This document shows positions 1 to 64,000 of a stretch of 64,000 nucleotides of DNA, in pieces. The first letter of the stretch is position 1. Every line of letters begins with the position of its first letter. Under the pieces are notes generated by a model. That model was given only the letters and a program-made list of their open reading frames with translations, did no database searches and was not told where the DNA came from. This DNA comes from a virus: IMG/VR virus record IMGVR_UViG_3300021181_000008, positions 1 to 64,000 of that record; one strand, written 5' to 3'. The translations under genes and the position numbers were made by a program.

Positions 1-227
1 TGAATCAATGTGCTTGCAAGCTGTTGCCAGGGCTACACACGAACAATCGGCCAGGAAACACTGTCTGACCAGCACGAATCCCTAACAGAAGTCGGTTGGA
101 TAGACAGTGGCTAACTGGCACTTGCTAGCCGCTATGGCGATTTGCAATCGAAAGACAATGTGATGAGTCATTTAGCTAGTTGCTTGCTACAGCTAGCACG
201 AAGCTAGTTCGATTGAGATCGTACTTT

Positions 228-276
228 CAGCTAATCCGCGGTTAACGGTCAGCCAGGCCGCAGCTAATCCGCGGTT
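228..276. repeat. 16-bp direct repeat CAGCTAATCCGCGGTT (228-243, 261-276)
   Basis: Two exact copies read from the sequence. Confidence 0.85.
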
Positions 277-536
277 CGATCGATACGATCGATTCGATTC
301 GAACAGATTCGAATGTTGGCCGGCGAATTCGGAACTAGTGTTTGCTATACGTAGCTGACCTGGACGAACCGTTGATTAATTCGTATATGTCCGAATGTAC
401 ACTGTACAGTACAGACCTGTATACGTAGCTATACAGCAGCGGTTACTGTGTACTACATACACAGACATCCACTGTATGACTGTACTGTGTACGTGTACAC
501 GCTATAGGTATGACTACTGTATAGGTACTACACTGT

Positions 537-731
537 ACTGTGTATGTACTACACAGATACGTACACATAGACATCCACATACGTACTGTGTATGTACTAC
601 ACACATACAGCACACACCACTGTGTATGTACTACACAGTAGGTACTGCATACCACTGCACACATACCATTACCACCACTGTGTATGTACTACACACATAC
701 CATTACCACACCACTGTGTATGTACTACACA
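537..731. repeat. Five copies of the 19-bp palindromic motif ACTGTGTATGTACTACACA
   Basis: Exact copies start at 537, 585, 619, 677 and 713; TGTGTA/TACACA form an inverted repeat around TGTAC. Confidence 0.9.
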
Positions 732-851
732 CATACCACTGTGTGTGTATGCATACCACTAGCACAATGGCACGCATGCACACTAGCTATAGGCACACAC
801 GTACTAGTCAGTGAGGCAATGGCATAAGGCACTGACCTAGCGCGGGCAATG

Positions 852-970
852 CACCATCCACCATCCACCATTCCCACCATCCACCATTCCCTTACCATCC
901 ACCATTCCCACCATCCCCCCATTGCCACCATCCCAGCAATCCACCATCCACCCATTCCCTATTGACCATT
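852..970. repeat. Degenerate CCACCAT(C/T)C microsatellite with extreme strand skew
   Basis: Top strand is almost G-free; repeated CCAT/CCAC units. Confidence 0.85.
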
Positions 971-985
971 AAAGGGAATTACCAT

Positions 986-1003
986 TAAATCATATATGAT
1001 TTA
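986..1003. promoter_or_regulatory. Perfect 18-bp AT-rich palindrome TAAATCATATATGATTTA (protein-binding or melting site)
   Basis: Self-complementary; very AT-rich in a GC-rich genome. Confidence 0.6.
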
Positions 1004-1243
1004 TTAGGTAATTCGGGGGTGTTTTTTAGCCATTGCCGGCGCAGGACAGTTCGGTCACCGATTTCCTGCCCCGGCCTCAAAAAGCCCAGGATGTAGCGCG
1101 CGACGTAGCACCTGACCTGCGGAAACGCGTCTAAGCGGAAAGCTGTTCCGGTCTTGACACGCCGTCTGAGATCTGGTGGACTGCTGTCCGTGGACGCTCG
1201 GTGGATCCGAACATGTGGCGGAGGATGCGGAAAAAGGCTCAAA

Positions 1244-1462
1244 ATGGGCCGTTTTCGGGCCGATTCGCCCATTTGCCGTGCCTGCCGACGTCGGCGCAGC
1301 CTCCTGACCTGCGGTTGGTGCCATAAATCGTTCCGGTCGCTCGGCGGCCACCTCGAAGCCAGTTTCTGCTCGCGGCACTGCGCGATGCTCTGGCGAGGGC
1401 TAAATCGGCGCGATCCGGTCGATCCAGTTCCCGTCAGAACCCGTGGCTTCTTCGTGGATTGA
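1244..1462 (+). CDS. Small Cys-rich zinc-finger-like protein
   Basis: CxxC...CxxCxKxF...FCSxxC pattern; start uncertain. Confidence 0.4.
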   Translation: MGRFRADSPICRACRRRRSLLTCGWCHKSFRSLGGHLEASFCSRHCAMLWRGLNRRDPVDPVPVRTRGFFVD

Positions 1463-1523
1463 CGAGGTTTCGGCGGCTCTGGTGAACTTCCCCGGACTTC
1501 TGGCTGGTACGCTGGGGAGTCAT

Positions 1524-1583
1524 GCCAGGGGCGGTACTTATGCCCCTTCGGGTGCGACGCCCGACACGGAGGCCGCTCCTGGC
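1524..1583 (+). ncRNA. Candidate structured RNA (12-bp closing stem with internal cUUCGg hairpin)
   Basis: GCCAGGGGCGGT (1524-1535) pairs with GCCGCTCCTGGC (1572-1583); lies downstream of a -10-like TACGCT at 1508. Confidence 0.5.
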
Positions 1584-1590
1584 AGCGCTT

Positions 1591-1667
1591 GGGCCTGACC
1601 GGTATCGATCGGGGTAAATCCGCTTGCGGACGCTCGTGAGACTAGGGTTCGACTCCCTACAGGTCCA
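1591..1667 (+). ncRNA. Mini-tmRNA: tRNA-like domain only, no mRNA-like domain
   Basis: Acceptor stem GGGCCTG/CAGGTCC with G3:U pair and A discriminator; tmRNA-type D-loop A-CC-GG-TAT-CGA; GAC connector; T-arm TAGGG-TTCGACT-CCCTA; interior is only a short gCUUGc hairpin. Confidence 0.75.
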
Positions 1668-1690
1668 CTTTTGGCCCTAAGATGGCCTCC

Positions 1691-2281
1691 ATGAGCGATC
1701 CAGTGAACCACCCGAGCCACTACCACAGCGAGTACTGGCACTCGACCTGCGGCAAGCCGATCGAGTGCATCGACATCGTGCGGCACATGGACTTCAACAC
1801 CGGCAACGCCGTCAAGTACGCCTGGCGGGCCGGCAAGAAGGGCGACGCGATCGAGGACCTGGAAAAGGCCGTTTGGTACCTGAATGACCGGATTTCGGAG
1901 CTAAAGAGGGTCCAGGAGGCCCAAAAAGAGGCCGAAAAGGAGGAGCTGGACCGGGCCGAGCTGCTGGAGGAACTGGCCGGCCGCGAGCCCAAGATCGAGA
2001 CCGTGACCGCCGTCGAGTGCGACTACAACACGGTTCGCGGCGGCCCGGGCGAGTTCTGGGTGCTGAACGTCTACGACCACTGGTCGGCCAACGAAGCCTG
2101 GGCGAAGTTCAACCAGGACGCGCTTTTCCTCAATCACCCTCAGCGGGAGGCCATTCGCAGCTCCCTGCTCGGCCTGATCACGCGCATCGCCAGCAGCGCG
2201 TACGATAGGCTGGCTCCCTGGGTCAGGGAAGCGGCCGAGGACTGGGCTTACGCCGAAAAGGCGCGAGAGGAGCACTGCTGA
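1691..2281 (+). CDS. DUF3310 domain protein
   Basis: DPVNHPSHY...ECID...FNTGNAVKYAWRAGKKG..EDLEKAVWYL motif; leaderless start after TAAGAT. Confidence 0.8.
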   Translation: MSDPVNHPSHYHSEYWHSTCGKPIECIDIVRHMDFNTGNAVKYAWRAGKKGDAIEDLEKAVWYLNDRISELKRVQEAQKEAEKEELDRAELLEELAGREPKIETVTAVECDYNTVRGGPGEFWVLNVYDHWSANEAWAKFNQDALFLNHPQREAIRSSLLGLITRIASSAYDRLAPWVREAAEDWAYAEKAREEHC

Positions 2282-2853
2282 TGTGGGGTAATCCGGAAGA
2301 CGACGAAGAATACGTCACCAGGGATTCGGGCGAAAAAGCGGTCCACAGCGACGGCGTGCAGCGCGACACCCAGAACGGCAAGACGCTGTTCACGCTGCTG
2401 TTCCCCAAGGGCGTGCCGATGGCCCAGCAGCTCATGGTCCGGGTGGCCAAGCTCTACACCCGCGGAGCTGAGAAGTACGGCGACCGCAACTGGGAGAACT
2501 CCAGGAGCGCGGACACGCTGGCCCACCATGAGGACGCTCTCTGGCGGCACTTCATGAACTTCTACTTCGGGATCCAGGACGGCGAGGACCACGCGGCTGC
2601 CATCGTGTGGAACATCAACGCCGTCGAGCTGAACCGGCGCAACCTCCAGGGCAGCGAGGTCAAGCAGGAGATCACGCCGGAGAACATCACCGACGAGCAG
2701 GCCGACGCCGCGTTCAAGGCCGCCGCCAAGGCGTACGGGCAGCCCCAGAGCGAGTCGGACATCGCGTTCCACAACGTGCGGCGGGCCTGCCAGGAGAACT
2801 TCAAGACGGCCGAGCCCACCGACCGCAACCCGAACGATCACAGGTACCACTGA
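2281..2853 (+). CDS. dATP/dGTP diphosphohydrolase domain protein (DUF5664-like)
   Basis: G..RD...GK, GAEKYGDRNW, ALWRH, EDHAAAIVWN motifs. Confidence 0.75.
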   Translation: MWGNPEDDEEYVTRDSGEKAVHSDGVQRDTQNGKTLFTLLFPKGVPMAQQLMVRVAKLYTRGAEKYGDRNWENSRSADTLAHHEDALWRHFMNFYFGIQDGEDHAAAIVWNINAVELNRRNLQGSEVKQEITPENITDEQADAAFKAAAKAYGQPQSESDIAFHNVRRACQENFKTAEPTDRNPNDHRYH

Positions 2854-3041
2854 TGGGACTAGACGACGAGGCCGAGAAGCTCCGGCAGGCCGAGGCTTGG
2901 TTCTACGACGGCACCCCTGACCAGCTTGAGGCGGCGCTGGATTACGTCGGGCATGTGATCGCCGTGTCCCAGCGCCCGGAGCTGCGGTCCAAAGCATGGA
3001 GACTGCTCCACCGGATGGAAGAAAAGGAAAAGGCGAAATGA
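2853..3041 (+). CDS. Hypothetical protein
   Basis: Coupled to neighbours by TGATG/ATGA overlaps. Confidence 0.6.
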   Translation: MGLDDEAEKLRQAEAWFYDGTPDQLEAALDYVGHVIAVSQRPELRSKAWRLLHRMEEKEKAK

Positions 3042-3532
3042 GTCACCGGCTGTACATCGCCAACAAGATGACGGAGATCCCGTACTTCAACGCGCCGTGG
3101 TTCGACATGGCCGAGCGGTCGCTGCTCGCGATCCCCACCGTCATCCAGGTGTTCAACCCGGCCGAGCACGACCGCAACATGGGCTTCGACCCGATGCTCT
3201 GCCCGCACGGCAGCAAGGAAGAGTCGCGGTCGGCCGGGTTCAACCTCCGTGAGGCGCTTTCGGCCGACTGGGAGTGGATCGCCAAGTACAGCACCGGGCT
3301 CATCGTCGGCCCGGACTGGATGTCGTCGCCGGGGGCCAAGAGCGAGGTCGCTTGTCACCAGGCGCTCACGCTGCCAGTCTGGGAGTATGGGACCTTCCTC
3401 AAGTACTGGAACTCGCCGCTCCTGTGGACGCCCGAGTTGATGGTGCCGCCGCTGCGGCCGGTGTTCATGCCCGCACCAGTGCTAGCCGAGGAGCCGGACG
3501 ACGGCGGCTTCTTCTGTGATTGCCACGGATGA
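3038..3532 (+). CDS. DUF4406 / nucleoside 2-deoxyribosyltransferase-like protein
   Basis: LYIA..M..IPYFN..F, VFNPAE, W..SPGAKSE motifs. Confidence 0.7.
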   Translation: MSHRLYIANKMTEIPYFNAPWFDMAERSLLAIPTVIQVFNPAEHDRNMGFDPMLCPHGSKEESRSAGFNLREALSADWEWIAKYSTGLIVGPDWMSSPGAKSEVACHQALTLPVWEYGTFLKYWNSPLLWTPELMVPPLRPVFMPAPVLAEEPDDGGFFCDCHG

Positions 3533-3729
3533 ACGACACCTACGACATCGAGCGGTTCGAGCACCACATCCGCGTCACCGAGAAGCGGAAGTTCGGGTGG
3601 TCCCGGTGCTTCTCGCTTAACGAGGCTTTCGAGCTTGCCACGAAACTTCCGGATATCATCGAAGAGATGCTGAAGGAAGGTGCCGAGGATGGCGACGGGC
3701 AAGTGGATCGAGGCCAAGCGGGCGGGTAA
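3529..3729 (+). CDS. Hypothetical protein
   Basis: ATGA overlap with upstream gene. Confidence 0.55.
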   Translation: MNDTYDIERFEHHIRVTEKRKFGWSRCFSLNEAFELATKLPDIIEEMLKEGAEDGDGQVDRGQAGG

Positions 3730-4117
3730 GTGCGCCAACTGCAAGAGCCAGATCAGCGAGGGCGATCAGATCTTCAACGCCCGTGGCGCTTGGCTGTGCA
3801 CTGCCTGCGGGCTGGTCGCCGAGAACACGCCTGATGACGTCGTGCAGGGCGGGCTGGAAGAGGCGGCGCTGAAGGATCTGTGCGCGTTCCCCGACGAGGC
3901 CCAGGACTCCACCATCGCCAAGGCGATCATCTTCATGGCCCACCAGCTCGACATGGGCTACATCGTCGGACCGCGCGACGTCTCGAACTACACCAAGGAA
4001 ATCCGCGTCAACATGCTGACGCTGCGCGACCTCTACCCGCCGGACGAGGACGACGACGCAACGGACATGGCCCGCAAGCAGCGCGAGCGCCGCAACCGGG
4101 AACAGAACGGCTACTAG
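3689..4117 (+). CDS. Probable terminase small subunit with N-terminal zinc ribbon
   Basis: CxxC..CxxC, then A..LD...KEIR..L..L...DD.D..R..RERR pattern typical of actinophage TerS; lies upstream of TerL. Confidence 0.6.
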   Translation: MATGKWIEAKRAGKCANCKSQISEGDQIFNARGAWLCTACGLVAENTPDDVVQGGLEEAALKDLCAFPDEAQDSTIAKAIIFMAHQLDMGYIVGPRDVSNYTKEIRVNMLTLRDLYPPDEDDDATDMARKQRERRNREQNGY

Positions 4118-4133
4118 TGATGTTGGACGAGCC

Positions 4134-4397
4134 ATGGAAGATGAGTTCACACCCAGCAACCACGGTTGCATCAGAATCAACGGTGTCGGTCTGTTCGACT
4201 CGGAGTTCGTTTTCGGGAAAGGTTCGAACATATGCACATGCGGAGCGCTACCCGAGGGAACGCCGTGGAACCAGAGCCGGCTGACCCTCCACTCCCTGGA
4301 CTGCTCGTCGGTTCTGTGCCCGATGTGCTCGCTGGAGCCGCAGCCCGAGCAGCCTGGTGGCAGTGGCGGCACGACCACCCCGAGTACGGCTGGCTAG
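4134..4397 (+). CDS. Small Cys-rich hypothetical protein
   Basis: CTCG, HxxxC and CPMC motifs. Confidence 0.4.
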   Translation: MEDEFTPSNHGCIRINGVGLFDSEFVFGKGSNICTCGALPEGTPWNQSRLTLHSLDCSSVLCPMCSLEPQPEQPGGSGGTTTPSTAG

Positions 4398-4594
4398 CGC
4401 TCGGACTCCTCGTCGTCGCGGCCGACGTCACCGGCAGCAGGACCATGAGCGACGCGTTCCGCACCGCGAGCCGTAGTTCTGTCGGCCGCCCCGTCATGAT
4501 CGCCGGCTGGGGCATCCTGACCGCGCACCTGTTCGGGCTTATCCCGCCCGGAATCGATCCCATCAACCAACTCTGGAAGAAGTGTCATGGCTAA
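4316..4594 (+). CDS. Membrane protein
   Basis: Two hydrophobic segments; start uncertain. Confidence 0.55.
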   Translation: MPDVLAGAAARAAWWQWRHDHPEYGWLALGLLVVAADVTGSRTMSDAFRTASRSSVGRPVMIAGWGILTAHLFGLIPPGIDPINQLWKKCHG

Positions 4595-4886
4595 GGCTGA
4601 GAAGACCGACTGGATGAGCGCCAAGCAGTTCGTCGCGTACCTGGAAGACAACAAGATCCAGAGCCCGATATACGGCTGGAAGATGGTCGAGCTGCTGCGG
4701 ATGCACTCGGCGCAGAAGTTCGTCATGGAGACCGGCCACCCGATCCCGCCGCCCAGCAGCTTCGCTCCGTTCCGGCCCAACGACGGTCCCAAGCGCCCGG
4801 TCTACCGCTACGTCTTCCGCAAGATGGTCAAAGAGGGAACGGTCGGCGGCGTCTGCCTCTTCCAGGTCACCAAGAAGCTGCTGTGA
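4587..4886 (+). CDS. Hypothetical protein
   Basis: Coupled ORF with typical GC3 bias. Confidence 0.65.
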   Translation: MAKAEKTDWMSAKQFVAYLEDNKIQSPIYGWKMVELLRMHSAQKFVMETGHPIPPPSSFAPFRPNDGPKRPVYRYVFRKMVKEGTVGGVCLFQVTKKLL

Positions 4887-5227
4887 CCGCAGCCAAGTAC
4901 AGGAACGCCGGGTGGACCGAGGAGGAGCTGTCCTTCATTCGTGATCACCCCACGATGCCGCCAATTGAACTTGCCAAGTGGCTGCCCGGCCGCACGCTGA
5001 ACGCCTGTGCTCAGGCCCGCTTCCGACTCGACGGACGCAAGCCGCCCAAGCCGACCGAGTACGACAAGAAGCTGCCGGGCGACTACATTGAGCAGCTCAG
5101 TCTGTTTCTGGTGGAGGATTTCGAATGTATGGAGATCTGGGCGCGCTGGCATGGCTACGCTACCTGGGAGACGCTGGGGATCGACGAGCGCGGTTTCGTG
5201 CATGTGCGCTGCACCGCAAAGGGGTAG
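4883..5227 (+). CDS. Myb/SANT-like helix-turn-helix protein
   Basis: WTEEEL..IRDH...ELAKWLPGRT..A...R pattern. Confidence 0.55.
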   Translation: MTAAKYRNAGWTEEELSFIRDHPTMPPIELAKWLPGRTLNACAQARFRLDGRKPPKPTEYDKKLPGDYIEQLSLFLVEDFECMEIWARWHGYATWETLGIDERGFVHVRCTAKG

Positions 5228-5262
5228 CCACTCCCCTGCACCCCAACGCGTTCCGGCTCCAG

Positions 5263-5487
5263 ATGGAGACCGATGCTCGCATAAACCTGGTGGCGGCGAA
5301 GCGCAAGAAGTTCTGGCGCTGGCCCGAGCGCCTGTGGTGCGCCTCCCTGGTTGCGGCTACGCTCGATGTGGTTGAGCACCACTCGTTCCTCGGCCTCCCC
5401 GCAGTCTGGGCGCTGGTCGGGCTGATGGTCGTCCGGATCCTCATAGCGGGGGTGCTCTGTTTTAGGGAGCTGTATGTCGGACAGTAG
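5263..5487 (+). CDS. Small membrane protein
   Basis: Two hydrophobic helices. Confidence 0.45.
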   Translation: METDARINLVAAKRKKFWRWPERLWCASLVAATLDVVEHHSFLGLPAVWALVGLMVVRILIAGVLCFRELYVGQ

Positions 5488-5672
5488 ATGGCCAATCAGC
5501 ACGCCGCTGCACCCCAAGGCCCGGCACTTGCAGGTGTGGCAGAGCTGGAAGAGGGTCCAGCGCAACGCCGCCCTCGTCCTGCTCCCAATCGCCGTCATCA
5601 CTTTCGTCTGGGGGAGACGTGCCGCTAAGGCTCAAGCAGTCCGCTTGGCAGGATCATCTCGACCTCACCCGC

Positions 5673-5951
5673 ATGCCAAATCAGCGGCCCATCGGTGACT
5701 ACCGGATCGACATCTTCCCGCTCAGTCAGGCGTACGAGATGGAGTACGGGCCGAGCTGCGACTGGTACTGGCGCGTCGAGCTGGGCGACATCCGCATCAA
5801 CGGCGGACTGACCTACGGAGTCAGCAGCGGGCGCGAGGCAGTGGACCGCGCCATCTACATGTACGAGTGGCAGGAGTTCAAAGAGGAGAACTACTGGGAT
5901 TCGGAAACATGTTCGTGGGTGAGGCGCGGTGACCTACCTCCGCTAGAATAG
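5673..5951 (+). CDS. Hypothetical protein
   Basis: ORF with phage-like codon usage. Confidence 0.55.
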   Translation: MPNQRPIGDYRIDIFPLSQAYEMEYGPSCDWYWRVELGDIRINGGLTYGVSSGREAVDRAIYMYEWQEFKEENYWDSETCSWVRRGDLPPLE

Positions 5952-5955
5952 CTAT

Positions 5956-6111
5956 GTGACATGGGCCGAAGTTGAGGAAGCAGTAGCACTCGCTATCACT
6001 GTCGAGTCTCCGCTGCTGCTGTCAGAAGCCATTGCGCTGACGCTGGCCCGAGCCGCGATTAAATCGATGCAGGAGCTAAGGCTGACCGCCGTGGTTCCCG
6101 ATGGTGGGTGA
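5956..6111 (+). CDS. 51-aa leaderless hypothetical protein (MTWAEVEEAV...), not in the ORF track
   Basis: TAGAAT -10 followed by 6 nt and GTG; stop overlaps the TerL start. Confidence 0.5.
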   Translation: MTWAEVEEAVALAITVESPLLLSEAIALTLARAAIKSMQELRLTAVVPDGG

Positions 6112-7771
6112 CGACGAGCCGGTAATCCTGCCCGATGGGTCTATTCTCCAGGGTGAGCTTCTAGGCCAGCAGGATCCCAGGTTCTTCACGGTCCCCGACC
6201 GGCATATCGAGCCCGTGGACGGGTGCCGATCATGTGCGTCGGACGTCCACAACACGGGCTGCGGCGAGTACGCGTCCGAAGAGGTTCTACCGTGGGCCGA
6301 GGCGCATGGCTACGAGATGGACCCGTGGCAGGACTGGTCGCTGCGGAACATTCTCGGGCTCAAGCCGTCCGGCCGCTGGGCAGCGGGAACCAACAAGCTG
6401 ATCGTCTCCCGCCAGAACGGCAAGGGCACGATTCTCGAAGTGCGCGAGCTGGGCGGCCTGTTCGTGACCGGCGAAGAGGTCATCGTGCACACCGCGCACG
6501 AGTACAAGACCGCCGTGGTGCACTTCAACAGGCTCAAGGAAACGCTGAGCCACTACCCCTCGCTGATGCGCCGCGTCCGGCGTATGCCCGCGTCCAACGT
6601 CGAGCACGCCATCGAGCTGAAGCCGCAGGCCACGCTCATCTTCGGCTCGGGCGGCAAGGAGATCCGCCGCAAGGTCGCCCCGGTGCTGGTGTTCCTGGCG
6701 CGGTCCAAGGGCTCCGGCCGAGGCTTCACAGGCGACACCATCGTCTACGACGAGGACATGTACCTCACCAGTGACCAGCTCGCCGCGTCGCTGCCTGCCA
6801 TGTCCGCCCGGGCCACCCGCATTCCGGGTCCGCAGGTCATCTACATGGGGTCGGCGGGCACCGAGGAGAGCGAGCAGGCGGGCAAGCTGCGCACTCGTAT
6901 CCTCAAGGACGACAAGAAGATGTTCGGGGCCGAGTGGTCGGTCAACCCGCACCTGGAGTCGTGCCCCCGCGACCTGGTGAACGGCCGGCGGGACAACTAC
7001 TACATCGTCTGCTCCGTGCACGACGACCGCGACGACCCGCGGAGCTGGGCCAAGGCCAACCCCGGCCTCAACTACCGGCTGACGTACCAGTACACCCGCG
7101 ACGAAGAGTTCATGAACCTCCCCGAGGAGGAGTTCGACAAGGAACGCCTATCAGTCGGCCGCTGGCCCTCGGAGGACGCCGCGTGGTCCGCCATCAGCGA
7201 GGACGCATGGCAGCATCTCACGAACGAGGACCCCGGCAAGCCCGCGCAGCCCATCGCGTTCGCGTTCGACATCGACGAGGACGGCCGGTCCGCAACCATC
7301 TGCGCGGCCTGGAAGCACCCCACCGGCCAGGTTGTGCTGGAGGTGCCGCGGAACTGCTCGCGCATGGGTTCCGACTGGGTTCTCGACGAGATGGACCGCA
7401 TCTACAAGCGCAACCACCCGGTGTGCATCGCCGTCCCCAAGAACGGCCCGGCCCAGGCTCTGATCGAGGACGGGAAGAAAATGTGGCGGGACCGGCTTAT
7501 AGAAGTCGGAACCCAGGACGAGGCAGCGGCTTACGCCTGGTTCATGCAGCAGGTGAGGGGCCAGAAGCTTTGGCACTTCGGCAAGACCAAGGCCCCCACC
7601 CTGTGGCATGCGGTGGGACACGCTGACACGCGAGTCGTCGGGGACGGAGGTAAGACGTTCAGCCGGCGGGACAGCGAGTCGGATATCACGCCCATCACAT
7701 CGGCTATGCTCGCTGCCTACGGACTGAACAAGATGGCGACGGGCTACGACCCGCTCAAGACGATTGGCTAG
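6101..7771 (+). CDS. terL: Terminase large subunit
   Basis: MDPWQ adenine-binding motif, VSRQNGKG Walker A, IVYDE Walker B, W.KANP, FAFDI nuclease motif. Confidence 0.93.
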   Translation: MVGDDEPVILPDGSILQGELLGQQDPRFFTVPDRHIEPVDGCRSCASDVHNTGCGEYASEEVLPWAEAHGYEMDPWQDWSLRNILGLKPSGRWAAGTNKLIVSRQNGKGTILEVRELGGLFVTGEEVIVHTAHEYKTAVVHFNRLKETLSHYPSLMRRVRRMPASNVEHAIELKPQATLIFGSGGKEIRRKVAPVLVFLARSKGSGRGFTGDTIVYDEDMYLTSDQLAASLPAMSARATRIPGPQVIYMGSAGTEESEQAGKLRTRILKDDKKMFGAEWSVNPHLESCPRDLVNGRRDNYYIVCSVHDDRDDPRSWAKANPGLNYRLTYQYTRDEEFMNLPEEEFDKERLSVGRWPSEDAAWSAISEDAWQHLTNEDPGKPAQPIAFAFDIDEDGRSATICAAWKHPTGQVVLEVPRNCSRMGSDWVLDEMDRIYKRNHPVCIAVPKNGPAQALIEDGKKMWRDRLIEVGTQDEAAAYAWFMQQVRGQKLWHFGKTKAPTLWHAVGHADTRVVGDGGKTFSRRDSESDITPITSAMLAAYGLNKMATGYDPLKTIG

Positions 7772-7773
7772 GC

Positions 7774-8598
7774 ATGCCAGACCCGATCAAGACCCCGATG
7801 CACCCCAAGCGCCCGCTGCCCGTGGGAACGAGGGTCCGCTACCACGGCTCCCACCCGGCGTACCACGGCATCTACATCGTCAGGCGCGTTGCCGACGCTG
7901 ACGCCCTGCGCGCGGTCGGCCGTAACCCGGAGCGCGACTACTTCATCGACCACGCTGGCTACGAGCTGTGGCCGGAGGGCGTCGAGGAGAGCTACCGAAA
8001 CGGCGACCAGTCGCTGCACTTCGTCCGGCGCGGCTCGATCACGGAGGAACCATTGCCACGTGAACTCTCACACCTGGAGATCCACAAGCACCAGGAGCGT
8101 GTGCTTGACCTGAACAAGGCCAAGGGCTGGTACGACGAGCCGGTGCCGTTCATTCAGGCGATGGGCCTGCTCGTCACGGAGATCGACGAGGCGCATGAGG
8201 CGTATCAGGAAAGCGGCGCGACGCACGACTTCAAGTCGGAGCTGGCCGACATCTACATCCGGCTCCTCGACGACTGCGCGCGGTTCCATGTGGACCTGTC
8301 CACTGCGGCAGACATCTACCGCTTCTCAATGGGCTCTGTCGCCGACCGTGAGCACGAAATCTCCGACGACCTGTGGCTGATCCTCAAGCCGGTCGTCAAG
8401 GCGATCGAGGAGTACCGGGTCTACGGGCTCGACTACGAGAACAAGGCCGGTCCGCAGATCGCCAAGGCGTTCGCCGGGATCTACGCCGCGCTGGAGTTCG
8501 TCTGCCGGAGCTACGGCGTCGAGCTGGCCAAGGCGTTCGACCTCAAGATGACCGTCAACTGGACGCGTCCCTACCGACACGGAGGCAAGCATGCCTGA
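7774..8598 (+). CDS. MazG-like nucleotide pyrophosphohydrolase with N-terminal extension
   Basis: LLVTEIDEAHEA...ELADIYIRLLD; C-terminal KMTVN..RPYRHGGK. Confidence 0.75.
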   Translation: MPDPIKTPMHPKRPLPVGTRVRYHGSHPAYHGIYIVRRVADADALRAVGRNPERDYFIDHAGYELWPEGVEESYRNGDQSLHFVRRGSITEEPLPRELSHLEIHKHQERVLDLNKAKGWYDEPVPFIQAMGLLVTEIDEAHEAYQESGATHDFKSELADIYIRLLDDCARFHVDLSTAADIYRFSMGSVADREHEISDDLWLILKPVVKAIEEYRVYGLDYENKAGPQIAKAFAGIYAALEFVCRSYGVELAKAFDLKMTVNWTRPYRHGGKHA

Positions 8599-8974
8599 GA
8601 ACCTGATCACCCATCTGCTGCCGGGCGAGATCATCGTCGTCGGCACCAACGAGTTCGGCTTCCACGCCGGGGGCGCGGCGGCCTACGCCAACAAGCACTT
8701 CGGGCTCCGCTGGGGCGTCGGCGAGGGCCTGTCCGGCAAGACGTACGCGCTCCCCACGATGGAGGGCATCGCCGCGTTCGCGCAGGCCGCCATGAAGTTC
8801 CAGATGTACGCCGAGCTGTCGCCTGACCTGACGTTCCTGCTGACCAAGGTCGGCTGCGGCATCGCGGGCTACGACGAGAAGCTGATCATGGACCTGTTCG
8901 CTAACTCGCCGGCCAACGTCATCCTGCCGGAGGGCTGGGACCGCACGGGCGAGCTGGAGATCAAGGATGCCTGA
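8591..8974 (+). CDS. A1S_2505-family (macro-fold-like) phage protein
   Basis: IIVVGTN..GFHAGGAA, GEGL.G.TYALPT, FLLTKVGCGIAGY motifs. Confidence 0.7.
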   Translation: MPENLITHLLPGEIIVVGTNEFGFHAGGAAAYANKHFGLRWGVGEGLSGKTYALPTMEGIAAFAQAAMKFQMYAELSPDLTFLLTKVGCGIAGYDEKLIMDLFANSPANVILPEGWDRTGELEIKDA

Positions 8975-9152
8975 CGCGCCGTACCACTACATCGTCTGCG
9001 AGGACAACGCAGGCCACCTGGAGCCCGGCCAGAAGCGGTTCAAGAACTTCGAGACCAGAGTCGTAGCTGACGCCATGGCCGTGTTCTCGGCCGCCATCGC
9101 CGAGGGCAAGACCGAGTACATCACGATCGAGGCACTGAGGGACCGTCCGTGA
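8967..9152 (+). CDS. Hypothetical protein
   Basis: Coupled small ORF. Confidence 0.55.
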   Translation: MPDAPYHYIVCEDNAGHLEPGQKRFKNFETRVVADAMAVFSAAIAEGKTEYITIEALRDRP

Positions 9153-9292
9153 AGCAGCGCGTGTGGATCGTGACCCAGACCGGCTGCTGCGGTCATGACG
9201 AGATCGTGGGCGTGTTCGCCGATGAGCAGGACGCCAAGGACAAGGCCGATTCCCTGGTCGAAGCCTCCTGGGACTCTTGGGAAGTGGACTGA
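9149..9292 (+). CDS. 47-aa hypothetical protein
   Basis: GTGA and TGATG overlaps with both neighbours. Confidence 0.55.
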   Translation: MKQRVWIVTQTGCCGHDEIVGVFADEQDAKDKADSLVEASWDSWEVD

Positions 9293-10299
9293 TGAAGCAC
9301 ATCGAGCTGTTCGCCGGCGCGGGCGGCATGGCGCTGGGCATCGCGCAGGCCGGGTTCGACCCGTTCATCTACGTCGAGAACGACAAGTACTGCGCCCGCA
9401 CGCTGCGGACCAACTATCCCGCGTTCGGCGGCAACATGTTCGTGGACGAGCGCGATGTCCGCACGATGAAGTTCGACGACCTACAGACCGACATCGCGCT
9501 GCTGAGCGGCGGCATCCCGTGCCAGCCATGGTCGGTCGGCGGTCTGGCGAAGGGGATCGAGGACTCGCGCAACCTCTGGCCGGAGTTCACCCGCGTGCTG
9601 GGCGAGTGCCTGCCGAGGGCGTTCATGATCGAGAACGTGCAGGGCATCCTCCGGCAGCAGTTCAAGCCGTACCTCGGCTACCTGCTCAACGCGCTCAGGA
9701 GCCCGACTGTGCGGCGCTGGGGCGACGAGCCGTGGGAGTCCCACGCCAAGGCTGTGCGGTACGCAGGCGGCAAGGGGAGCCTGCACTACGACATCCACAT
9801 CCTGATCGTCAACGCCAAGAACTACGGCGTGCCGCAGGAGCGCAAGCGCGTCTTCCTGGTGGGCTTCCGCAAGGACTTGGGCATTGACTTCAAGTTCGAG
9901 TACCAGTACCACTTCGGGACGTTCAACCACCTGTGGACGCTGCGCGAGGCCATCGGCCATATGCCGGACCCGCGTACTGCCGCCGCGCGTGAGTACCACG
10001 ACCACATCTTCGTGCCGGGGGCCAGCGTCTACCGTGGCCACACGCCCAACCTGCTCGACAAGCCCGCCAAGACCATCAAGGCGGGAGTTCACGGCATGCC
10101 CGGCGGCGAGGGCGTGGTGGAGCTGGACGACGGCAGCATCCGCTACCTGACGGTCAGGGAACTGGCCAGAATTCAGACCTTTCCGGATGACTATCGGTTC
10201 TCCGGCTCGCGCACGCAGCAAGTCAAGCAGATCGGGAATGCCGTGCCCGTCAAGCTTGCTGCATATGTCGCCAAGTCCATCGCAGTGCATCTTGGGTAG
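9292..10299 (+). CDS. DNA (cytosine-5) methyltransferase
   Basis: ELFAGAGG, GGIPCQ, ENV, QERKR and GNAVP motifs. Confidence 0.95.
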   Translation: MKHIELFAGAGGMALGIAQAGFDPFIYVENDKYCARTLRTNYPAFGGNMFVDERDVRTMKFDDLQTDIALLSGGIPCQPWSVGGLAKGIEDSRNLWPEFTRVLGECLPRAFMIENVQGILRQQFKPYLGYLLNALRSPTVRRWGDEPWESHAKAVRYAGGKGSLHYDIHILIVNAKNYGVPQERKRVFLVGFRKDLGIDFKFEYQYHFGTFNHLWTLREAIGHMPDPRTAAAREYHDHIFVPGASVYRGHTPNLLDKPAKTIKAGVHGMPGGEGVVELDDGSIRYLTVRELARIQTFPDDYRFSGSRTQQVKQIGNAVPVKLAAYVAKSIAVHLG

Positions 10300-10457
10300 C
10301 AGGATCAAGCCCGAGGACTACATCCGCAGGGCCGTAACGTGCACTATGTGCGACACAACCGTGGATATGGTGGCGGAGCAGGGCAGCTTCCCGAACGTCT
10401 GCGAACCCTGCTCCGGCCAGCTCCACTCCGTCTTCTGGCAACTCTGGAGGGAAGCCA

Positions 10458-11585
10458 ATGAAACTGACCGACTTGCTCAGCGCGACGCTCCTCAAGGAAA
10501 TGCTTGAGCAGAAGTACGTCAAGGCGCAGAGCCACCCCGCGATCCCCGGCCTGACGATCTACAACTACACAGACCAGGCGATGTGGGACAAGGCGTGGAA
10601 CGACGTCACCACCCAGTGCCGGGGCCTGATCGTGGACAGCGACGGCCTGATCGTCGCGCGCCCGTGGGAGAAGTTCTTCAACTACGGCGAGTTCACGGGC
10701 GAGATCAACCCCGGCCGCGCCGCCGGCCCCGGTCAGCGGGTGCTCGACCTGAACTCGCTGGTGCACGTCACGGACAAGAAGGACGGCTCGCTCGGCATCC
10801 TGTACCCGACGCCGCAGGGCCACGCCATCGCCACCCGTGGCTCGTTCAAGTCGGAGCAGGCCGTGCGCGGCTCGTTCATCTGGTGGAAGCGGTACGCCGA
10901 GTTCCCCGTGCCCGATGGCTGGACGCTGATGTTCGAGATCGTGTATCCGGAGAACCGGATCGTGCTCGACTACGCGGGCCTCGACGACCTGATCCTGCTG
11001 GGCGCGCGGGAGATCGAGACGGGCGTGGTGGTTGGTCCCGACGACTTCCTCCTCATCCCGTGGCAAGGCCCGCGCACTGAGGTGTTCGAGGACCGGTCGC
11101 TCGCGCAGGCGCTATGCCGCCACCCGCGCCCGAACGCCGAGGGCGTTGTCGTGCGCTACGTGACCGGCCCCGACTCCGGCCTGATGGTGAAGATCAAGCA
11201 GGACGACTACGTGCTCATGCACCGGCTCATCACCGGCATGAACGCGCGGGTGGTCTGGGAGCGCCTGATGGCCAACGAGACGACCGCTGACATCTGCGCG
11301 GGCGTGCCCGAGGAGTTCTGGCCGTGGATCAACGAGGTCGGCTACGACCTGCTGGAGCAGCACGCCGAGATCTCCGGCCGGGCCTACCGCGAGTACAACT
11401 CCATCGTGGTCAACCTCGACCAGGGCTGGACCCGGAAGGACTTCGCGGCCAAGGCGGTAGAGTCCGACTGCAAGGCGCTGCTGTTCCTGCTGCTCGACGG
11501 CCGGGACATCGCAGAGCTGGTCTGGAAGCAAATCAAGCCATCGGGTGAGCGCTCGATGAAGTACATCTCGGAGGACGTGGCATGA
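10458..11585 (+). CDS. T4 Rnl1-like RNA ligase
   Basis: CRGL, ARPWEKFFN, KKDGSLG (motif I), FEIV, EGVVV, KIK. Confidence 0.9.
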   Translation: MKLTDLLSATLLKEMLEQKYVKAQSHPAIPGLTIYNYTDQAMWDKAWNDVTTQCRGLIVDSDGLIVARPWEKFFNYGEFTGEINPGRAAGPGQRVLDLNSLVHVTDKKDGSLGILYPTPQGHAIATRGSFKSEQAVRGSFIWWKRYAEFPVPDGWTLMFEIVYPENRIVLDYAGLDDLILLGAREIETGVVVGPDDFLLIPWQGPRTEVFEDRSLAQALCRHPRPNAEGVVVRYVTGPDSGLMVKIKQDDYVLMHRLITGMNARVVWERLMANETTADICAGVPEEFWPWINEVGYDLLEQHAEISGRAYREYNSIVVNLDQGWTRKDFAAKAVESDCKALLFLLLDGRDIAELVWKQIKPSGERSMKYISEDVA

Positions 11586-11788
11586 CTTACGGAGACGAGC
11601 CCAAGTACGCGACGCTGGAGGCGTTCAAGCACGCCAAGGACTCGGTGGGCGCGGTGCTCTACATCGACAACGACCAGATCGACGCCTACGACTCCGAGAC
11701 GGGCGAGGTGCTGCTTCTCCAGCTCCATCCCAGCGAGTTCATCCAGCAGGCGACCGAGCTGCTGGGGTTCTCCTACGAGCACGTGTGA
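11582..11788 (+). CDS. Hypothetical protein
   Basis: Coupled small ORF. Confidence 0.6.
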   Translation: MTYGDEPKYATLEAFKHAKDSVGAVLYIDNDQIDAYDSETGEVLLLQLHPSEFIQQATELLGFSYEHV

Positions 11789-11979
11789 TGGACGAGTTCC
11801 CCGAGGACGAAACCCGGCCGAGGATGGTGGGCGAGTGCACGGGGTGCCGGTGCCGGGGATCAGCGGAGCCGAAGAAGGTGCCGTTGGTCCTCGACCCGTT
11901 CACTCGGGAGATCTACGGCGAGGACGAGTACGTCTATCTGTGCGACGAGTGCTACCAGGAAAGGGCTGACGACATATGA
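11785..11979 (+). CDS. Small Cys-rich protein
   Basis: CxxC and LCDECY motifs. Confidence 0.55.
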   Translation: MMDEFPEDETRPRMVGECTGCRCRGSAEPKKVPLVLDPFTREIYGEDEYVYLCDECYQERADDI

Positions 11980-12929
11980 CCGAGCTAGTGATCACGAGGG
12001 GCCTGCCGGCCTCCGGCAAAACGACGTTCGCCCGAATCTGGGTGGACCGGGACCGAGCGCACCGCGCCCGCGTCAACCGCGACGACCTGCGACGCATGGT
12101 GGACGACGGCGTGTTCGTCAAGGGCGAGACGGAGCAGCGGATCCAGGCGCTTCGCAACGCGGCCATCAAGAGCCTGCTCGACCGGGGCGTCAGCGTCGTG
12201 TGCGACGACACCAACCTGCCTAACCGCGTCGTGCGCGACCTGGTGACGCTGGCTGCGCGGGCCAAGGCCGAGTGGCGGATCGAGGACTTCACGACCGTCC
12301 AGCTCGACGTCTGCACGGCCCGCAACGCGGCTCGCACGGACAAGGACCCGGTGCCGCGCCATGTGATCGAGGACATGCACCTGCGGTACCTGCACGGCAA
12401 GGTACTGCCCCTGCCGTTCTACCCGTTCAGCGCCGAGGACCCGGCGGCGAGCCTGTATGAGCCCGACGCTTCCCTCCCCGACGCGTTCATCTGCGACATC
12501 GACGGCACCGTGGCGCTCAAGGGCGACCGTGGGCCGTTCGACGAGAGCCGCGTGCACGAGGACCGGCCCAACCCGCGCGTGATCGAGGTGGTGAACAACC
12601 ACATCAAGCTGGGCTACCAGCCGGTCTTCCTGTCCGGCCGCACCGAGGGGTGCTACAGCGAGACGCGCAAGTGGCTGGGCCAGTACCTGGAGTACGACTG
12701 GCCGGGCCACAGCAACGACTACGGCATCATCGAGAAGCCCTTCCGCCTGCTCATGCGACCGCTCGGCGACCACCGCAAGGACTCGATCGTCAAGCGCGAG
12801 CTGTTCGACAAGTACGTGCGCGCGGAGTACAACGTGCGCTTCGTGCTGGACGACCGCGACCAGGTGGTGAGGATGTGGCGCGAGGAGCTTGGCCTGACCT
12901 GCCTTCAGGTTGCGCCGGGCGACTTCTAG
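11976..12929 (+). CDS. pseT: Polynucleotide kinase/3'-phosphatase (PNKP)
   Basis: GLPASGKTT P-loop, NRDDLR, HAD motif DIDGT, SGR, DDR. Confidence 0.93.
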   Translation: MTELVITRGLPASGKTTFARIWVDRDRAHRARVNRDDLRRMVDDGVFVKGETEQRIQALRNAAIKSLLDRGVSVVCDDTNLPNRVVRDLVTLAARAKAEWRIEDFTTVQLDVCTARNAARTDKDPVPRHVIEDMHLRYLHGKVLPLPFYPFSAEDPAASLYEPDASLPDAFICDIDGTVALKGDRGPFDESRVHEDRPNPRVIEVVNNHIKLGYQPVFLSGRTEGCYSETRKWLGQYLEYDWPGHSNDYGIIEKPFRLLMRPLGDHRKDSIVKRELFDKYVRAEYNVRFVLDDRDQVVRMWREELGLTCLQVAPGDF

Positions 12930-13043
12930 GCCATCCTGGCTACTGCTGGTGCCGGTGGGCGTGGGGAGGCCGAACGCGCTGGTCTCCCTGCGCTCGCACC
13001 GCCGATTCGCCGGAAGGTCCGCAAGATCCGTATGATTGCGGGC

Positions 13044-13349
13044 ATGAGTGAAGTAGCAACCGTAGATCAACTGCGCGTTCAGGCGAACGAAATCGCCGCC
13101 AATAACCCGCCCCTGCGAGTTCTGGACACCGTGATCCTTGCGGTGTGCTTTTCGCTCGGGTGGGTTTTCGGCATTGTCTGGCGCTACCCGCTGGGCTACC
13201 TCGCATTCATGGCGCTGACCATCCGGCACGGTTACCGCAAGGCCAACCCGCCGAAGCCCAAGGCCCCCGCGCCGGTTGATCCCAAGGCCCCCAGGGCTCA
13301 GGAGACGATCTACGCCGCAGGCGGCGCTGTTGCGTATACCGAGCCGTGA
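13044..13349 (+). CDS. Membrane protein (leaderless)
   Basis: TATGAT + 7 nt + ATG; hydrophobic core. Confidence 0.65.
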   Translation: MSEVATVDQLRVQANEIAANNPPLRVLDTVILAVCFSLGWVFGIVWRYPLGYLAFMALTIRHGYRKANPPKPKAPAPVDPKAPRAQETIYAAGGAVAYTEP

Positions 13350-13353
13350 CCGG

Positions 13354-13369
13354 TACCTTGGCGTTAGGA
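13354..13369 (+). promoter_or_regulatory. Late-promoter-like motif TACCTT-N5-TAGGA
   Basis: Same architecture at 15309, 19902 and 41801. Confidence 0.55.
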
Positions 13370-13462
13370 ACACTGACACCCGAGGCTGAGTAACGACCAG
13401 AGCCGGGCTAGCTGCACGTGGCTGCTCAAGTGAGCGGAGCTGTTGCAGGGAGGCTCGGTCTG

Positions 13463-15268
13463 ATGGGGCTGCGCGAACAAGTTCAGGCAGGCGCTGTAGA
13501 GCAGCGTGTTATCGCTGGCGTGCCGTGGCGGCCTTGGGATTCGCCGTTCATGCGGTACGACGTCGGCGGGCCAGTTCACCCGACGCGCTCTATCTTCGGC
13601 GTTGACGAGTCACTCGGACTCCCCGCCCTGTACGCAGCGGTCAAGCTCCTGTCCGACAACGCTTCCTCCCTGCCGATCCACTGCTACCAGCACCTCGGCG
13701 GCGCGTCGTCTGTTAACGGCGGCATGAGCCGCACCCGCTGGTGGGGACCGACGATTTTCGACAAGCCCTCAGTCCTGCTCCGGCTCGGCGAGTGGATCTC
13801 GACCCTCATGACGTCCGTCCTGCTCCAGGGCAACGCCTGGGGGTTCATCACCGGCCGGGACGGCTACGGCTACCCCACCGGAATCGAGTGGATCCCGCCG
13901 CACGACATTCACGTCATCGAGCCCGAGGATCATTCCTCCTGGAATCCGCTCACCGCCGAGGTATTCGCCTATGGCCGTCAGGTGAAGTGGCACGGGCCGG
14001 ACTCGGAGATGTTCCACGTCAAGGGAATGCCGCTGGCCGGGCGCATTGAAGCAATTTCCCCCATGCGCGCATTCGCTCTCACAATTCTCGCGGGCCGCGA
14101 GGCTCAGCGCTTCGGCACCGACTGGTACCAGGCTGGCGGCTTCCCTCCGGGCACCTTCCAGAACGCCGAGATCGAGATCGACGTCAACCAGGCAGCCGAG
14201 ATCCGGGCCGAGCTGGTCAAGTCGCTGCGGCGCAGGGAGCCATTGGTCTACGGCCGAGACTGGGACTACAAGCCCGTCACCGTGCCGCCGTCCGAGGCCC
14301 AGTTCATCGACGCGATGCAGCTCAACGCCACCCAGATCGCGGCGGTGTACAACGTACCGCCAGACCGCATCGGCGGCACCCGCGGAGACTCCCTGACGTA
14401 CAACACCGTCGTCCAGGCTTCGCTGGAGATCATCGAGTCGCTGCGCCCGTGGCTGGTGCGCATGGAGCAGTCGTTCTTCGAGCTGCTGCCGAAGAACCGG
14501 ATGGCCGAGTTCTGGACTGACGCGCTGCTCAAGACTGACCTCCAGAGCCGCATGCAGATCTACTTGGACGCCCGCAACACCGGCCTCATGACGGTGAACG
14601 AGATCCGCCAGGAGCTGGGCCGCGAGCCGTTTGGACCCATCGGCGACGAGCAGCTACCGCTCACCACGATGAACGCCATGGGCACCCGTGCCGGCGTTAT
14701 CCCCAAGTCCTTCATGAAGGCTGTCGTGCTGGAGATGGACGTCGCCACCGACCGCCTCATCAAGCTGGAGAAGTACATCATCCCCCAGCTTGTGGCGCAG
14801 GGTTACCCGGTGCAGGGCGTCACCCCGCCTCCGGCCCCGCCCACACCGCCCGGCGGCGCTGCCAAGAAGCCCGCAGCGAGCAAGCCGAGCGCCAGTTCAG
14901 CTAATGGCGGCCGGGCATTCGGCGCTCCCGGCGGTGGCGTGCAGCCCGGCAACCAGACGTACCCCATCACGGTCAACGGCGTCACCGGCACCCCGATCGG
15001 AATGCCCAACGCCCCGCTCCCCCTCTCGCAGGACCCGGCGAGCTTCCTGGCGAGCCTGATCTCCGTGCAGCGGGACGCGAGCATGCCGTACGAGGCGCGG
15101 GTCGCGGCACAGGATTTCCTGGTCGCCATTGCCGAGCGAGCGGACAACATCCGCAAGCACGAGCCCGACGAGGAGATCTCCCAGGACAGCCTGTACGCCC
15201 CCAGCGTTCGGTCGCGGCCTGACCTTGAGGACCGCATCAACGACGACAGGCGACGCGGGCACCTGTGA
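13463..15268 (+). CDS. HK97-family portal protein with Pro/Ala-rich C-terminal extension
   Basis: AV..LS..ASSLP, LLQGNAW, G.SP, QF...QIA..YNVPP..IG, MTVNEIR; GGGAGG RBS. Confidence 0.92.
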   Translation: MGLREQVQAGAVEQRVIAGVPWRPWDSPFMRYDVGGPVHPTRSIFGVDESLGLPALYAAVKLLSDNASSLPIHCYQHLGGASSVNGGMSRTRWWGPTIFDKPSVLLRLGEWISTLMTSVLLQGNAWGFITGRDGYGYPTGIEWIPPHDIHVIEPEDHSSWNPLTAEVFAYGRQVKWHGPDSEMFHVKGMPLAGRIEAISPMRAFALTILAGREAQRFGTDWYQAGGFPPGTFQNAEIEIDVNQAAEIRAELVKSLRRREPLVYGRDWDYKPVTVPPSEAQFIDAMQLNATQIAAVYNVPPDRIGGTRGDSLTYNTVVQASLEIIESLRPWLVRMEQSFFELLPKNRMAEFWTDALLKTDLQSRMQIYLDARNTGLMTVNEIRQELGREPFGPIGDEQLPLTTMNAMGTRAGVIPKSFMKAVVLEMDVATDRLIKLEKYIIPQLVAQGYPVQGVTPPPAPPTPPGGAAKKPAASKPSASSANGGRAFGAPGGGVQPGNQTYPITVNGVTGTPIGMPNAPLPLSQDPASFLASLISVQRDASMPYEARVAAQDFLVAIAERADNIRKHEPDEEISQDSLYAPSVRSRPDLEDRINDDRRRGHL

Positions 15269-15292
15269 TTCTGTTCGAGGTACCGTTGCACG

Positions 15293-15324
15293 TTGAGGTA
15301 GCACTACCTACCCTGAGCGTAGGA
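15293..15324 (+). promoter_or_regulatory. Conserved 32-bp late-promoter element (copy 1)
   Basis: 28/32 identical to 41785-41816. Confidence 0.7.
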
Positions 15325-15353
15325 GCAATATGCCCTCGGGAGGGTGAACGTAG

Positions 15354-16544
15354 ATGGCAACACTGTCGGCCGCAGCTCGCAAGTCGCTGCCGGACTCTGC
15401 CTATGCGTACATCGACCCGCAGGGCGGACGGCACTTTCCGATACATGACAAGGCGCACGTCATCGCGGCGCTACGGCTCGGCCCGCGTTCTCCAATGTGG
15501 GCCAAGGCAAAGGGCAAGGTAATGGCTGCTGCTAAGAAGTTCGGCGTGGGCACCGAGTCCGACACGGGCCGGTCGCTTGAGTCTCTGTACCCCGAGATCC
15601 GGTTCTACCCGGACAAGGTGGAGCTGCGCTCCGTCGAGGACACGATCCACATCACCGGCTATGCGTCGGTGTTCGGCGCGGTCTCCCGTCGTCTCGGCGG
15701 ATTCCACGAGAAGGTTCTACCCACCGCGTTCAACCGCGCGATGGAAGAGAACTGGCCGAACGTGGTGTGCCGGTACAACCACAAGGACGACTACGTTCTA
15801 GGCACCACGGGCGCGGACACCTGCCGCCTGAGCATCGACGAGCGCGGACTGCACTACGACGTCCAGCCGCCGACCACCCGAGGTGACGTTACCGAGCTGG
15901 TTCAGCGCGGCGACGTTCGCTACTCCAGCTTCGCGTTCCGCTGCGTGGACGAGGAGAGCGACTCCTGGGAGAAGTCGGAGTACAACCTGCCGATGCGGTC
16001 GCTGCACAGCGTCGAGCTGGTGGATGTGGCTCCGGTCATGGACCCCGCTTACCGCGACACTACGGCGATGGCGCGCAACATCACGGGCGCGGTCGAGTCG
16101 CTGGCCCGCTGGGTGGACGAGGACCCGGTTCAGGTCCGCTCCATGATGGAGGCCGGCCAGGCCATCAAGTTCTTCAAGCGCACCGACCGTCCGAGCGTTC
16201 CGAAGCTGGACGCCGCGTCGGCCGAGCAGCGTCAGGCGTGCGATGACATCGCCGTTTCCCTGCGCTCGCGCTGGGCGAAGTTCGAGGAGAACGTCGCTGA
16301 CGAGGAGCGCGTCGCCAACCTGATCGACGACGACGGCAAGGTCACCAGCCTTGACGGCACCGAGACGGATGTGGAGACCCCGACCGTCACGGACATGCTG
16401 GACGAGGACGGCAAGCTCGACATCGGCGACCAGGAGACCCCTGCTGTCGAAGACGAGACCCCGGCCGAGCAGGACGACCTGGCTCTGGCTCGCCAGTTCC
16501 TCGACGAGTTCGAGGGCCGTGGCGAGCCGGACATGGACATCTGA
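15354..16544 (+). CDS. HK97-type prohead protease with N-terminal DUF6582-like domain and acidic tail
   Basis: ITGYASVF, YNH, RGDV..SSFAF, DVAPV.DPAY; N-terminal R..LPDSAYAY...FPIHDKAHV. Confidence 0.9.
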   Translation: MATLSAAARKSLPDSAYAYIDPQGGRHFPIHDKAHVIAALRLGPRSPMWAKAKGKVMAAAKKFGVGTESDTGRSLESLYPEIRFYPDKVELRSVEDTIHITGYASVFGAVSRRLGGFHEKVLPTAFNRAMEENWPNVVCRYNHKDDYVLGTTGADTCRLSIDERGLHYDVQPPTTRGDVTELVQRGDVRYSSFAFRCVDEESDSWEKSEYNLPMRSLHSVELVDVAPVMDPAYRDTTAMARNITGAVESLARWVDEDPVQVRSMMEAGQAIKFFKRTDRPSVPKLDAASAEQRQACDDIAVSLRSRWAKFEENVADEERVANLIDDDGKVTSLDGTETDVETPTVTDMLDEDGKLDIGDQETPAVEDETPAEQDDLALARQFLDEFEGRGEPDMDI

Positions 16545-16554
16545 GGAGGCGATT

Positions 16555-16629
16555 ATGGCTCTTTGGCTGATCATCGTGATCATCGTGCTGGCTGTCCTAC
16601 TGGGCACCTTCCTGATTCGTCACCTCTGA
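16555..16629 (+). CDS. 24-aa single-helix hydrophobic peptide
   Basis: GAGGAGG RBS; MALWLIIVIIVLAVLLGTFLIRHL. Confidence 0.55.
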   Translation: MALWLIIVIIVLAVLLGTFLIRHL

Positions 16630-16758
16630 AAAGTTTTTAAGGCGGGCTATGCGAACACCGGTTCGTTGTGCTTTCCTGAAATAGAACCTCCCGTCGAGGC
16701 CGTGCGCTGATGCGCTCTGGAGCCGGCGATCAAGATGCCTCTTGAAGGGATTAACACC

Positions 16759-18210
16759 GTGGCATCGGAACTCGCCCAGTCGCTCAACGACACTCGGCTT
16801 CGCCTTGCGGAGGAGCTGAAGGGCCTCAACGCAACCGTCGCTGCTGAGAAGCGCAACGTCTTCACCACCGACGAGAAGATCAAGTACGAGAACCTCCACA
16901 ACGAGCTGGACTCGGTGGACACCCGCCTGCGCGGGATCCTCGCCGACGAGAAGCGCGACAAGGAGACCTCCGCAGCGTTCGACGACCTCGGCGGACGGCA
17001 GGCGACCAACCTGCGCAGCAAGAGCCAGACCGAGGACCCGTTCACGGAGCGCGCTCGCGCCTTCCTCGACCGGGACCGCGCCGACGTTCGCTCGCTGGAC
17101 ATCGGCGACTGGAAGTCCTCGCGACTGGTCAATCGCCTGATCGAGAACCGCTCGACCGGCCCGGCGACCCAGTTCCCCGGCGGCGGCCTGACTCCGTACG
17201 AGTCTCGTGTGCTGTACGACAACTACGTCGGCGGTGGCACCCCTGGATCGTTCACCAACGTCTCCGGTGCCGGCCTCGTGCCGATCGACTTCTACGACCA
17301 GATGATCTCGTACCTCATTGAGGTCTCCGGCCTCATGCAGTGCGGCCCCTCGGTCATCAACTCGCAGGGTGGAGAGCCCCTCCAGATCCCCTACGTCACC
17401 AACCAGACCGGCCAGACCACGGCCGGCGCGCAGGTGAACATCTCCGCTCAGCAGGGTGCGCCGCTTCCGGGCGCTGACCCCGGCTTCGGGCAGAAGACGC
17501 TCTCGTCGAACAAGTTCGGCATCCTCGTCCAGGTCGCTCGCGAGCTGATCGACGACTCCGGCATCAACCTGCTCCAGTACCTGGCGATGTCGGCCGGGCG
17601 CGCGGTGGGCAACATGCTCGGAACCTCGCTGGTCAACGGCACCAACGGAATGTCCGGCGGAATCGTCGCCGGTACCAACTCCGCTCCGGTGGCCGTGACC
17701 GGTGGCCTGTCCAACGTCATCTCGGCGCAGTACAACACGCCGGGCGGCACGGGCATCACCGGTGCTCCGACCTACAACAACCTGCTGGACCTTGAGTACA
17801 GCATCATCGCCCCGTACCGTCAGTCGCGCTCGTGCTACTGGCTGGCGGCGGACAAGACGCTGGGTCTGCTTCGCAAGATGGTGGACACCAACGCTCGTCC
17901 CGTCTGGGAGCCCTCGACGATCCTCGGGTCGCCGGACCTCCTGCTGGGCAAGCCGCTGGTCGCGGACCCGTTCATGCCGGCCTACGGGCAGACGGCGGGC
18001 ACCGGGAACAAGTCCATCGCGTTCGGCGACTTCTCGCAGTACTTCGTGCGCCTCATCGGCGGAGTGCGGTTCGAGCGGTCGGACGACTTCGCCTTCAACA
18101 CGGACCTGGTGACCTTCCGTGCCATCGTCCGTGCGGACGGGAACCTGATGAACCCGCCCACCTCGATCACCACGCAGCCGCTCCAGCTTTTCCAGGGCGG
18201 CGCGAGCTGA
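16759..18210 (+). CDS. Major capsid protein (HK97 fold)
   Basis: Coiled-coil delta domain, G.LVP, RELIDDS, LLGKP, FGDFS, R.DG. Confidence 0.93.
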   Translation: MASELAQSLNDTRLRLAEELKGLNATVAAEKRNVFTTDEKIKYENLHNELDSVDTRLRGILADEKRDKETSAAFDDLGGRQATNLRSKSQTEDPFTERARAFLDRDRADVRSLDIGDWKSSRLVNRLIENRSTGPATQFPGGGLTPYESRVLYDNYVGGGTPGSFTNVSGAGLVPIDFYDQMISYLIEVSGLMQCGPSVINSQGGEPLQIPYVTNQTGQTTAGAQVNISAQQGAPLPGADPGFGQKTLSSNKFGILVQVARELIDDSGINLLQYLAMSAGRAVGNMLGTSLVNGTNGMSGGIVAGTNSAPVAVTGGLSNVISAQYNTPGGTGITGAPTYNNLLDLEYSIIAPYRQSRSCYWLAADKTLGLLRKMVDTNARPVWEPSTILGSPDLLLGKPLVADPFMPAYGQTAGTGNKSIAFGDFSQYFVRLIGGVRFERSDDFAFNTDLVTFRAIVRADGNLMNPPTSITTQPLQLFQGGAS

Positions 18211-18224
18211 TCTAGCTCAACCGA

Positions 18225-18263
18225 AGAACGACCGTCATCAGCTATGCTGGTGGCGGTCGTTCT
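18225..18263 (+). terminator. Long hairpin after the capsid gene
   Basis: GAACGACCGTCATCAGC-TAT-GCTGGTGGCGGTCGTTC. Confidence 0.7.
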
Positions 18264-18286
18264 CGTTTCCGACGAAAGGAATCCCG

Positions 18287-18715
18287 ATGAGTACCGAATG
18301 GGCAATCCCGCAGCAGCTCCTCACTGATGCCTCCCTGCCGGCCGGGCCGGCTCCCAACCCGCCGACTGTGCCCGATCCTTCACCGGGTACGCCAGTCACC
18401 AGCGGCACCCAGGACTGGGAGCGTGTGATGTCCCAGCACGCACTCCAGCTCACCACCGCTGATTTCGCCGGATTCGGCAGCATCAACGTCGTACTCATGG
18501 GCTCCCTTGACGGGACGAACTGGTACACGATCCTGACGGCAAATCCCAATGACCTGACCGGTGGCGATCCGCCTACTGCCACTGACGGAACATTCATGGT
18601 CGTCGCTACAGGGATGCCTGCGCGGTACGTTCAGATCGTTGCAACGGCATACTCGTTCAGTTCTTCTGTCGCATCTGGGACGGTGGTAGCTGCCATCGTC
18701 ACTGCGCGGGAATAG
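18287..18715 (+). CDS. Hypothetical virion-associated protein
   Basis: AAAGGA RBS; beta-rich with GSLDG.NW motif; follows the capsid gene. Confidence 0.65.
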   Translation: MSTEWAIPQQLLTDASLPAGPAPNPPTVPDPSPGTPVTSGTQDWERVMSQHALQLTTADFAGFGSINVVLMGSLDGTNWYTILTANPNDLTGGDPPTATDGTFMVVATGMPARYVQIVATAYSFSSSVASGTVVAAIVTARE

Positions 18716-18732
18716 CGTTAGCTCGGCGCAGC

Positions 18733-18767
18733 CGGAACCCCTATCAGCTAAGCTGGTAGGGGTTCCG
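18733..18767 (+). terminator. Long hairpin
   Basis: CGGAACCCCTATCAGC-TAA-GCTGGTAGGGGTTCCG. Confidence 0.7.
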
Positions 18768-18785
18768 CCGTTCCTAGGAGATGAC

Positions 18786-19148
18786 ATGGCACTCACAAGC
18801 CTCAATGCGCCCCCGCCCGAGCCCCAGCCGCTCGGTCCCGTCCCGCAGGGCCACCGCCGAGTGATGTTCCTGAGTCCCTACAACATGTCTGACCTCAACG
18901 CGGGCAAGGATGAGGTCCGTGATGTGCCTACTGACCTCGCCCAGCAGTACGTGAGGAACGGCATGGCGATGATGTTCGATGACCTGCCGCCTGAGCCCGA
19001 GCCTGAGGTAGTCGAGGTCGAGCGACCGGCCATGAACGCACCCAAGGCCGCCTGGGTCGATTACGCCGTCTCGCAGGGCATGAACAAGCTGGACGCCCAG
19101 TGCATGACCAAGGCCGACCTCCAGAACGAGTACAACGAGCGGCTCTAG
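18786..19148 (+). CDS. Hypothetical head-region protein
   Basis: AGGAG RBS; C-terminal P...A.KAAWVDYA...G....MTKADL motif. Confidence 0.7.
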   Translation: MALTSLNAPPPEPQPLGPVPQGHRRVMFLSPYNMSDLNAGKDEVRDVPTDLAQQYVRNGMAMMFDDLPPEPEPEVVEVERPAMNAPKAAWVDYAVSQGMNKLDAQCMTKADLQNEYNERL

Positions 19149-19864
19149 AAGTCGTCCCAGTACTCGCGGCGGACGAACTGTAGCCACTGCTCGACGACGC
19201 CCTCGTCAGCGACATCGGGCAGTACGCCGGGAATGTCGAACTCGCCCTCGGCCCACTTGAGGTAGTCCACGGCCATGTCGAGGTTCCCGGCCGCCACCTC
19301 CTCGCCGAACAGGCGGCAGAGCCCTGCCTGACCGTCGCGCAGCCTGACCGTCAGCTTGCCTGTCCGGTGAAGTTCGACACCCTGCTCCAGCAGTCGCCAC
19401 AGGTGGCGTGCGTGCTTCTCGGTGCGCTTGCGGGTGTCGGAGCTGAACGAGCCGTCCTCCCTGTTCTTGATGCGGCGGAACTGCTGGCTGGCATAGCCGA
19501 AGTAGGCATCGCGGACGTACTTCTCCGACAGAAACGTCTTCCGGATGTCGATGAGCATCTCGCCCGCGTCCTGCGACACCTCGTACTCGTCCAGCCACAG
19601 CAGCTCGGTCACCGTGGGATTGCAGTGCAGCAGCAGGCCGGCCAGCTTGCCCGCTTCGTGGTAGGTGAAGTCGGGGGCGGTGCCGTGCCAGGTGGACGTC
19701 TTGACAGTGGGAGGATGCAGCCCGTGAAGCTGGGAAGTGGGCGCGACATAGCACCCGATCCGGTCAATGTCCGAGGCGGGAGTGGCAAGGCCATAGGCAG
19801 TCGAGCCGTTTATGCCACCGAGGATTAGTTCTCCGCGGGGATTGGGGTCTTCGAGAGGAAGCAT
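19145..19864 (-). CDS. Pol-beta-superfamily nucleotidyltransferase (RlaP/YcgL-like)
   Basis: GSTAYGLATP.SD.D, NPT..ELLW, K.ARHL.RLL; leaderless TAGGAT + 7 nt + ATG. Confidence 0.85.
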   Translation of the reverse strand: MLPLEDPNPRGELILGGINGSTAYGLATPASDIDRIGCYVAPTSQLHGLHPPTVKTSTWHGTAPDFTYHEAGKLAGLLLHCNPTVTELLWLDEYEVSQDAGEMLIDIRKTFLSEKYVRDAYFGYASQQFRRIKNREDGSFSSDTRKRTEKHARHLWRLLEQGVELHRTGKLTVRLRDGQAGLCRLFGEEVAAGNLDMAVDYLKWAEGEFDIPGVLPDVADEGVVEQWLQFVRREYWDDF

Positions 19865-19935
19865 GCGTGTCATCCTACTATGCTCGCGCGGCGCAACTCT
19901 CTATCCTGGGGGTAGGACTACAGAGGAGAAGAACC

Positions 19936-20472
19936 ATGGCTACTGCACGCGACGGGTCGAACCCCGGCCGCACGGGCGTCCCTGCGCGGCAGGACCCGTC
20001 TCCCGCTCGCCACGGGCGGGCGTCGAGTCTTGACCCGACTGTTCAGGAAGGCCAGCTCCCCAGCGAGATCTTCGGCCTTCCCACCGACATCAAGTCGAGC
20101 GGAATGAAGGGGTCCAGCGCTGCCAAGCAGCCGGCGGACGTCACCCTGCACCCCGGCCAGCTCGACGACGACCTCGGCCACACCGCAGAGCAGTTCGTCA
20201 CGGACTCCGGCATGCCGGGCTCGGGCGGCGCTTCACCGCAGGCTGGCGGCGAGTCCGTCACCTACACCGACCCTTACGGGATCATCGGTGGCGTGAACCG
20301 CGACGTTCACACCAGCGGCGCGACCAGCGGCCCGGGCGACTGGACCACGTGGGGCGACGACAACGGCTTCAGCGGACCGACGCTGCCCGGCCTGGAGAAC
20401 AACCGGCCGACCGACTCCGGCATCGGCCACGGCCACGTGAGCGCTCACGCGCACCCCAACGCCGGGCAGTAA
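19936..20472 (+). CDS. Gly/Ser/Asp-rich hypothetical protein
   Basis: GAGGAG RBS; follows a TAGGA-type promoter. Confidence 0.7.
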   Translation: MATARDGSNPGRTGVPARQDPSPARHGRASSLDPTVQEGQLPSEIFGLPTDIKSSGMKGSSAAKQPADVTLHPGQLDDDLGHTAEQFVTDSGMPGSGGASPQAGGESVTYTDPYGIIGGVNRDVHTSGATSGPGDWTTWGDDNGFSGPTLPGLENNRPTDSGIGHGHVSAHAHPNAGQ

Positions 20473-20475
20473 GTC

Positions 20476-20754
20476 ATGAGCTTCTGGGCGTCGGCCAACT
20501 CACCGAACCAGGGGTATGCACCCGGCGCGCAAGTCGGGTACATCCCTCGGGCAGATGCGCCGGCCGGCAGCCAGACAGCAGGAGCTTTCGGACCGATGGC
20601 GGGCGGGTTCGGCGAACGTGTGCCGGACCCGAACCCCGTACCCGAAGATGAGACACCAGAAGAGGAGGTGCCTGATGGCGAGCAAGGGCTTCACGAAGAA
20701 CAGCTCGGGGAAGTCGTTCGAGGAGATGTCGAACGGAGTGACGGACCTGAGTGA
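20476..20754 (+). CDS. Hypothetical protein
   Basis: ORF directly after the upstream stop. Confidence 0.5.
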   Translation: MSFWASANSPNQGYAPGAQVGYIPRADAPAGSQTAGAFGPMAGGFGERVPDPNPVPEDETPEEEVPDGEQGLHEEQLGEVVRGDVERSDGPE

Positions 20755-20959
20755 CCTGGCCAAGGGGTCGCTGATGTGCGGCGAGTCCATGAGTGGCGGC
20801 AACATGGTCACGGCCAAGGTCACGTCCGAGCAGCTTGCCGCGCCGGGCACCCCGTCCGAGCAGACCGCGACGAACATCCTCGGCGAGGATCTCAACGCCA
20901 ACCACATCCACGATCCGGCTGCGTGCCCGCAGACGAACGACCGTAAGGAAGTCCACTGA
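20675..20959 (+). CDS. Hypothetical protein
   Basis: GAGGAGGT RBS; TGATG coupling to the next gene. Confidence 0.6.
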   Translation: MASKGFTKNSSGKSFEEMSNGVTDLSDLAKGSLMCGESMSGGNMVTAKVTSEQLAAPGTPSEQTATNILGEDLNANHIHDPAACPQTNDRKEVH

Positions 20960-21207
20960 TGGCCGAATCCTGGGGGCCGGTAGGCCACCCCACCACCGAG
21001 GGCAAGACCCCCGGCTCACCTGACGGCGAGGTTGTCGAGGCCGGTCACGGCGGCGTGAACTACAACGCCACCGATGGCCGCCACAGCAAGCCCGATCACG
21101 AGGGCTGGGTCTCCGTTGACCCCAAGTCCGGCTCGGTCAGCGACACCGACTGGGCCGACCAGACCGGGCGCTTCGCTGACGGGCCTGGACCGTGGCGTCA
21201 GACCTGA
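20959..21207 (+). CDS. Hypothetical protein
   Basis: Coupled ORF. Confidence 0.6.
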   Translation: MAESWGPVGHPTTEGKTPGSPDGEVVEAGHGGVNYNATDGRHSKPDHEGWVSVDPKSGSVSDTDWADQTGRFADGPGPWRQT

Positions 21208-21926
21208 GTTTCAAGCTTGGCAGGAACCCCGGCCATGTGCCCAACGGTCTACGCGACCTGACCTGGTACGTGGCCGGAGATCTGCCCGCGCCGCCTGTTC
21301 GCCGCCCTGTGCCGCCTCCGGGCAACGGCAACTGGGGCATGGACGGCAACGACGTCTACGGTGATTGCGGCGTCGCGGGCCTCCACCACGGGGACATGTG
21401 CGTCGAGTACGACACGGCCACGCCGGTTGTCCCGATCACCTCCGACCAGATCACCCAGTACTACCTGAGCTACACGGGCGGGCAAGACAACGGCGTGGTC
21501 CTCGCGGACTTCCTGGGCTACGTGCAGAAGACCGGCTTCTTCGGCCACTCGGTCGATGCGTACGCGCCGGTCAGCATCAGCGACATGAAGACGCTCCAGT
21601 TCGCCACCAACGCGTACGGCTTCTGCTACACGGGCATCCAGGTGACCGACCTGATGATGAACGCGTCGAGCGCCGGCCAGCCGTGGACCGCGGACACGTT
21701 CGCCAACGGCACCGTCGAGGGCGGCCACTGCGTGCCGATCATCGGCTACGGCACCGACAACCTGTACGTCGCCACCTGGGGCATGATGCAGGCCATCGAG
21801 TACAGCGCCTGGCACCTCATCGCCGAAGAGGCGTGGGCCGTGCTCATGAGCGAAGTGACGGCCAAGGGCAACCACGGCATCAACCTCGCCGCACTCAAGG
21901 CGGACATCTCCAAGCTCAAGGTGTGA
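21192..21926 (+). CDS. Papain-like cysteine peptidase
   Basis: GDCGVAG, DNG, GGHCV.IIGY, TWG. Confidence 0.7.
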   Translation: MASDLSFKLGRNPGHVPNGLRDLTWYVAGDLPAPPVRRPVPPPGNGNWGMDGNDVYGDCGVAGLHHGDMCVEYDTATPVVPITSDQITQYYLSYTGGQDNGVVLADFLGYVQKTGFFGHSVDAYAPVSISDMKTLQFATNAYGFCYTGIQVTDLMMNASSAGQPWTADTFANGTVEGGHCVPIIGYGTDNLYVATWGMMQAIEYSAWHLIAEEAWAVLMSEVTAKGNHGINLAALKADISKLKV

Positions 21927-21929
21927 CCG

Positions 21930-22250
21930 ATGTGGTGGGCAGAGCTGATGACCTGGCTCTACGTGCACTTCGGCGTCAAGGGCTTCGGGCCTTACTACGG
22001 CTTCTGGTCGGGCGCGGGCTCTGACCTGGGCGAGGCGTCTCTCCTGATCGCCATTCTCGCGGCGATGTGGCACATGTTCCGCGTGCACAACTGCGAAGTT
22101 CATCACTGCTGGCGCATCGGCCGTCACAAGACCCTCGTCGGCCACTGCGTCTGCCGCAAGCATCACCCCGACATGCCCGACAAGCCGCCGACCGCGACGT
22201 GCGTTGCCGCAGAGCATGAGAGGGCCAAGGATGCGGCTGATCCTGGTTGA
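21930..22250 (+). CDS. Membrane protein with Cys/His-rich C-terminus
   Basis: FWSG.GSD, transmembrane segment, NC...CWRIG...C.KHHP. Confidence 0.65.
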   Translation: MWWAELMTWLYVHFGVKGFGPYYGFWSGAGSDLGEASLLIAILAAMWHMFRVHNCEVHHCWRIGRHKTLVGHCVCRKHHPDMPDKPPTATCVAAEHERAKDAADPG

Positions 22251-22323
22251 GATCCTGGTACCTTTGATTCCGATCGTCGCGGGACTCACACTGCTCTGGC
22301 TAGCGAAGAGGTATCACTGGTGA
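22231..22323 (+). CDS. 30-aa hydrophobic peptide
   Basis: MRLILVEILVPLIPIVAGLTLLWLAKRYHW; GTGA overlap with the next gene. Confidence 0.4.
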   Translation: MRLILVEILVPLIPIVAGLTLLWLAKRYHW

Positions 22324-23036
22324 TTCACTTCTACCACCTGTGGCTGGGCGGCGACTGGAAGACTATCGCTGACGAGCATTTCGCTGCCCTGCGCGCGGCC
22401 GAGTTTCCCGGCGGCGTTCGCGTAGGGCTCGTCGGCTCTCCGGAAGCGCGCGATGAAGCGCAGAACTGGCTCGACCGACGCTGGAATTACGGCATCGCGG
22501 ATGAGGCCGACGAGGGCTTTGAGGAAGTGACCCTGCGCTCTCTGCACGACCTTGCCGGGGCGCTCCAGCCCAGCACGCCGATCCTCTACGCGCACAACAA
22601 GGGCTCGTTCCACCCTGTGAGCAAGGCGGGCATCGACGAGAACACGCCTTGGCGGCAGGAGATGACGCGCTACTTCGTGGACGCCTGGAGTTCTCGCGTA
22701 GCGGAGCTGTCCGGACATGACGTGGTGGCGTGGCACTGGCTCCCGGCCGGAATCATAGGCCCTACCGGCATCGCGCTCGACTGCACGGTTCCGGCGGGGA
22801 ACTTCTGGCTTGCCCGCGCGGGCTACCTCAAGAAGCTGCCGTTGCTGCCGCCGAAGCTGGTCGAGGACAACAGGATCGAGGCCGAGACCTGGCTTGCGGA
22901 GGGCAACCCGCGCGTGAAGTGCCTAAGCACCGAATGGCCGTCTGTGAGCATTGGCCACTGGGAGTTTCAGTACGCGATGCCCGGCTTCCCGCACACAGGC
23001 CGTTGGGTGCTCATTTCGGATAATCCTGTAGACTGA
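22320..23036 (+). CDS. Putative glycan-biosynthesis protein (YxHxKG / GNFW family)
   Basis: E..TL, LYAHNKG, WR..M, GNFW.AR..YL, R..AE.W; lies in the GT cluster. Confidence 0.55.
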   Translation: MIHFYHLWLGGDWKTIADEHFAALRAAEFPGGVRVGLVGSPEARDEAQNWLDRRWNYGIADEADEGFEEVTLRSLHDLAGALQPSTPILYAHNKGSFHPVSKAGIDENTPWRQEMTRYFVDAWSSRVAELSGHDVVAWHWLPAGIIGPTGIALDCTVPAGNFWLARAGYLKKLPLLPPKLVEDNRIEAETWLAEGNPRVKCLSTEWPSVSIGHWEFQYAMPGFPHTGRWVLISDNPVD

Positions 23037-23041
23037 CCGGC

Positions 23042-24103
23042 GTGAAGATTCTCGCCTCGCACGACGGCGGTTCCGGCTGCGCCTGGTACCGGATGATACT
23101 CCCCCTTGAAGCGGTCGCTGAGTACGCCCCCGGCGTGGATGTCACCTTCCGCCGTGGCGGTATGGCGTCCATGGAGAACCCGCCGCCCCAGCTCCAGATA
23201 GATGATGTCGAGGGCATGGACGTGATGGTCGGCCAGCGGGTTAACGCGTACGAGGGGCTCGGGCTCTGGCGGCGCTGGAATACGCCGTGGCGTAGGACCG
23301 TCTACGAGAACGACGACGATGTTTTCAACATCACGCACGAGAACGTCGGTGCCTACGAGTCGTACAAGGAAGGATCCGAGCTGCGCGAAGCGGTCAAGCG
23401 CTACTGCGACACCGCCGCTCTGATTACCGTCTCCACTCCGCACCTGGGCGACCTGCACCGCGAGATGTCCCCCGGCGTGCCCGTGGAAGTCCTCCCCAAC
23501 TACATCCCTGCGTTCGTGCTCGACTTGCCCCGCGATGAGAAGCCCCGGCCGCGTATCGGCTGGATGGGCGGCTCCAGTCACGTGCGCGATCTCGAAGAGG
23601 CCGCAGGCTCGGTCAGGCGCTTCATGCAGCGGCACGGTGACTGGGACATGTACGTGGCCGGCGCGGACTACCGCCGATCTTTCAGGGTGCCCAAGGACCG
23701 CCTCTTCTACGTGCCGTGGCTGCACGTCAGCAATGACCCGAGGCTGTTCTACCGGATGATCGACTACGACATCGGCATCTGCCCGCTGCTGGACACCCAG
23801 TTCGCCCGGTCCAAGAGCGCGATCAAGGCGCTGGAATACTCGGCGAGGGGCATTCCGGTAATCGCCAGCGACGTCGAGCCCTACCGGCGGTTCATTCACG
23901 ACGGAGTGGACGGCTTCCTGGTTAAGACCCCGCACGAGTGGCTGAACCGACTCGAAACTCTCGCCAATGACGAAGACCTGCGGCTCATGATGGGCGCGGC
24001 GGCGAAAGAGAACGCCCGGAAGCACACGATCGAGGAGCACTGGCCTGAATGGGTGAACGCGTACAAGATGCTGTTCCCCGTGGACTGGGATTACCAGGGC
24101 TGA
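23042..24103 (+). CDS. GT-B (family 4-like) glycosyltransferase
   Basis: GC.WYR..P, YENDD, IGWMG.SSH..DL, DIGICPL..F..KS.IK.LEY..G.PVIAS. Confidence 0.88.
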   Translation: MKILASHDGGSGCAWYRMILPLEAVAEYAPGVDVTFRRGGMASMENPPPQLQIDDVEGMDVMVGQRVNAYEGLGLWRRWNTPWRRTVYENDDDVFNITHENVGAYESYKEGSELREAVKRYCDTAALITVSTPHLGDLHREMSPGVPVEVLPNYIPAFVLDLPRDEKPRPRIGWMGGSSHVRDLEEAAGSVRRFMQRHGDWDMYVAGADYRRSFRVPKDRLFYVPWLHVSNDPRLFYRMIDYDIGICPLLDTQFARSKSAIKALEYSARGIPVIASDVEPYRRFIHDGVDGFLVKTPHEWLNRLETLANDEDLRLMMGAAAKENARKHTIEEHWPEWVNAYKMLFPVDWDYQG

Positions 24104-24139
24104 TGTAGACTATCCGCGTAACAGCGACCAGGAGGTCTG

Positions 24140-24982
24140 ATGAGGGTACTGGTAACCGGCAGCAGCGGTTTCATCGGCAGCGCGGTGCGCAAGGTGCTGG
24201 AGGCCATCGGCGACGAGGTAGTCCCGTTCGATATGCCCGAGCACGATGTCCGCGACGCCGCCGACCTGCACCACATGGTCATCTCCACGGGCGCTAGCGC
24301 GATCATCAACCTCGCCGGCATGCTCGGGACGCCCGAGCTGTTCGGGCACGAGGTCAAGGCCGCCGAGACGAACATCATCGGCGCGATCAACGTCTACGAC
24401 GTGGCCGCCGAGTTCCGCATCCCGGTCGTGCAGATCGGCACCGGGCACAAGGGCCAGCCGAACCCGTACGCCATCACCAAGGGCTGCGCAGAGGACATCG
24501 GACTGGCCCGCGCCCGGTTCCGGCAGGAAGAGATCGCGATCGTCCGCGCGTACCACGTCTACGGCCCCGGCCAGCCTGTCGGCCCGCCGCACGGCGACGC
24601 GCACGTCCACAAGTTCTTCCCCACGTTCGCCACCCGAGGGCTCACCGACATGGACCTGGAGCTGTGCGGCGGCGGCGAGCAGACCATCGACGCGGTGTAC
24701 GTGGACGACGTGGCCCAGGTGCTGGTGGAGTCGATCGAGGGACCGTACGGCAAGGTGCTGGAAGCGGGCACCGGCTTCGGGATGTCCGTCGCGGAGATCG
24801 CCTACGACATCCTGTCCTTCATGCAGAGCAGGTCGGTTGTGAGGACCGTCGAGGGCCGTGACGGCGAGCCGCATAACGCCGATGTCGTGGCCGGAGCGCC
24901 GTTGTGCCAGAACCTGTGGCCCTACAAGGCCGCCGAGACAGTGGAGTGGTACCGACAGTGGCTAGCAGCACACCCTCGCTAG
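24140..24982 (+). CDS. NAD-dependent epimerase/dehydratase
   Basis: VTGSSGFIG, INLAG, YAITK, VYGPG. Confidence 0.88.
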   Translation: MRVLVTGSSGFIGSAVRKVLEAIGDEVVPFDMPEHDVRDAADLHHMVISTGASAIINLAGMLGTPELFGHEVKAAETNIIGAINVYDVAAEFRIPVVQIGTGHKGQPNPYAITKGCAEDIGLARARFRQEEIAIVRAYHVYGPGQPVGPPHGDAHVHKFFPTFATRGLTDMDLELCGGGEQTIDAVYVDDVAQVLVESIEGPYGKVLEAGTGFGMSVAEIAYDILSFMQSRSVVRTVEGRDGEPHNADVVAGAPLCQNLWPYKAAETVEWYRQWLAAHPR

Positions 24983-25608
24983 TATCGGTCGTAACGCCGA
25001 CCTGGAACCGGGACGAGTTCATCATGCGGGCGATCATGTCCGTTGCCATGCAAACGTACCGGCCCATTCAGCACATCGTCGTAGCGGACGGTCCTAATCC
25101 CGAGCTTGAACGCCTGCTCCGGTGCATCAGCCGTGATCATCCGGCCACAGGATACGAGTTCGTCTTTGAGTGCCTGCCGGAGCACGGAATGGGCGGCCGA
25201 TGGGGTCACACCGCACGGATGCGCGGGATCGATCTCGCCAAGGGCGAGTACATCGCCTATCTGGACGACGATGACGCGTACTGGCCGGAGCACGTGGCGA
25301 ACCTCGCCCAACTGCTTGACGACGACCCGGAGATCGGGTTCGCGCACGCCAGTCTCTGGATGCATGATCAGGGAGGCGATGCGGGCGGCTGGGTATGCGC
25401 TGCGCCGACTCCCTGCTTCGGCCGGATAACCACGTCGGCTATCATGCACCGGAGAGAGCTACTCGATGTAGCCACTTGGCGTGATGACGGCGTGCAGGAA
25501 ACTGTGGACTGGGATCTCATAAGCCGGTGGGTGGACAGCGGAGTGCGATCGGCGTTCAGCGAGCAGGTAAGCGCGCACGGGTACAGGGAATTCGGCGGTT
25601 CACGCTAA
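24958..25608 (+). CDS. GT-A (family 2) glycosyltransferase
   Basis: VSVVTPTWNR, VVADG, YLDDDD. Confidence 0.88.
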   Translation: MASSTPSLVSVVTPTWNRDEFIMRAIMSVAMQTYRPIQHIVVADGPNPELERLLRCISRDHPATGYEFVFECLPEHGMGGRWGHTARMRGIDLAKGEYIAYLDDDDAYWPEHVANLAQLLDDDPEIGFAHASLWMHDQGGDAGGWVCAAPTPCFGRITTSAIMHRRELLDVATWRDDGVQETVDWDLISRWVDSGVRSAFSEQVSAHGYREFGGSR

Positions 25609-25620
25609 AGAGGAGCACCA

Positions 25621-26178
25621 ATGCATTTGCCATGGCGAGACATCCTGCCGGTTCCGACAGCGACCAGGGCCGTCAACACGTCGATGACCGAGAACGAGGC
25701 CGCCGAGCTGGCCGCTCTCGCCGAGGGAAAGGACGTGCTGGAGATCGGCTCGGCCAACGGGTTCTCGGCGTGCGCCATGGCCCTCGGCGGCGCTGAGAGC
25801 GTTACCGCGATCGACCCGCACTCCTGGGTGCCCGGCTCCCTGCCCGCAATGCAGGCGAACCTGAGCGCGTACGGCGTCGAGGACAAGGTGGACGTTATCG
25901 AGGCCACGTTCTACGACGCGTTCGAGCCGCTCAAGCAGGCGGGCCGGAAGTTCGGCTTCATCTTCATCGACGGCGACCACACCGGCCCCGCCATCACGTT
26001 CGACGTGAACCACGCCTACGAACTCCTCGCGCCGGGCGGCGTCATCGCCTGCCACGACTACGGCGAGTGCTGCTGCATGGAAGTTCAGCCCGCGCTCGAC
26101 GCGCTGTTCCCCAACGGGCCGACGCGGCTGACCGACACCCTGTTCATCGTGTACACCGAGGAGCCGTCCGATGGCTAA
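25621..26178 (+). CDS. Class I SAM methyltransferase (Methyltransf_24-like)
   Basis: LEIGS.NGFS, FIDGDH, L.PGGVI..HD. Confidence 0.85.
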   Translation: MHLPWRDILPVPTATRAVNTSMTENEAAELAALAEGKDVLEIGSANGFSACAMALGGAESVTAIDPHSWVPGSLPAMQANLSAYGVEDKVDVIEATFYDAFEPLKQAGRKFGFIFIDGDHTGPAITFDVNHAYELLAPGGVIACHDYGECCCMEVQPALDALFPNGPTRLTDTLFIVYTEEPSDG

Positions 26179-27244
26179 GAAGATCCTCATCACCGGGGCC
26201 GGCGGGTTTGTCGGCCACCACTTCCTGGAGCACGTTCTCCAGCACACGAATATGGACGTCGTGTGCACCGACAGCTTCCGGCACAAGGGCCGCACCGACC
26301 GCATCCAGCAGGTGCTCGATAGCGAGCCGACCGACCTCAAGTTCGCGGTGATCAAGAGCTGGCGGGAGCGGCTGAGCGTCTTTACCCACGACATCAACGC
26401 GCCGTTCAGCGTCGGCCAGGTGGCGGATCTCGAAGACGTGGACTACATGGTCTGCTTCGCCTCTGAGAGCCACGTAGACAGGTCCATCTCCGATCCGGTC
26501 CCGTTCATCCGGAACAACGTCGAGGTGGCCCTGAACACGCTGGAGCTGGCCCGCAAGATCAAGCCGCAGGCGCTCGTCTGGATCAGCACCGACGAAGTGT
26601 ACGGCCCGGTGGACGAGATGGACCTGACCGGCCACCCCGAGTGGGATCCGATCCTGCCGTCCAACCCCTACAGCGGGAGCAAGGCGGCGCAGGAGGCCAT
26701 CGCGATCTCCTACTGGCGCACGTACGGCGTCCCGCTGATCATCACCAACTGCATGAACCTCATCGGCGAGCGCCAGGACCCGGAGAAGTTCGTGCCGATG
26801 GTGATCAGCAAGGTGCTCAAGGGCGAGACGGTCACGATCCACGGCACCGAGACGGACATCGGGACGCGGCACTACCTGCACGCGCGCAACCTCGCGGACG
26901 GCATCCTGCACATCCTCACCCACCAGGAGCCGGCCGTGTTCCCCGCGCACCAGACGCGGTGGGGCCAGCGAGTTCACGGTATGCCGGACAGGTTCAACGT
27001 GGCGTCGGCCGACCGGATCGACAACCTGACGATGGCGCAGATGATCGCCGAGTTCGTCGGCCAGCCGCTGCACTACAGGCTGGTGGACTTCCACAGCACG
27101 CGGCCGGGCCACGACCCGCACTACGGCCTGTCCCCCGAGAAGCTGGCCATGACCGGCTGGGAGCTGCCCGTGCCGCTGCGCGAGAGCCTGGAGAAGACCG
27201 TGCAGTGGACCATGAAGCACCCCGAATGGCTAAAGGGCGAATAG
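26171..27244 (+). CDS. dTDP-glucose 4,6-dehydratase-like (RmlB family)
   Basis: TGAGGFVG, ASESHVDRSI, ISTDEVYG, PYSGSKA, PEKF.P, RPGHD..Y. Confidence 0.88.
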   Translation: MAKKILITGAGGFVGHHFLEHVLQHTNMDVVCTDSFRHKGRTDRIQQVLDSEPTDLKFAVIKSWRERLSVFTHDINAPFSVGQVADLEDVDYMVCFASESHVDRSISDPVPFIRNNVEVALNTLELARKIKPQALVWISTDEVYGPVDEMDLTGHPEWDPILPSNPYSGSKAAQEAIAISYWRTYGVPLIITNCMNLIGERQDPEKFVPMVISKVLKGETVTIHGTETDIGTRHYLHARNLADGILHILTHQEPAVFPAHQTRWGQRVHGMPDRFNVASADRIDNLTMAQMIAEFVGQPLHYRLVDFHSTRPGHDPHYGLSPEKLAMTGWELPVPLRESLEKTVQWTMKHPEWLKGE

Positions 27245-27262
27245 AGAGGTAGTGTGCGCACC

Positions 27263-27421
27263 ATGTGCGATAACAAGGCAGTAGACGAGTCCAACGCCGA
27301 GCCGGAGATCCGCGGAGGCGACAAGCCGACTGACTACATCAACGAGGCTCCGCTTCCGGTTCCGCCGACGTGGCCGCTGCGTGCAGACGCGATCGAGGAC
27401 GAGGACGACCTGCACGAGTAA
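27263..27421 (+). CDS. Acidic hypothetical protein
   Basis: GAGAGG RBS; TAATG coupling. Confidence 0.45.
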   Translation: MCDNKAVDESNAEPEIRGGDKPTDYINEAPLPVPPTWPLRADAIEDEDDLHE

Positions 27422-27576
27422 TGGAAGACGAAGAGTTCGAATCGGACTGGATGAGCGTGGACGAGGCCACACAGCACCTCGTAGCCGTCACCAAGCCAAT
27501 GACCAAAGCGGAGATACGCGCTGTACTGAGCAGCGTGTACTCCCGAGGCTATGAGGACGCGGTGAAGGACCAATGA
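27421..27576 (+). CDS. Hypothetical protein
   Basis: Coupled at both ends. Confidence 0.5.
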   Translation: MEDEEFESDWMSVDEATQHLVAVTKPMTKAEIRAVLSSVYSRGYEDAVKDQ

Positions 27577-28148
27577 TTCCAGAGCTGATCGGCCAGGAGA
27601 CGCAGGCCGGCAACATCCAGCGCATCATCCGGGGCGTCATGGACGAGGAGCACCGTCTCCTCATGCACGGTAACCGGCGCGGCGACGCTGAGTGCCTGCC
27701 GTTCATGCCATTCCAGCCGGCGGAGTTCATTGCCATCATGTTCGATGTGGTGGCAGAGACAGGCGGCCCGATCTTCCTGGACGTCGGCTGCGGCAGCGGC
27801 ACCAAGATGTCGCTCGCGCAGCAGATCTACGGGCTCACGCCGTGGGGCATCGAGATCGACTCGTCGATGGGAGAGCAGGCCGACACCAAGTTCCCCGACG
27901 CCGTGATCGTCGAGAGCGCCCTGTGGGGTGGCTGCAACACCTTCTACCGGCAGGCCGACATCGTGTGGATGTACCGCCCGTTCCGCGACCCGGACAAGCA
28001 GGCCGAGCTGGAGAAGACCGTCATGCAGGCCATGAAGCACGGCGCGATTCTAGCGGGCAGCAAGTGGCAGATGGACGACCCGCCGCCGTGGATCCCGATC
28101 GTGGACGACTGGGACGACACCAAGTCTGGAGCGTGGATGAAGCCGTGA
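27573..28148 (+). CDS. Class I SAM methyltransferase
   Basis: FLDVGCGSG, GIEID, YRPF. Confidence 0.8.
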   Translation: MIPELIGQETQAGNIQRIIRGVMDEEHRLLMHGNRRGDAECLPFMPFQPAEFIAIMFDVVAETGGPIFLDVGCGSGTKMSLAQQIYGLTPWGIEIDSSMGEQADTKFPDAVIVESALWGGCNTFYRQADIVWMYRPFRDPDKQAELEKTVMQAMKHGAILAGSKWQMDDPPPWIPIVDDWDDTKSGAWMKP

Positions 28149-28708
28149 GGGCAAGCTGGCGCGACACCTACCTGGAGATGGCGCGCGTACTGGCCGAGAT
28201 GCGGGCTGACTGCACCCGGCGCAGGGTCGGCGCGATCGTCTTCGAGCCCGACAGCGGCTACCAGGTGTCCTCGGGGTACAACGGAGCGCCGCGCGGGATG
28301 CCAGGGTGCCTGAGCGACGGAGCGTGCCCGCGCGGCCAGCACTACGAAATCAGGGGCACGATCGTCCACAGCACGCGCAACCCTGAGGACATCGGCAAGA
28401 AGCGCGGCATGGGCGACTGCATCTGCGGCAACCGGTGGCCGTGCGAGGGCTCTGTCGAGCCCGGCTCCAGCTACGACACCGGCCCTGGCTCCTGCATCGC
28501 CATCCACGCTGAGGCCAACGCCCTGCTGCGGGCCGGCCCCAAGGCGCGGGGCATGGTGATGGTGGTCACCGAGAAGCCCTGCGACGGCTGCCTCAAGCTG
28601 TGCCGCGGAGCGGGGCTCGACTGCGTGATCTGGCCGTCCGGCAACCTCAATGCTCCCTTCGATTACGAACAGTTCCCCAAGCCTCCGATGAGGTCTGTGT
28701 TCGACTAG
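28145..28708 (+). CDS. dCMP deaminase
   Basis: C.RR.VGA, GYNG.P, HAEANA, PC..C. Confidence 0.9.
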   Translation: MRASWRDTYLEMARVLAEMRADCTRRRVGAIVFEPDSGYQVSSGYNGAPRGMPGCLSDGACPRGQHYEIRGTIVHSTRNPEDIGKKRGMGDCICGNRWPCEGSVEPGSSYDTGPGSCIAIHAEANALLRAGPKARGMVMVVTEKPCDGCLKLCRGAGLDCVIWPSGNLNAPFDYEQFPKPPMRSVFD

Positions 28709-28717
28709 ACTGACCGC

Positions 28718-29296
28718 ATGACAACGGACGCCACGCTCCCCCTCGTCGGGACTATCGGGCTCACCACCATCTCGGGTGACGTGGGCAAGCTCATCAAGTT
28801 CGGCCAGTTCCTCAACGGGCAGGGCTTCAAGGACTTCGAGCACGCGTTCCTGCTCGGGCCGAACGGGAAGATCCTGGAAGCGGAGCCCGGCGGCGCGCGG
28901 CTCGGGAACGTCAGCGAGTACAGCAAGATCTACTGGTGCACGAACATCGCGGCCCAGTACACGGAAGTTCAGCTCCAGAGCATTTGGACCGGCGCGCAGA
29001 AGTACGTCGGGACCAAGTACAGCTTCCTGGACTACGACGCCATCGCGGCTCACCGGCTGCACATCCCGGTGCCGGGCCTCCAGCACTACATCGGTGACTC
29101 CGGCCACATGATCTGCTCCCAGCTTGTCGATCAGGCGTACTTCGACCAGGGCTGCCAGTTGTTCGCCGGGGTGTGGCAGGGCTACGTAACGCCGCTGGGC
29201 ATCTACAACCTGGACGAGCGCATCAAGAACGCCCCGAGAATCCCCCGGTCTACAGGCTGGCGTCCCATCGCCCGGCCTCGTACTGTGAAGATGTGA
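28718..29296 (+). CDS. Permuted papain-like amidase (YaeF/YiiX-like)
   Basis: EHAFL, EA...G, G.KY, ICSQLV..AY, TP; leaderless TAGACT + 6 nt + ATG. Confidence 0.7.
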   Translation: MTTDATLPLVGTIGLTTISGDVGKLIKFGQFLNGQGFKDFEHAFLLGPNGKILEAEPGGARLGNVSEYSKIYWCTNIAAQYTEVQLQSIWTGAQKYVGTKYSFLDYDAIAAHRLHIPVPGLQHYIGDSGHMICSQLVDQAYFDQGCQLFAGVWQGYVTPLGIYNLDERIKNAPRIPRSTGWRPIARPRTVKM

Positions 29297-29505
29297 GAGC
29301 GTTTACCCACGACTTCGAGAGCGTGGCCCTGACTGACGACGAGTGCGTGGCCTTTAGCCAGCTCGTCACTGAGACGTGCCATACGTCCATTCAGGCGAGT
29401 ATCTCGGCGCAGCTCACGATGGTGACGCGCCCCTACCCGGAGACGACCATAGATGCCGTCCAGGGTCAAGCCCGCCGGATGTGGCGCACGGAGGTTAGGC
29501 TGTAG
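29293..29505 (+). CDS. Hypothetical protein
   Basis: GTGA overlap. Confidence 0.5.
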   Translation: MRAFTHDFESVALTDDECVAFSQLVTETCHTSIQASISAQLTMVTRPYPETTIDAVQGQARRMWRTEVRL

Positions 29506-29579
29506 CTCATAGACCCGAACTTGGGAGGTGGTCGCAATGAACGAGCTGCGAGCGGCGTCCTGGGGGGTGGTCCTGTAAT

Positions 29580-29954
29580 CTACGCGGAAAGCCCGGTACC
29601 GTCGAGGGTATCGGGCTTTCGGTGTGTCCGGACACGGTGGCAGCAGGCGCATCGGACGTCGCACTTGTCCAGCTCGGCGAGCACTGCGGCCCACGGACTG
29701 CTCAGCATCTCGGCGATGCCGGAGAGCTTGAGTTCAGGGTCTCTGTGGTCGAAGTCGAGTGCCACGGCGTGCGCGTTGTAGCCGCAGTCGATGCAGCCCT
29801 TCTCCAGCTTGTAGGCGTTGAGCCAGAGGTGCCTCTTGAGTGCCTCGCGCTTGCGATTGGCCACGTTGCGCGCGTACGCCTTCTGGACAGCCTCAGGTGT
29901 GCGACACCTACCACGGTGATTTGGCGGCATACCACAAACGCCGCCGCGAGCCAT
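29580..29954 (-). CDS. HNH endonuclease
   Basis: GCIDCG, LDFDHRDP, E..KC.V.C..CHR.RT; start uncertain. Confidence 0.8.
   Translation of the reverse strand: MARGGVCGMPPNHRGRCRTPEAVQKAYARNVANRKREALKRHLWLNAYKLEKGCIDCGYNAHAVALDFDHRDPELKLSGIAEMLSSPWAAVLAELDKCDVRCACCHRVRTHRKPDTLDGTGLSA
29587..29620. terminator. Hairpin between convergent genes
   Basis: GAAAGCCCGGTACC-N6-GGTATCGGGCTTTC. Confidence 0.7.
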
Positions 29955-30078
29955 CGGTTTATCGCACCGGCTGGCTATAAGGGGGACACCCCTGGCTGTC
30001 ACGCTAAACTCCAGCTCACAAGCCCGAGGATATCTTGTGCGGACAACGTAAGACAAATGAGGGACTAGTCTGGTCACC

Positions 30079-30384
30079 ATGACTATGCCCCAGCAGAACA
30101 ACATGCAGTTTCTGGACACCAACAACCCGCTCGTCGGCGGCGGCCCGGCGCGCATCGACACCGGCATCATCCAGCACCCCGAGTCGGGCCAGATGGGCGT
30201 GCTGACGATCCGGACTCCCTCGACGACGCTGACCGTGGTGATGAGCCCGGAGGATCTGCGCAACTGGGCCAACCACATCAACGGCCTCGCGGAAGCCATG
30301 GACAAGGGCGGCGGCACCAAGCTCGTCCCCGCCGGCATGGGAGATGTTGCGGCCATGGACGCTATGCGCCGAGCGGGCAGGTAA
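30079..30384 (+). CDS. Hypothetical protein (leaderless)
   Basis: TAGTCT + 7 nt + ATG. Confidence 0.65.
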   Translation: MTMPQQNNMQFLDTNNPLVGGGPARIDTGIIQHPESGQMGVLTIRTPSTTLTVVMSPEDLRNWANHINGLAEAMDKGGGTKLVPAGMGDVAAMDAMRRAGR

Positions 30385-30397
30385 CTACTCTGGTGGT

Positions 30398-30718
30398 ATG
30401 AGGTCCGAGCCCGTACTGCTGCACGTTCCAGTTCAGGATTGGTACTGCCCCAACTGTGGGACTACCGACCGGACTCCCGCCATGCCTCCGAACAGCTCGC
30501 AGTACCACAATTGCCCGCGCCTGCACTCGCTGAGCGCTCCCCTCGTCCGCGCCGGAGTCAAGGCCAAGGTCGAAGCGGTCGAGCGCGAGGACTACCTGTG
30601 CAAGGACACCCAGGCCACCGGGGATGACGGCAAGGTCTACATGCTCGTCCGCACTACCCGTGACGACGGCACTGATCTCAACGTCAACGCGCCCGTCGCT
30701 CGAATGAGGCTGACCTGA
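30398..30718 (+). CDS. Zinc-binding hypothetical protein (leaderless)
   Basis: TACTCT + 6 nt + ATG; WYCPNC, HNC, EREDY. Confidence 0.65.
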   Translation: MRSEPVLLHVPVQDWYCPNCGTTDRTPAMPPNSSQYHNCPRLHSLSAPLVRAGVKAKVEAVEREDYLCKDTQATGDDGKVYMLVRTTRDDGTDLNVNAPVARMRLT

Positions 30719-30845
30719 TGGGCCGGGCGTCGCGCAGGAAGCGCGAGCAGCGTGAGTCTGAGACCGAAGAGAAGCCGGTCGAGTGGACTGACCTGGTAGT
30801 TCAAGCAGGTGTCGCCATGGCGACCGGTAAGGGGCACGATCAGTA

Positions 30846-31229
30846 ATGTCAGATTTCAGCATCAGCAGCTCAGTTCCCGGCTTCCCCGCGCCCGCCCGCA
30901 AGGACATCCTGTTCGAGGGCCTAGTCACTCTGGATTCTTCGGGCAACTTCAAGACTCCGTGGTTCGACACGACCGGAGTTACCAGGGTCACAGCGCTGGC
31001 AAACTACGGCCCGCTCAGCTCGCCGCTCACGTCGATCTACATTCACGAAGCCTGGACCAACGACGGGGTTAACCCGATCGATGGCCGCAGCGTGGCTCTC
31101 GGTACGTTCGGGGCTGTGGGCGGCTACGGCGAAATGACCCTAGTGGCAGCCAGGTTCGTCAACGTAAACGGTGCTGGCGGTTCGGCCAACGCCAACGGGG
31201 AGTTCTTCCTCACGATCAGGGGGACCTGA
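30846..31229 (+). CDS. Putative virion structural protein
   Basis: Beta-rich; first gene of a structural run. Confidence 0.6.
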   Translation: MSDFSISSSVPGFPAPARKDILFEGLVTLDSSGNFKTPWFDTTGVTRVTALANYGPLSSPLTSIYIHEAWTNDGVNPIDGRSVALGTFGAVGGYGEMTLVAARFVNVNGAGGSANANGEFFLTIRGT

Positions 31230-31771
31230 TGTCTTGGTCATCTTCGGGTACTTCCAACATTTCGACGGCGGCGATGCTGTCGATCGTCAACGGAAACGCG
31301 AACACCTCGGGCGCACAGGTCCCGTTCTACACCGCATCAGGAACCACGTCGTTCCACGGCGACACGGTGAACGTCGCGCTGTACAACGGTAGCCCGACCT
31401 CGGCCACGGCCTCGTCCGACACGCTCGCGCACAACGTGTATCTAGCCGCAGGCGGCCAGTGGGTCACGGCCAACGAGATCACTGCTGCTGGCTACACGGC
31501 TGGCGGTCTAGCGATCACCGCGCCGTCCGGAGCTAAGACCGAAACGTTCTCCGGTAACGTCGTCACGTTCACCAGCACGGGCGCTCCGGCCTGGACTATC
31601 ACCTCCGGTGGCATCACCTCGTACGGCGGCCTGGTCTACGACAACACGATCGCGGCAGCCAAGTACGTCTACTGCTGGAACTACTTTGGCGGCGCGGCCT
31701 CGTTCGCAGGAGCCGGGACGTTCACGATCAACTGGAATGCGTCCGGAATCTTCGCCATTACGTGCACGTGA
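31229..31771 (+). CDS. Putative virion structural protein
   Basis: VALY, E...GYTAGG, G.F.I.W...GIF pattern seen in phage structural proteins. Confidence 0.7.
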   Translation: MSWSSSGTSNISTAAMLSIVNGNANTSGAQVPFYTASGTTSFHGDTVNVALYNGSPTSATASSDTLAHNVYLAAGGQWVTANEITAAGYTAGGLAITAPSGAKTETFSGNVVTFTSTGAPAWTITSGGITSYGGLVYDNTIAAAKYVYCWNYFGGAASFAGAGTFTINWNASGIFAITCT

Positions 31772-31779
31772 GGTGACGC

Positions 31780-32298
31780 ATGTCTGAAAACCTCTACTTC
31801 ATGGGCAACTTTGCTGCCCCTTCCACGGCTGTTCCCACACCCATTTCTTCGGGTACGGCAGGTTCCGCAAGCGTTATGCTCCAGCTCGCCACTCCGGCTT
31901 CTGGCACGCGGCAGTTCAGCATCGTCGAGTACGGCGTGTCCATGACTGGTGCGCCGGCCGGGGCGAACCTCCTGCTACGGCAGACGCCCACCGCCGCCAC
32001 CCTGGGCACAGCGGGCACCATCCTGCCCTACAGCAACATCAGCGCTCCTGCCTCGCTGGCTCCCAGCGCCGTCGCAACCTCGGCCTGGAACAGCGCTGGC
32101 ACGACGGTAGCACCCGCTGGCACGTCCGGCATGGTCTACGACTCGCAGCTCCTGACGACCAACACCTACATCAAGCAGTTTCCGCTCGGCCGCGAGCCTG
32201 TTGTCGGTCTATCGGGAACGCAGGAGTTCTGCCAGATTGTGCTCAACGTCCCGACCACTGCGGTCACGCTTCTTTGTTATCTCATCTGGCGCGAGTAA
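31780..32298 (+). CDS. Putative virion structural protein
   Basis: GAGG RBS; Ala/Ser/Thr-rich. Confidence 0.65.
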   Translation: MSENLYFMGNFAAPSTAVPTPISSGTAGSASVMLQLATPASGTRQFSIVEYGVSMTGAPAGANLLLRQTPTAATLGTAGTILPYSNISAPASLAPSAVATSAWNSAGTTVAPAGTSGMVYDSQLLTTNTYIKQFPLGREPVVGLSGTQEFCQIVLNVPTTAVTLLCYLIWRE

Positions 32299-32308
32299 GG
32301 GGTGACCT

Positions 32309-33070
32309 ATGGCCGTCGCATTCGACGCCGTATCGTCTGCCACCCCCACGTCGGGTACCACGTCACCGCACACCTGGACGCATACCGGAGTCGGTTCTAA
32401 CCTGGCGGTAGTTGCTGTTGTCTGCCTCGACGAGGCGACATCCAGCACCACCGTAGCCTGCACGTATAACGGCGTGAGTATGACACTGCTCGGCGCTATC
32501 CCGTCTGACGGTAATGTGCCAGGCAACGGCTACCTGTACTTCTTCGGCATCGCCAATCAGGCGTCCGGTGCGAAGACCGTCTCGTTTACGTTCTCCGGCA
32601 CGACTGATGTCTGCGTGGGCGCGTCTGTTAGCTGGACAGGCGCGGGCCAAGCGGTCGCCACGGCGTTCGGGAGCTTCCAGCCAGCCGTCTTGTCGAACGG
32701 CACCGGCTGGGGCAGTGCAGCTAACCCTGCGCTCAGCCCGGCGACCAATGTAGGCGGCAACGTGCTCTGCGCTATCGCCTGTGGTGCCAGCACCATCACG
32801 AGCCAGAGCGGCGGATCGCAGAAGTTCCTCTCCAACAACGGAAGCGCGGGCCTTTGCGGATCGCTTGTCGGCAGTACCGCAGCCGGAGTTGGCTCGGGCG
32901 GCACCATCAACTTCACCTCGTCCATCGCCAGCTCGACCTACGCGATCGGTGCGGTGTATGTTCAGCCTCTCGTCCCGCCATACGGTGTCGGCACTCCTCC
33001 GCTGGAGGACACCTCGACCGGGAAGTCCACCACTATCGGGCAGGCAGTAGCCCGCAGCTCGGTGTGGTGA
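32309..33070 (+). CDS. Putative virion structural protein
   Basis: Ser/Thr/Gly-rich beta protein. Confidence 0.65.
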   Translation: MAVAFDAVSSATPTSGTTSPHTWTHTGVGSNLAVVAVVCLDEATSSTTVACTYNGVSMTLLGAIPSDGNVPGNGYLYFFGIANQASGAKTVSFTFSGTTDVCVGASVSWTGAGQAVATAFGSFQPAVLSNGTGWGSAANPALSPATNVGGNVLCAIACGASTITSQSGGSQKFLSNNGSAGLCGSLVGSTAAGVGSGGTINFTSSIASSTYAIGAVYVQPLVPPYGVGTPPLEDTSTGKSTTIGQAVARSSVW

Positions 33071-33075
33071 TCTAG

Positions 33076-35799
33076 GTGCCAATTCTCGGCCGCGGCCAAC
33101 CGATAGCGCCGCACATACTTTACCGTGCCAAGTACGGCTCGCTGCAAGACAACTGGGCCTCCAACGACCTCTCGACGCTGTGGGGCACGTCGATCGGCAC
33201 GATCGTCTACTCGTCCGGCCAGATCACCATTCAGGTAGACACCAGCTACAGCTCGGCGCTGAACACCCCCAACATCTACGACCTCACCAAGTCGTACTTC
33301 TACCTCAAGATCGCGCCGTACCAGAACACCAGCGTGCAGACTAGCGTGTCGTTCGGCACCAGCACCACCGGCTTCTTCTTCGGGCTCAGCGGGACGAACT
33401 TCAACGTCACCAAGATCATCGCCGGGGTGCAGACGGCGATCTCCAACACCACCTACGTTCCGTCCACTATGGCCTGGTGGCGAGTTCACGAGGCCGGCGG
33501 AACCTTGTTCTTCGACACCGCGCCTGACTCCTCGGGCTCGCCCGGCACGTGGACTAACCAGTTCAACACCCCGGACACTACGTTCACGGGCACTAACTTC
33601 AAGGCGCTGCCACTCTCGATCTTCTGTGGTGACTTCGGCTCCGACCCGACCGGCACCACGACGATCTTCGCGATCAACACCTCTCAGGGGCCGGTCACCC
33701 TTACCGCGAATGCCGGGCTCGCCTCGGCCACCGGAGTTGCGTTCAACCCTGCCGTAGCGCTGACTATACCTGCGGGTGTCGCCTTGGCTACCGGTGTCGG
33801 TCTCGGCCCGACCCTCACCATCAAGCCTGTACCGGCCGCAGCGCTGAGCACGGGCGCAGCCCTGAACCCAGCCACCAACATCACCTTCCCTGCCGGACTG
33901 GCATCGGGCACGGGCGCAGCCAACGCGCCTCCACCGGGTGTCGGACCCACGCCGACCGCTGCCACTGCAACGGGTGCCGCGTTCAACGCCACGGGTGGAT
34001 CCACAGGAGTTACCGCTAGCGCTGGTCTGGCCTCGGCCACCGCTGCTGCGTTCAACGTGCTGCCCGGAGTCGGCCCCAAGCCGCCGCAGGCCGCCGCTAC
34101 CGGCGTTGCGAACAACGCCACAGTCAACCTCGTCGTCGTTGCCGGAGTCGCCCAGGCTACCGGCGCTGCGTCCAACCCTGCCGTCGTCCTGGGAGTTCCT
34201 GCTGGCGTCGCGCTGGCCACGGGCGCTGCGAACAACGCCACGGTCAACCTCACGGTCACGGCCGGAGTAGCGCAGGCTACTGGTGCCGCAAGCAACCCGA
34301 GCACGAACCTCACCTTCCCCGCTGGAGTAGCGCAGGCTACCGGTGCGGCCAACAATGTCACTCCGGGTGTCGGTCCCAAGCCGACTGCCGCGCTCGCCAC
34401 GGGTGCCGCGTTCAACCCGAGCACCAACATCACCTTCCCCGCAGGCGTGGCGCAGGCTACCGGTGCGGCCTCGAACCCCACCCCCGGCGTCGGCCCGACC
34501 CCCACGGTTGCTACGGCCACGGGCACGGCGTTCAACGCCTCGGCCAGCACCTCAAGCGGTGGCACCGGCAACGCCGGGCTCGCCTCGGCCACGGGCGCTG
34601 CGTTCAACCCGACGCCGGGTGTCGGTCCTACCCCGACTGCGGCCACCGCCTCCGGTGCTGCGTTCAACGCCACACAGACGCTCGGTGTAACACCCGCTGT
34701 AGCACAGGCTACGGGTGCTGCGTTCAATCCCAAGACCAACCTCGTCGTCACCGCAGGCGTGGCCCAGGCCACCGGAGCGGCCTCGAACGCCGGCACCGGC
34801 ATCACCGGCAAGCCCACGGCGGCCACGGCCACTGGTACCGCTTTTGGTACCACTATGGGCGTCGGACCCAAGCCGACTGCCGCGCTCGCCACAGGAACTT
34901 CCCAGACGCCCTCGATAGCTACAGTCGTGGGTGCAGGTGTAGCTTCTGCTGTAGGTTCTGCCTACAACCCCACGTTCGTCCTCCCGCCGCGGAGTCCCCT
35001 GGCCCTGGGCGGCAGCGCGGTGGGGCAGTTCCCGTACGGCGGCACCATCACGCCGGTCACCTACGACGGCACGGCAGCCACGGTTGCCAGCACCTACGGC
35101 GGCGGCATCACGCCCCTGACCTACGACGCCGTGTGCACTCCGGTGACGATCGACGGCACCGCCGCCACGGTGGCCAGCACCTACGGCGGCACGCTCACGC
35201 TGCTGAACTACGGCGGCGGCGCTGTGCCTGTGACCTACAACGGCACCATCACGCCGGTCACCATCGACGGCTCGGCCGTAACGGTGGCCAACACCTACGG
35301 CGGCACCCTCACGCTGCTGAACTACGGCGGCGGGGTCACTCCGGCGACCATCGACGGTTCGATCACGCTTCCGAACCTCGGTGGATCGTGCTCCTCGCAG
35401 GCGAACACCTACGGAGGTACTGTAGGAGTAGCCACGATTGACGGATCTTTGACGGGATGGACAATGCAGCAAATTGCCCTGACCCTCGCCGAAAACAACG
35501 ACGAGACGGTCAACGTCGCCATCACGTCTAGCGGCTCCCCGCTGAACCTGACCGGCGCGACGATCAACATGTACCTCAAGACCGCTGCCGGAACCCCGGA
35601 CGGGGGAGCCACGCTGCTCTCGTCTGCTGGCGGCAGCCCAGCGATCACGATCACCAGCCCCTCGGGCGGGCTGTGCACCGTGGCGATCCCGCGCGCTGAC
35701 CTGACGGCCGAGACGAACACCTTCTACCGCATCGACGTGGTGTTCTCGGGTCTACAGAACACTGCCATCTACGGCTCGATCACCTGGATCACGCTATGA
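33076..35799 (+). CDS. Repeat-rich fibre/decoration protein
   Basis: N-terminal beta domain, ~23-aa AGVAxATGAAxNP repeats, TYGG repeats, BppU-like C-terminal domain. Confidence 0.75.
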   Translation: MPILGRGQPIAPHILYRAKYGSLQDNWASNDLSTLWGTSIGTIVYSSGQITIQVDTSYSSALNTPNIYDLTKSYFYLKIAPYQNTSVQTSVSFGTSTTGFFFGLSGTNFNVTKIIAGVQTAISNTTYVPSTMAWWRVHEAGGTLFFDTAPDSSGSPGTWTNQFNTPDTTFTGTNFKALPLSIFCGDFGSDPTGTTTIFAINTSQGPVTLTANAGLASATGVAFNPAVALTIPAGVALATGVGLGPTLTIKPVPAAALSTGAALNPATNITFPAGLASGTGAANAPPPGVGPTPTAATATGAAFNATGGSTGVTASAGLASATAAAFNVLPGVGPKPPQAAATGVANNATVNLVVVAGVAQATGAASNPAVVLGVPAGVALATGAANNATVNLTVTAGVAQATGAASNPSTNLTFPAGVAQATGAANNVTPGVGPKPTAALATGAAFNPSTNITFPAGVAQATGAASNPTPGVGPTPTVATATGTAFNASASTSSGGTGNAGLASATGAAFNPTPGVGPTPTAATASGAAFNATQTLGVTPAVAQATGAAFNPKTNLVVTAGVAQATGAASNAGTGITGKPTAATATGTAFGTTMGVGPKPTAALATGTSQTPSIATVVGAGVASAVGSAYNPTFVLPPRSPLALGGSAVGQFPYGGTITPVTYDGTAATVASTYGGGITPLTYDAVCTPVTIDGTAATVASTYGGTLTLLNYGGGAVPVTYNGTITPVTIDGSAVTVANTYGGTLTLLNYGGGVTPATIDGSITLPNLGGSCSSQANTYGGTVGVATIDGSLTGWTMQQIALTLAENNDETVNVAITSSGSPLNLTGATINMYLKTAAGTPDGGATLLSSAGGSPAITITSPSGGLCTVAIPRADLTAETNTFYRIDVVFSGLQNTAIYGSITWITL

Positions 35800-36836
35800 G
35801 CGCCACCGTCTACTACGACAACGCCGTGGACGCGGCTGCGGTCATCCCCGTGCAGTTCATCAACTACCTCACGGGCGTCGCGGCCGACCCGACTGCGATC
35901 TCCTGCGTGGTCACCGACCCGCTGGGCAACGTCACCACGTACACCTACGCGGCGGGCTCCGGCCTCAACGTCGTCACCCGCACGGGCACCGGCAACTACA
36001 GCCTGACGCTCGACGGCCTCACCTCGGCCGGGCTGTGGACGTTCGTGTGGATCGGCTCGGGCAACAGCGTCCAGCAGACCACGCCCGGCACCTTCCGCAT
36101 CGTCGCGCTGACCCAGGTCGGCCTCGGCATGCAGTACTGGTACGTGGGCAAGGAAGAACTCAAGTCGCGCCTGTCGATCCCGAACTCCGACACCGCGAAC
36201 GACTTCGAGATCCAGCTCGCCATCCAGTGCGTCACCAACTGGATCAACGAGTACTGCGGCGAGCACTTCTACCAGATCGCCGAGACGCGCACGTTCATGA
36301 ACGACAACATCTACACGCTGCCGATCGACGCCCTGGTGAGCACGCCCAGCATCGTTTCGAACACAGTGGTAAAGATCGACTACCAGGGCACGGGAGTCTT
36401 CTCGACCAACTGGGGCGCTCCCTCGTTCGCCGGCTCTCCTGGCGCGAACCCGACCTACACCCTCAAGCTGGGCACCGAGTCGCGGCGCGACAACTGGAAT
36501 GTCAACGCGGCGGGAGTTCCCCGTCCGTACCGGCAGCTCCAGGTGCTCACCGGCCTCAACAACGCCGCCGGAGGCCCTGGTCAGTGGCTGCCGTTCATCT
36601 GGCCGTTCACGTTCGAGGACCGGATCCAGATTCAGGGTACGTGGGGCTGGAATTTCGTCCCGCCGAATGTCCAGAACGCGGCCATGATGCTCGCGGTGGA
36701 CATGTTCAAGAGCAAGGACGCGCCGTGGGGCGTGGCGGGCATCGGAGACCTCGGCATCGTCAAGGTCCAATCTAACCCGTGGGTGGTGGAACTTCTTCGG
36801 CCGTACATCAACACCCGTCGAAAGGTAGGCGTTTGA
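35796..36836 (+). CDS. Head-tail adaptor with N-terminal Ig-like extension
   Basis: Y...EELK..L, I..YCG..F, WGW..VP..V..A, L.PY. Confidence 0.75.
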   Translation: MSATVYYDNAVDAAAVIPVQFINYLTGVAADPTAISCVVTDPLGNVTTYTYAAGSGLNVVTRTGTGNYSLTLDGLTSAGLWTFVWIGSGNSVQQTTPGTFRIVALTQVGLGMQYWYVGKEELKSRLSIPNSDTANDFEIQLAIQCVTNWINEYCGEHFYQIAETRTFMNDNIYTLPIDALVSTPSIVSNTVVKIDYQGTGVFSTNWGAPSFAGSPGANPTYTLKLGTESRRDNWNVNAAGVPRPYRQLQVLTGLNNAAGGPGQWLPFIWPFTFEDRIQIQGTWGWNFVPPNVQNAAMMLAVDMFKSKDAPWGVAGIGDLGIVKVQSNPWVVELLRPYINTRRKVGV

Positions 36837-37030
36837 TGCAGGACGAGTGGAGTTGGGAAGTCTTCGCCGGTTACTGGCTGGGCGCTAGCAATCGCTCGAA
36901 TAAGGATGAGAACGACCGACTCAAGTTCAAACTAGATACGCATCGAGACGAGTGGATCTATGTCGGGGCTCATCTAGCAGACATTCGACAGTGCGCAGAC
37001 GGTAGGTACCAGGGGAGGCCGCATGCCTAG
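36836..37030 (+). CDS. Hypothetical protein
   Basis: TGATG coupling. Confidence 0.4.
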   Translation: MQDEWSWEVFAGYWLGASNRSNKDENDRLKFKLDTHRDEWIYVGAHLADIRQCADGRYQGRPHA

Positions 37031-37607
37031 TCCTAATGGCAACTCGGAAGTCGAGCGCCGCACGCTGGAGGCTCAGCGCAAGGCAATTCTGACCGAGACA
37101 AAGGGTCACCGCGGAACGTTCAATCCGTGGACGAACTGCAAGACGATCTACAAGGGCCTCAACCAGCCCAAGCCGCACCCGCAGACCGGGGACATGATCA
37201 ACCTCGGCGAGCGCGTCACCTGGCGCATCATGGGCATCTACCGCAAGTGGATCGTCTTCATCGCGCTCCAGGTGCTCACCATTGTCTGGTGGACTAACCC
37301 GCACCTGTTCCCCGGTGGCCTCGTCGGCTGGAATCTGCTGTGGTCCGACCTTGCGGTCATGGTGGAGATGATCGTCGGCATCGCTTTCATGGCCCAGTCC
37401 ATGCGAGACGCCAAGGTCATTCGCGCCGAGATGAAGGAACTCCAGGCAGCGCATTCCGAGACGCACGAGATGCTCCAGAACAGGGCTGAGGACTTCCAGA
37501 TGCTGCGCGAGATCCACGCTGCCCTGACCCCCGGTGGCGACACCCAGCTTGTGGTCGAGCACGAGGACGGCCAGTCGGTGCTCAAGATGCAGGCCGACGA
37601 CTCCTGA
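37023..37607 (+). CDS. DUF1003-like membrane protein
   Basis: LGERV, two transmembrane helices, NL..S..A, coiled-coil tail. Confidence 0.6.
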   Translation: MPSPNGNSEVERRTLEAQRKAILTETKGHRGTFNPWTNCKTIYKGLNQPKPHPQTGDMINLGERVTWRIMGIYRKWIVFIALQVLTIVWWTNPHLFPGGLVGWNLLWSDLAVMVEMIVGIAFMAQSMRDAKVIRAEMKELQAAHSETHEMLQNRAEDFQMLREIHAALTPGGDTQLVVEHEDGQSVLKMQADDS

Positions 37608-37912
37608 TGCACTGGCACGCCATCTACTTCTGGCTGGAAGACCAGGGCGCGCTCTGGAAAGCCGTCGTCGGCTGGTGCGTGCTCGGCATACTCGGCTGGC
37701 TGGTCGGTGTGCTACCGTGGCGACGCAGCCGAGAGACACAGCGGAAGATCGCGGATAGGCTGAACACAGAGACGCCTGGCGGCCTCACGGACCTCGTGAC
37801 GGCAGTGAACAAGCTCGTCGAGAGGGACGGTCATGAGGGTGATAGTCGAGATCCTGGGACGGGTAGTGGGCTTCGAGGCGAGTCTCCTGCACGTGAAGAT
37901 GGTGAGCAGTGA
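37607..37912 (+). CDS. Membrane protein
   Basis: One transmembrane helix; TPGGL.D motif. Confidence 0.6.
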   Translation: MHWHAIYFWLEDQGALWKAVVGWCVLGILGWLVGVLPWRRSRETQRKIADRLNTETPGGLTDLVTAVNKLVERDGHEGDSRDPGTGSGLRGESPAREDGEQ

Positions 37913-38066
37913 CGACCAGCGTGAAGAGGTCGAGCAGCTAGGCCACGACCCGCACAGCACCGTCTGCTCCCAGGTCGAGCGCCGCAGCGACATGGAAGAC
38001 ATGTTCGGCAAGCAGAAGTTCGGCTTCGCCCACGTAACGGACACGCCCGATGGCAGCCAAGGCTAA
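37833..38066 (+). CDS. Hypothetical protein
   Basis: GAGGGA RBS. Confidence 0.45.
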   Translation: MRVIVEILGRVVGFEASLLHVKMVSSDDQREEVEQLGHDPHSTVCSQVERRSDMEDMFGKQKFGFAHVTDTPDGSQG

Positions 38067-39231
38067 GGCCCCGGTCAAGGCGAAGGTAGCTCCCAAGGCC
38101 AAGGTCGCGACCAAGGTCAAGGCGAAGCCCAAGGGGCTCGTGCTCACCTCGGCGCAGTGGAAAGCGTACAACAAGGCGTACAACGCCACAGCTCGCGCCG
38201 CAGCCCTCGCCGCTGCCGCCCAGCGGTTCCGAAAGGGACGGCTACAGTCGGCGTACAGCACGATAAAGAAGGCGAACATAGCCACTAGCCACGCCCGGAC
38301 TGCGGCCATCGCCGCGTACGCCGCCAAGCAGAGCTTCCGGCAGTCCCAGCTCGGCCACCAGAACACCGCGCTCCGGACGCGGATCGAGCAGGACATGTTC
38401 AACCACGCCACGATCGCCGGCCGGAAGCAGTACATCCAGGGCGGCGTCAAGGGCTACGCGCACCGTGCCGTCATGCGCACCATGGACACAGCTCAGGCCA
38501 CCTCCTACGAGCAGGCGATATTCGCGGCTGCGGCCCGGGCCGCCAAGGCGGGCAAGTCCACCGGCAAGAAGCGCGGCAGGCCATCCAAGGGCGGGGCTGG
38601 GGCCGCGATCAACGCTCAGGCGGCGGCAGCCGGGCTCAGGGCGGCCAAGGCGGTCAAGGGCACGTCCAAGGTAGCCAAGGCCAAGGCGAAAAAGGCGGCA
38701 GCGGCCAAGCCAGCGGTCAAGGCGTCGGGCGGTAAGTCCACCAAGGCACCCGCAGCCAAGCCCAAGGCCCGCACCGCGCCCTACCTCGGCGTCATGCGGA
38801 CGGTGACGTTCGACGGCAACGGCTACTGGCACCACGGCAACAACGAGTGGTCCGGCACCTGCATCATGACCGCCGTGGCCAACGCCCTGCACCACCAGAC
38901 CAAGTGGCGGCTGCCCGACGAGGACATCGCCTACTGGACCGGGCGGGCCGGCAGGCGGCCGACCATCGGCGGAGTTCTCTTCATGCTGTACGCCCTCCAG
39001 CCGTGGCCCGAGGTGGAGATCGACGTGCCGATCGCCGGAGCTGTGGCCGGCCCGCGCATCCTCGGCTTCGAGAACCAGTTCGGCGACCACGCGGCGTACG
39101 CCCTCGGGGACGGCACGATGGTCAGCTACGGCGAGCTGGTCGATCAGGCCGAGAACGTCGAGGAAGCGTGGTCGATCCGGTTCACTGAAGTAGCTGGCGT
39201 GCCCACGACCGTAGAAGCTCCCGAAGAGTGA
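38050..39231 (+). CDS. Lys/Ala-rich basic protein fused to a C-terminal peptidase-like domain
   Basis: AKAK/PAAK tracts, KKRGRP; C-terminal GTC..TAVAN...HA...SYG. Confidence 0.6.
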   Translation: MAAKAKAPVKAKVAPKAKVATKVKAKPKGLVLTSAQWKAYNKAYNATARAAALAAAAQRFRKGRLQSAYSTIKKANIATSHARTAAIAAYAAKQSFRQSQLGHQNTALRTRIEQDMFNHATIAGRKQYIQGGVKGYAHRAVMRTMDTAQATSYEQAIFAAAARAAKAGKSTGKKRGRPSKGGAGAAINAQAAAAGLRAAKAVKGTSKVAKAKAKKAAAAKPAVKASGGKSTKAPAAKPKARTAPYLGVMRTVTFDGNGYWHHGNNEWSGTCIMTAVANALHHQTKWRLPDEDIAYWTGRAGRRPTIGGVLFMLYALQPWPEVEIDVPIAGAVAGPRILGFENQFGDHAAYALGDGTMVSYGELVDQAENVEEAWSIRFTEVAGVPTTVEAPEE

Positions 39232-39409
39232 ACTGCACTGGCTCGTTACGCTTCGGCGGTGGGGCTTGCAGCGTCTTGTTGATCTCCTCCAGGGCGTCCG
39301 CGATGCGGGCGAGGGTAAGGTACCTGTCCTGCTCGGCCGCCCTGTTCTTCACGAGCCGTAGCTGAACTTCGGGGGGTAGCTTGTCCGCACTGTGCTTTTC
39401 TGCGCTCAT
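39182..39409 (-). CDS. Hypothetical protein (leaderless)
   Basis: TAAGCT + 7 nt + ATG on the - strand. Confidence 0.6.
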   Translation of the reverse strand: MSAEKHSADKLPPEVQLRLVKNRAAEQDRYLTLARIADALEEINKTLQAPPPKRNEPVQFTLRELLRSWARQLLQ

Positions 39410-39438
39410 GCCCGGCAGCTTACTGATATCGTTGTCAC

Positions 39439-39921
39439 GTGGCTAGTCTTGGTGCAGTGCGCGACGCCCTGGCAGCGTCTATTACCGCTAACGCGGTCCC
39501 CCAGCTCAACTGCGTCGCGCAGCCGCTCGACCAGATAACGCCGCCGTGCGCTCTCATCCTGCCGTCACGGTCCAACGTGGCCAAGTTCGGCATCTGCCTG
39601 GGTGAGGGCCTGGTCACTGACCAGGGAGTACCGTTCTCCCCGGCTGAGTTCAACCTGGACATCCTGATCATCGTGGCGCACGCCTCCACCACCGACCGCG
39701 TGCAGCAGATGCTCGACCAGTGGCTGGGGTTCGAGAACACTATGGACCCCGACACCGGCAACCAGACGGTCTCCGTGGCGTTCGCCATCGCGCAGGACCC
39801 CACCCTCGGCGGCTCTGTGGACTACGCCGAGTGCAACAACGTCATCAGTTACGGTCCGGTAGATTACAACGGCACGCCCTATTTCGGGGCACGGATCTCA
39901 GTGACGGTGAGCACGCAGTGA
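39439..39921 (+). CDS. Tail terminator protein
   Basis: VR..LA, PP..I.P, DPTLGG.V; position in tail module. Confidence 0.7.
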   Translation: MASLGAVRDALAASITANAVPQLNCVAQPLDQITPPCALILPSRSNVAKFGICLGEGLVTDQGVPFSPAEFNLDILIIVAHASTTDRVQQMLDQWLGFENTMDPDTGNQTVSVAFAIAQDPTLGGSVDYAECNNVISYGPVDYNGTPYFGARISVTVSTQ

Positions 39922-40178
39922 TGGACTACCCAGCACACGCCAAGGTCATCCTGACCGGCCCGGAAAGGGTGCGCACGACCTGCCTCGGCCTGGAGATCAA
40001 GACGCCGGGTGAGGAAGTGGAACTCGAACTCGTCGATTTCAACATCGACTACCGCGTCCCCCGCGTGGATGTCTCGTCCATCGGCGACGCCAATCTCGCC
40101 TGGGTTTCGAGCTACCCGGAGATCACCATCCGGGGCACCGGCTACCCCAAGATCAACAGGGATGGCACCTGGCGATGA
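39921..40178 (+). CDS. Truncated tail-tube paralog A
   Basis: RVDVSSIGDANLAWV matches KVDVTALGDTNLVWV of 41887-42345. Confidence 0.6.
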   Translation: MDYPAHAKVILTGPERVRTTCLGLEIKTPGEEVELELVDFNIDYRVPRVDVSSIGDANLAWVSSYPEITIRGTGYPKINRDGTWR

Positions 40179-40423
40179 GCCGCATCCACAACAAGAACGC
40201 GAAGATCCTCTTCTACGGCCCGGAGAGGGAAACATGCCTCGGGCTCATAATCCCCGGCGAGAAGACTGAGATCGAAGTCTCGGGCCTGAACATGGACTTC
40301 TCCGACATCAAGTACTCATCAGGCATGCTCGCGGGACTCAAGGACGCGTCCGGTGAGTTCACCGGCTATTTCGATAAGGGTGATTTCGATGGCGAGGATT
40401 CTCCTAGTCCATCCGGGGCCTGA
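40175..40423 (+). CDS. Truncated tail-tube paralog B
   Basis: MSRIH.KN and AGLKDASGEFTGYFD match the tail-tube sequences MSRIHGRN and AGLPDASGDFTGFFD. Confidence 0.65.
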   Translation: MSRIHNKNAKILFYGPERETCLGLIIPGEKTEIEVSGLNMDFSDIKYSSGMLAGLKDASGEFTGYFDKGDFDGEDSPSPSGA

Positions 40424-41489
40424 CTTCTCCGTCGCCGACGTGCACAACGGCTGGTACAAGGCGTTCAAGAAGCTCGGCCACCAGGTGATGGTGTACAACA
40501 CCAACGAGCGGCTCACGTTCTATGGCAACGCGCTGATGCCGACGAACGATCCCAAGCCCTGCTCGCACGGCCGGATCGAGACCAAGCAGGCAATGCCCGA
40601 CCCGCTGCACGTCACCCAGCACGCCACGGCCGGCCTGATGGAGACCTGCTACCTGTTCTGGCCCGATGTCATCTTCTTCATCAGCGGGTTCTTCCAGAAT
40701 GCGGCGACGCTCCAGGTGCTGCGAGAGCGCAACCACAAGATCGTTATGCTGCACACCGAGAGCCCGTACCAGGATGACGAGCAGATGGTCCGCGGGCAGT
40801 TCGCCGACCTCAACCTGCTCAACGACCCGGCGAATATACAGGCGTGGCGCGACCTGGACATCCCGGTGAAGTACGCGCCGCATTCTTACGACCCGGACGT
40901 CCACTATCCGGATGCGCTCGGCCTCAAGAAGGAATCCGACTTCACGTTCATCGGCACGGCATTCAACTCGCGGCAGAAGTTCTTCCACGAAATGGACTTC
41001 ACCGGCCTGGAGGTGTCCTTCGGCGGCAACGGCTGGGACCACGTGCTGCCCGAGTACGCCGACATCCTCAAGTTCCTCCGGCACGAGCCCGACACCTGCG
41101 TGGACAACTCCGAGACGGCGCGCATCTATCGCATCAGCAAGACCGGGATCAACTTCTACCGGCGCGAGGGCGAGGCCGAGCACGTCGGCGAGGGCTGGGC
41201 GATGGGACCGCGTGAAGTTGAAATGGCCGCCTGCGGCCTGTTCTTCCTGCGCGACTCGCGCCCCGAGTCCGACGAGGTGTTCGGCGGCAACCCGGCGCTT
41301 GGTATACCTGATGTGCTACCCACGTTCTCCGGCCCTGGTGACGCGGCCGAGAAGATCAAGTGGTGGGTGGCGCACGACGAGCTGCGGACGAAGTGGGCGG
41401 GCATGGCCCGCGACCGCATTTACGACCGCACGTTCAGCTCCTCGGCGCGCAACGCCTGCAAGTGGATGGAAGAGGCCGGAGTACTGTGA
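40389..41489 (+). CDS. CgeB-like GT-B glycosyltransferase
   Basis: TESPY, SYDP..H, DF.FIGT, R..E.AACG. Confidence 0.8.
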   Translation: MARILLVHPGPDFSVADVHNGWYKAFKKLGHQVMVYNTNERLTFYGNALMPTNDPKPCSHGRIETKQAMPDPLHVTQHATAGLMETCYLFWPDVIFFISGFFQNAATLQVLRERNHKIVMLHTESPYQDDEQMVRGQFADLNLLNDPANIQAWRDLDIPVKYAPHSYDPDVHYPDALGLKKESDFTFIGTAFNSRQKFFHEMDFTGLEVSFGGNGWDHVLPEYADILKFLRHEPDTCVDNSETARIYRISKTGINFYRREGEAEHVGEGWAMGPREVEMAACGLFFLRDSRPESDEVFGGNPALGIPDVLPTFSGPGDAAEKIKWWVAHDELRTKWAGMARDRIYDRTFSSSARNACKWMEEAGVL

Positions 41490-41788
41490 TCTGCCTGCCC
41501 TGCCGTAAGGCCGCCGTGATGTGGCGGGTCGGCGTGTGCACCACCGAGGGCTTTCCTCACTCGTCCGGTGAGCTGATCACCGAATGCGAGCGCGTTGTCC
41601 GCCATGAGATCGAGCAGGCGGGCGGGGTTGGCCAGCTTCTGGTCGCCGCCAAGGACGCTCACCAGAAGCAGGAAGTCAATCGGGGACTGCTCTACCACGT
41701 CACCCAGCTTCACGGGCCGGAGTACTGCCCCGGCTACACATGGTGTGATTGCCAGCATCATGTTCTGGACAAGCCTCTTTCCCCTTGA
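41486..41788 (+). CDS. Cys-rich hypothetical protein
   Basis: ICxPC...C...WCDCQH; GTGA overlap. Confidence 0.55.
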   Translation: MICLPCRKAAVMWRVGVCTTEGFPHSSGELITECERVVRHEIEQAGGVGQLLVAAKDAHQKQEVNRGLLYHVTQLHGPEYCPGYTWCDCQHHVLDKPLSP

Positions 41789-41816
41789 GGTAGCACTCCC
41801 TACACTGGGCATAGGA
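41785..41816 (+). promoter_or_regulatory. Conserved 32-bp late-promoter element (copy 2)
   Basis: 28/32 identical to 15293-15324. Confidence 0.7.
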
Positions 41817-41886
41817 CCCCCGTCGTGGTCGTGCGCACAGTGCACGGAGCCGGCACAGGAACGAACCCCGGAAAGGGTGACTGTCC

Positions 41887-42345
41887 GTGTCGCGTATCCA
41901 TGGCCGTAACGGCATGGTCTACCTCGCTGCAACCGGCCCTGGAGGTGGAGCTGCCTCTGGTACTGCGGTGGCGTCCCCGCTGGCGTTCGTTAGCGACTGG
42001 ACCATCAACTTCACCGTCGCCAAGGTCGATGTGACCGCGCTCGGTGACACCAACCTCGTCTGGGTGGCGGGTCTTCCTGACGCGTCCGGCGACTTCACCG
42101 GCTTCTTCGACACCGCGACCGCGCAGACGTACACCGCGTCGGTTGACGGCCTGAGCCGAAACTTCTACCTGTACCCGTCGCTGCTTGGCGTGCAGGGTGC
42201 GTCTCCGGGCCAGTACTTCTTCGGAGCCATCCTCCCCGACTTCAGCACCGCTGGCGGCGTGGCCTCGGCCGTGACGTTCAAGAGCACGTGGAACGCGGCG
42301 ACTCAGGTTGCCCGCTACCCGGCTGTCGGTATCGTCGGTACCTGA
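41887..42345 (+). CDS. Major tail (tube) protein
   Basis: DVT..GD....VAGL.D.SG...G.FD motif; precedes chaperone and tape measure; own promoter and terminator. Confidence 0.8.
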   Translation: MSRIHGRNGMVYLAATGPGGGAASGTAVASPLAFVSDWTINFTVAKVDVTALGDTNLVWVAGLPDASGDFTGFFDTATAQTYTASVDGLSRNFYLYPSLLGVQGASPGQYFFGAILPDFSTAGGVASAVTFKSTWNAATQVARYPAVGIVGT

Positions 42346-42351
42346 TCAATG

Positions 42352-42388
42352 GCGAAAGCCCCTCGATTGGTCGTCGAGGGGCTTTCGT
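42352..42388 (+). terminator. Intrinsic terminator
   Basis: GCGAAAGCCCCTCGA-N7-TCGAGGGGCTTTCGT. Confidence 0.75.
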
Positions 42389-42454
42389 GCCGGTCATCTG
42401 GGCCGGCGGCGTCACCAACGAGCGCTAGCCTACCAGATGATCGGAGCATGACAA

Positions 42455-42880
42455 GTGGCTTCCACGGAAACCCCCACCAAGCGTCAGCCTGCCGCGCGCA
42501 AGCCTCGCGTCAGCGAGTCCACCATGCAGCTCGCGGTGCAGGATCAGGACGCCCGCGTCCCCGAGGACGATCGCGCTGTCGAGACCAACGACGGCACCAA
42601 GGCCCCGCTGTGCGGCAAGCTGTTCAAGGTGGACACCGAGCAGGGTCTCATGCCCCTCATGGAGTGGGCTGCCGCGAACGACTCGGCCGACCCGCAGAAC
42701 GGCCCCCAGCTCGCCGCGCTGTTCTACATGCTCAAGGACATCGTGCACCCCGATGAGTGGGACGAGTTCCGCGTGCACGCCAAGGCGTCCAAGGCCAAGG
42801 GGCCGGACTTCCTGAAGTTCCAGGAGGCGGCGGCCGAGGTGATCGCGGCGGTCCCTACCGAGCAGCCAGAAACCTCCTGA
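42455..42880 (+). CDS. Tail assembly chaperone
   Basis: Follows the tail-tube gene; overlapped by a -1 frame ORF. Confidence 0.7.
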   Translation: MASTETPTKRQPAARKPRVSESTMQLAVQDQDARVPEDDRAVETNDGTKAPLCGKLFKVDTEQGLMPLMEWAAANDSADPQNGPQLAALFYMLKDIVHPDEWDEFRVHAKASKAKGPDFLKFQEAAAEVIAAVPTEQPETS

Positions 42881-43275
42881 GGTGGCTCCTCGCTTATTAC
42901 ACCCTGATCGACGGGCGGCTCCTGCTGTCCCACGGCCGAGGGCTGCACACTTTCACACCGCGCGAAGCGGTGAACATGGCCATCGCCTGGCAGACCGACG
43001 AGTTCCGGGCCGAGGACCGCGAGTTCCGCTGGTCTGGGAACAAGAAGGAAGCCGACGATCCGGTTGAGACCATCATCGAGCGCTGGCACGAGAAGATCGG
43101 GCTCAAGGTTGACCCGGCCGCGCAGGCGATGGAAGCGATGAAGGCGTTCTACAAGGCCACCGGCAAGGAGTGGGACGACACCCCCGTCACGGCCGACTGG
43201 CGTCAGAACGACGAGGAGATCCCAGGCAACTACATGGCCGGCCCGCGGGGCAAGCGCGGTGAGGGCGTCAAGTAG
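42851..43275 (+). CDS. Tail assembly chaperone, -1 frameshift extension (5' coordinate is the inferred slip site)
   Basis: Open -1 frame without a good start; candidate slip at GTC-CCT-ACC. Confidence 0.55.
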
Positions 43276-43327
43276 CTGGCACATGGCGTAGCACCCGAAT
43301 AAGCTGTACGTAGACTGGAGGTGGGGC

Positions 43328-43699
43328 ATGGCCGTGCGCGTGGATATAGACGAGGCCGAGCTGGACGACATGCTTCACAGCCCGGACGGGCTCGTCGGGC
43401 ACTACATCCAGGGGCTCGGGATCCAGGCTGCCGCGATTGCCCGCGCCATGGCTCCCCGCAAGGATCTCAAGAACATGTCGTGGAGCCCGGCTAAGTCCAC
43501 GTCGTACCCCTCGATCGAATTTCCCGGCCTGACGCTGGTCAGCTCGATTAACGCCGCATTCGGCTACAACAAGGCCGGCAATATGTACGGCGGGGTGAAC
43601 GTGAACTACGGGCCGACGCTGTTCCTGACCAAGCCCGCCAAGCAGATCCATCACGAGTACGCGTTCATGACTGAGGCTCTGTACGGAGTGGCCCTGTAA
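43328..43699 (+). CDS. HK97 gp10-like tail completion protein
   Basis: L.SP.G.V...G...A..AR..AP, F...AL; GGAGG RBS. Confidence 0.6.
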   Translation: MAVRVDIDEAELDDMLHSPDGLVGHYIQGLGIQAAAIARAMAPRKDLKNMSWSPAKSTSYPSIEFPGLTLVSSINAAFGYNKAGNMYGGVNVNYGPTLFLTKPAKQIHHEYAFMTEALYGVAL

Positions 43700-46600
43700 T
43701 GGCACGGCTACTCGGCGAAGCCTATATCGCGATCCTTCCCCAGACTGACCAGTTCGGGTCGCAACTGCGCGCTGCGGTAGACAAGGACGCCGCCGCCGTC
43801 CGGCCCGAGGTGAATGTCGGGGCGCAGCTCAACAAGGCCGACGTCGCCAAGATCGGCACGCAGCTCAAGGCGGTCAGCAAGGCCAACCCGATCAATGTCG
43901 GGGTCAACCTGGACAAGTCTTCGGCCGCCCGTATGGTGGCGCAGCTCGCGGCCTACACCAAGGCCCACACAATCGACGTCGGCACGCGGCTGGACTCGGC
44001 CTCGCTCGGCAAGATGCAGACGCAGCTCCAGGCGTTCCTGTCCGGCAAGGATATGGAAGTGGGGCTCCAGCTCAATCCTGCCCAGCTCGCCAAGGTCCAG
44101 GGCACCTACGACGCGTTCGTCAAGGAACTGAACGCCGAGAAGGTCTCGCCCAACTGGAACATCCTGCCCGCACTCGGCAAGATGCAGATGCTCAAGACGG
44201 CCAACGCCTCGCTCGGGCAGTTCATCCAGGAACAGAACGCGCGCAACGATGTCAACCTGAACATCATGCCGGCGCTGGCCAAGATCGTCGCGCTCAAGGC
44301 CGCCGAGTCCACGCTGGACACCCACAACACGGGCACGATCGACCTCGCCAGCGGCGCTGGCCTTGCCACGACCACGGCGGGCGTCAACAGCTTCATGCGC
44401 GCCCTGATGAACCTCTCCACAGTGGAGAGCGACAACGACACGATCACTACGCGGATGGGCCGCAGCTACGGCATCTGGGGCGCGGCGATTTCCGCGCTGC
44501 AAGTTCACATCCCGCTGTTCGGCGGCGCGCTGAGCGCCCTGCACTTCCCCAACGTCATCGCGCAGGCGTCCGGCTGGCACATCCTGGCTGAGGCCGTCAT
44601 CGAGACTGCCGCCGTGTGGGGTCCGGCCGCTATCGCCATGGGCATCTTCGCGGCGGCGAGCTTCCAGGACGCCAAGCAGGTTGTCGCGCAGTGGAAGACC
44701 GTCCAGGCGGTCATGAGCGCCACTAACACGCCCATGGACGGGCTCACTACCGGCCTGACCAAGCTGTCGCAGGCGCTCAAGCCGGAGATCTGGGACGCTT
44801 TCGGCGCTGGCCTGACCGCGATCGAGACCAGCTCGGGCAAGCTGACCCCTGTGCTTCAGGGCATTGGACACCTGTTCGATGTGCTCGGCGCTCACATTGA
44901 CCAGCTCGTTCAGGGCGGCGGAGGCGGCTTCGCGAAGTTCATTCAGGGCGGCGCGAACGACCTTCACGAGCTGGGCGAGGCGTTCGGGAACGTCGGCAAG
45001 ATCCTCGCGATCTTCTTCGAGTCGGTGCCCGGCTACGCCACGATCCTGCTGCACCTCGGCACGGACATCCTGGGCGCTGCGGCCGACGTGCTCCAGTTCC
45101 TCCAGCCGCTCCTCAAGATCGGCCTTGCAGTTCACGGCGCGATCTTCTACCTCGGCCTCGCGTCCACCCTCTTCCTGACCTTCGGGCGCAACGCGCTGTC
45201 CGCAGGTGCCACCGTCGCTGAGACCGGCGCAAAGGTAGAGGGCAGCGGATCCAAGATCGCCATGCTCGGCACCGGCCTCGGCAACCTGGTCGGCGGCTTC
45301 GTCAACAGCGCCAAGTCAGCGGTCAACTGGGGCCGTGACCTCTCCAACGCGGGCGGCGCGATCTCGGAAGTCACCGGCAGCAGCCGGGTCGCGGGCATGG
45401 GCATCAAGCTCCTCGGCGACGCCGGGGCCGTGCTCGCTGACGTGCCGATTGCAGGCTGGGCAATCGCGGCGGCTGCGGCTATCGGCGTCGGGCTGTACTT
45501 CGCGCTGCGCTCGACCACCGACGCGATCCAGAAGATGGGTCAGGCTCTGGTCCAGTCGATCCAGAACTCCAACCCCAACACCATCTTCACGAACACCACC
45601 AACGCCGTCATCAAGACCGGCCAGGCGATCGAGAACCTGACCAACACCTACAACAAGCTGGCCAAGGCCGAGACGAGCGCGGCTGCGGTCGGGCCGTACA
45701 CGCCGGTCAAGGGCGGCGGGGCTGTCGGGCCGTACGGCAGCGGCACCGGGGCGAACAAGGGCGCAGGACCCAACAGCCAGCCGGTCTACCAGCCGTTCCC
45801 GGCGGCGGCGGTCCAGGAGTACGTCACCAACCTCCAGGACATCGCCAAGGCCGCCACCCCGGCCGCGCAGAACGAGCTGGCCGTGGCCAAGGCCGCCGGG
45901 GGCATGGGCAACGCGATCAGCGTGGCCACCGCGCTCGGCATCAAGTGGAACACGGTCAACACGGCGACGCCCAAGCAGCTCGCGGTGATCGTGCAGGAGA
46001 TCGACAACTACACCAAGGCTATTGGCTTCATGAGCAATAGCCAGGGGCAGGCTGCCTCCAACATCGCCGCGATGAACTTCGCTGCCTCAAGCCAGCTCAA
46101 GAACGTCCAGGCCCTCAACAGCGCGTGGGGCACGTACATCAGCACCGTTGAGGGCGGCGAGGCCGCGTTCGTCCCGTTCGAGCAGGGCATCCAGACGTTC
46201 GCCAAGGACGCCAAGGTCGCGGGCGCTTCCATGACGGGCCTGAACGCCCAGAGCCTCACCCTGCGCGGCGACTTCCAGTCGGTGTTCAGCGGAGCCCAGG
46301 CACAGGTCAGCGCGCTTACCACCTACACCGCGGCCACGGGCGGCGCGACGCAGGCGCAGAAGAACCTGGCCAACCAGGGCATCAAGGCCGTTATCCAGCA
46401 GCTCGTCCCCATGGCGGGCGCGAACGAGTCGGCCCGGGCGGGCATCGTGGCGCTGGCCCAGCGTGCGGACGGCTCGGTCAACACGTGGCAGAAGCTCACC
46501 AAGTGGCTTGGCAAGGGCGGTGCCGCCGGAGCCGCGCAGACTCTCCAGCACGTCAACGGCACGCTCGCCAGCTCGATCCAGAACGTCGTCTCGGTGGCCA

Positions 46601-48774
46601 ACGCGCTGACCGGGGCCATGCAGGCTACTGCCATCGCCGCCCAGGACAAGCTGGTGTTCGCGCTCGACGGCGGCGCGCAGAAGATGACCGCGTTCGGGCA
46701 CGCTCTGGCCTCCGCCAACGGGCAGCTCACCAAGGCCACGGTGCTCACGGGCACCCAGTACTACGACGCGCTCGTGCGCTCCGGCGTTGGCGCTGAGACC
46801 GCCCGGCAGATGACGCTGAGCATGGCGCACGCCCTCGGCATGAGCAGCCAGAACCTCAACGTACTGAACGCCGACCTGATCGCCAACCAGAACAAGCTCG
46901 ATGCTCAGGCTGCCGCCTCCAACCGCGCGGGCGCTGCGGCCAAGGCCGCCGCCTCGGCGTTCATGAGCTTCGCGACCGGCGCGCTGAAGATGACTTCCCA
47001 GCAGGTGACCACGCTGTGGAACAACATCAAGCAGCAGGATCTCGACATGGTGTCGGGCAAGGCCAACAACTCCAAGGCCGCGTTCATCAACTTCGCCGAG
47101 AACGGCCTGCACCTCTCCACCACCAAGGCGCAGGAACTGTGGGGGATGCTGCGGCAGCAGGGCCTCGACGTCCTCGCGAACAAGGCAACCACCACCAAGG
47201 GCCAGTTCGTCAACCTCGCCATGAACGGCCTGCACCTCACCAGCCAGCAGGCGAACGCCCTGTGGGGCGAGCTGCGTCTTCAGTACCTCGACACGATCGC
47301 CCAGAAGGGCGACGCGGCCAAGGCCAGCTTCATCAACCTCGCCAAGCAGGGCCTCGACCTCACCACCTCGCAGGCCAACACCCTGTGGAACACGCTGCGC
47401 AACCAGTACCTCGACACCCTGTCCTCCAAGGCGGGCGAGACCGAGAGCGCATTCGAGAAGACGGCCCGCCAGTTCGGGCTGAACAAGAGCGCGGCCGACG
47501 CTCTGTGGGGATCGCTGAAGAACCTGGCCGGCGGCTCGCCCTACAACGTGGCCGTGCAGGAACTCCTGTCCGGATCGGGCTCCATCTCGGCCAAGATCTC
47601 CGCTGCGGGCATCGTGCTCGGCGGTGGTGGTGGCGTGCTCACGCCCAAGGGTGCTAACCCCAAGACCAACCCGGCCATCGGCATCTCCCAGGACATTCAC
47701 GCTGCGGCCGGCGCATGGATCTCGGGCAACCACAGCAACACCGACTCCGTGCACGTCATGGCCAAGCCGGGTGAGCTGATCGTCCCGCCGCAGCACGCGG
47801 CGTCCGTGGCTAACCACATGGCCGCAGGCGGCTACAAGGTGCCGGGCTTCGCCTCGGGCGGCCTCATCGGAGAGCAGCCCATCATCTCGTCGGGCAACGT
47901 CAACGCGACCAAGGGCGTCGAGAACGACGTCGTTCAGTTCGCCCAGGCGGTCAACGCCCAGTTCTCGAACGTCACCTCGTCTGCTCTCTCGGCAGCTCAG
48001 GCGTCGGCTGAGGGCGGACCCGATGGCGGACCGCTCGGGCCGGCCGGTGCTGGCGAGATGGCGAACGGCGCGGCGATCTTCAAGTACCTGGAGTCGTACG
48101 CCAAGATGACGCCGATCGCGGCGGCCGGAGCTATCGCCTCCATCTGGGGTGAGTCCACCTGGAACCCGATGGCACAGGGCACAGGCGGTCGTGGTCTGAT
48201 CGGCTGGACTCCGGCGGGCACGATTTCCAACGCGGCATTCCAGGGCGGCCTGTCCACCCAGCTCCCGATGATCATCAAGTTCATCTCGACGTCGGGTGAC
48301 TGGGGCGTCATCAGCGAGATGAACCGGGCGACCTCGGTTCTGGAGGCTGCGAACGAGTGGGGCAAGGGCGTCGAGCGCTACGGCATCAACGACGTGCACC
48401 CCGAGGGCCTCGCGCTGGCGACGTCCATTATGAACAGCAACGGCAAGGCCGCTCCCGCTCAGGCAGCAGCCAACGCCATCGGCAAGGCATCGCAGGTCAA
48501 GCCGTTCAGCGCGGGCGGCACGATCTCGGAGCCCGTCCTGGGATTCGGCGTCAACTCCGGCGTGCCGTACAGCTTCGCCGAGAACGGCCCCGAGATGGTC
48601 AGCCCCGGACACAACACCGGAGGCGACAACTTCATGCAGCCGATGACGCAGGCGCAGGGACAGCAGCTTATCGGACTGCTCCAGACGCTCGCCAACCAGG
48701 GACAGCAGCAGCCTTACAACCTCGCCAAGGCAATCAACGGCGGGGTGGGCGCTGGCATGCGATCGAAGCGGTGA
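43699..48774 (+). CDS. Tape measure protein with C-terminal lysozyme-like domain
   Basis: 1691 aa Ala/Gly-rich helical protein; LGEAYI.I.P start; AAAGAIASIWGES..GLIGWT; FAENGPE. Confidence 0.9.
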   Translation: MARLLGEAYIAILPQTDQFGSQLRAAVDKDAAAVRPEVNVGAQLNKADVAKIGTQLKAVSKANPINVGVNLDKSSAARMVAQLAAYTKAHTIDVGTRLDSASLGKMQTQLQAFLSGKDMEVGLQLNPAQLAKVQGTYDAFVKELNAEKVSPNWNILPALGKMQMLKTANASLGQFIQEQNARNDVNLNIMPALAKIVALKAAESTLDTHNTGTIDLASGAGLATTTAGVNSFMRALMNLSTVESDNDTITTRMGRSYGIWGAAISALQVHIPLFGGALSALHFPNVIAQASGWHILAEAVIETAAVWGPAAIAMGIFAAASFQDAKQVVAQWKTVQAVMSATNTPMDGLTTGLTKLSQALKPEIWDAFGAGLTAIETSSGKLTPVLQGIGHLFDVLGAHIDQLVQGGGGGFAKFIQGGANDLHELGEAFGNVGKILAIFFESVPGYATILLHLGTDILGAAADVLQFLQPLLKIGLAVHGAIFYLGLASTLFLTFGRNALSAGATVAETGAKVEGSGSKIAMLGTGLGNLVGGFVNSAKSAVNWGRDLSNAGGAISEVTGSSRVAGMGIKLLGDAGAVLADVPIAGWAIAAAAAIGVGLYFALRSTTDAIQKMGQALVQSIQNSNPNTIFTNTTNAVIKTGQAIENLTNTYNKLAKAETSAAAVGPYTPVKGGGAVGPYGSGTGANKGAGPNSQPVYQPFPAAAVQEYVTNLQDIAKAATPAAQNELAVAKAAGGMGNAISVATALGIKWNTVNTATPKQLAVIVQEIDNYTKAIGFMSNSQGQAASNIAAMNFAASSQLKNVQALNSAWGTYISTVEGGEAAFVPFEQGIQTFAKDAKVAGASMTGLNAQSLTLRGDFQSVFSGAQAQVSALTTYTAATGGATQAQKNLANQGIKAVIQQLVPMAGANESARAGIVALAQRADGSVNTWQKLTKWLGKGGAAGAAQTLQHVNGTLASSIQNVVSVANALTGAMQATAIAAQDKLVFALDGGAQKMTAFGHALASANGQLTKATVLTGTQYYDALVRSGVGAETARQMTLSMAHALGMSSQNLNVLNADLIANQNKLDAQAAASNRAGAAAKAAASAFMSFATGALKMTSQQVTTLWNNIKQQDLDMVSGKANNSKAAFINFAENGLHLSTTKAQELWGMLRQQGLDVLANKATTTKGQFVNLAMNGLHLTSQQANALWGELRLQYLDTIAQKGDAAKASFINLAKQGLDLTTSQANTLWNTLRNQYLDTLSSKAGETESAFEKTARQFGLNKSAADALWGSLKNLAGGSPYNVAVQELLSGSGSISAKISAAGIVLGGGGGVLTPKGANPKTNPAIGISQDIHAAAGAWISGNHSNTDSVHVMAKPGELIVPPQHAASVANHMAAGGYKVPGFASGGLIGEQPIISSGNVNATKGVENDVVQFAQAVNAQFSNVTSSALSAAQASAEGGPDGGPLGPAGAGEMANGAAIFKYLESYAKMTPIAAAGAIASIWGESTWNPMAQGTGGRGLIGWTPAGTISNAAFQGGLSTQLPMIIKFISTSGDWGVISEMNRATSVLEAANEWGKGVERYGINDVHPEGLALATSIMNSNGKAAPAQAAANAIGKASQVKPFSAGGTISEPVLGFGVNSGVPYSFAENGPEMVSPGHNTGGDNFMQPMTQAQGQQLIGLLQTLANQGQQQPYNLAKAINGGVGAGMRSKR

Positions 48775-48861
48775 CCTTTACCCATTCGGGCTGAGCTAGT
48801 AGGCTGCGCGTGAAGGGAGCGCCCAGTTCGCTGAGGTTGGCCCAGGCAGGCATTTGGAGGC

Positions 48862-51800
48862 TTGGTGGCAGCGTACTCGGGCACGGGTAATTACCCGTAC
48901 TGGCTCAGCATTCAGGGCGATGGCGTCCATGCGAATCCTGGCATGCAGGGTGAGCAGATTCCCGTCACCGCTGGAGTTTCCTATACCGCGACGGCAGTTG
49001 CCGAGTTCCTCGCGCTGTTCAACGCTGGCATCAACCTCACCCTGACGTTCTTCTCGGCGACGAACACGCAGACCGGCACCGTCACCGCAAACTCGGGCTC
49101 GATGGCAGCCGGGGCGATGGTCACCTGGTCAACCGGGGCCACCGCAGCTCCGGCCTCTTCCGTCTACGCTGTCTGCACCGTCACCGCCGCCGGAACTCCG
49201 GCCGCCGCCAACACCTTCGCGGTCTTCCAGGCCCAGGTGATCGACCAGAACAACGTCTTCGTCAACTTCAACTACGCGTTCACCTACACCGCGTTCCCGT
49301 GGACGCCGACCAACACCACGAACACCGTCACCTGGCAGTACAGCCCGATCATCGCGCAGGACAGCGACTCGCTGGTGCTCAGCGACACGATCGAAGTCAT
49401 GGGCGGCGTGCAGGGCGTGCCCTCCCAGATCCCGTTCCTGCTCGACTCCAACGGCGTCGGCCCCACCTACCGCATCCTCGCGCCGCCGTCCATGAACTCC
49501 GCTGCGTTCGGCTACGAGGCATCGTACGACCTGAACGCGCCGCAGCCCACGCAGGACGTCGTGGCCTCCATGCTGCTCGACGGGGAGCGCCCGTTCGGCT
49601 ACCGCGCCAGCAACCGCACCATCAGCCTGCCCATCATCATCTTCGGCACGGTGGCCGGGGGCATGAACCAGGTGCTGGCCGCGCGTGAGTACCTGATGGC
49701 GCTCATCGACCAGCAGACGTGGCAGATCAAGTGGACCTCGGCCGACAGCGGCCTGCCCATGGTCTTCGACTGCTTCCGCGCGCTCCCCAGCACCCCGCTG
49801 TACGGCTTCAACTACAGCCAGGGTGGCAGCGCGAGCAACTCAGCCATCGGCAAGGCCAACTACCCGATCGCGATGATCACGCTCACGATCCAGGCGCTCC
49901 CGTACGGGCGCAGCGACGTGGACGGCATCCAGGATCTGGCGTTCGCGGCTCCGCTGCTCAACAAGGCGACGCCCGCTACCGCAGTGACGCTCGACAACTA
50001 CACCGTGAACACCGGGGGCATCCGCCGCGTCGCCACCGGCACCGTGAACTCCGCTACCTCCCTCGCCATCCCGCTCACCCTCGGCCCCGTGCCCAAGGGC
50101 GACGGAGTTGTGGTCGCGGTCACCGCCCCGAACGCCACGGGGCAGACGATTACCTGCGTGGACTCGCGGAACAACCCCTACACGCTGACCAAGACCGAGC
50201 AGAATGCCAGCGCCCCGGCCACCAGCCTGTGGGTCTTCACCTCCCCGGCCATCAAGAACGGCCTGACGCCCAGCGTTGACTCGTTCACGATCACGACGAA
50301 CAACAGCCAGAACATGGCCGCGAACGTCATGGGAGTGAACGGCCTTGCCAGCGTGGACGTGGCCGGCACCAACGGCACAACCGGCTCCAGCGCCTCGCCC
50401 GCAGTGTCCTCCAACAAGAGCGCCGAGTCCAGCACCTACTGCCTCGCCCTGTTCTCGAACAACAACACCAAGGTCGCGGGCACGCCCGCCGGATTCACCG
50501 CGTCGGTCGGTAACGCCATCAACGGCTCTGCGGAAGTGGCTGGCTTCTGGAATCTAGGCAACGGCACCAACACCCAGACCGCCACGTCCTCGTACTCCGG
50601 CAGCTCGCCGTACGCAGCCTGCATGCTGGTGATGGCCATCGCGCCGGGCTCGACGTGGAACCTGGAGTCCCAGTACGCAGCCGTCGCCGGCACGTCCGCC
50701 GCGCACTACGCCACGCCAATCCCGATGCACATGCCGTGGCCGGCCGCCAACTACACCGGCCTGTTCGCCACGCCCCAGTCGATCGTGGGCCTGAGCACCC
50801 TGTCCCTGTGGTTCGGGCAGGCGTACGACACGCAGTGGCCCAAGGACCCGAAGTTCATCTCGAACGTCACCCTGTCGTGGGTTCTGACCGACACCAGCGG
50901 GCGCACGCTCAAGTTCAGCTCGACCACCAAGAGCGTCACGTACGGCACGACCCCCACGACGCCCAAGTGGACGCAGATCAACACCACGATCCCGCAGGGC
51001 AGCCAGAAGTTCAGCTACGACTCCGTGCTGAGCTACACCCTGTCCGTCTCGAACTGGTCGGGCTCCGGCGCTACCGGCTACGTGCGCATGCACTGCTGGC
51101 TTAACCAGCTCGTCGCCAACCCGCAGACGGTGGCCAACCAGATCTCTCCGCGGGGAACCGTCTACAACCTGTTCGGCCTGCCGGGCTCGGCCCGCGCTCC
51201 CATCAACGTGCAGTGCCAGCTCCCGGCCGCGCAGCAGATGGTGCAGGAGATCACCAGCCCGGCAACTGGCAACTGGGTCACGCCGCCGGGCGTCTACCAG
51301 GTGCAGGCAGAGTGCTTCGCGGGCGGCGGCGCGGGCGGGTCGGCCCTGTCCTACGACGGCTTCATCGCCCTGTACCAGCCGCTCGGGTGGTGGAAGCTGT
51401 CCGCGAGCGCCGGCGACTCGTCCTCCGGCAACCACCCCGGCACCGGCACGTCCGTCACCTTCAGCCAGGTGAACTCTGCCGTCGTGGGCAACGACTCGAC
51501 GAGCTTCAACGGCACCTCGTCCGAGGTGAACATCCCCTTCCAGGTCTCCGGCCTCAAGCGGATGACCATCTCGGGCTGGATCAACTGCAACAACGTCTCG
51601 GAGGGCGCGTTCGCGTCGCTCATCGCCAACGCCAACAGCGCGAGCGGTGACAACTCCGGCTGGAACATGTACATCAGCAGCACCGCGCCATACACTCTCA
51701 CCGCAGCGGTCGGCAATGGCACCACGATCGGGTCGGCTAGCGCCGCGTCGGTCATCCCGGCCACCGGCTGGACGCACTGCGCGTTCACATGGGACGGCGC

Positions 51801-54800
51801 GACGGTGAGGCTGTACGTCAACGGCCTCCAGGTGGCCACGGCGGCGCTCACGGGCGCGCTCGGCCTCGGCAAGGCCAACAAGATCGGCATCGGGTACAAC
51901 CCTGAGTCCGTCTCGAACTTCTTCGCGGGGCTGATGCAGGAGTTCAGCATCCTGCCGACCGTGCTCAACGCCGCCCAGATGCTGGCTCTCGCGAACGCGG
52001 GCGCGGCCATCGGCGGCGGGGGCGGCGGCGGGGAGTACGCCTGCGAGCCCGTCCTGAACGTCATGCCCGGCATCGCGGTCCCGTGGTCGATCGGCGCGGG
52101 CGGCCAGCCGGCCCAGATCTCGAACACGGTGGTGCAGTTCACCAACCCCGGCCTGTCCCACTGGACCTGCCCGCCCAATGTCACCCAGGTACTCGCCGAG
52201 GTGTGGGGCGCGGGCGCGGCCGGAGCTGCCGGTGGCGGTGGCGGCGGCGGAGGCGGCTACAGCCAGATCCTCCAGACCGTCGTCCCCGGCACGACCTACA
52301 ACCTCTGGTGCGGCAACGGCGGCAAGCCGGACACCGGCACCTCGTCTGCCCAGGTGGCGTCCCGAGCTGGTCAGGGCTCTTGGTTCGGCCCGCCCGGATC
52401 CACGGTCGGCAGCCAGGCGTTCACGTCCACCCTCGGCGGCTCCAGCGGTATCACAGGTGGTACCAGCGGCGGCTACGGCGCGGTTGCTCCCGGCCATGAC
52501 GCCATCGGCAGCATCGTGTGGCCGGGCGGGCGCGGCGGCGGCTCTCCGGGTCCTGCGGGCGGCGGCGGCGGTGGCGCGGCGGGCCTGCTCGGTCCGGGCG
52601 GTGTCGGCGGCGCGAGTCCCGCGTCCTCGATCGGCGGCAAGTGGGTCGGCGCGGGCACGGGCGGCACAGGCACCGGCCAAGGGGGCAACGGCGGCGCTGG
52701 AGCGCCTGAGCCGGGCTTCCCGGTAGTCGGGCAGGCACCGGGCGGCGGTGGCGGTGGCGGCTACACCAGCGTCCCTCTGGTGACCACCACGGCTGCGTCC
52801 AAGGCCACCAGCTCAGCGGCCCAGGTGAACTACCTCGGCGCTGCCGGCGCTAACGGCATGGTGCAGCTCACCTACTCGGTCAACACCAACGCCGCGACCA
52901 ACGGCGGCGCTACCACCTTCGGCACCGTGCCCACCACCGGCACCATCGTGTCCGCGAATGGCGGCGTCGCGGCTGCGGCCAACTCGGCGGCGGGCGCGGC
53001 GGGCGGCTCGGGCAGCTCGAACTTTATCCACAACAACGGCGGCATGGGCGCGCTCGACCTGAACACCGCGCAGGGCTCCTGGATGAAGTCCCCGGCGGTC
53101 AGCGGCGTCGGCACCATGCAGTCCCTCGCGAGCACGACGTACACCACCAGCGTTGGCACCACCAGCGCGTCGTCGTCCTCGTGCGCCCTGGGCGCTGCGC
53201 TCGTGCTGATCGAGTCCAGCACGTTCGTCGGCGACATCCAGGTCACGGACAGCGCGGGCAACATCTACGACCTGGTGGACTCCGCTCAGGCCGGCGCGTC
53301 GGGCACGCAGTGCGCGGTGTACGCGTTCACGGCCAACATCGAGTTCCCGATCACGACCTCGACGACATTGACCGTCAGTTCGAATACCTCCCAGCAGTAC
53401 GGCGTGCTCTGGTTCGCATCTCCATTCATGCTGGCCGGCGCGGACACCGCGAACCTGAACCAGAACAACGGCAACGGCACCACGGCCAGCGGCCAGTTCG
53501 GCATCACGGACACGGAGTCGGTCGTCTACCAGGTGGCCGTCGCGGTGAACGACTCCACCTCGGCCTACACCGTCGCGAACAGCAACATCACCTGGTACCC
53601 GCTGGCCTCAACCAACACGGTGACCGCAGGCGTGATGCGCATGGACGCGTTCGTCATGCTCAACCAGGCTGGCGGCACGGGCGCGGCGAACTCCGGGGAC
53701 ACCTTCAGCGCCACGCTGACCACTGGCAACTGGGCCGTGCTGTGCGTCCCCATGCTGGCCGCCAACCAGGTAGACGCCATGGTCACCATGGACTGGAAGG
53801 CTGGGACTACTCCAGGTGCTACCACCTCCTGGACGAGCTTCGCCAACATGTCCGCCAACGGTATGATCGCCGTGCTCGGAGTCTGCGGCTCGGGCTCGAC
53901 CATCACTGGCGGCCCGTCTGCCATGTCGGACGCGGCGGGCAACACGTACACCCTCCAGGAGACGCTCACCCTACCGTCCAACCTGGGCGCGATGTTCGCG
54001 TTCACGGCTCCGGTGACGCACGCCGTCTCGGCTGGCACCACCGGCTCGATCGCCTGGGGCCACGCCTCGGCCGCGCCGGAGTACACGGTCTACATGTGGT
54101 GGCTGCCGAACGTGGTTGGCCTTGACGCGAACGGCGTCAGCGGAGTCACCGGAGCGGCGGCGACATCAGGGGCGGCCACTTACACTCCGCGGGCGGCCGG
54201 GGACATGGCCGTGTCGTTCGTCGGTAACGCGACTACCGCGACGCAGAACTTCAACGACCAGACCGGGCCGTGGAACTCCATGACCAAGGGCGGCCAGGCT
54301 TACCTCTGGGGTGCGACGTACGCCTCGCAGATGGTAGAGAACAACACCATGACCAGCTCGCCCTCATGGAGCGCGTCCGCACCGTTCGGGATCATCAACC
54401 TGGGCTTCACGAACGTCTCCATCGGTGGCGGCGGAGGAGCTGCGGGCGGTCCGTACGGCCCTGGCTACCCGGCGACCACGTGGCAGTTCGGCGGTCCCGC
54501 GTACGCAGGCGGCGGCAAGGGCGGACAGGGCGCGGGCAACGCTAACGCTCCTGGCGGCGGCGCTGGCCTACCTGGCGGCGGTGGTGCGGGCGGCTACTCC
54601 GGCAGCCTGTCCAGCACGCCTGAGATCGGCGGCACGGGCGGCGCTGGTATGGTCCGGCTAACCTGGGAACCGCCTCTCCAGGTGTTCAACTCCCTGATCG
54701 TGCACCGGCCGGGGCAGGGCGCTACGCCGAACCTGTGCCCCATCTGCCCGATCCCGATCACGGACATCCCGAACAACACCGAGTACGTCATGCCGTCACT

Positions 54801-55410
54801 CGTGCCGAACATGAACGCTGCTTTCAACAGCACGTACACGGTGATGCTGGCGAACTACTCCTGGGACAACCCCAACGGCACCGCAGCGCGGCAGATCACC
54901 GTCACCATCAACCAGTACGCGTACCCTGGCGGCCCGCAGTCCAGCGTGCAGGTGTCGCGGTCGCTCGTTCCGTCTACCGATGTGGTGAACGGCCTGATCG
55001 GCTTCGGCGAGGTGACGCTGCCCATCAACGAGTACGCGGGCTACAACGACCAGTCGTACTTCACGGTGTCGATCCAGGACACCGATCAGAGCGACCGGTT
55101 TATGGACGTGCTTTTCCTTGATACGACCGGGCAGACTATCATTACGAACATAGATCCGGGTCAGGCTGCCTACGGGCAGTACGTGAACTACTTCTACGAC
55201 GAGGCCACTGCGGACCGCGACCTCGGATTCATGGGCGCGAGCTTCCAGGACCGACAGCACAGCGTCAGCGTCCTGCCGTTCACCAGCATCAGCGGCGGCG
55301 CGCTCTACATCACGCCCGGTGACAACCTGTTCATGACCTACTCGCCATCGGGCGCTCCGAATCTCGGAGTTCAGTACGCTCCCCGGTGGTTCCTGGATCG
55401 GACTAGCTGA
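48862..55410 (+). CDS. Giant distal-tail-like protein with LamG and Gly-rich insertions
   Basis: Follows tape measure; SNRTISLPI and terminal YAPRW; LamG motif WTH.AFTWDG..RLYVNG. Confidence 0.75.
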   Translation: MVAAYSGTGNYPYWLSIQGDGVHANPGMQGEQIPVTAGVSYTATAVAEFLALFNAGINLTLTFFSATNTQTGTVTANSGSMAAGAMVTWSTGATAAPASSVYAVCTVTAAGTPAAANTFAVFQAQVIDQNNVFVNFNYAFTYTAFPWTPTNTTNTVTWQYSPIIAQDSDSLVLSDTIEVMGGVQGVPSQIPFLLDSNGVGPTYRILAPPSMNSAAFGYEASYDLNAPQPTQDVVASMLLDGERPFGYRASNRTISLPIIIFGTVAGGMNQVLAAREYLMALIDQQTWQIKWTSADSGLPMVFDCFRALPSTPLYGFNYSQGGSASNSAIGKANYPIAMITLTIQALPYGRSDVDGIQDLAFAAPLLNKATPATAVTLDNYTVNTGGIRRVATGTVNSATSLAIPLTLGPVPKGDGVVVAVTAPNATGQTITCVDSRNNPYTLTKTEQNASAPATSLWVFTSPAIKNGLTPSVDSFTITTNNSQNMAANVMGVNGLASVDVAGTNGTTGSSASPAVSSNKSAESSTYCLALFSNNNTKVAGTPAGFTASVGNAINGSAEVAGFWNLGNGTNTQTATSSYSGSSPYAACMLVMAIAPGSTWNLESQYAAVAGTSAAHYATPIPMHMPWPAANYTGLFATPQSIVGLSTLSLWFGQAYDTQWPKDPKFISNVTLSWVLTDTSGRTLKFSSTTKSVTYGTTPTTPKWTQINTTIPQGSQKFSYDSVLSYTLSVSNWSGSGATGYVRMHCWLNQLVANPQTVANQISPRGTVYNLFGLPGSARAPINVQCQLPAAQQMVQEITSPATGNWVTPPGVYQVQAECFAGGGAGGSALSYDGFIALYQPLGWWKLSASAGDSSSGNHPGTGTSVTFSQVNSAVVGNDSTSFNGTSSEVNIPFQVSGLKRMTISGWINCNNVSEGAFASLIANANSASGDNSGWNMYISSTAPYTLTAAVGNGTTIGSASAASVIPATGWTHCAFTWDGATVRLYVNGLQVATAALTGALGLGKANKIGIGYNPESVSNFFAGLMQEFSILPTVLNAAQMLALANAGAAIGGGGGGGEYACEPVLNVMPGIAVPWSIGAGGQPAQISNTVVQFTNPGLSHWTCPPNVTQVLAEVWGAGAAGAAGGGGGGGGGYSQILQTVVPGTTYNLWCGNGGKPDTGTSSAQVASRAGQGSWFGPPGSTVGSQAFTSTLGGSSGITGGTSGGYGAVAPGHDAIGSIVWPGGRGGGSPGPAGGGGGGAAGLLGPGGVGGASPASSIGGKWVGAGTGGTGTGQGGNGGAGAPEPGFPVVGQAPGGGGGGGYTSVPLVTTTAASKATSSAAQVNYLGAAGANGMVQLTYSVNTNAATNGGATTFGTVPTTGTIVSANGGVAAAANSAAGAAGGSGSSNFIHNNGGMGALDLNTAQGSWMKSPAVSGVGTMQSLASTTYTTSVGTTSASSSSCALGAALVLIESSTFVGDIQVTDSAGNIYDLVDSAQAGASGTQCAVYAFTANIEFPITTSTTLTVSSNTSQQYGVLWFASPFMLAGADTANLNQNNGNGTTASGQFGITDTESVVYQVAVAVNDSTSAYTVANSNITWYPLASTNTVTAGVMRMDAFVMLNQAGGTGAANSGDTFSATLTTGNWAVLCVPMLAANQVDAMVTMDWKAGTTPGATTSWTSFANMSANGMIAVLGVCGSGSTITGGPSAMSDAAGNTYTLQETLTLPSNLGAMFAFTAPVTHAVSAGTTGSIAWGHASAAPEYTVYMWWLPNVVGLDANGVSGVTGAAATSGAATYTPRAAGDMAVSFVGNATTATQNFNDQTGPWNSMTKGGQAYLWGATYASQMVENNTMTSSPSWSASAPFGIINLGFTNVSIGGGGGAAGGPYGPGYPATTWQFGGPAYAGGGKGGQGAGNANAPGGGAGLPGGGGAGGYSGSLSSTPEIGGTGGAGMVRLTWEPPLQVFNSLIVHRPGQGATPNLCPICPIPITDIPNNTEYVMPSLVPNMNAAFNSTYTVMLANYSWDNPNGTAARQITVTINQYAYPGGPQSSVQVSRSLVPSTDVVNGLIGFGEVTLPINEYAGYNDQSYFTVSIQDTDQSDRFMDVLFLDTTGQTIITNIDPGQAAYGQYVNYFYDEATADRDLGFMGASFQDRQHSVSVLPFTSISGGALYITPGDNLFMTYSPSGAPNLGVQYAPRWFLDRTS

Positions 55411-58301
55411 TGGCCGCGCTTCCCCCGAAGAAGAATCTGGTCAAGAGCACGGCTCTCGCCAAGACGCAGAGCACGCTCGTCAGGCTGAACAACCTGATCC
55501 CGACCACCACCACAGTGCTGTCGCCGACCACGGTCTACCAGCCGGGCGCGAGCAGCGTGGGCAACGAGCTGTCCGGTCCTACCGCGTCGCTCCCGAACAT
55601 CGCTGGCTTCTACGGATCGTGGACCGCACCCGACCTGAACAACGGCTCGCCGTACCAGGTGCAGGTGGAGTGCTTCGGCCCGGGCGGCGGCGGCGGTGGC
55701 GGTATCTCCAGCACGGGCGGCGGCGGTGGCGGCGGTGGCGAGTACGCATGCGAGCCGTCCTACACCGTGTCGCCGGGCGTCACCTACACCTACCAGATCG
55801 GCCTGCCCGGCACCGGAGGCTGCAACAACTCCTCGACTACCGGCGCTCAGCAGGGCACAGCGGGCAGCCAGACGATCTTCGACCTCGCTGGGGTCGGTAT
55901 CCCTGGTGGCGTCGTCGCGAACCCAGGGTTGCCCGGAGACGCGGGCTCAACGGGTGCCGGCGGCCTTGGCGGCACGGGCTCGACGAACACCATGGCGTTC
56001 CCCGGCGGGCAGGGCGGCACCAACCTCTCCGGCCTAGGCTCTGACAACCCGATCGCCCTCGCCGAGACGTCCGGCATGTTCGCCGGCAACACCAAGAACG
56101 CGAACATCATCCGAGCCTGGTACATCTTCAACGACGGCCCGGATGAGACATTCGAGTTCAACGACTCGTCCACTTACCACCTGACCGGTACCGTCACGGA
56201 CTCCGGCAACGGCATCCACGTTTTGCAGTCGAACGCCCCCGCCCAGGTGCCCGCCTATACGCTTACTACTACCAACCCCCCTCACCAGCCTAACCCCACG
56301 CGGGCGGGGTGCTCCTCCCTGTGGAACGGCGCGGCCAACAACACGTACGCCGGCTACATGCAGGCCCCGACCTTCTCTTTTGCCCTCACCAAGCTGACGG
56401 TCTCCTGCTGGATCCAGTGCGACCCGACCGGTACCTGGGGCAACACTGCCGCCAACAGCATCGCAACTGTCGTGGCGAACTCCGCTAACTACGCGACGTT
56501 CGGGAACTTCAACGGCTACGGCATGTTCCTCAAGAACAACGGCAGTGCGTCCTCTCCGAACTGGACGCTGTACGTCAACTGGGGCAACGGCACCGCCGCC
56601 AACTTCACTGCGGTCGCGATGCCGCCGATCGTGGGCACCTGGTACTACATCGTCGCGACATTCAATAGCGGCACCATCACCCTGTACGTCAACGGCGTCA
56701 GCGTCGTCTCGGGATCAGCCGGATTCTCGTCGGTGCCCGCCGCATCATATGCCCAGCGCGTCGGAACTGACCCCACCGGCACCACCCAGTACTTCTTCGG
56801 CTACATCTCCAACCTGTGGTTCGCCCTCGACGCCGCTACCTCAGCGCTTCCGACTCAGGCATTCGGTTCCACGCCGGCCACAGGCGGTGCTGGTGGCGGG
56901 GCCTCTGGTTCGGCAGGCGGCGCGGGCGGGATAGGCGGCGCTCCGGCAGCCGGCGTAGGCGGGACAGGCGGCGCGGTCGTCGCGCTCCCCGCGCAGTACG
57001 CGTCCATCAGGGCACCAGGCAACGCCGGAGCCACCGGAGCGAATGCGGGAGCCTCCGGCAGCAACCTGACCTCTCTCGGATCGGGTGGCGCTGGCGGCGG
57101 GAACATGGCGGCGTCTCCTGCATCATTCTCACTGACCGTGCCGTTCGCGACTGCGGCCACCTACTGCGGCACCGACTCCAGCAGCCCCGGCGCGCTGTAC
57201 AACGCCAGCCAGCAGTCCGGCAACAGCGTGATCGTCACGGGCGGCCTCTCCAGCGACACGGCCTCAGGCTCAAAGAACACCCTCGTGCTGCTGCCCAAGG
57301 GAATCGCGACCTCGCTGGGCAACGGCAAGTGGACTATCCAGCAGATCACGCTGACGCTCACCAACTCCCTGCTGAGCCCTCTAGACACGGTGCTGGAGTT
57401 CGCCTACACCGCGGACACCACATTGCCGCAGAACTACACGGGCGTGAGCGCCGTCGAGTACGTGGGCGCTATCCCGCTCGACGCGGGCCAGAACACCGTC
57501 ACCTATGACCTGACCCAGAGCAATCTCGGCACGCTCATCCAGAACGGATCGTGCACCGCGCTGTGCTTCGGGCCGACCGACAACCCGACGTTCGACGCGT
57601 TCAACGCGAGCACCGGGGCTCAGTTCTACTGCCAGGTCTACGGCCCCGGTGCGGTGGACAACTTCGGCAACTCGCTCCAGCCGTACCTGACGATCGTGCT
57701 CCAGGAGACGCTCACCACCCAGCACGGAGGCAGGGGCGGCTCGGGCGGGATCAAGGTCACCTCGCTTACCAACGCCACGACTCCGGTTGCGGTAATCCAG
57801 CCCTTCGCCGGCACCGATGACGCAGGCAACGCATACACGACAGGCATCACTACCCAGGCAGTCGTGGCGTACAATCCAACAGCGGCAGCTCAGGTTCCGG
57901 GCAGCTTCACACCGGAGACTTGGCACAAGGTCACCACATTCGCCTCGGGCGTCGTTGCGTCAGGCAACGGGATCAACGGCTTCTACTACCGGCTGAACCC
58001 GGACGGATTCTGTGAAGCTGTGTTCGACTTGGCCTTGACCGCTATCGCCACGGCTACATCTATCATCGCCGCCTCAGTCATCCCAGCGCCTTACTGGCCG
58101 AACTCGTCCAACGGGGGCTACAACGCCGGCGCGATCAGCATGTACGGGACTGTGCCCTCCGGCACCCTGGGCGTACCGTACATAGAGGTCGGTAATACCG
58201 GAGCAATCGTCTACCGCTGGCAGGGTGCGGGTGCCGCCACGTGCGCCATCCTCGGGCACATCTGCTGGTGGCCAGGAACACTCGCTGACGGATCGCTTTA
58301 A
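55410..58301 (+). CDS. Gly-rich minor tail/fibre protein with LamG domain
   Basis: GGGGG loops, WYYIVATF...LYVNG. Confidence 0.75.
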   Translation: MAALPPKKNLVKSTALAKTQSTLVRLNNLIPTTTTVLSPTTVYQPGASSVGNELSGPTASLPNIAGFYGSWTAPDLNNGSPYQVQVECFGPGGGGGGGISSTGGGGGGGGEYACEPSYTVSPGVTYTYQIGLPGTGGCNNSSTTGAQQGTAGSQTIFDLAGVGIPGGVVANPGLPGDAGSTGAGGLGGTGSTNTMAFPGGQGGTNLSGLGSDNPIALAETSGMFAGNTKNANIIRAWYIFNDGPDETFEFNDSSTYHLTGTVTDSGNGIHVLQSNAPAQVPAYTLTTTNPPHQPNPTRAGCSSLWNGAANNTYAGYMQAPTFSFALTKLTVSCWIQCDPTGTWGNTAANSIATVVANSANYATFGNFNGYGMFLKNNGSASSPNWTLYVNWGNGTAANFTAVAMPPIVGTWYYIVATFNSGTITLYVNGVSVVSGSAGFSSVPAASYAQRVGTDPTGTTQYFFGYISNLWFALDAATSALPTQAFGSTPATGGAGGGASGSAGGAGGIGGAPAAGVGGTGGAVVALPAQYASIRAPGNAGATGANAGASGSNLTSLGSGGAGGGNMAASPASFSLTVPFATAATYCGTDSSSPGALYNASQQSGNSVIVTGGLSSDTASGSKNTLVLLPKGIATSLGNGKWTIQQITLTLTNSLLSPLDTVLEFAYTADTTLPQNYTGVSAVEYVGAIPLDAGQNTVTYDLTQSNLGTLIQNGSCTALCFGPTDNPTFDAFNASTGAQFYCQVYGPGAVDNFGNSLQPYLTIVLQETLTTQHGGRGGSGGIKVTSLTNATTPVAVIQPFAGTDDAGNAYTTGITTQAVVAYNPTAAAQVPGSFTPETWHKVTTFASGVVASGNGINGFYYRLNPDGFCEAVFDLALTAIATATSIIAASVIPAPYWPNSSNGGYNAGAISMYGTVPSGTLGVPYIEVGNTGAIVYRWQGAGAATCAILGHICWWPGTLADGSL

Positions 58302-58313
58302 AGGAGAAATGAA

Positions 58314-58625
58314 ATGACCGCAGTCAACACCGGACTGAGCCCGGCGCAGGTGCAGGGCCTTATCATCTCGGCGCTTCAGCAGCACCGTAACGCCTTGGCC
58401 CTGATTCAGAACATCTACAAGTGGACCTCCGGCCTCGCGGCGGCGGACTTCGCAACTGCGTCAGGGCTCTCGTCATCCGATGCCGTGGCGTACCTGTCCG
58501 CCATTGCGGACGGCAACGCTGAGGCGAACCTGCACTACACCGGGCAGCCCGGCGGCAGCTATCCCGCGCCCGTCGCCGACTACATCTATTCGGCCACTCA
58601 GGCGCAGGTCATCGGCCCGCAGTAA
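58314..58625 (+). CDS. Hypothetical protein
   Basis: AAAGGAG RBS. Confidence 0.7.
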   Translation: MTAVNTGLSPAQVQGLIISALQQHRNALALIQNIYKWTSGLAAADFATASGLSSSDAVAYLSAIADGNAEANLHYTGQPGGSYPAPVADYIYSATQAQVIGPQ

Positions 58626-58634
58626 GGAATAGTT

Positions 58635-60407
58635 GTGGCACTTGAACTTCTAAATGCAACACAGGTGTGCTCTTGGGCACCGCCGTTGCCGCAGCGCGCT
58701 TTCCAGATCACGAGCATCGGCGTGACCTCGGACAACATGCTGTTCGCCGGTTACAACACCAGCGGCAAGCGCTACAACTACGCGGTCCTCAACACCACGC
58801 AGTGGGGCACGGCCGAGGGATTCGCCACCCCGCCGATGACGCCTGGCGAGCAGTTCCAGCTCTGGACGGTGAATCCCTCGGGCTTTACCACATGGCCCGC
58901 GCCCCCGGCGTTCGGAACTGGCAGCGCGGTGCCGACCAACTCCAGTGCTGCCAGTGTGTGGTCGTACGCGCCCGAGCTGTTCAACGCCTACGGGCTGACG
59001 CAGAACCGAGAGGGTGAGGGCGCGAACACGCCGTTGGTCATGGCCGACTCCACGATGCAGTCCGTGGTGGCCGTCCAGCAGATCTCCAACGACTCCTGGT
59101 ACGTGTACTTCTCGCCGGGCACCAACGCCACCGTCCCGGCCAACACCAGCTCGATCGGCCTCGTCACCGTGCCCCGGCCCCACAGCCCCAAGTGGCTCGG
59201 GCAGATCGGCCACGTTAGCCAGGTTGACTACTCGTTCTCGATACCGGGCGGCCCCGACCAGTTCACCTGCATGCTGGCGGTCGAGCCGAACTACCGCACC
59301 GACGCGCTGAACCCCGGCCGGATCATCACCTGCCACCGCGGAGCGGCGTGCGTCTGGGAAGGGCAGCTCATCGAGCCGCAGGCAGCCGCCACCGGCTGGA
59401 CTCTCCAGGCCAACGGCGTCGGCACCTACGGCACGAACTTCGGTGCCTGGTGGCAGAGCAACGGCGGCAACACCAAGACCTCCAACGGCTGGACGGCCGA
59501 CGCCCCGATCGACTTCGCCATCGCCCGCGGGCTGCGCTGGACGAACTACGGCATCGGCAGCCCGGCGGGCATCTACCTCGGCCCGGTGCAGGACCCCGGC
59601 TCGTTGACGGTGACGGACTTCCTCAACCTGCTCTGCACGGGCGGCGCGCTCACCTGGGAGCTAGTGCAGCCTGCCGGCTCGGTGACCATGCCGCCCGCCC
59701 CGTGGGTGATCAAGGTCTACCCGCTGCCGACCGACTTCTCGGGCAACCCCCTCGTCGCGGGCACCACCTCGGTTGCGGCCTCCGGCGCTGCGGCTGCGGC
59801 CAACGGCAAGTGGGTGCGCACGGACACGATCGTCACCTCGACGCGGCGTCCGCCTGACCTGTACCTGGTCAACACGAGCCCGGTCAGCCGGACGATCAAC
59901 GAGGACATCAACACCGTCATCGTCTACTACGAGATCACGGCCGACAATACGGCCACCAGCAGCGCCACAGCGACCGCCGCGACCTTCGGCACGACCTTCG
60001 CGTCCATCCCCGGCTCCGTGTCCGCTCACGGGCGGCTGGAGTACTTCATCGACGTTTCCAACTCGGGCGCGATGACCAAGCAGGCGGCTGCCGCGATCGG
60101 GCAGAACATCCTCAACCAGTACATCCGCGCGAACTTCCAAGCCTCGTTCACCGTGCAGCCCGGCCAGCTCCTCAACATCGGCGGCCACCCGGTGGACCTC
60201 GGCTGCAACTGGAACGGCGCGATGTGCACGGTGCAGGTGGTCAACGAGGCGTTCGGCGGCGAGGTGGGGCAGGCTCCCATCACGTTCCTGATCGGGGAGT
60301 ACGAGTACAACGACGAGAGCCAGACCGCGCTCGTCACCCCGTACCAGAACGCCAAGACGGACATGGCATCGGTTGTCTCGGCGCTCTATCCGGGGCAGTT
60401 CGCGTAA
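58635..60407 (+). CDS. Minor tail (hub/Tal-like) protein
   Basis: PGG, VWEG motifs; position in tail module. Confidence 0.65.
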   Translation: MALELLNATQVCSWAPPLPQRAFQITSIGVTSDNMLFAGYNTSGKRYNYAVLNTTQWGTAEGFATPPMTPGEQFQLWTVNPSGFTTWPAPPAFGTGSAVPTNSSAASVWSYAPELFNAYGLTQNREGEGANTPLVMADSTMQSVVAVQQISNDSWYVYFSPGTNATVPANTSSIGLVTVPRPHSPKWLGQIGHVSQVDYSFSIPGGPDQFTCMLAVEPNYRTDALNPGRIITCHRGAACVWEGQLIEPQAAATGWTLQANGVGTYGTNFGAWWQSNGGNTKTSNGWTADAPIDFAIARGLRWTNYGIGSPAGIYLGPVQDPGSLTVTDFLNLLCTGGALTWELVQPAGSVTMPPAPWVIKVYPLPTDFSGNPLVAGTTSVAASGAAAAANGKWVRTDTIVTSTRRPPDLYLVNTSPVSRTINEDINTVIVYYEITADNTATSSATATAATFGTTFASIPGSVSAHGRLEYFIDVSNSGAMTKQAAAAIGQNILNQYIRANFQASFTVQPGQLLNIGGHPVDLGCNWNGAMCTVQVVNEAFGGEVGQAPITFLIGEYEYNDESQTALVTPYQNAKTDMASVVSALYPGQFA

Positions 60408-60421
60408 GGCACACTGGGAGT

Positions 60422-60727
60422 ATGAAACCCCCCTGGCGACGACCTCCTCGGGTCAGCCTACGGGCGCAAGTTGCCGCACTACAGAAGGAAGTAGCCAAGA
60501 TGGCCACTCAAGCAGACGTTGACGCTCTGACCGCTGCGGTCTCTGGCGTTTCCACCGACCTCGCCGCCGCCGTCACCAACATCCAGGCGGAAATCGCCGC
60601 GCTCCAGACCGCCAACCCGGCGCTGGACCTGTCCGCGCTTCAGACGGCAGTCTCCGGACTGGTCACCGTTCAGGGCACCGTGGACGCCCTGGAGACCCCT
60701 CCGCCGGCCGCGCCGCCCGCGAGCTGA
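60422..60727 (+). CDS. Small coiled-coil protein
   Basis: Heptad pattern; alternative start at 60500. Confidence 0.6.
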   Translation: MKPPWRRPPRVSLRAQVAALQKEVAKMATQADVDALTAAVSGVSTDLAAAVTNIQAEIAALQTANPALDLSALQTAVSGLVTVQGTVDALETPPPAAPPAS

Positions 60728-60738
60728 CCCTAGCAGCA

Positions 60739-60776
60739 CGAAGCCCCGGCCACATGGTGTGGTGCGGGGCTTCGTC
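60739..60776. terminator. Hairpin at the convergence of the two transcription arms
   Basis: CGAAGCCCCG...CGGGGCTTCG. Confidence 0.7.
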
Positions 60777-60781
60777 ATGTG

Positions 60782-60854
60782 CTGGCTAGGCTGGTCTCGA
60801 TCCAGCGACCTGCGGATTAACAGTCCGCTGCTCTGCCATCTGAGCTACTAGCCA
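60782..60854 (-). tRNA. tRNA-Asn(GTT)
   Basis: Full cloverleaf, TGGCTAG/CTAGCCA acceptor, anticodon loop CT-GTT-AA; atypical T-loop ATCGAGA; no encoded CCA. Confidence 0.88.
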
Positions 60855-60858
60855 CGGG

Positions 60859-60930
60859 AGACGGTACCCGGAATCGAACCGGGGTGACGAGGGTTGCAAT
60901 CTCGGGCCTCAGCCTCTCGGCCATACCGTC
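60859..60930 (-). tRNA. tRNA-Cys(GCA)
   Basis: GACGGTA/TACCGTC acceptor, U discriminator, TT-GCA-AC loop, TTCGATT T-loop. Confidence 0.88.
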
Positions 60931-60931
60931 G

Positions 60932-61002
60932 AGCGGGTAACAGGGGTCGAACCTGCGTAGCCTGCTTGGAAGGCAGGTGCCCATCCGTTAGGCCATACCC
61001 GC
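60932..61002 (-). tRNA. tRNA-Gly(TCC)
   Basis: GCGGGTA/TACCCGC acceptor, U discriminator, CT-TCC-AA loop, TTCGACC T-loop. Confidence 0.9.
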
Positions 61003-61007
61003 GTGCG

Positions 61008-61616
61008 TCACTTCTTGGGGGTGACGTTGTGCACCGTCAGCTTACACCCGTCGCTGTGCTCCCACGACAGCAGCGCGATGTAGAACTCGTACGTCGTCTC
61101 GCGCGACGGGTTGGCGGCCGGGTCGGCGGGCTTGGGCACCGGCCTGCCGGTCAGCAGCTCCAGCGAGGAGCACTCGTGCTGCACAACCTGATTGGTGTAC
61201 GCCCTGTCCTGCGCGGCGAGCTGCTGGGTGGCCGCGACGTCGTTCCGGAGCTGGTTGGCCACCGGGTGCGTCAGGTTCTCGTAGCCCAGGTAGCCGACGA
61301 GCGCTGCGAGCACGAGGCAGATCGCGACGAGCGCGCGACCCCACCACCTCGGCACCGACTTGGACTTGATCAGGCGCTCGACTTCCTGCTCAGCCGCCTG
61401 GGCTAGCCGGGACTCGCCGATGGCACCCTGATCACCACGGACTCCCTTGAACCCCTGGTTGCCTTGGTTGCCCTTCTCGCCCTTCTCACCGGGGCTGCCC
61501 TTCTCGCCCTTCGGCCCGCGCTCGCCCTTGCCGGTGAAGAGAGCAGACATCTCCGGAATCACGGGCGAATCGCGGAAATCGGGTGCGGAATCCGGGGTCT
61601 CGGGCGTCTCACTCAT
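61008..61616 (-). CDS. Membrane protein with collagen-like (G-X-Y)n repeat
   Basis: About 13 GXY triplets, one transmembrane helix, two C-terminal Cys. Confidence 0.75.
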   Translation of the reverse strand: MSETPETPDSAPDFRDSPVIPEMSALFTGKGERGPKGEKGSPGEKGEKGNQGNQGFKGVRGDQGAIGESRLAQAAEQEVERLIKSKSVPRWWGRALVAICLVLAALVGYLGYENLTHPVANQLRNDVAATQQLAAQDRAYTNQVVQHECSSLELLTGRPVPKPADPAANPSRETTYEFYIALLSWEHSDGCKLTVHNVTPKK

Positions 61617-62212
61617 GGGGTTTGCTCCTGGTTGCGGCGAATACGCGATAGTTCCATGGTACGCAACAGGATAGCGGCGTAGGTAGGTTCCCCATCGTAC
61701 ACCGTGAACCCTAGATCGACGCCGGGCCTCCAGGTCTTCACGGCGTTGAGGTAGCGGCGCAGTCTCAGGTCTTCGTCGGCGGTGAGCGTGTGCGCCATGA
61801 AGTGGTCGAGCAGCATGTCGAAGTCGGCGCGGTCAGGGTCGGGGTGGTGCAGGTTCTTGGCCATGTCCACGGCCAGCTCCTCAAGCGCTCGCCACACCGG
61901 GTCGATCTTGGTGTTCTGCATGACGAGCTGTGCTTCGATCGGCTTCAAGGCTCGGCCAATAAGTGAGTCGATGGTGACGGGCATCTGGTTGCACGTGGCT
62001 TCCAGAGCGAGGAGCCGGTTGTCCAGGGGCTGAAAGCCGTCCTTCACCGCCTGCGCTATCTCAATAGTACGCTCGGCCTTGGCTATGGCCTTGTCGTCCT
62101 TGTTGTGCGACCGTCGTGTCAGATGGACGCTGAACCACGCAGCCGCAGCCGCCGCAACCGTGCCTGAACCAAGGAAAATGTCGGTCCAGTTGATGCCGGC
62201 TGCGGCGGACAT
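61613..62212 (-). CDS. Membrane-anchored coiled-coil protein
   Basis: N-terminal hydrophobic helix; GGAG RBS; ATGA coupling. Confidence 0.7.
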   Translation of the reverse strand: MSAAAGINWTDIFLGSGTVAAAAAAWFSVHLTRRSHNKDDKAIAKAERTIEIAQAVKDGFQPLDNRLLALEATCNQMPVTIDSLIGRALKPIEAQLVMQNTKIDPVWRALEELAVDMAKNLHHPDPDRADFDMLLDHFMAHTLTADEDLRLRRYLNAVKTWRPGVDLGFTVYDGEPTYAAILLRTMELSRIRRNQEQTP

Positions 62213-62261
62213 GGTGCTCCAAAGTGGTAGACACGCTTACCACTCAGAGTACCGACACAGG

Positions 62262-63503
62262 TTAGGCAGGGAAACCGCGCATTCCCCTGACCAGCTCCTC
62301 GGCGGTGGCCCCGCGCTCGACGATGATGCGTTCAACTGTCTTGCGCTCATTGTTGAGCAGCTCGTACGACGTCTGGAGGTAACTGTGCTCCTCGGTCAGG
62401 GCCTCCTGGGAAGACGCGGCCTCGGTGCCGTACAGCGTGGGCGTGACGTAGTGGATCCGGTCGGTGAGCTTGCCGAGGTGGAGCTGGATGGCGTCCTGGA
62501 CCCCGGTGAGGAACCACGAGTAGACGGCTAGCGTCTTGTTGTCGTGCCGGGCGATCTCCGGGTAGCGAGCGGCCAGCGTGCCGTAGGTCGGGTCGGTGCC
62601 GACGCCATCGCGCAGCTCCTCCACCGTGCCGAAGACGGGCGCGTCGAGCAGCCACATGCGGGAGAACTTGCGCAGCCGTGCTGCGGTCTGGTCGTCCACC
62701 GGGCTGTCCGGGGCGAGGCCGACCACCTTGACGTACTGGCTGCGGAAGCCCTTCTGCCCGATGACCACGCGGCCGGTGCCCTCAACGCCGATCGTGACGT
62801 TGATCGAGCCCATGCCACCGTCGCCGCCGTGCTTCTGCGCCTCCTCGGGAGCCCAGTACGCCCACCAGCCGCAGCCGCAGCCGTTGTCGGCGGGAACTTC
62901 CTCGGGCGGGTGCTTGGTGCCGCCTGCGTGGCAGCTAGCCTTGCGCCGGCCGTCCGACGCCATCGCGTGGTCGAGGAAGTTCTTGCCGTAGCTGCCCTTG
63001 AGCACCTGGTCGGGCTCGTCCGCCATGTTCGGCGGCAAGATGGACCACTTGCGGAAGCCCTTGATCTGGCCGATGGCCATGTCCCAGTCTTCCGGCGCGG
63101 CCTCCTCGGAGAAGCCCCGCATGCCCGAGGTGGTGATGTTGCTCGGGGTCTTCTTCTGCTTCCGCTCCTCCTCTTCCTTGGCGCGGGCGGCGAACAGGCC
63201 CTTGTAGTACTCGTCGGCGGTGGACGCCACGGAGTTCGTCGCCGTCTCGTTCAGCGCCATCCGGGTCCAGCCGGCGCACATCGCCCGGATGAACAGCTCC
63301 GGGTCGATCTGGGCGGCCACCCGGTCGCGGCAGGTCATGGCAGAGCTGATGGAAGCCAGCTTGTCGAACGCCTGCTTGCCGTCCTCGTTGTAGGTCAGGT
63401 ATCCGATGACGCCGGAACGCTCTAGTACCTCAGTGATGGGCTGGGGTAGCGTGCCGTAGCCGTCGCCGCCGAGGTACGACGGCACCATCGGGAACTCGCT
63501 CAT
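62262..63503 (-). CDS. Protein with GFRxW / C..HxP..CGCGxW / GxVVxGxxGFRS domain
   Basis: Motifs read from the translation; GAGGAGG RBS; TGATG coupling. Confidence 0.7.
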   Translation of the reverse strand: MSEFPMVPSYLGGDGYGTLPQPITEVLERSGVIGYLTYNEDGKQAFDKLASISSAMTCRDRVAAQIDPELFIRAMCAGWTRMALNETATNSVASTADEYYKGLFAARAKEEEERKQKKTPSNITTSGMRGFSEEAAPEDWDMAIGQIKGFRKWSILPPNMADEPDQVLKGSYGKNFLDHAMASDGRRKASCHAGGTKHPPEEVPADNGCGCGWWAYWAPEEAQKHGGDGGMGSINVTIGVEGTGRVVIGQKGFRSQYVKVVGLAPDSPVDDQTAARLRKFSRMWLLDAPVFGTVEELRDGVGTDPTYGTLAARYPEIARHDNKTLAVYSWFLTGVQDAIQLHLGKLTDRIHYVTPTLYGTEAASSQEALTEEHSYLQTSYELLNNERKTVERIIVERGATAEELVRGMRGFPA

Positions 63504-63640
63504 CAATCCTCCTCAAGTGCTTCGATGCGGCAGACGAGGACGCCCATTGGTACTTCGAACATCCCTCCGGGGAGGAACTCGACGTCCAATGAGCGCCGCT
63601 CGCCTGTGTCTAGCGTCAGACCGTGCACGCGAATCTTCAC
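63503..63640 (-). CDS. 45-aa hypothetical protein (MKIRVHGLTL...)
   Basis: GTGA and TGATG overlaps on both sides; not in the ORF track. Confidence 0.55.
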   Translation of the reverse strand: MKIRVHGLTLDTGERRSLDVEFLPGGMFEVPMGVLVCRIEALEED

Positions 63641-63759
63641 GCAGGCACGGACTCCGGAACGACTTCCGGCGCGGGCTCCGGCGACGGCTCCTGAATCGGC
63701 ATCGTCTCGGGCATGGGCTCAAGCACGCGCTTGGTGTGTTCCTTGCCGATGTCTCCCAT
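63637..63759 (-). CDS. 40-aa Pro/Glu-rich peptide MGDIGKEHTKRVLEPMPETMPIQEPSPEPAPEVVPESVPA
   Basis: GAGGAGGT RBS; not in the ORF track. Confidence 0.7.
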   Translation of the reverse strand: MGDIGKEHTKRVLEPMPETMPIQEPSPEPAPEVVPESVPA

Positions 63760-63787
63760 TTGGGTACCTCCTCTCGTTCCTTACAGA

Positions 63788-64000
63788 CTAGTCGGTGAGT
63801 GTCTTGAGGAAGCTAACGGCGGTGTTCAGGGCGTCGGCCGCGCCGTTGAAAGCCTCGACCGCCGTGACGACGCGCGGGTCCGGCGTCGGGTACTCGTCGG
63901 CGTCGTCATCGTCGGGCTCGGCCGCGTAGGCACCGACGCCGACGAAGTTGTCCTCGGGCGCGGCGTACTCCGGCACCGGCTCGGGCTCGACCAGCTCGCG
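63788..64000 (-). CDS. Acidic hypothetical protein (5' end lies beyond the window)
   Basis: Frame is open to the window edge. Confidence 0.55.
   Translation of the reverse strand, partial: RELVEPEPVPEYAAPEDNFVGVGAYAAEPDDDDADEYPTPDPRVVTAVEAFNGAADALNTAVSFLKTLTD

Follow-up and report, generated by a model that had tools for sequence, protein, structure and literature searches.

Trans-translation is near-universal in bacteria, and an RNA that mimics the entry half of tmRNA would be a compact natural inhibitor or modifier of this process. A short element near the left end of a viral contig raises the question of whether a phage encodes such an RNA, i.e., a tmRNA reduced to its tRNA-like domain (TLD), and what this RNA would do in the infected cell. 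The window that we analyzed is the whole 64,000-nt stretch of DNA in which the element lies, and it forms the first 64 kb of an IMG/VR virus record (78,969 bp, ~65% G+C). We examined the anatomy of the element, its fit to RNA models, its relatives in other viruses, its genomic setting and the explanations that can be offered for its presence.

Anatomy of the element

The element is 77 nt long and occupies positions 1591..1667 of the plus strand, as do all parts described in this section; its sequence reads exactly as segmented in the original prediction. The span proposed there, 1591-1670, stands for 1591-1667, whereas the last three positions, 1668-1670, are trailing sequence (CTT) and not CCA. 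Since CTT directly follows A1667, the CCA end is not encoded. The acceptor stem has 7 bp, formed by the 5' strand GGGCCUG (1591..1597) and the 3' strand CAGGUCC at 1660-1666, which together with the discriminator A1667 takes up 1660..1667; the third pair of this stem, G1593:U1664, is the G3:U70 wobble. The D-arm is replaced by a D-loop, ACC-GGUAUCGA (1598..1608; family consensus GGUUUCGA), and its columns are invariant or nearly invariant in alignments A1-A3. Helix 2 is formed by a 5' strand at 1609..1615 and a 3' strand at 1632..1639; this is the imperfect helix that had been described, with 7 pairs, three of which are wobbles, and a bulged G1636 (alignment to the covariance model R1, see below). 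The GAC connector (1640..1642) corresponds to the consensus GGAC of both the family and tmRNA, including the tmRNA of Amycolatopsis, and precedes the T-arm UAGGG-UUCGACU-CCCUA (1643..1659), for which a partial match to cyano_tmRNA was obtained. Thus, the predicted acceptor stem with a G3:U wobble, the A discriminator, the GAC connector and the T-arm are all present.

Between the D-loop and the GAC connector there are only 30 nt (1610-1639), and the place of the pseudoknots and the tag ORF of tmRNA is occupied by a capping hairpin, UCCG-CUUG-CGGA, with a CUUG loop (1619..1630); the family consensus of this hairpin is CCG-CNNG-CGG, and the same hairpin is found in the RNA of Mycobacterium phage DS6A. 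No anticodon loop, tag ORF, pseudoknot or resume codon was found in 1591-1667; an anticodon loop is excluded because the capping loop has 4 nt. The pseudoknots, the resume codon and the tag ORF being missing, the RNA cannot tag or terminate. It should be noted that the MFE folding of the element alone is unremarkable (z -1.4); the support for the element therefore comes from homology and covariation, and not from the MFE fold.

Tests with RNA models and gene detectors

The covariance model R1 was built from 15 unrelated viral-contig sequences, with the window and its close kin left out. This model matched the element end to end (model positions 1-78) with a score of 64.8 bits (E 1.2e-14), and the runner-up match within the 64-kb window scored 15 bits. 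The bacterial tmRNA model RF00023 aligned 1591-1670 to model positions 1-374 with 41.5 bits, such that both termini were matched and the middle was missing; this agrees with the proposal of a tRNA-like domain that lacks the whole message domain. The gathering cut-off of RF00023 is 47 bits, so that the element lies below it, and in local mode the model also scores some bacterial tRNAs, up to 43 bits; therefore, the RF00023 score alone is not decisive. The proposal that the element is not a tRNA was confirmed by the tRNA model RF00005, which gave no match on the element at E<=10 and scored the three true tRNAs of the window at 49-64 bits, and by the 4-nt capping loop. The mitochondrial tmRNA model RF02544 gave no match at E<=10 either.

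Standard annotation did not recover the gene. ARAGORN missed the element, produced no tag peptide for it and reported only three ordinary tRNAs in the window (60.8-61.0 kb); Rfam at gathering thresholds also missed it and found only three ordinary tRNAs at 60.8-61.0 kb. An Rfam scan by E-value returned a single partial match, that of the 3' part of the element to cyano_tmRNA. Given the R1 match, the RF00023 alignment and the result for RF00005, we are highly confident that the element is a TLD-only (tag-less) mini-tmRNA gene of the DS6A type.

A family of TLD-only RNAs in viral genomes

Two close relatives, L002 and L004, were identified by exact matches to a 23-mer of the 3'-terminal part of the element. 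The copy in L002 is identical to the element at 71 of 77 positions (92%) in an ungapped alignment, whereas the flanks are 34-67% identical with indels; the copy in L004 is identical at 76 of 77 positions, and its flanks diverge. Both substitutions in the 3' strand of helix 2 of L002 keep or improve pairing (U·G to U-A and G·U to G-C).

A wider set was obtained with a loose pattern applied to IMG/VR (GGTTTCGA followed, after 25-55 nt, by GGGTTCGANTCCC), which left G3:U70 and the discriminator unconstrained and gave at least 120 viral matches. About 100 of the 120 viral matches listed are members of the same architecture, 75-81 nt in length. There are 74 distinct sequences among the viral matches listed, all of which start with GGG and carry G3:U70 and a discriminator A; counted over the unique pattern matches among those listed, discriminator A is present in 76 of 77 and CCA is encoded in only 12 of 77. 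About nine further distinct members were added by a variant of the pattern, GGATTCGA. When the same pattern was applied to one genome per prokaryotic species, none of the 120 matches listed was a mini-TLD and all were ordinary tRNAs; this contrast between viruses and bacteria is that of a sample, with at least 120 matches on each side. Judged from these sequence matches, the family looks large and phage-specific.

Covariation across related phages, which the original prediction had named as a check, is found throughout this family, and G3:U70 and A73 are kept. In the alignment of 67 distinct members, 97% of cells pair, compared to 40-51% with slid partners, both-side changes occur in 18 of 23 pairs, and none of 500 shuffles reached the observed values of pairing and covariation. 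The positions that covary freely are acceptor positions 4-7, helix 2 (both-side changes in all 8 pairs of the family helix) and the outer T-stem. Conversely, no variation is seen at G1-C72 and G2-C71, and 65 of 66 distinct sequences have G3:U70. Family-wide covariation, along with conservation above that of the flanks, is indicative of purifying selection.

The mini-TLDs of relatives were further analyzed in 27 viral records, where they scored 56-81 bits with RF00023; the cut-off of this model was passed by 19 of the 27 records, one of them by way of a full-length tmRNA. A full-length tmRNA was found in only one of the 27 mini-bearing records, that of a 363-kb jumbo phage. About a third of the members lie within same-strand tRNA arrays, and this position implies tRNA-like transcription and processing. 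Unannotated copies are also present in the cultured Streptomyces phages LuckySocke, GiJojo, pSt2308, BRock and Alone3; for example, the copy of LuckySocke (L259) is at 17977-18054, between tRNA-Val and tRNA-Ser, and scores 99.9 bits with R1. The family is thus unannotated in the cultured-phage records that we examined, and ARAGORN, which failed to report it in the window, did not report it in any of the 60 loci tested; the covariance model offers an annotation fix for the family. In GiJojo, a gene for a hypothetical protein has been annotated at the site of the mini-tmRNA, probably by mistake.

Other searches were less productive. The two matches of a pattern for the 5' half (L005 and L006) were unrelated coding sequences, no relative was confirmed when related loci were sought with the protein of the DUF3310 gene downstream of the element, and two metagenome scans yielded nothing or only the tRNA arrays of jumbo phages. 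Our literature search found no paper on the breadth of the phage TLD-only family.

Genomic setting and the upstream leader

The large terminase of the source contig (6101-7771) is ~32% identical to terminases of Rhodococcus, Arthrobacter and Mycobacterium phages, and portal, protease and capsid genes are present; judging by homology, the terminase and the structural genes point to an actinophage. The contig is ~67% complete, and no cultured phage was matched by its first 6 kb in a megablast search. Matching DNA is present in soil metagenome runs. In a soil metatranscriptome, we found a 261-nt contig over 1500-1760 with a depth of ~2, in an RNA library that may contain DNA; hence, we give it no weight as a sign of transcription or as a marker of RNA ends.

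The element is preceded by ~1 kb of repetitive non-coding DNA. The first clear genes follow directly after it and encode a DUF3310/nucleotide-kinase-like protein (1682-2281) and a MazZ-like protein (2281-2853). Upstream, on the plus strand, there is a probable promoter -10 element, TACGCT (1508-1513), the motif TACGCT/TACGAT being common to the window, L002 and L004. It is followed by a structured 5' leader hairpin (about 1518-1590, plus strand), which accompanies the gene in L002 and L004 as well: all three sequences keep the closing stem CAUGCCAG/CCUGGCAG, and the interior differs in L002. For each of the leaders of the window, L002 and L004, folding gives a long hairpin (z -3.5, -2.5 and -3.1, respectively) that stops 5-7 nt before G1. 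A scan of 1000-2000 for sigma-70 consensus promoters and terminators found none. Cleavage by RNase P at 1591 would separate the leader from the mini-TLD, and might in this way set free the leader hairpin, ~70 nt in length, as another small RNA.

At the left end itself (positions 1-1030), ~1 kb of non-coding DNA has 54% G+C, compared to 65% elsewhere. In this region 19-mers recur, 6-bp palindromes are dense and one tract is C/A-rich; most probably we see here a genome end, a packaging site or an origin. Genes of nucleotide metabolism cluster at 1682-3532, 7774-8598 and 9277-10299; the cluster comprises the DUF3310 kinase-like gene, the MazZ-like dATP/dGTP diphosphohydrolase N-domain, and genes for a nucleoside 2-deoxyribosyltransferase-like protein, a pyrophosphatase and a C5 DNA methylase, and hints at modified DNA. 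The idea of a Z-genome, suggested by the MazZ-like domain (2281-2853), was dropped as unsupported: the contig has no PurZ-type gene.

Comparison with known systems

The closest known case is the RNA of DS6A. The original prediction had held that message-less tmRNAs were known from some protist mitochondria and not from phages; this is contradicted by the literature, where descriptions of the TLD-only tmRNA of DS6A date from 2009-2014 and from 2025. A passage in Hudson, Lau & Williams (2014) lists "Mycobacterium phage DS6A (TLD only)" (PMC4131195), and the 2025 tmRNA database paper gives the DS6A TLD-only tmRNA again (PMC11915505). According to the former passage, which cites Mao et al. 2009, RNA of the DS6A type inhibits E. 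coli tmRNA, and the inhibition is independent of charging (PMC4131195). It should be noted that these inhibition data concern the RNA of another phage in a heterologous host and are available here through secondary citations of Mao et al. 2009. The suggestion in the original prediction that the RNA could act as an SmpB sponge matches this report on the DS6A RNA.

We located the DS6A gene with R1 at 28478-28557 (60.6 bits), between gp33 and gp34, where it is unannotated in GenBank. The DS6A "TLD only" RNA (tmRNA Website tmID 11587) and the RNA of the window share G3:U70 in the acceptor stem, A73, a D-loop that lacks its stem, a short helix 2 capped by the CCG-CNNG-CGG hairpin, a T-arm, a length of ~80 nt and the lack of an encoded CCA. 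Both score just under the RF00023 cut-off (43.2 bits for DS6A and 41.5 for the window), and both are intergenic in an actinophage that has RNA repair genes and lacks SmpB. The two differ in that DS6A belongs to a separate phage lineage and has the D-loop GGUGGUCGA, compared to GGUAUCGA in the window, and in that helix 2 of the window has a bulge and three wobbles. Their positions also differ: the DS6A gene lies between late and replication genes, whereas that of the window follows a conserved leader hairpin at the left end of the genome. The kind of RNA is already known from DS6A, and the window holds a further, divergent actinophage member, with its own promoter-leader module, but no new category. 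The single published case of DS6A now represents a large phage family.

Compared to bacterial tmRNA (ssrA, RF00023), the RNA has the same GGG start, G3:U70, A73, GGUxUCGA D-loop, entry and exit of helix 2, (G)GAC and T-arm. The ends of the Amycolatopsis tmRNA, for example, have the same D-loop, GGAC connector and T-arm, and CCA is also not encoded there. Unlike bacterial tmRNA, the RNA of the window lacks ~300 nt (pseudoknots, resume codon and tag ORF) and is encoded by a virus without SmpB. The message-less tmRNAs of organelles (jakobid and oomycete mitochondria, RF02544; ~65-bp plastid forms, PMC11915505) are similarly reduced to the TLD and have no tag frame, but there is no detectable sequence relation (RF02544 gave no match). 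Moreover, the organellar forms are served by an SmpB of their own, which is imported, and presumably assist rescue, whereas the phage form is reported, in the passages cited above, to be inhibitory. With tRNA-Ala, the RNA shares the AlaRS identity set and the acceptor/T-arm minihelix, and differs in having no D-stem, anticodon stem-loop or anticodon.

Possible function and alternatives

We consider it reasonably probable, by analogy with DS6A, that the element is a functional phage gene whose product mimics tmRNA in a dominant-negative manner, in competition for host SmpB, EF-Tu and stalled ribosomes. SmpB was found in none of the 27 mini-bearing viral records, 10 of which are at least 90% complete, and is absent from the source contig (~67% complete); hence, any interaction with SmpB must involve the host protein. 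The elbow formed by the D-loop and the T-loop, which SmpB recognizes in tmRNA, is kept, and binding is predicted here. All alanine identity elements (G1-C72, G2-C71, G3:U70 and A73) are kept as well. The -10-like element, ~80 nt upstream, would drive transcription of the gene together with its structured leader; the RNA would be released in the manner of a tRNA, by host RNase P and by processing on the 3' side, and the host CCA-adding enzyme would complete its 3' end. The RNA would then rival host tmRNA for host SmpB; since it can probably be alanylated, the competition would extend to EF-Tu and the A site of stalled ribosomes. The expected outcome is less ssrA tagging and degradation during infection, with a presumed benefit to the phage; a point against this reading is that some phages depend on trans-translation.

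The near-invariant alanine identity suggests that charging matters. Specifically, the near-invariance of G3:U70 points to a charging-dependent step, which a model of an SmpB sponge alone does not explain. The main rival to the dominant-negative mimic is tag-free rescue, which we regard as possible at a distinctly lower probability: the alanylated mini-TLD, together with host SmpB and EF-Tu, would enter stalled ribosomes, take over the nascent chain and add one Ala without a degron, and the ribosome would then be freed by hydrolysis of the ArfB or Pth type. Proteins of the phage whose mRNAs are damaged or cleaved, or whose synthesis meets rare codons, would thereby escape ssrA-directed proteolysis. 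The near-invariance of G3:U70, G2-C71 and A73 in a very divergent family argues for selection for charging, too, and the frequent position in tRNA arrays fits a translation-support module; a precedent is given in the 2025 database paper, according to which mitochondria and some plastids retain CDS-less tmRNAs along with SmpB (PMC11915505). However, an RNA without a stop codon needs another release factor, and none was found linked to the gene; moreover, what the passage on the DS6A-type RNA reports is inhibition, and charging-independent inhibition at that (PMC4131195).

There is also a tentative reading, to which we give about the same low probability as to tag-free rescue: the RNAs of the family would act in an alanylation-dependent manner instead of as a passive SmpB sponge. 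The charged mini-TLD would enter stalled ribosomes and cap their chains with an untagged Ala, such that phage proteins are diverted from ssrA-directed proteolysis, e.g., after the action of host defences that cleave mRNA or tRNA, or else it would lock host rescue in a dead-end state. In the lineage of the window, the leader hairpin freed by RNase P would be a further stable small RNA with its own role.

We think it improbable that the RNA is a decoy or bait that absorbs or senses host nucleases cutting tRNA or tmRNA in abortive infection, in conjunction with phage RNA repair. The source phage does have an RNA repair set, identified with Pfam (a T4 Rnl1-type RNA ligase, a PNKP with kinase and HAD phosphatase domains, and an RlaP nucleotidyltransferase; 10458-12929, and 19145-19873 on the minus strand), DS6A encodes RtcB, and in LuckySocke an RNA ligase is 1.6 kb from the mini-TLD. 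However, RtcB was found in 2 of 24 mini-bearing records and the Rnl1-type ligase in 3 of 24; with only 5 carriers in 24, RNA repair is not a regular partner of the mini-TLD. Besides, the anticodon loop, the usual target of such nucleases, is missing.

It is still less probable that the RNA is an aberrant Ala acceptor, i.e., a derivative of tRNA-Ala without the anticodon arm that serves as an Ala donor outside rescue or as a processing or primer element. An acceptor/T minihelix with G3:U70 is all that AlaRS needs, and to this extent such a molecule would suffice; the D-loop, the position of helix 2 and the GAC connector are nevertheless of the tmRNA type, and the lack of an RF00005 match and the short capping loop also speak against a tRNA origin. 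Finally, a non-functional remnant, i.e., a deleted copy of host ssrA acquired by imprecise excision, or an attP core, is the least credible explanation: tmRNA genes are often integration sites and, according to a passage in PMC9004378, ssrA fragments are found in prophages, but we reject it because both TLD halves are present and paired, no tyrosine integrase (PF00589) was found in the 79-kb contig (~67% complete), and the element shows family-wide covariation and conservation above its flanks, and it should be added that the integrase of DS6A is ~10 kb from its mini-TLD.

Why phages tamper with ribosome rescue is a tractable question in Streptomyces or Mycobacterium smegmatis systems.

Related and variant loci

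L003 (IMGVR_UViG_3300044796_000662, 363 kb) is a jumbo phage or provirus in which a 9-kb stretch holds at least 16 tRNAs. A class A RNase P RNA (8153-8517, 299.5 bits) is encoded as well, and a full-length tmRNA of 387 nt lies elsewhere in the record. An RNA of 71 nt with a G3:U70 acceptor and a T-arm was found at 5094-5164; this look-alike was tried as a member and not counted, its R1 score being only 22.8 bits, a weak fit. In L073, ARAGORN called a 324-nt tmRNA on the minus strand (5905-6228) with an odd tag, AWDYNPMWVQCSA; this full-length call is probably false, because it borrows the 3' end of an 80-nt mini-TLD (5908-5987). Longer TLD-like variants of 88-89 nt, with R1 scores of 33-36 bits, were seen in L011 (4077-4164), L035, L054, L076, L107 and L109 and in the Microbacterium phage Quenya (L260, 1439-1527). 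These variants keep the G3:U70 acceptor, have a different, larger insert and may be a second subfamily.
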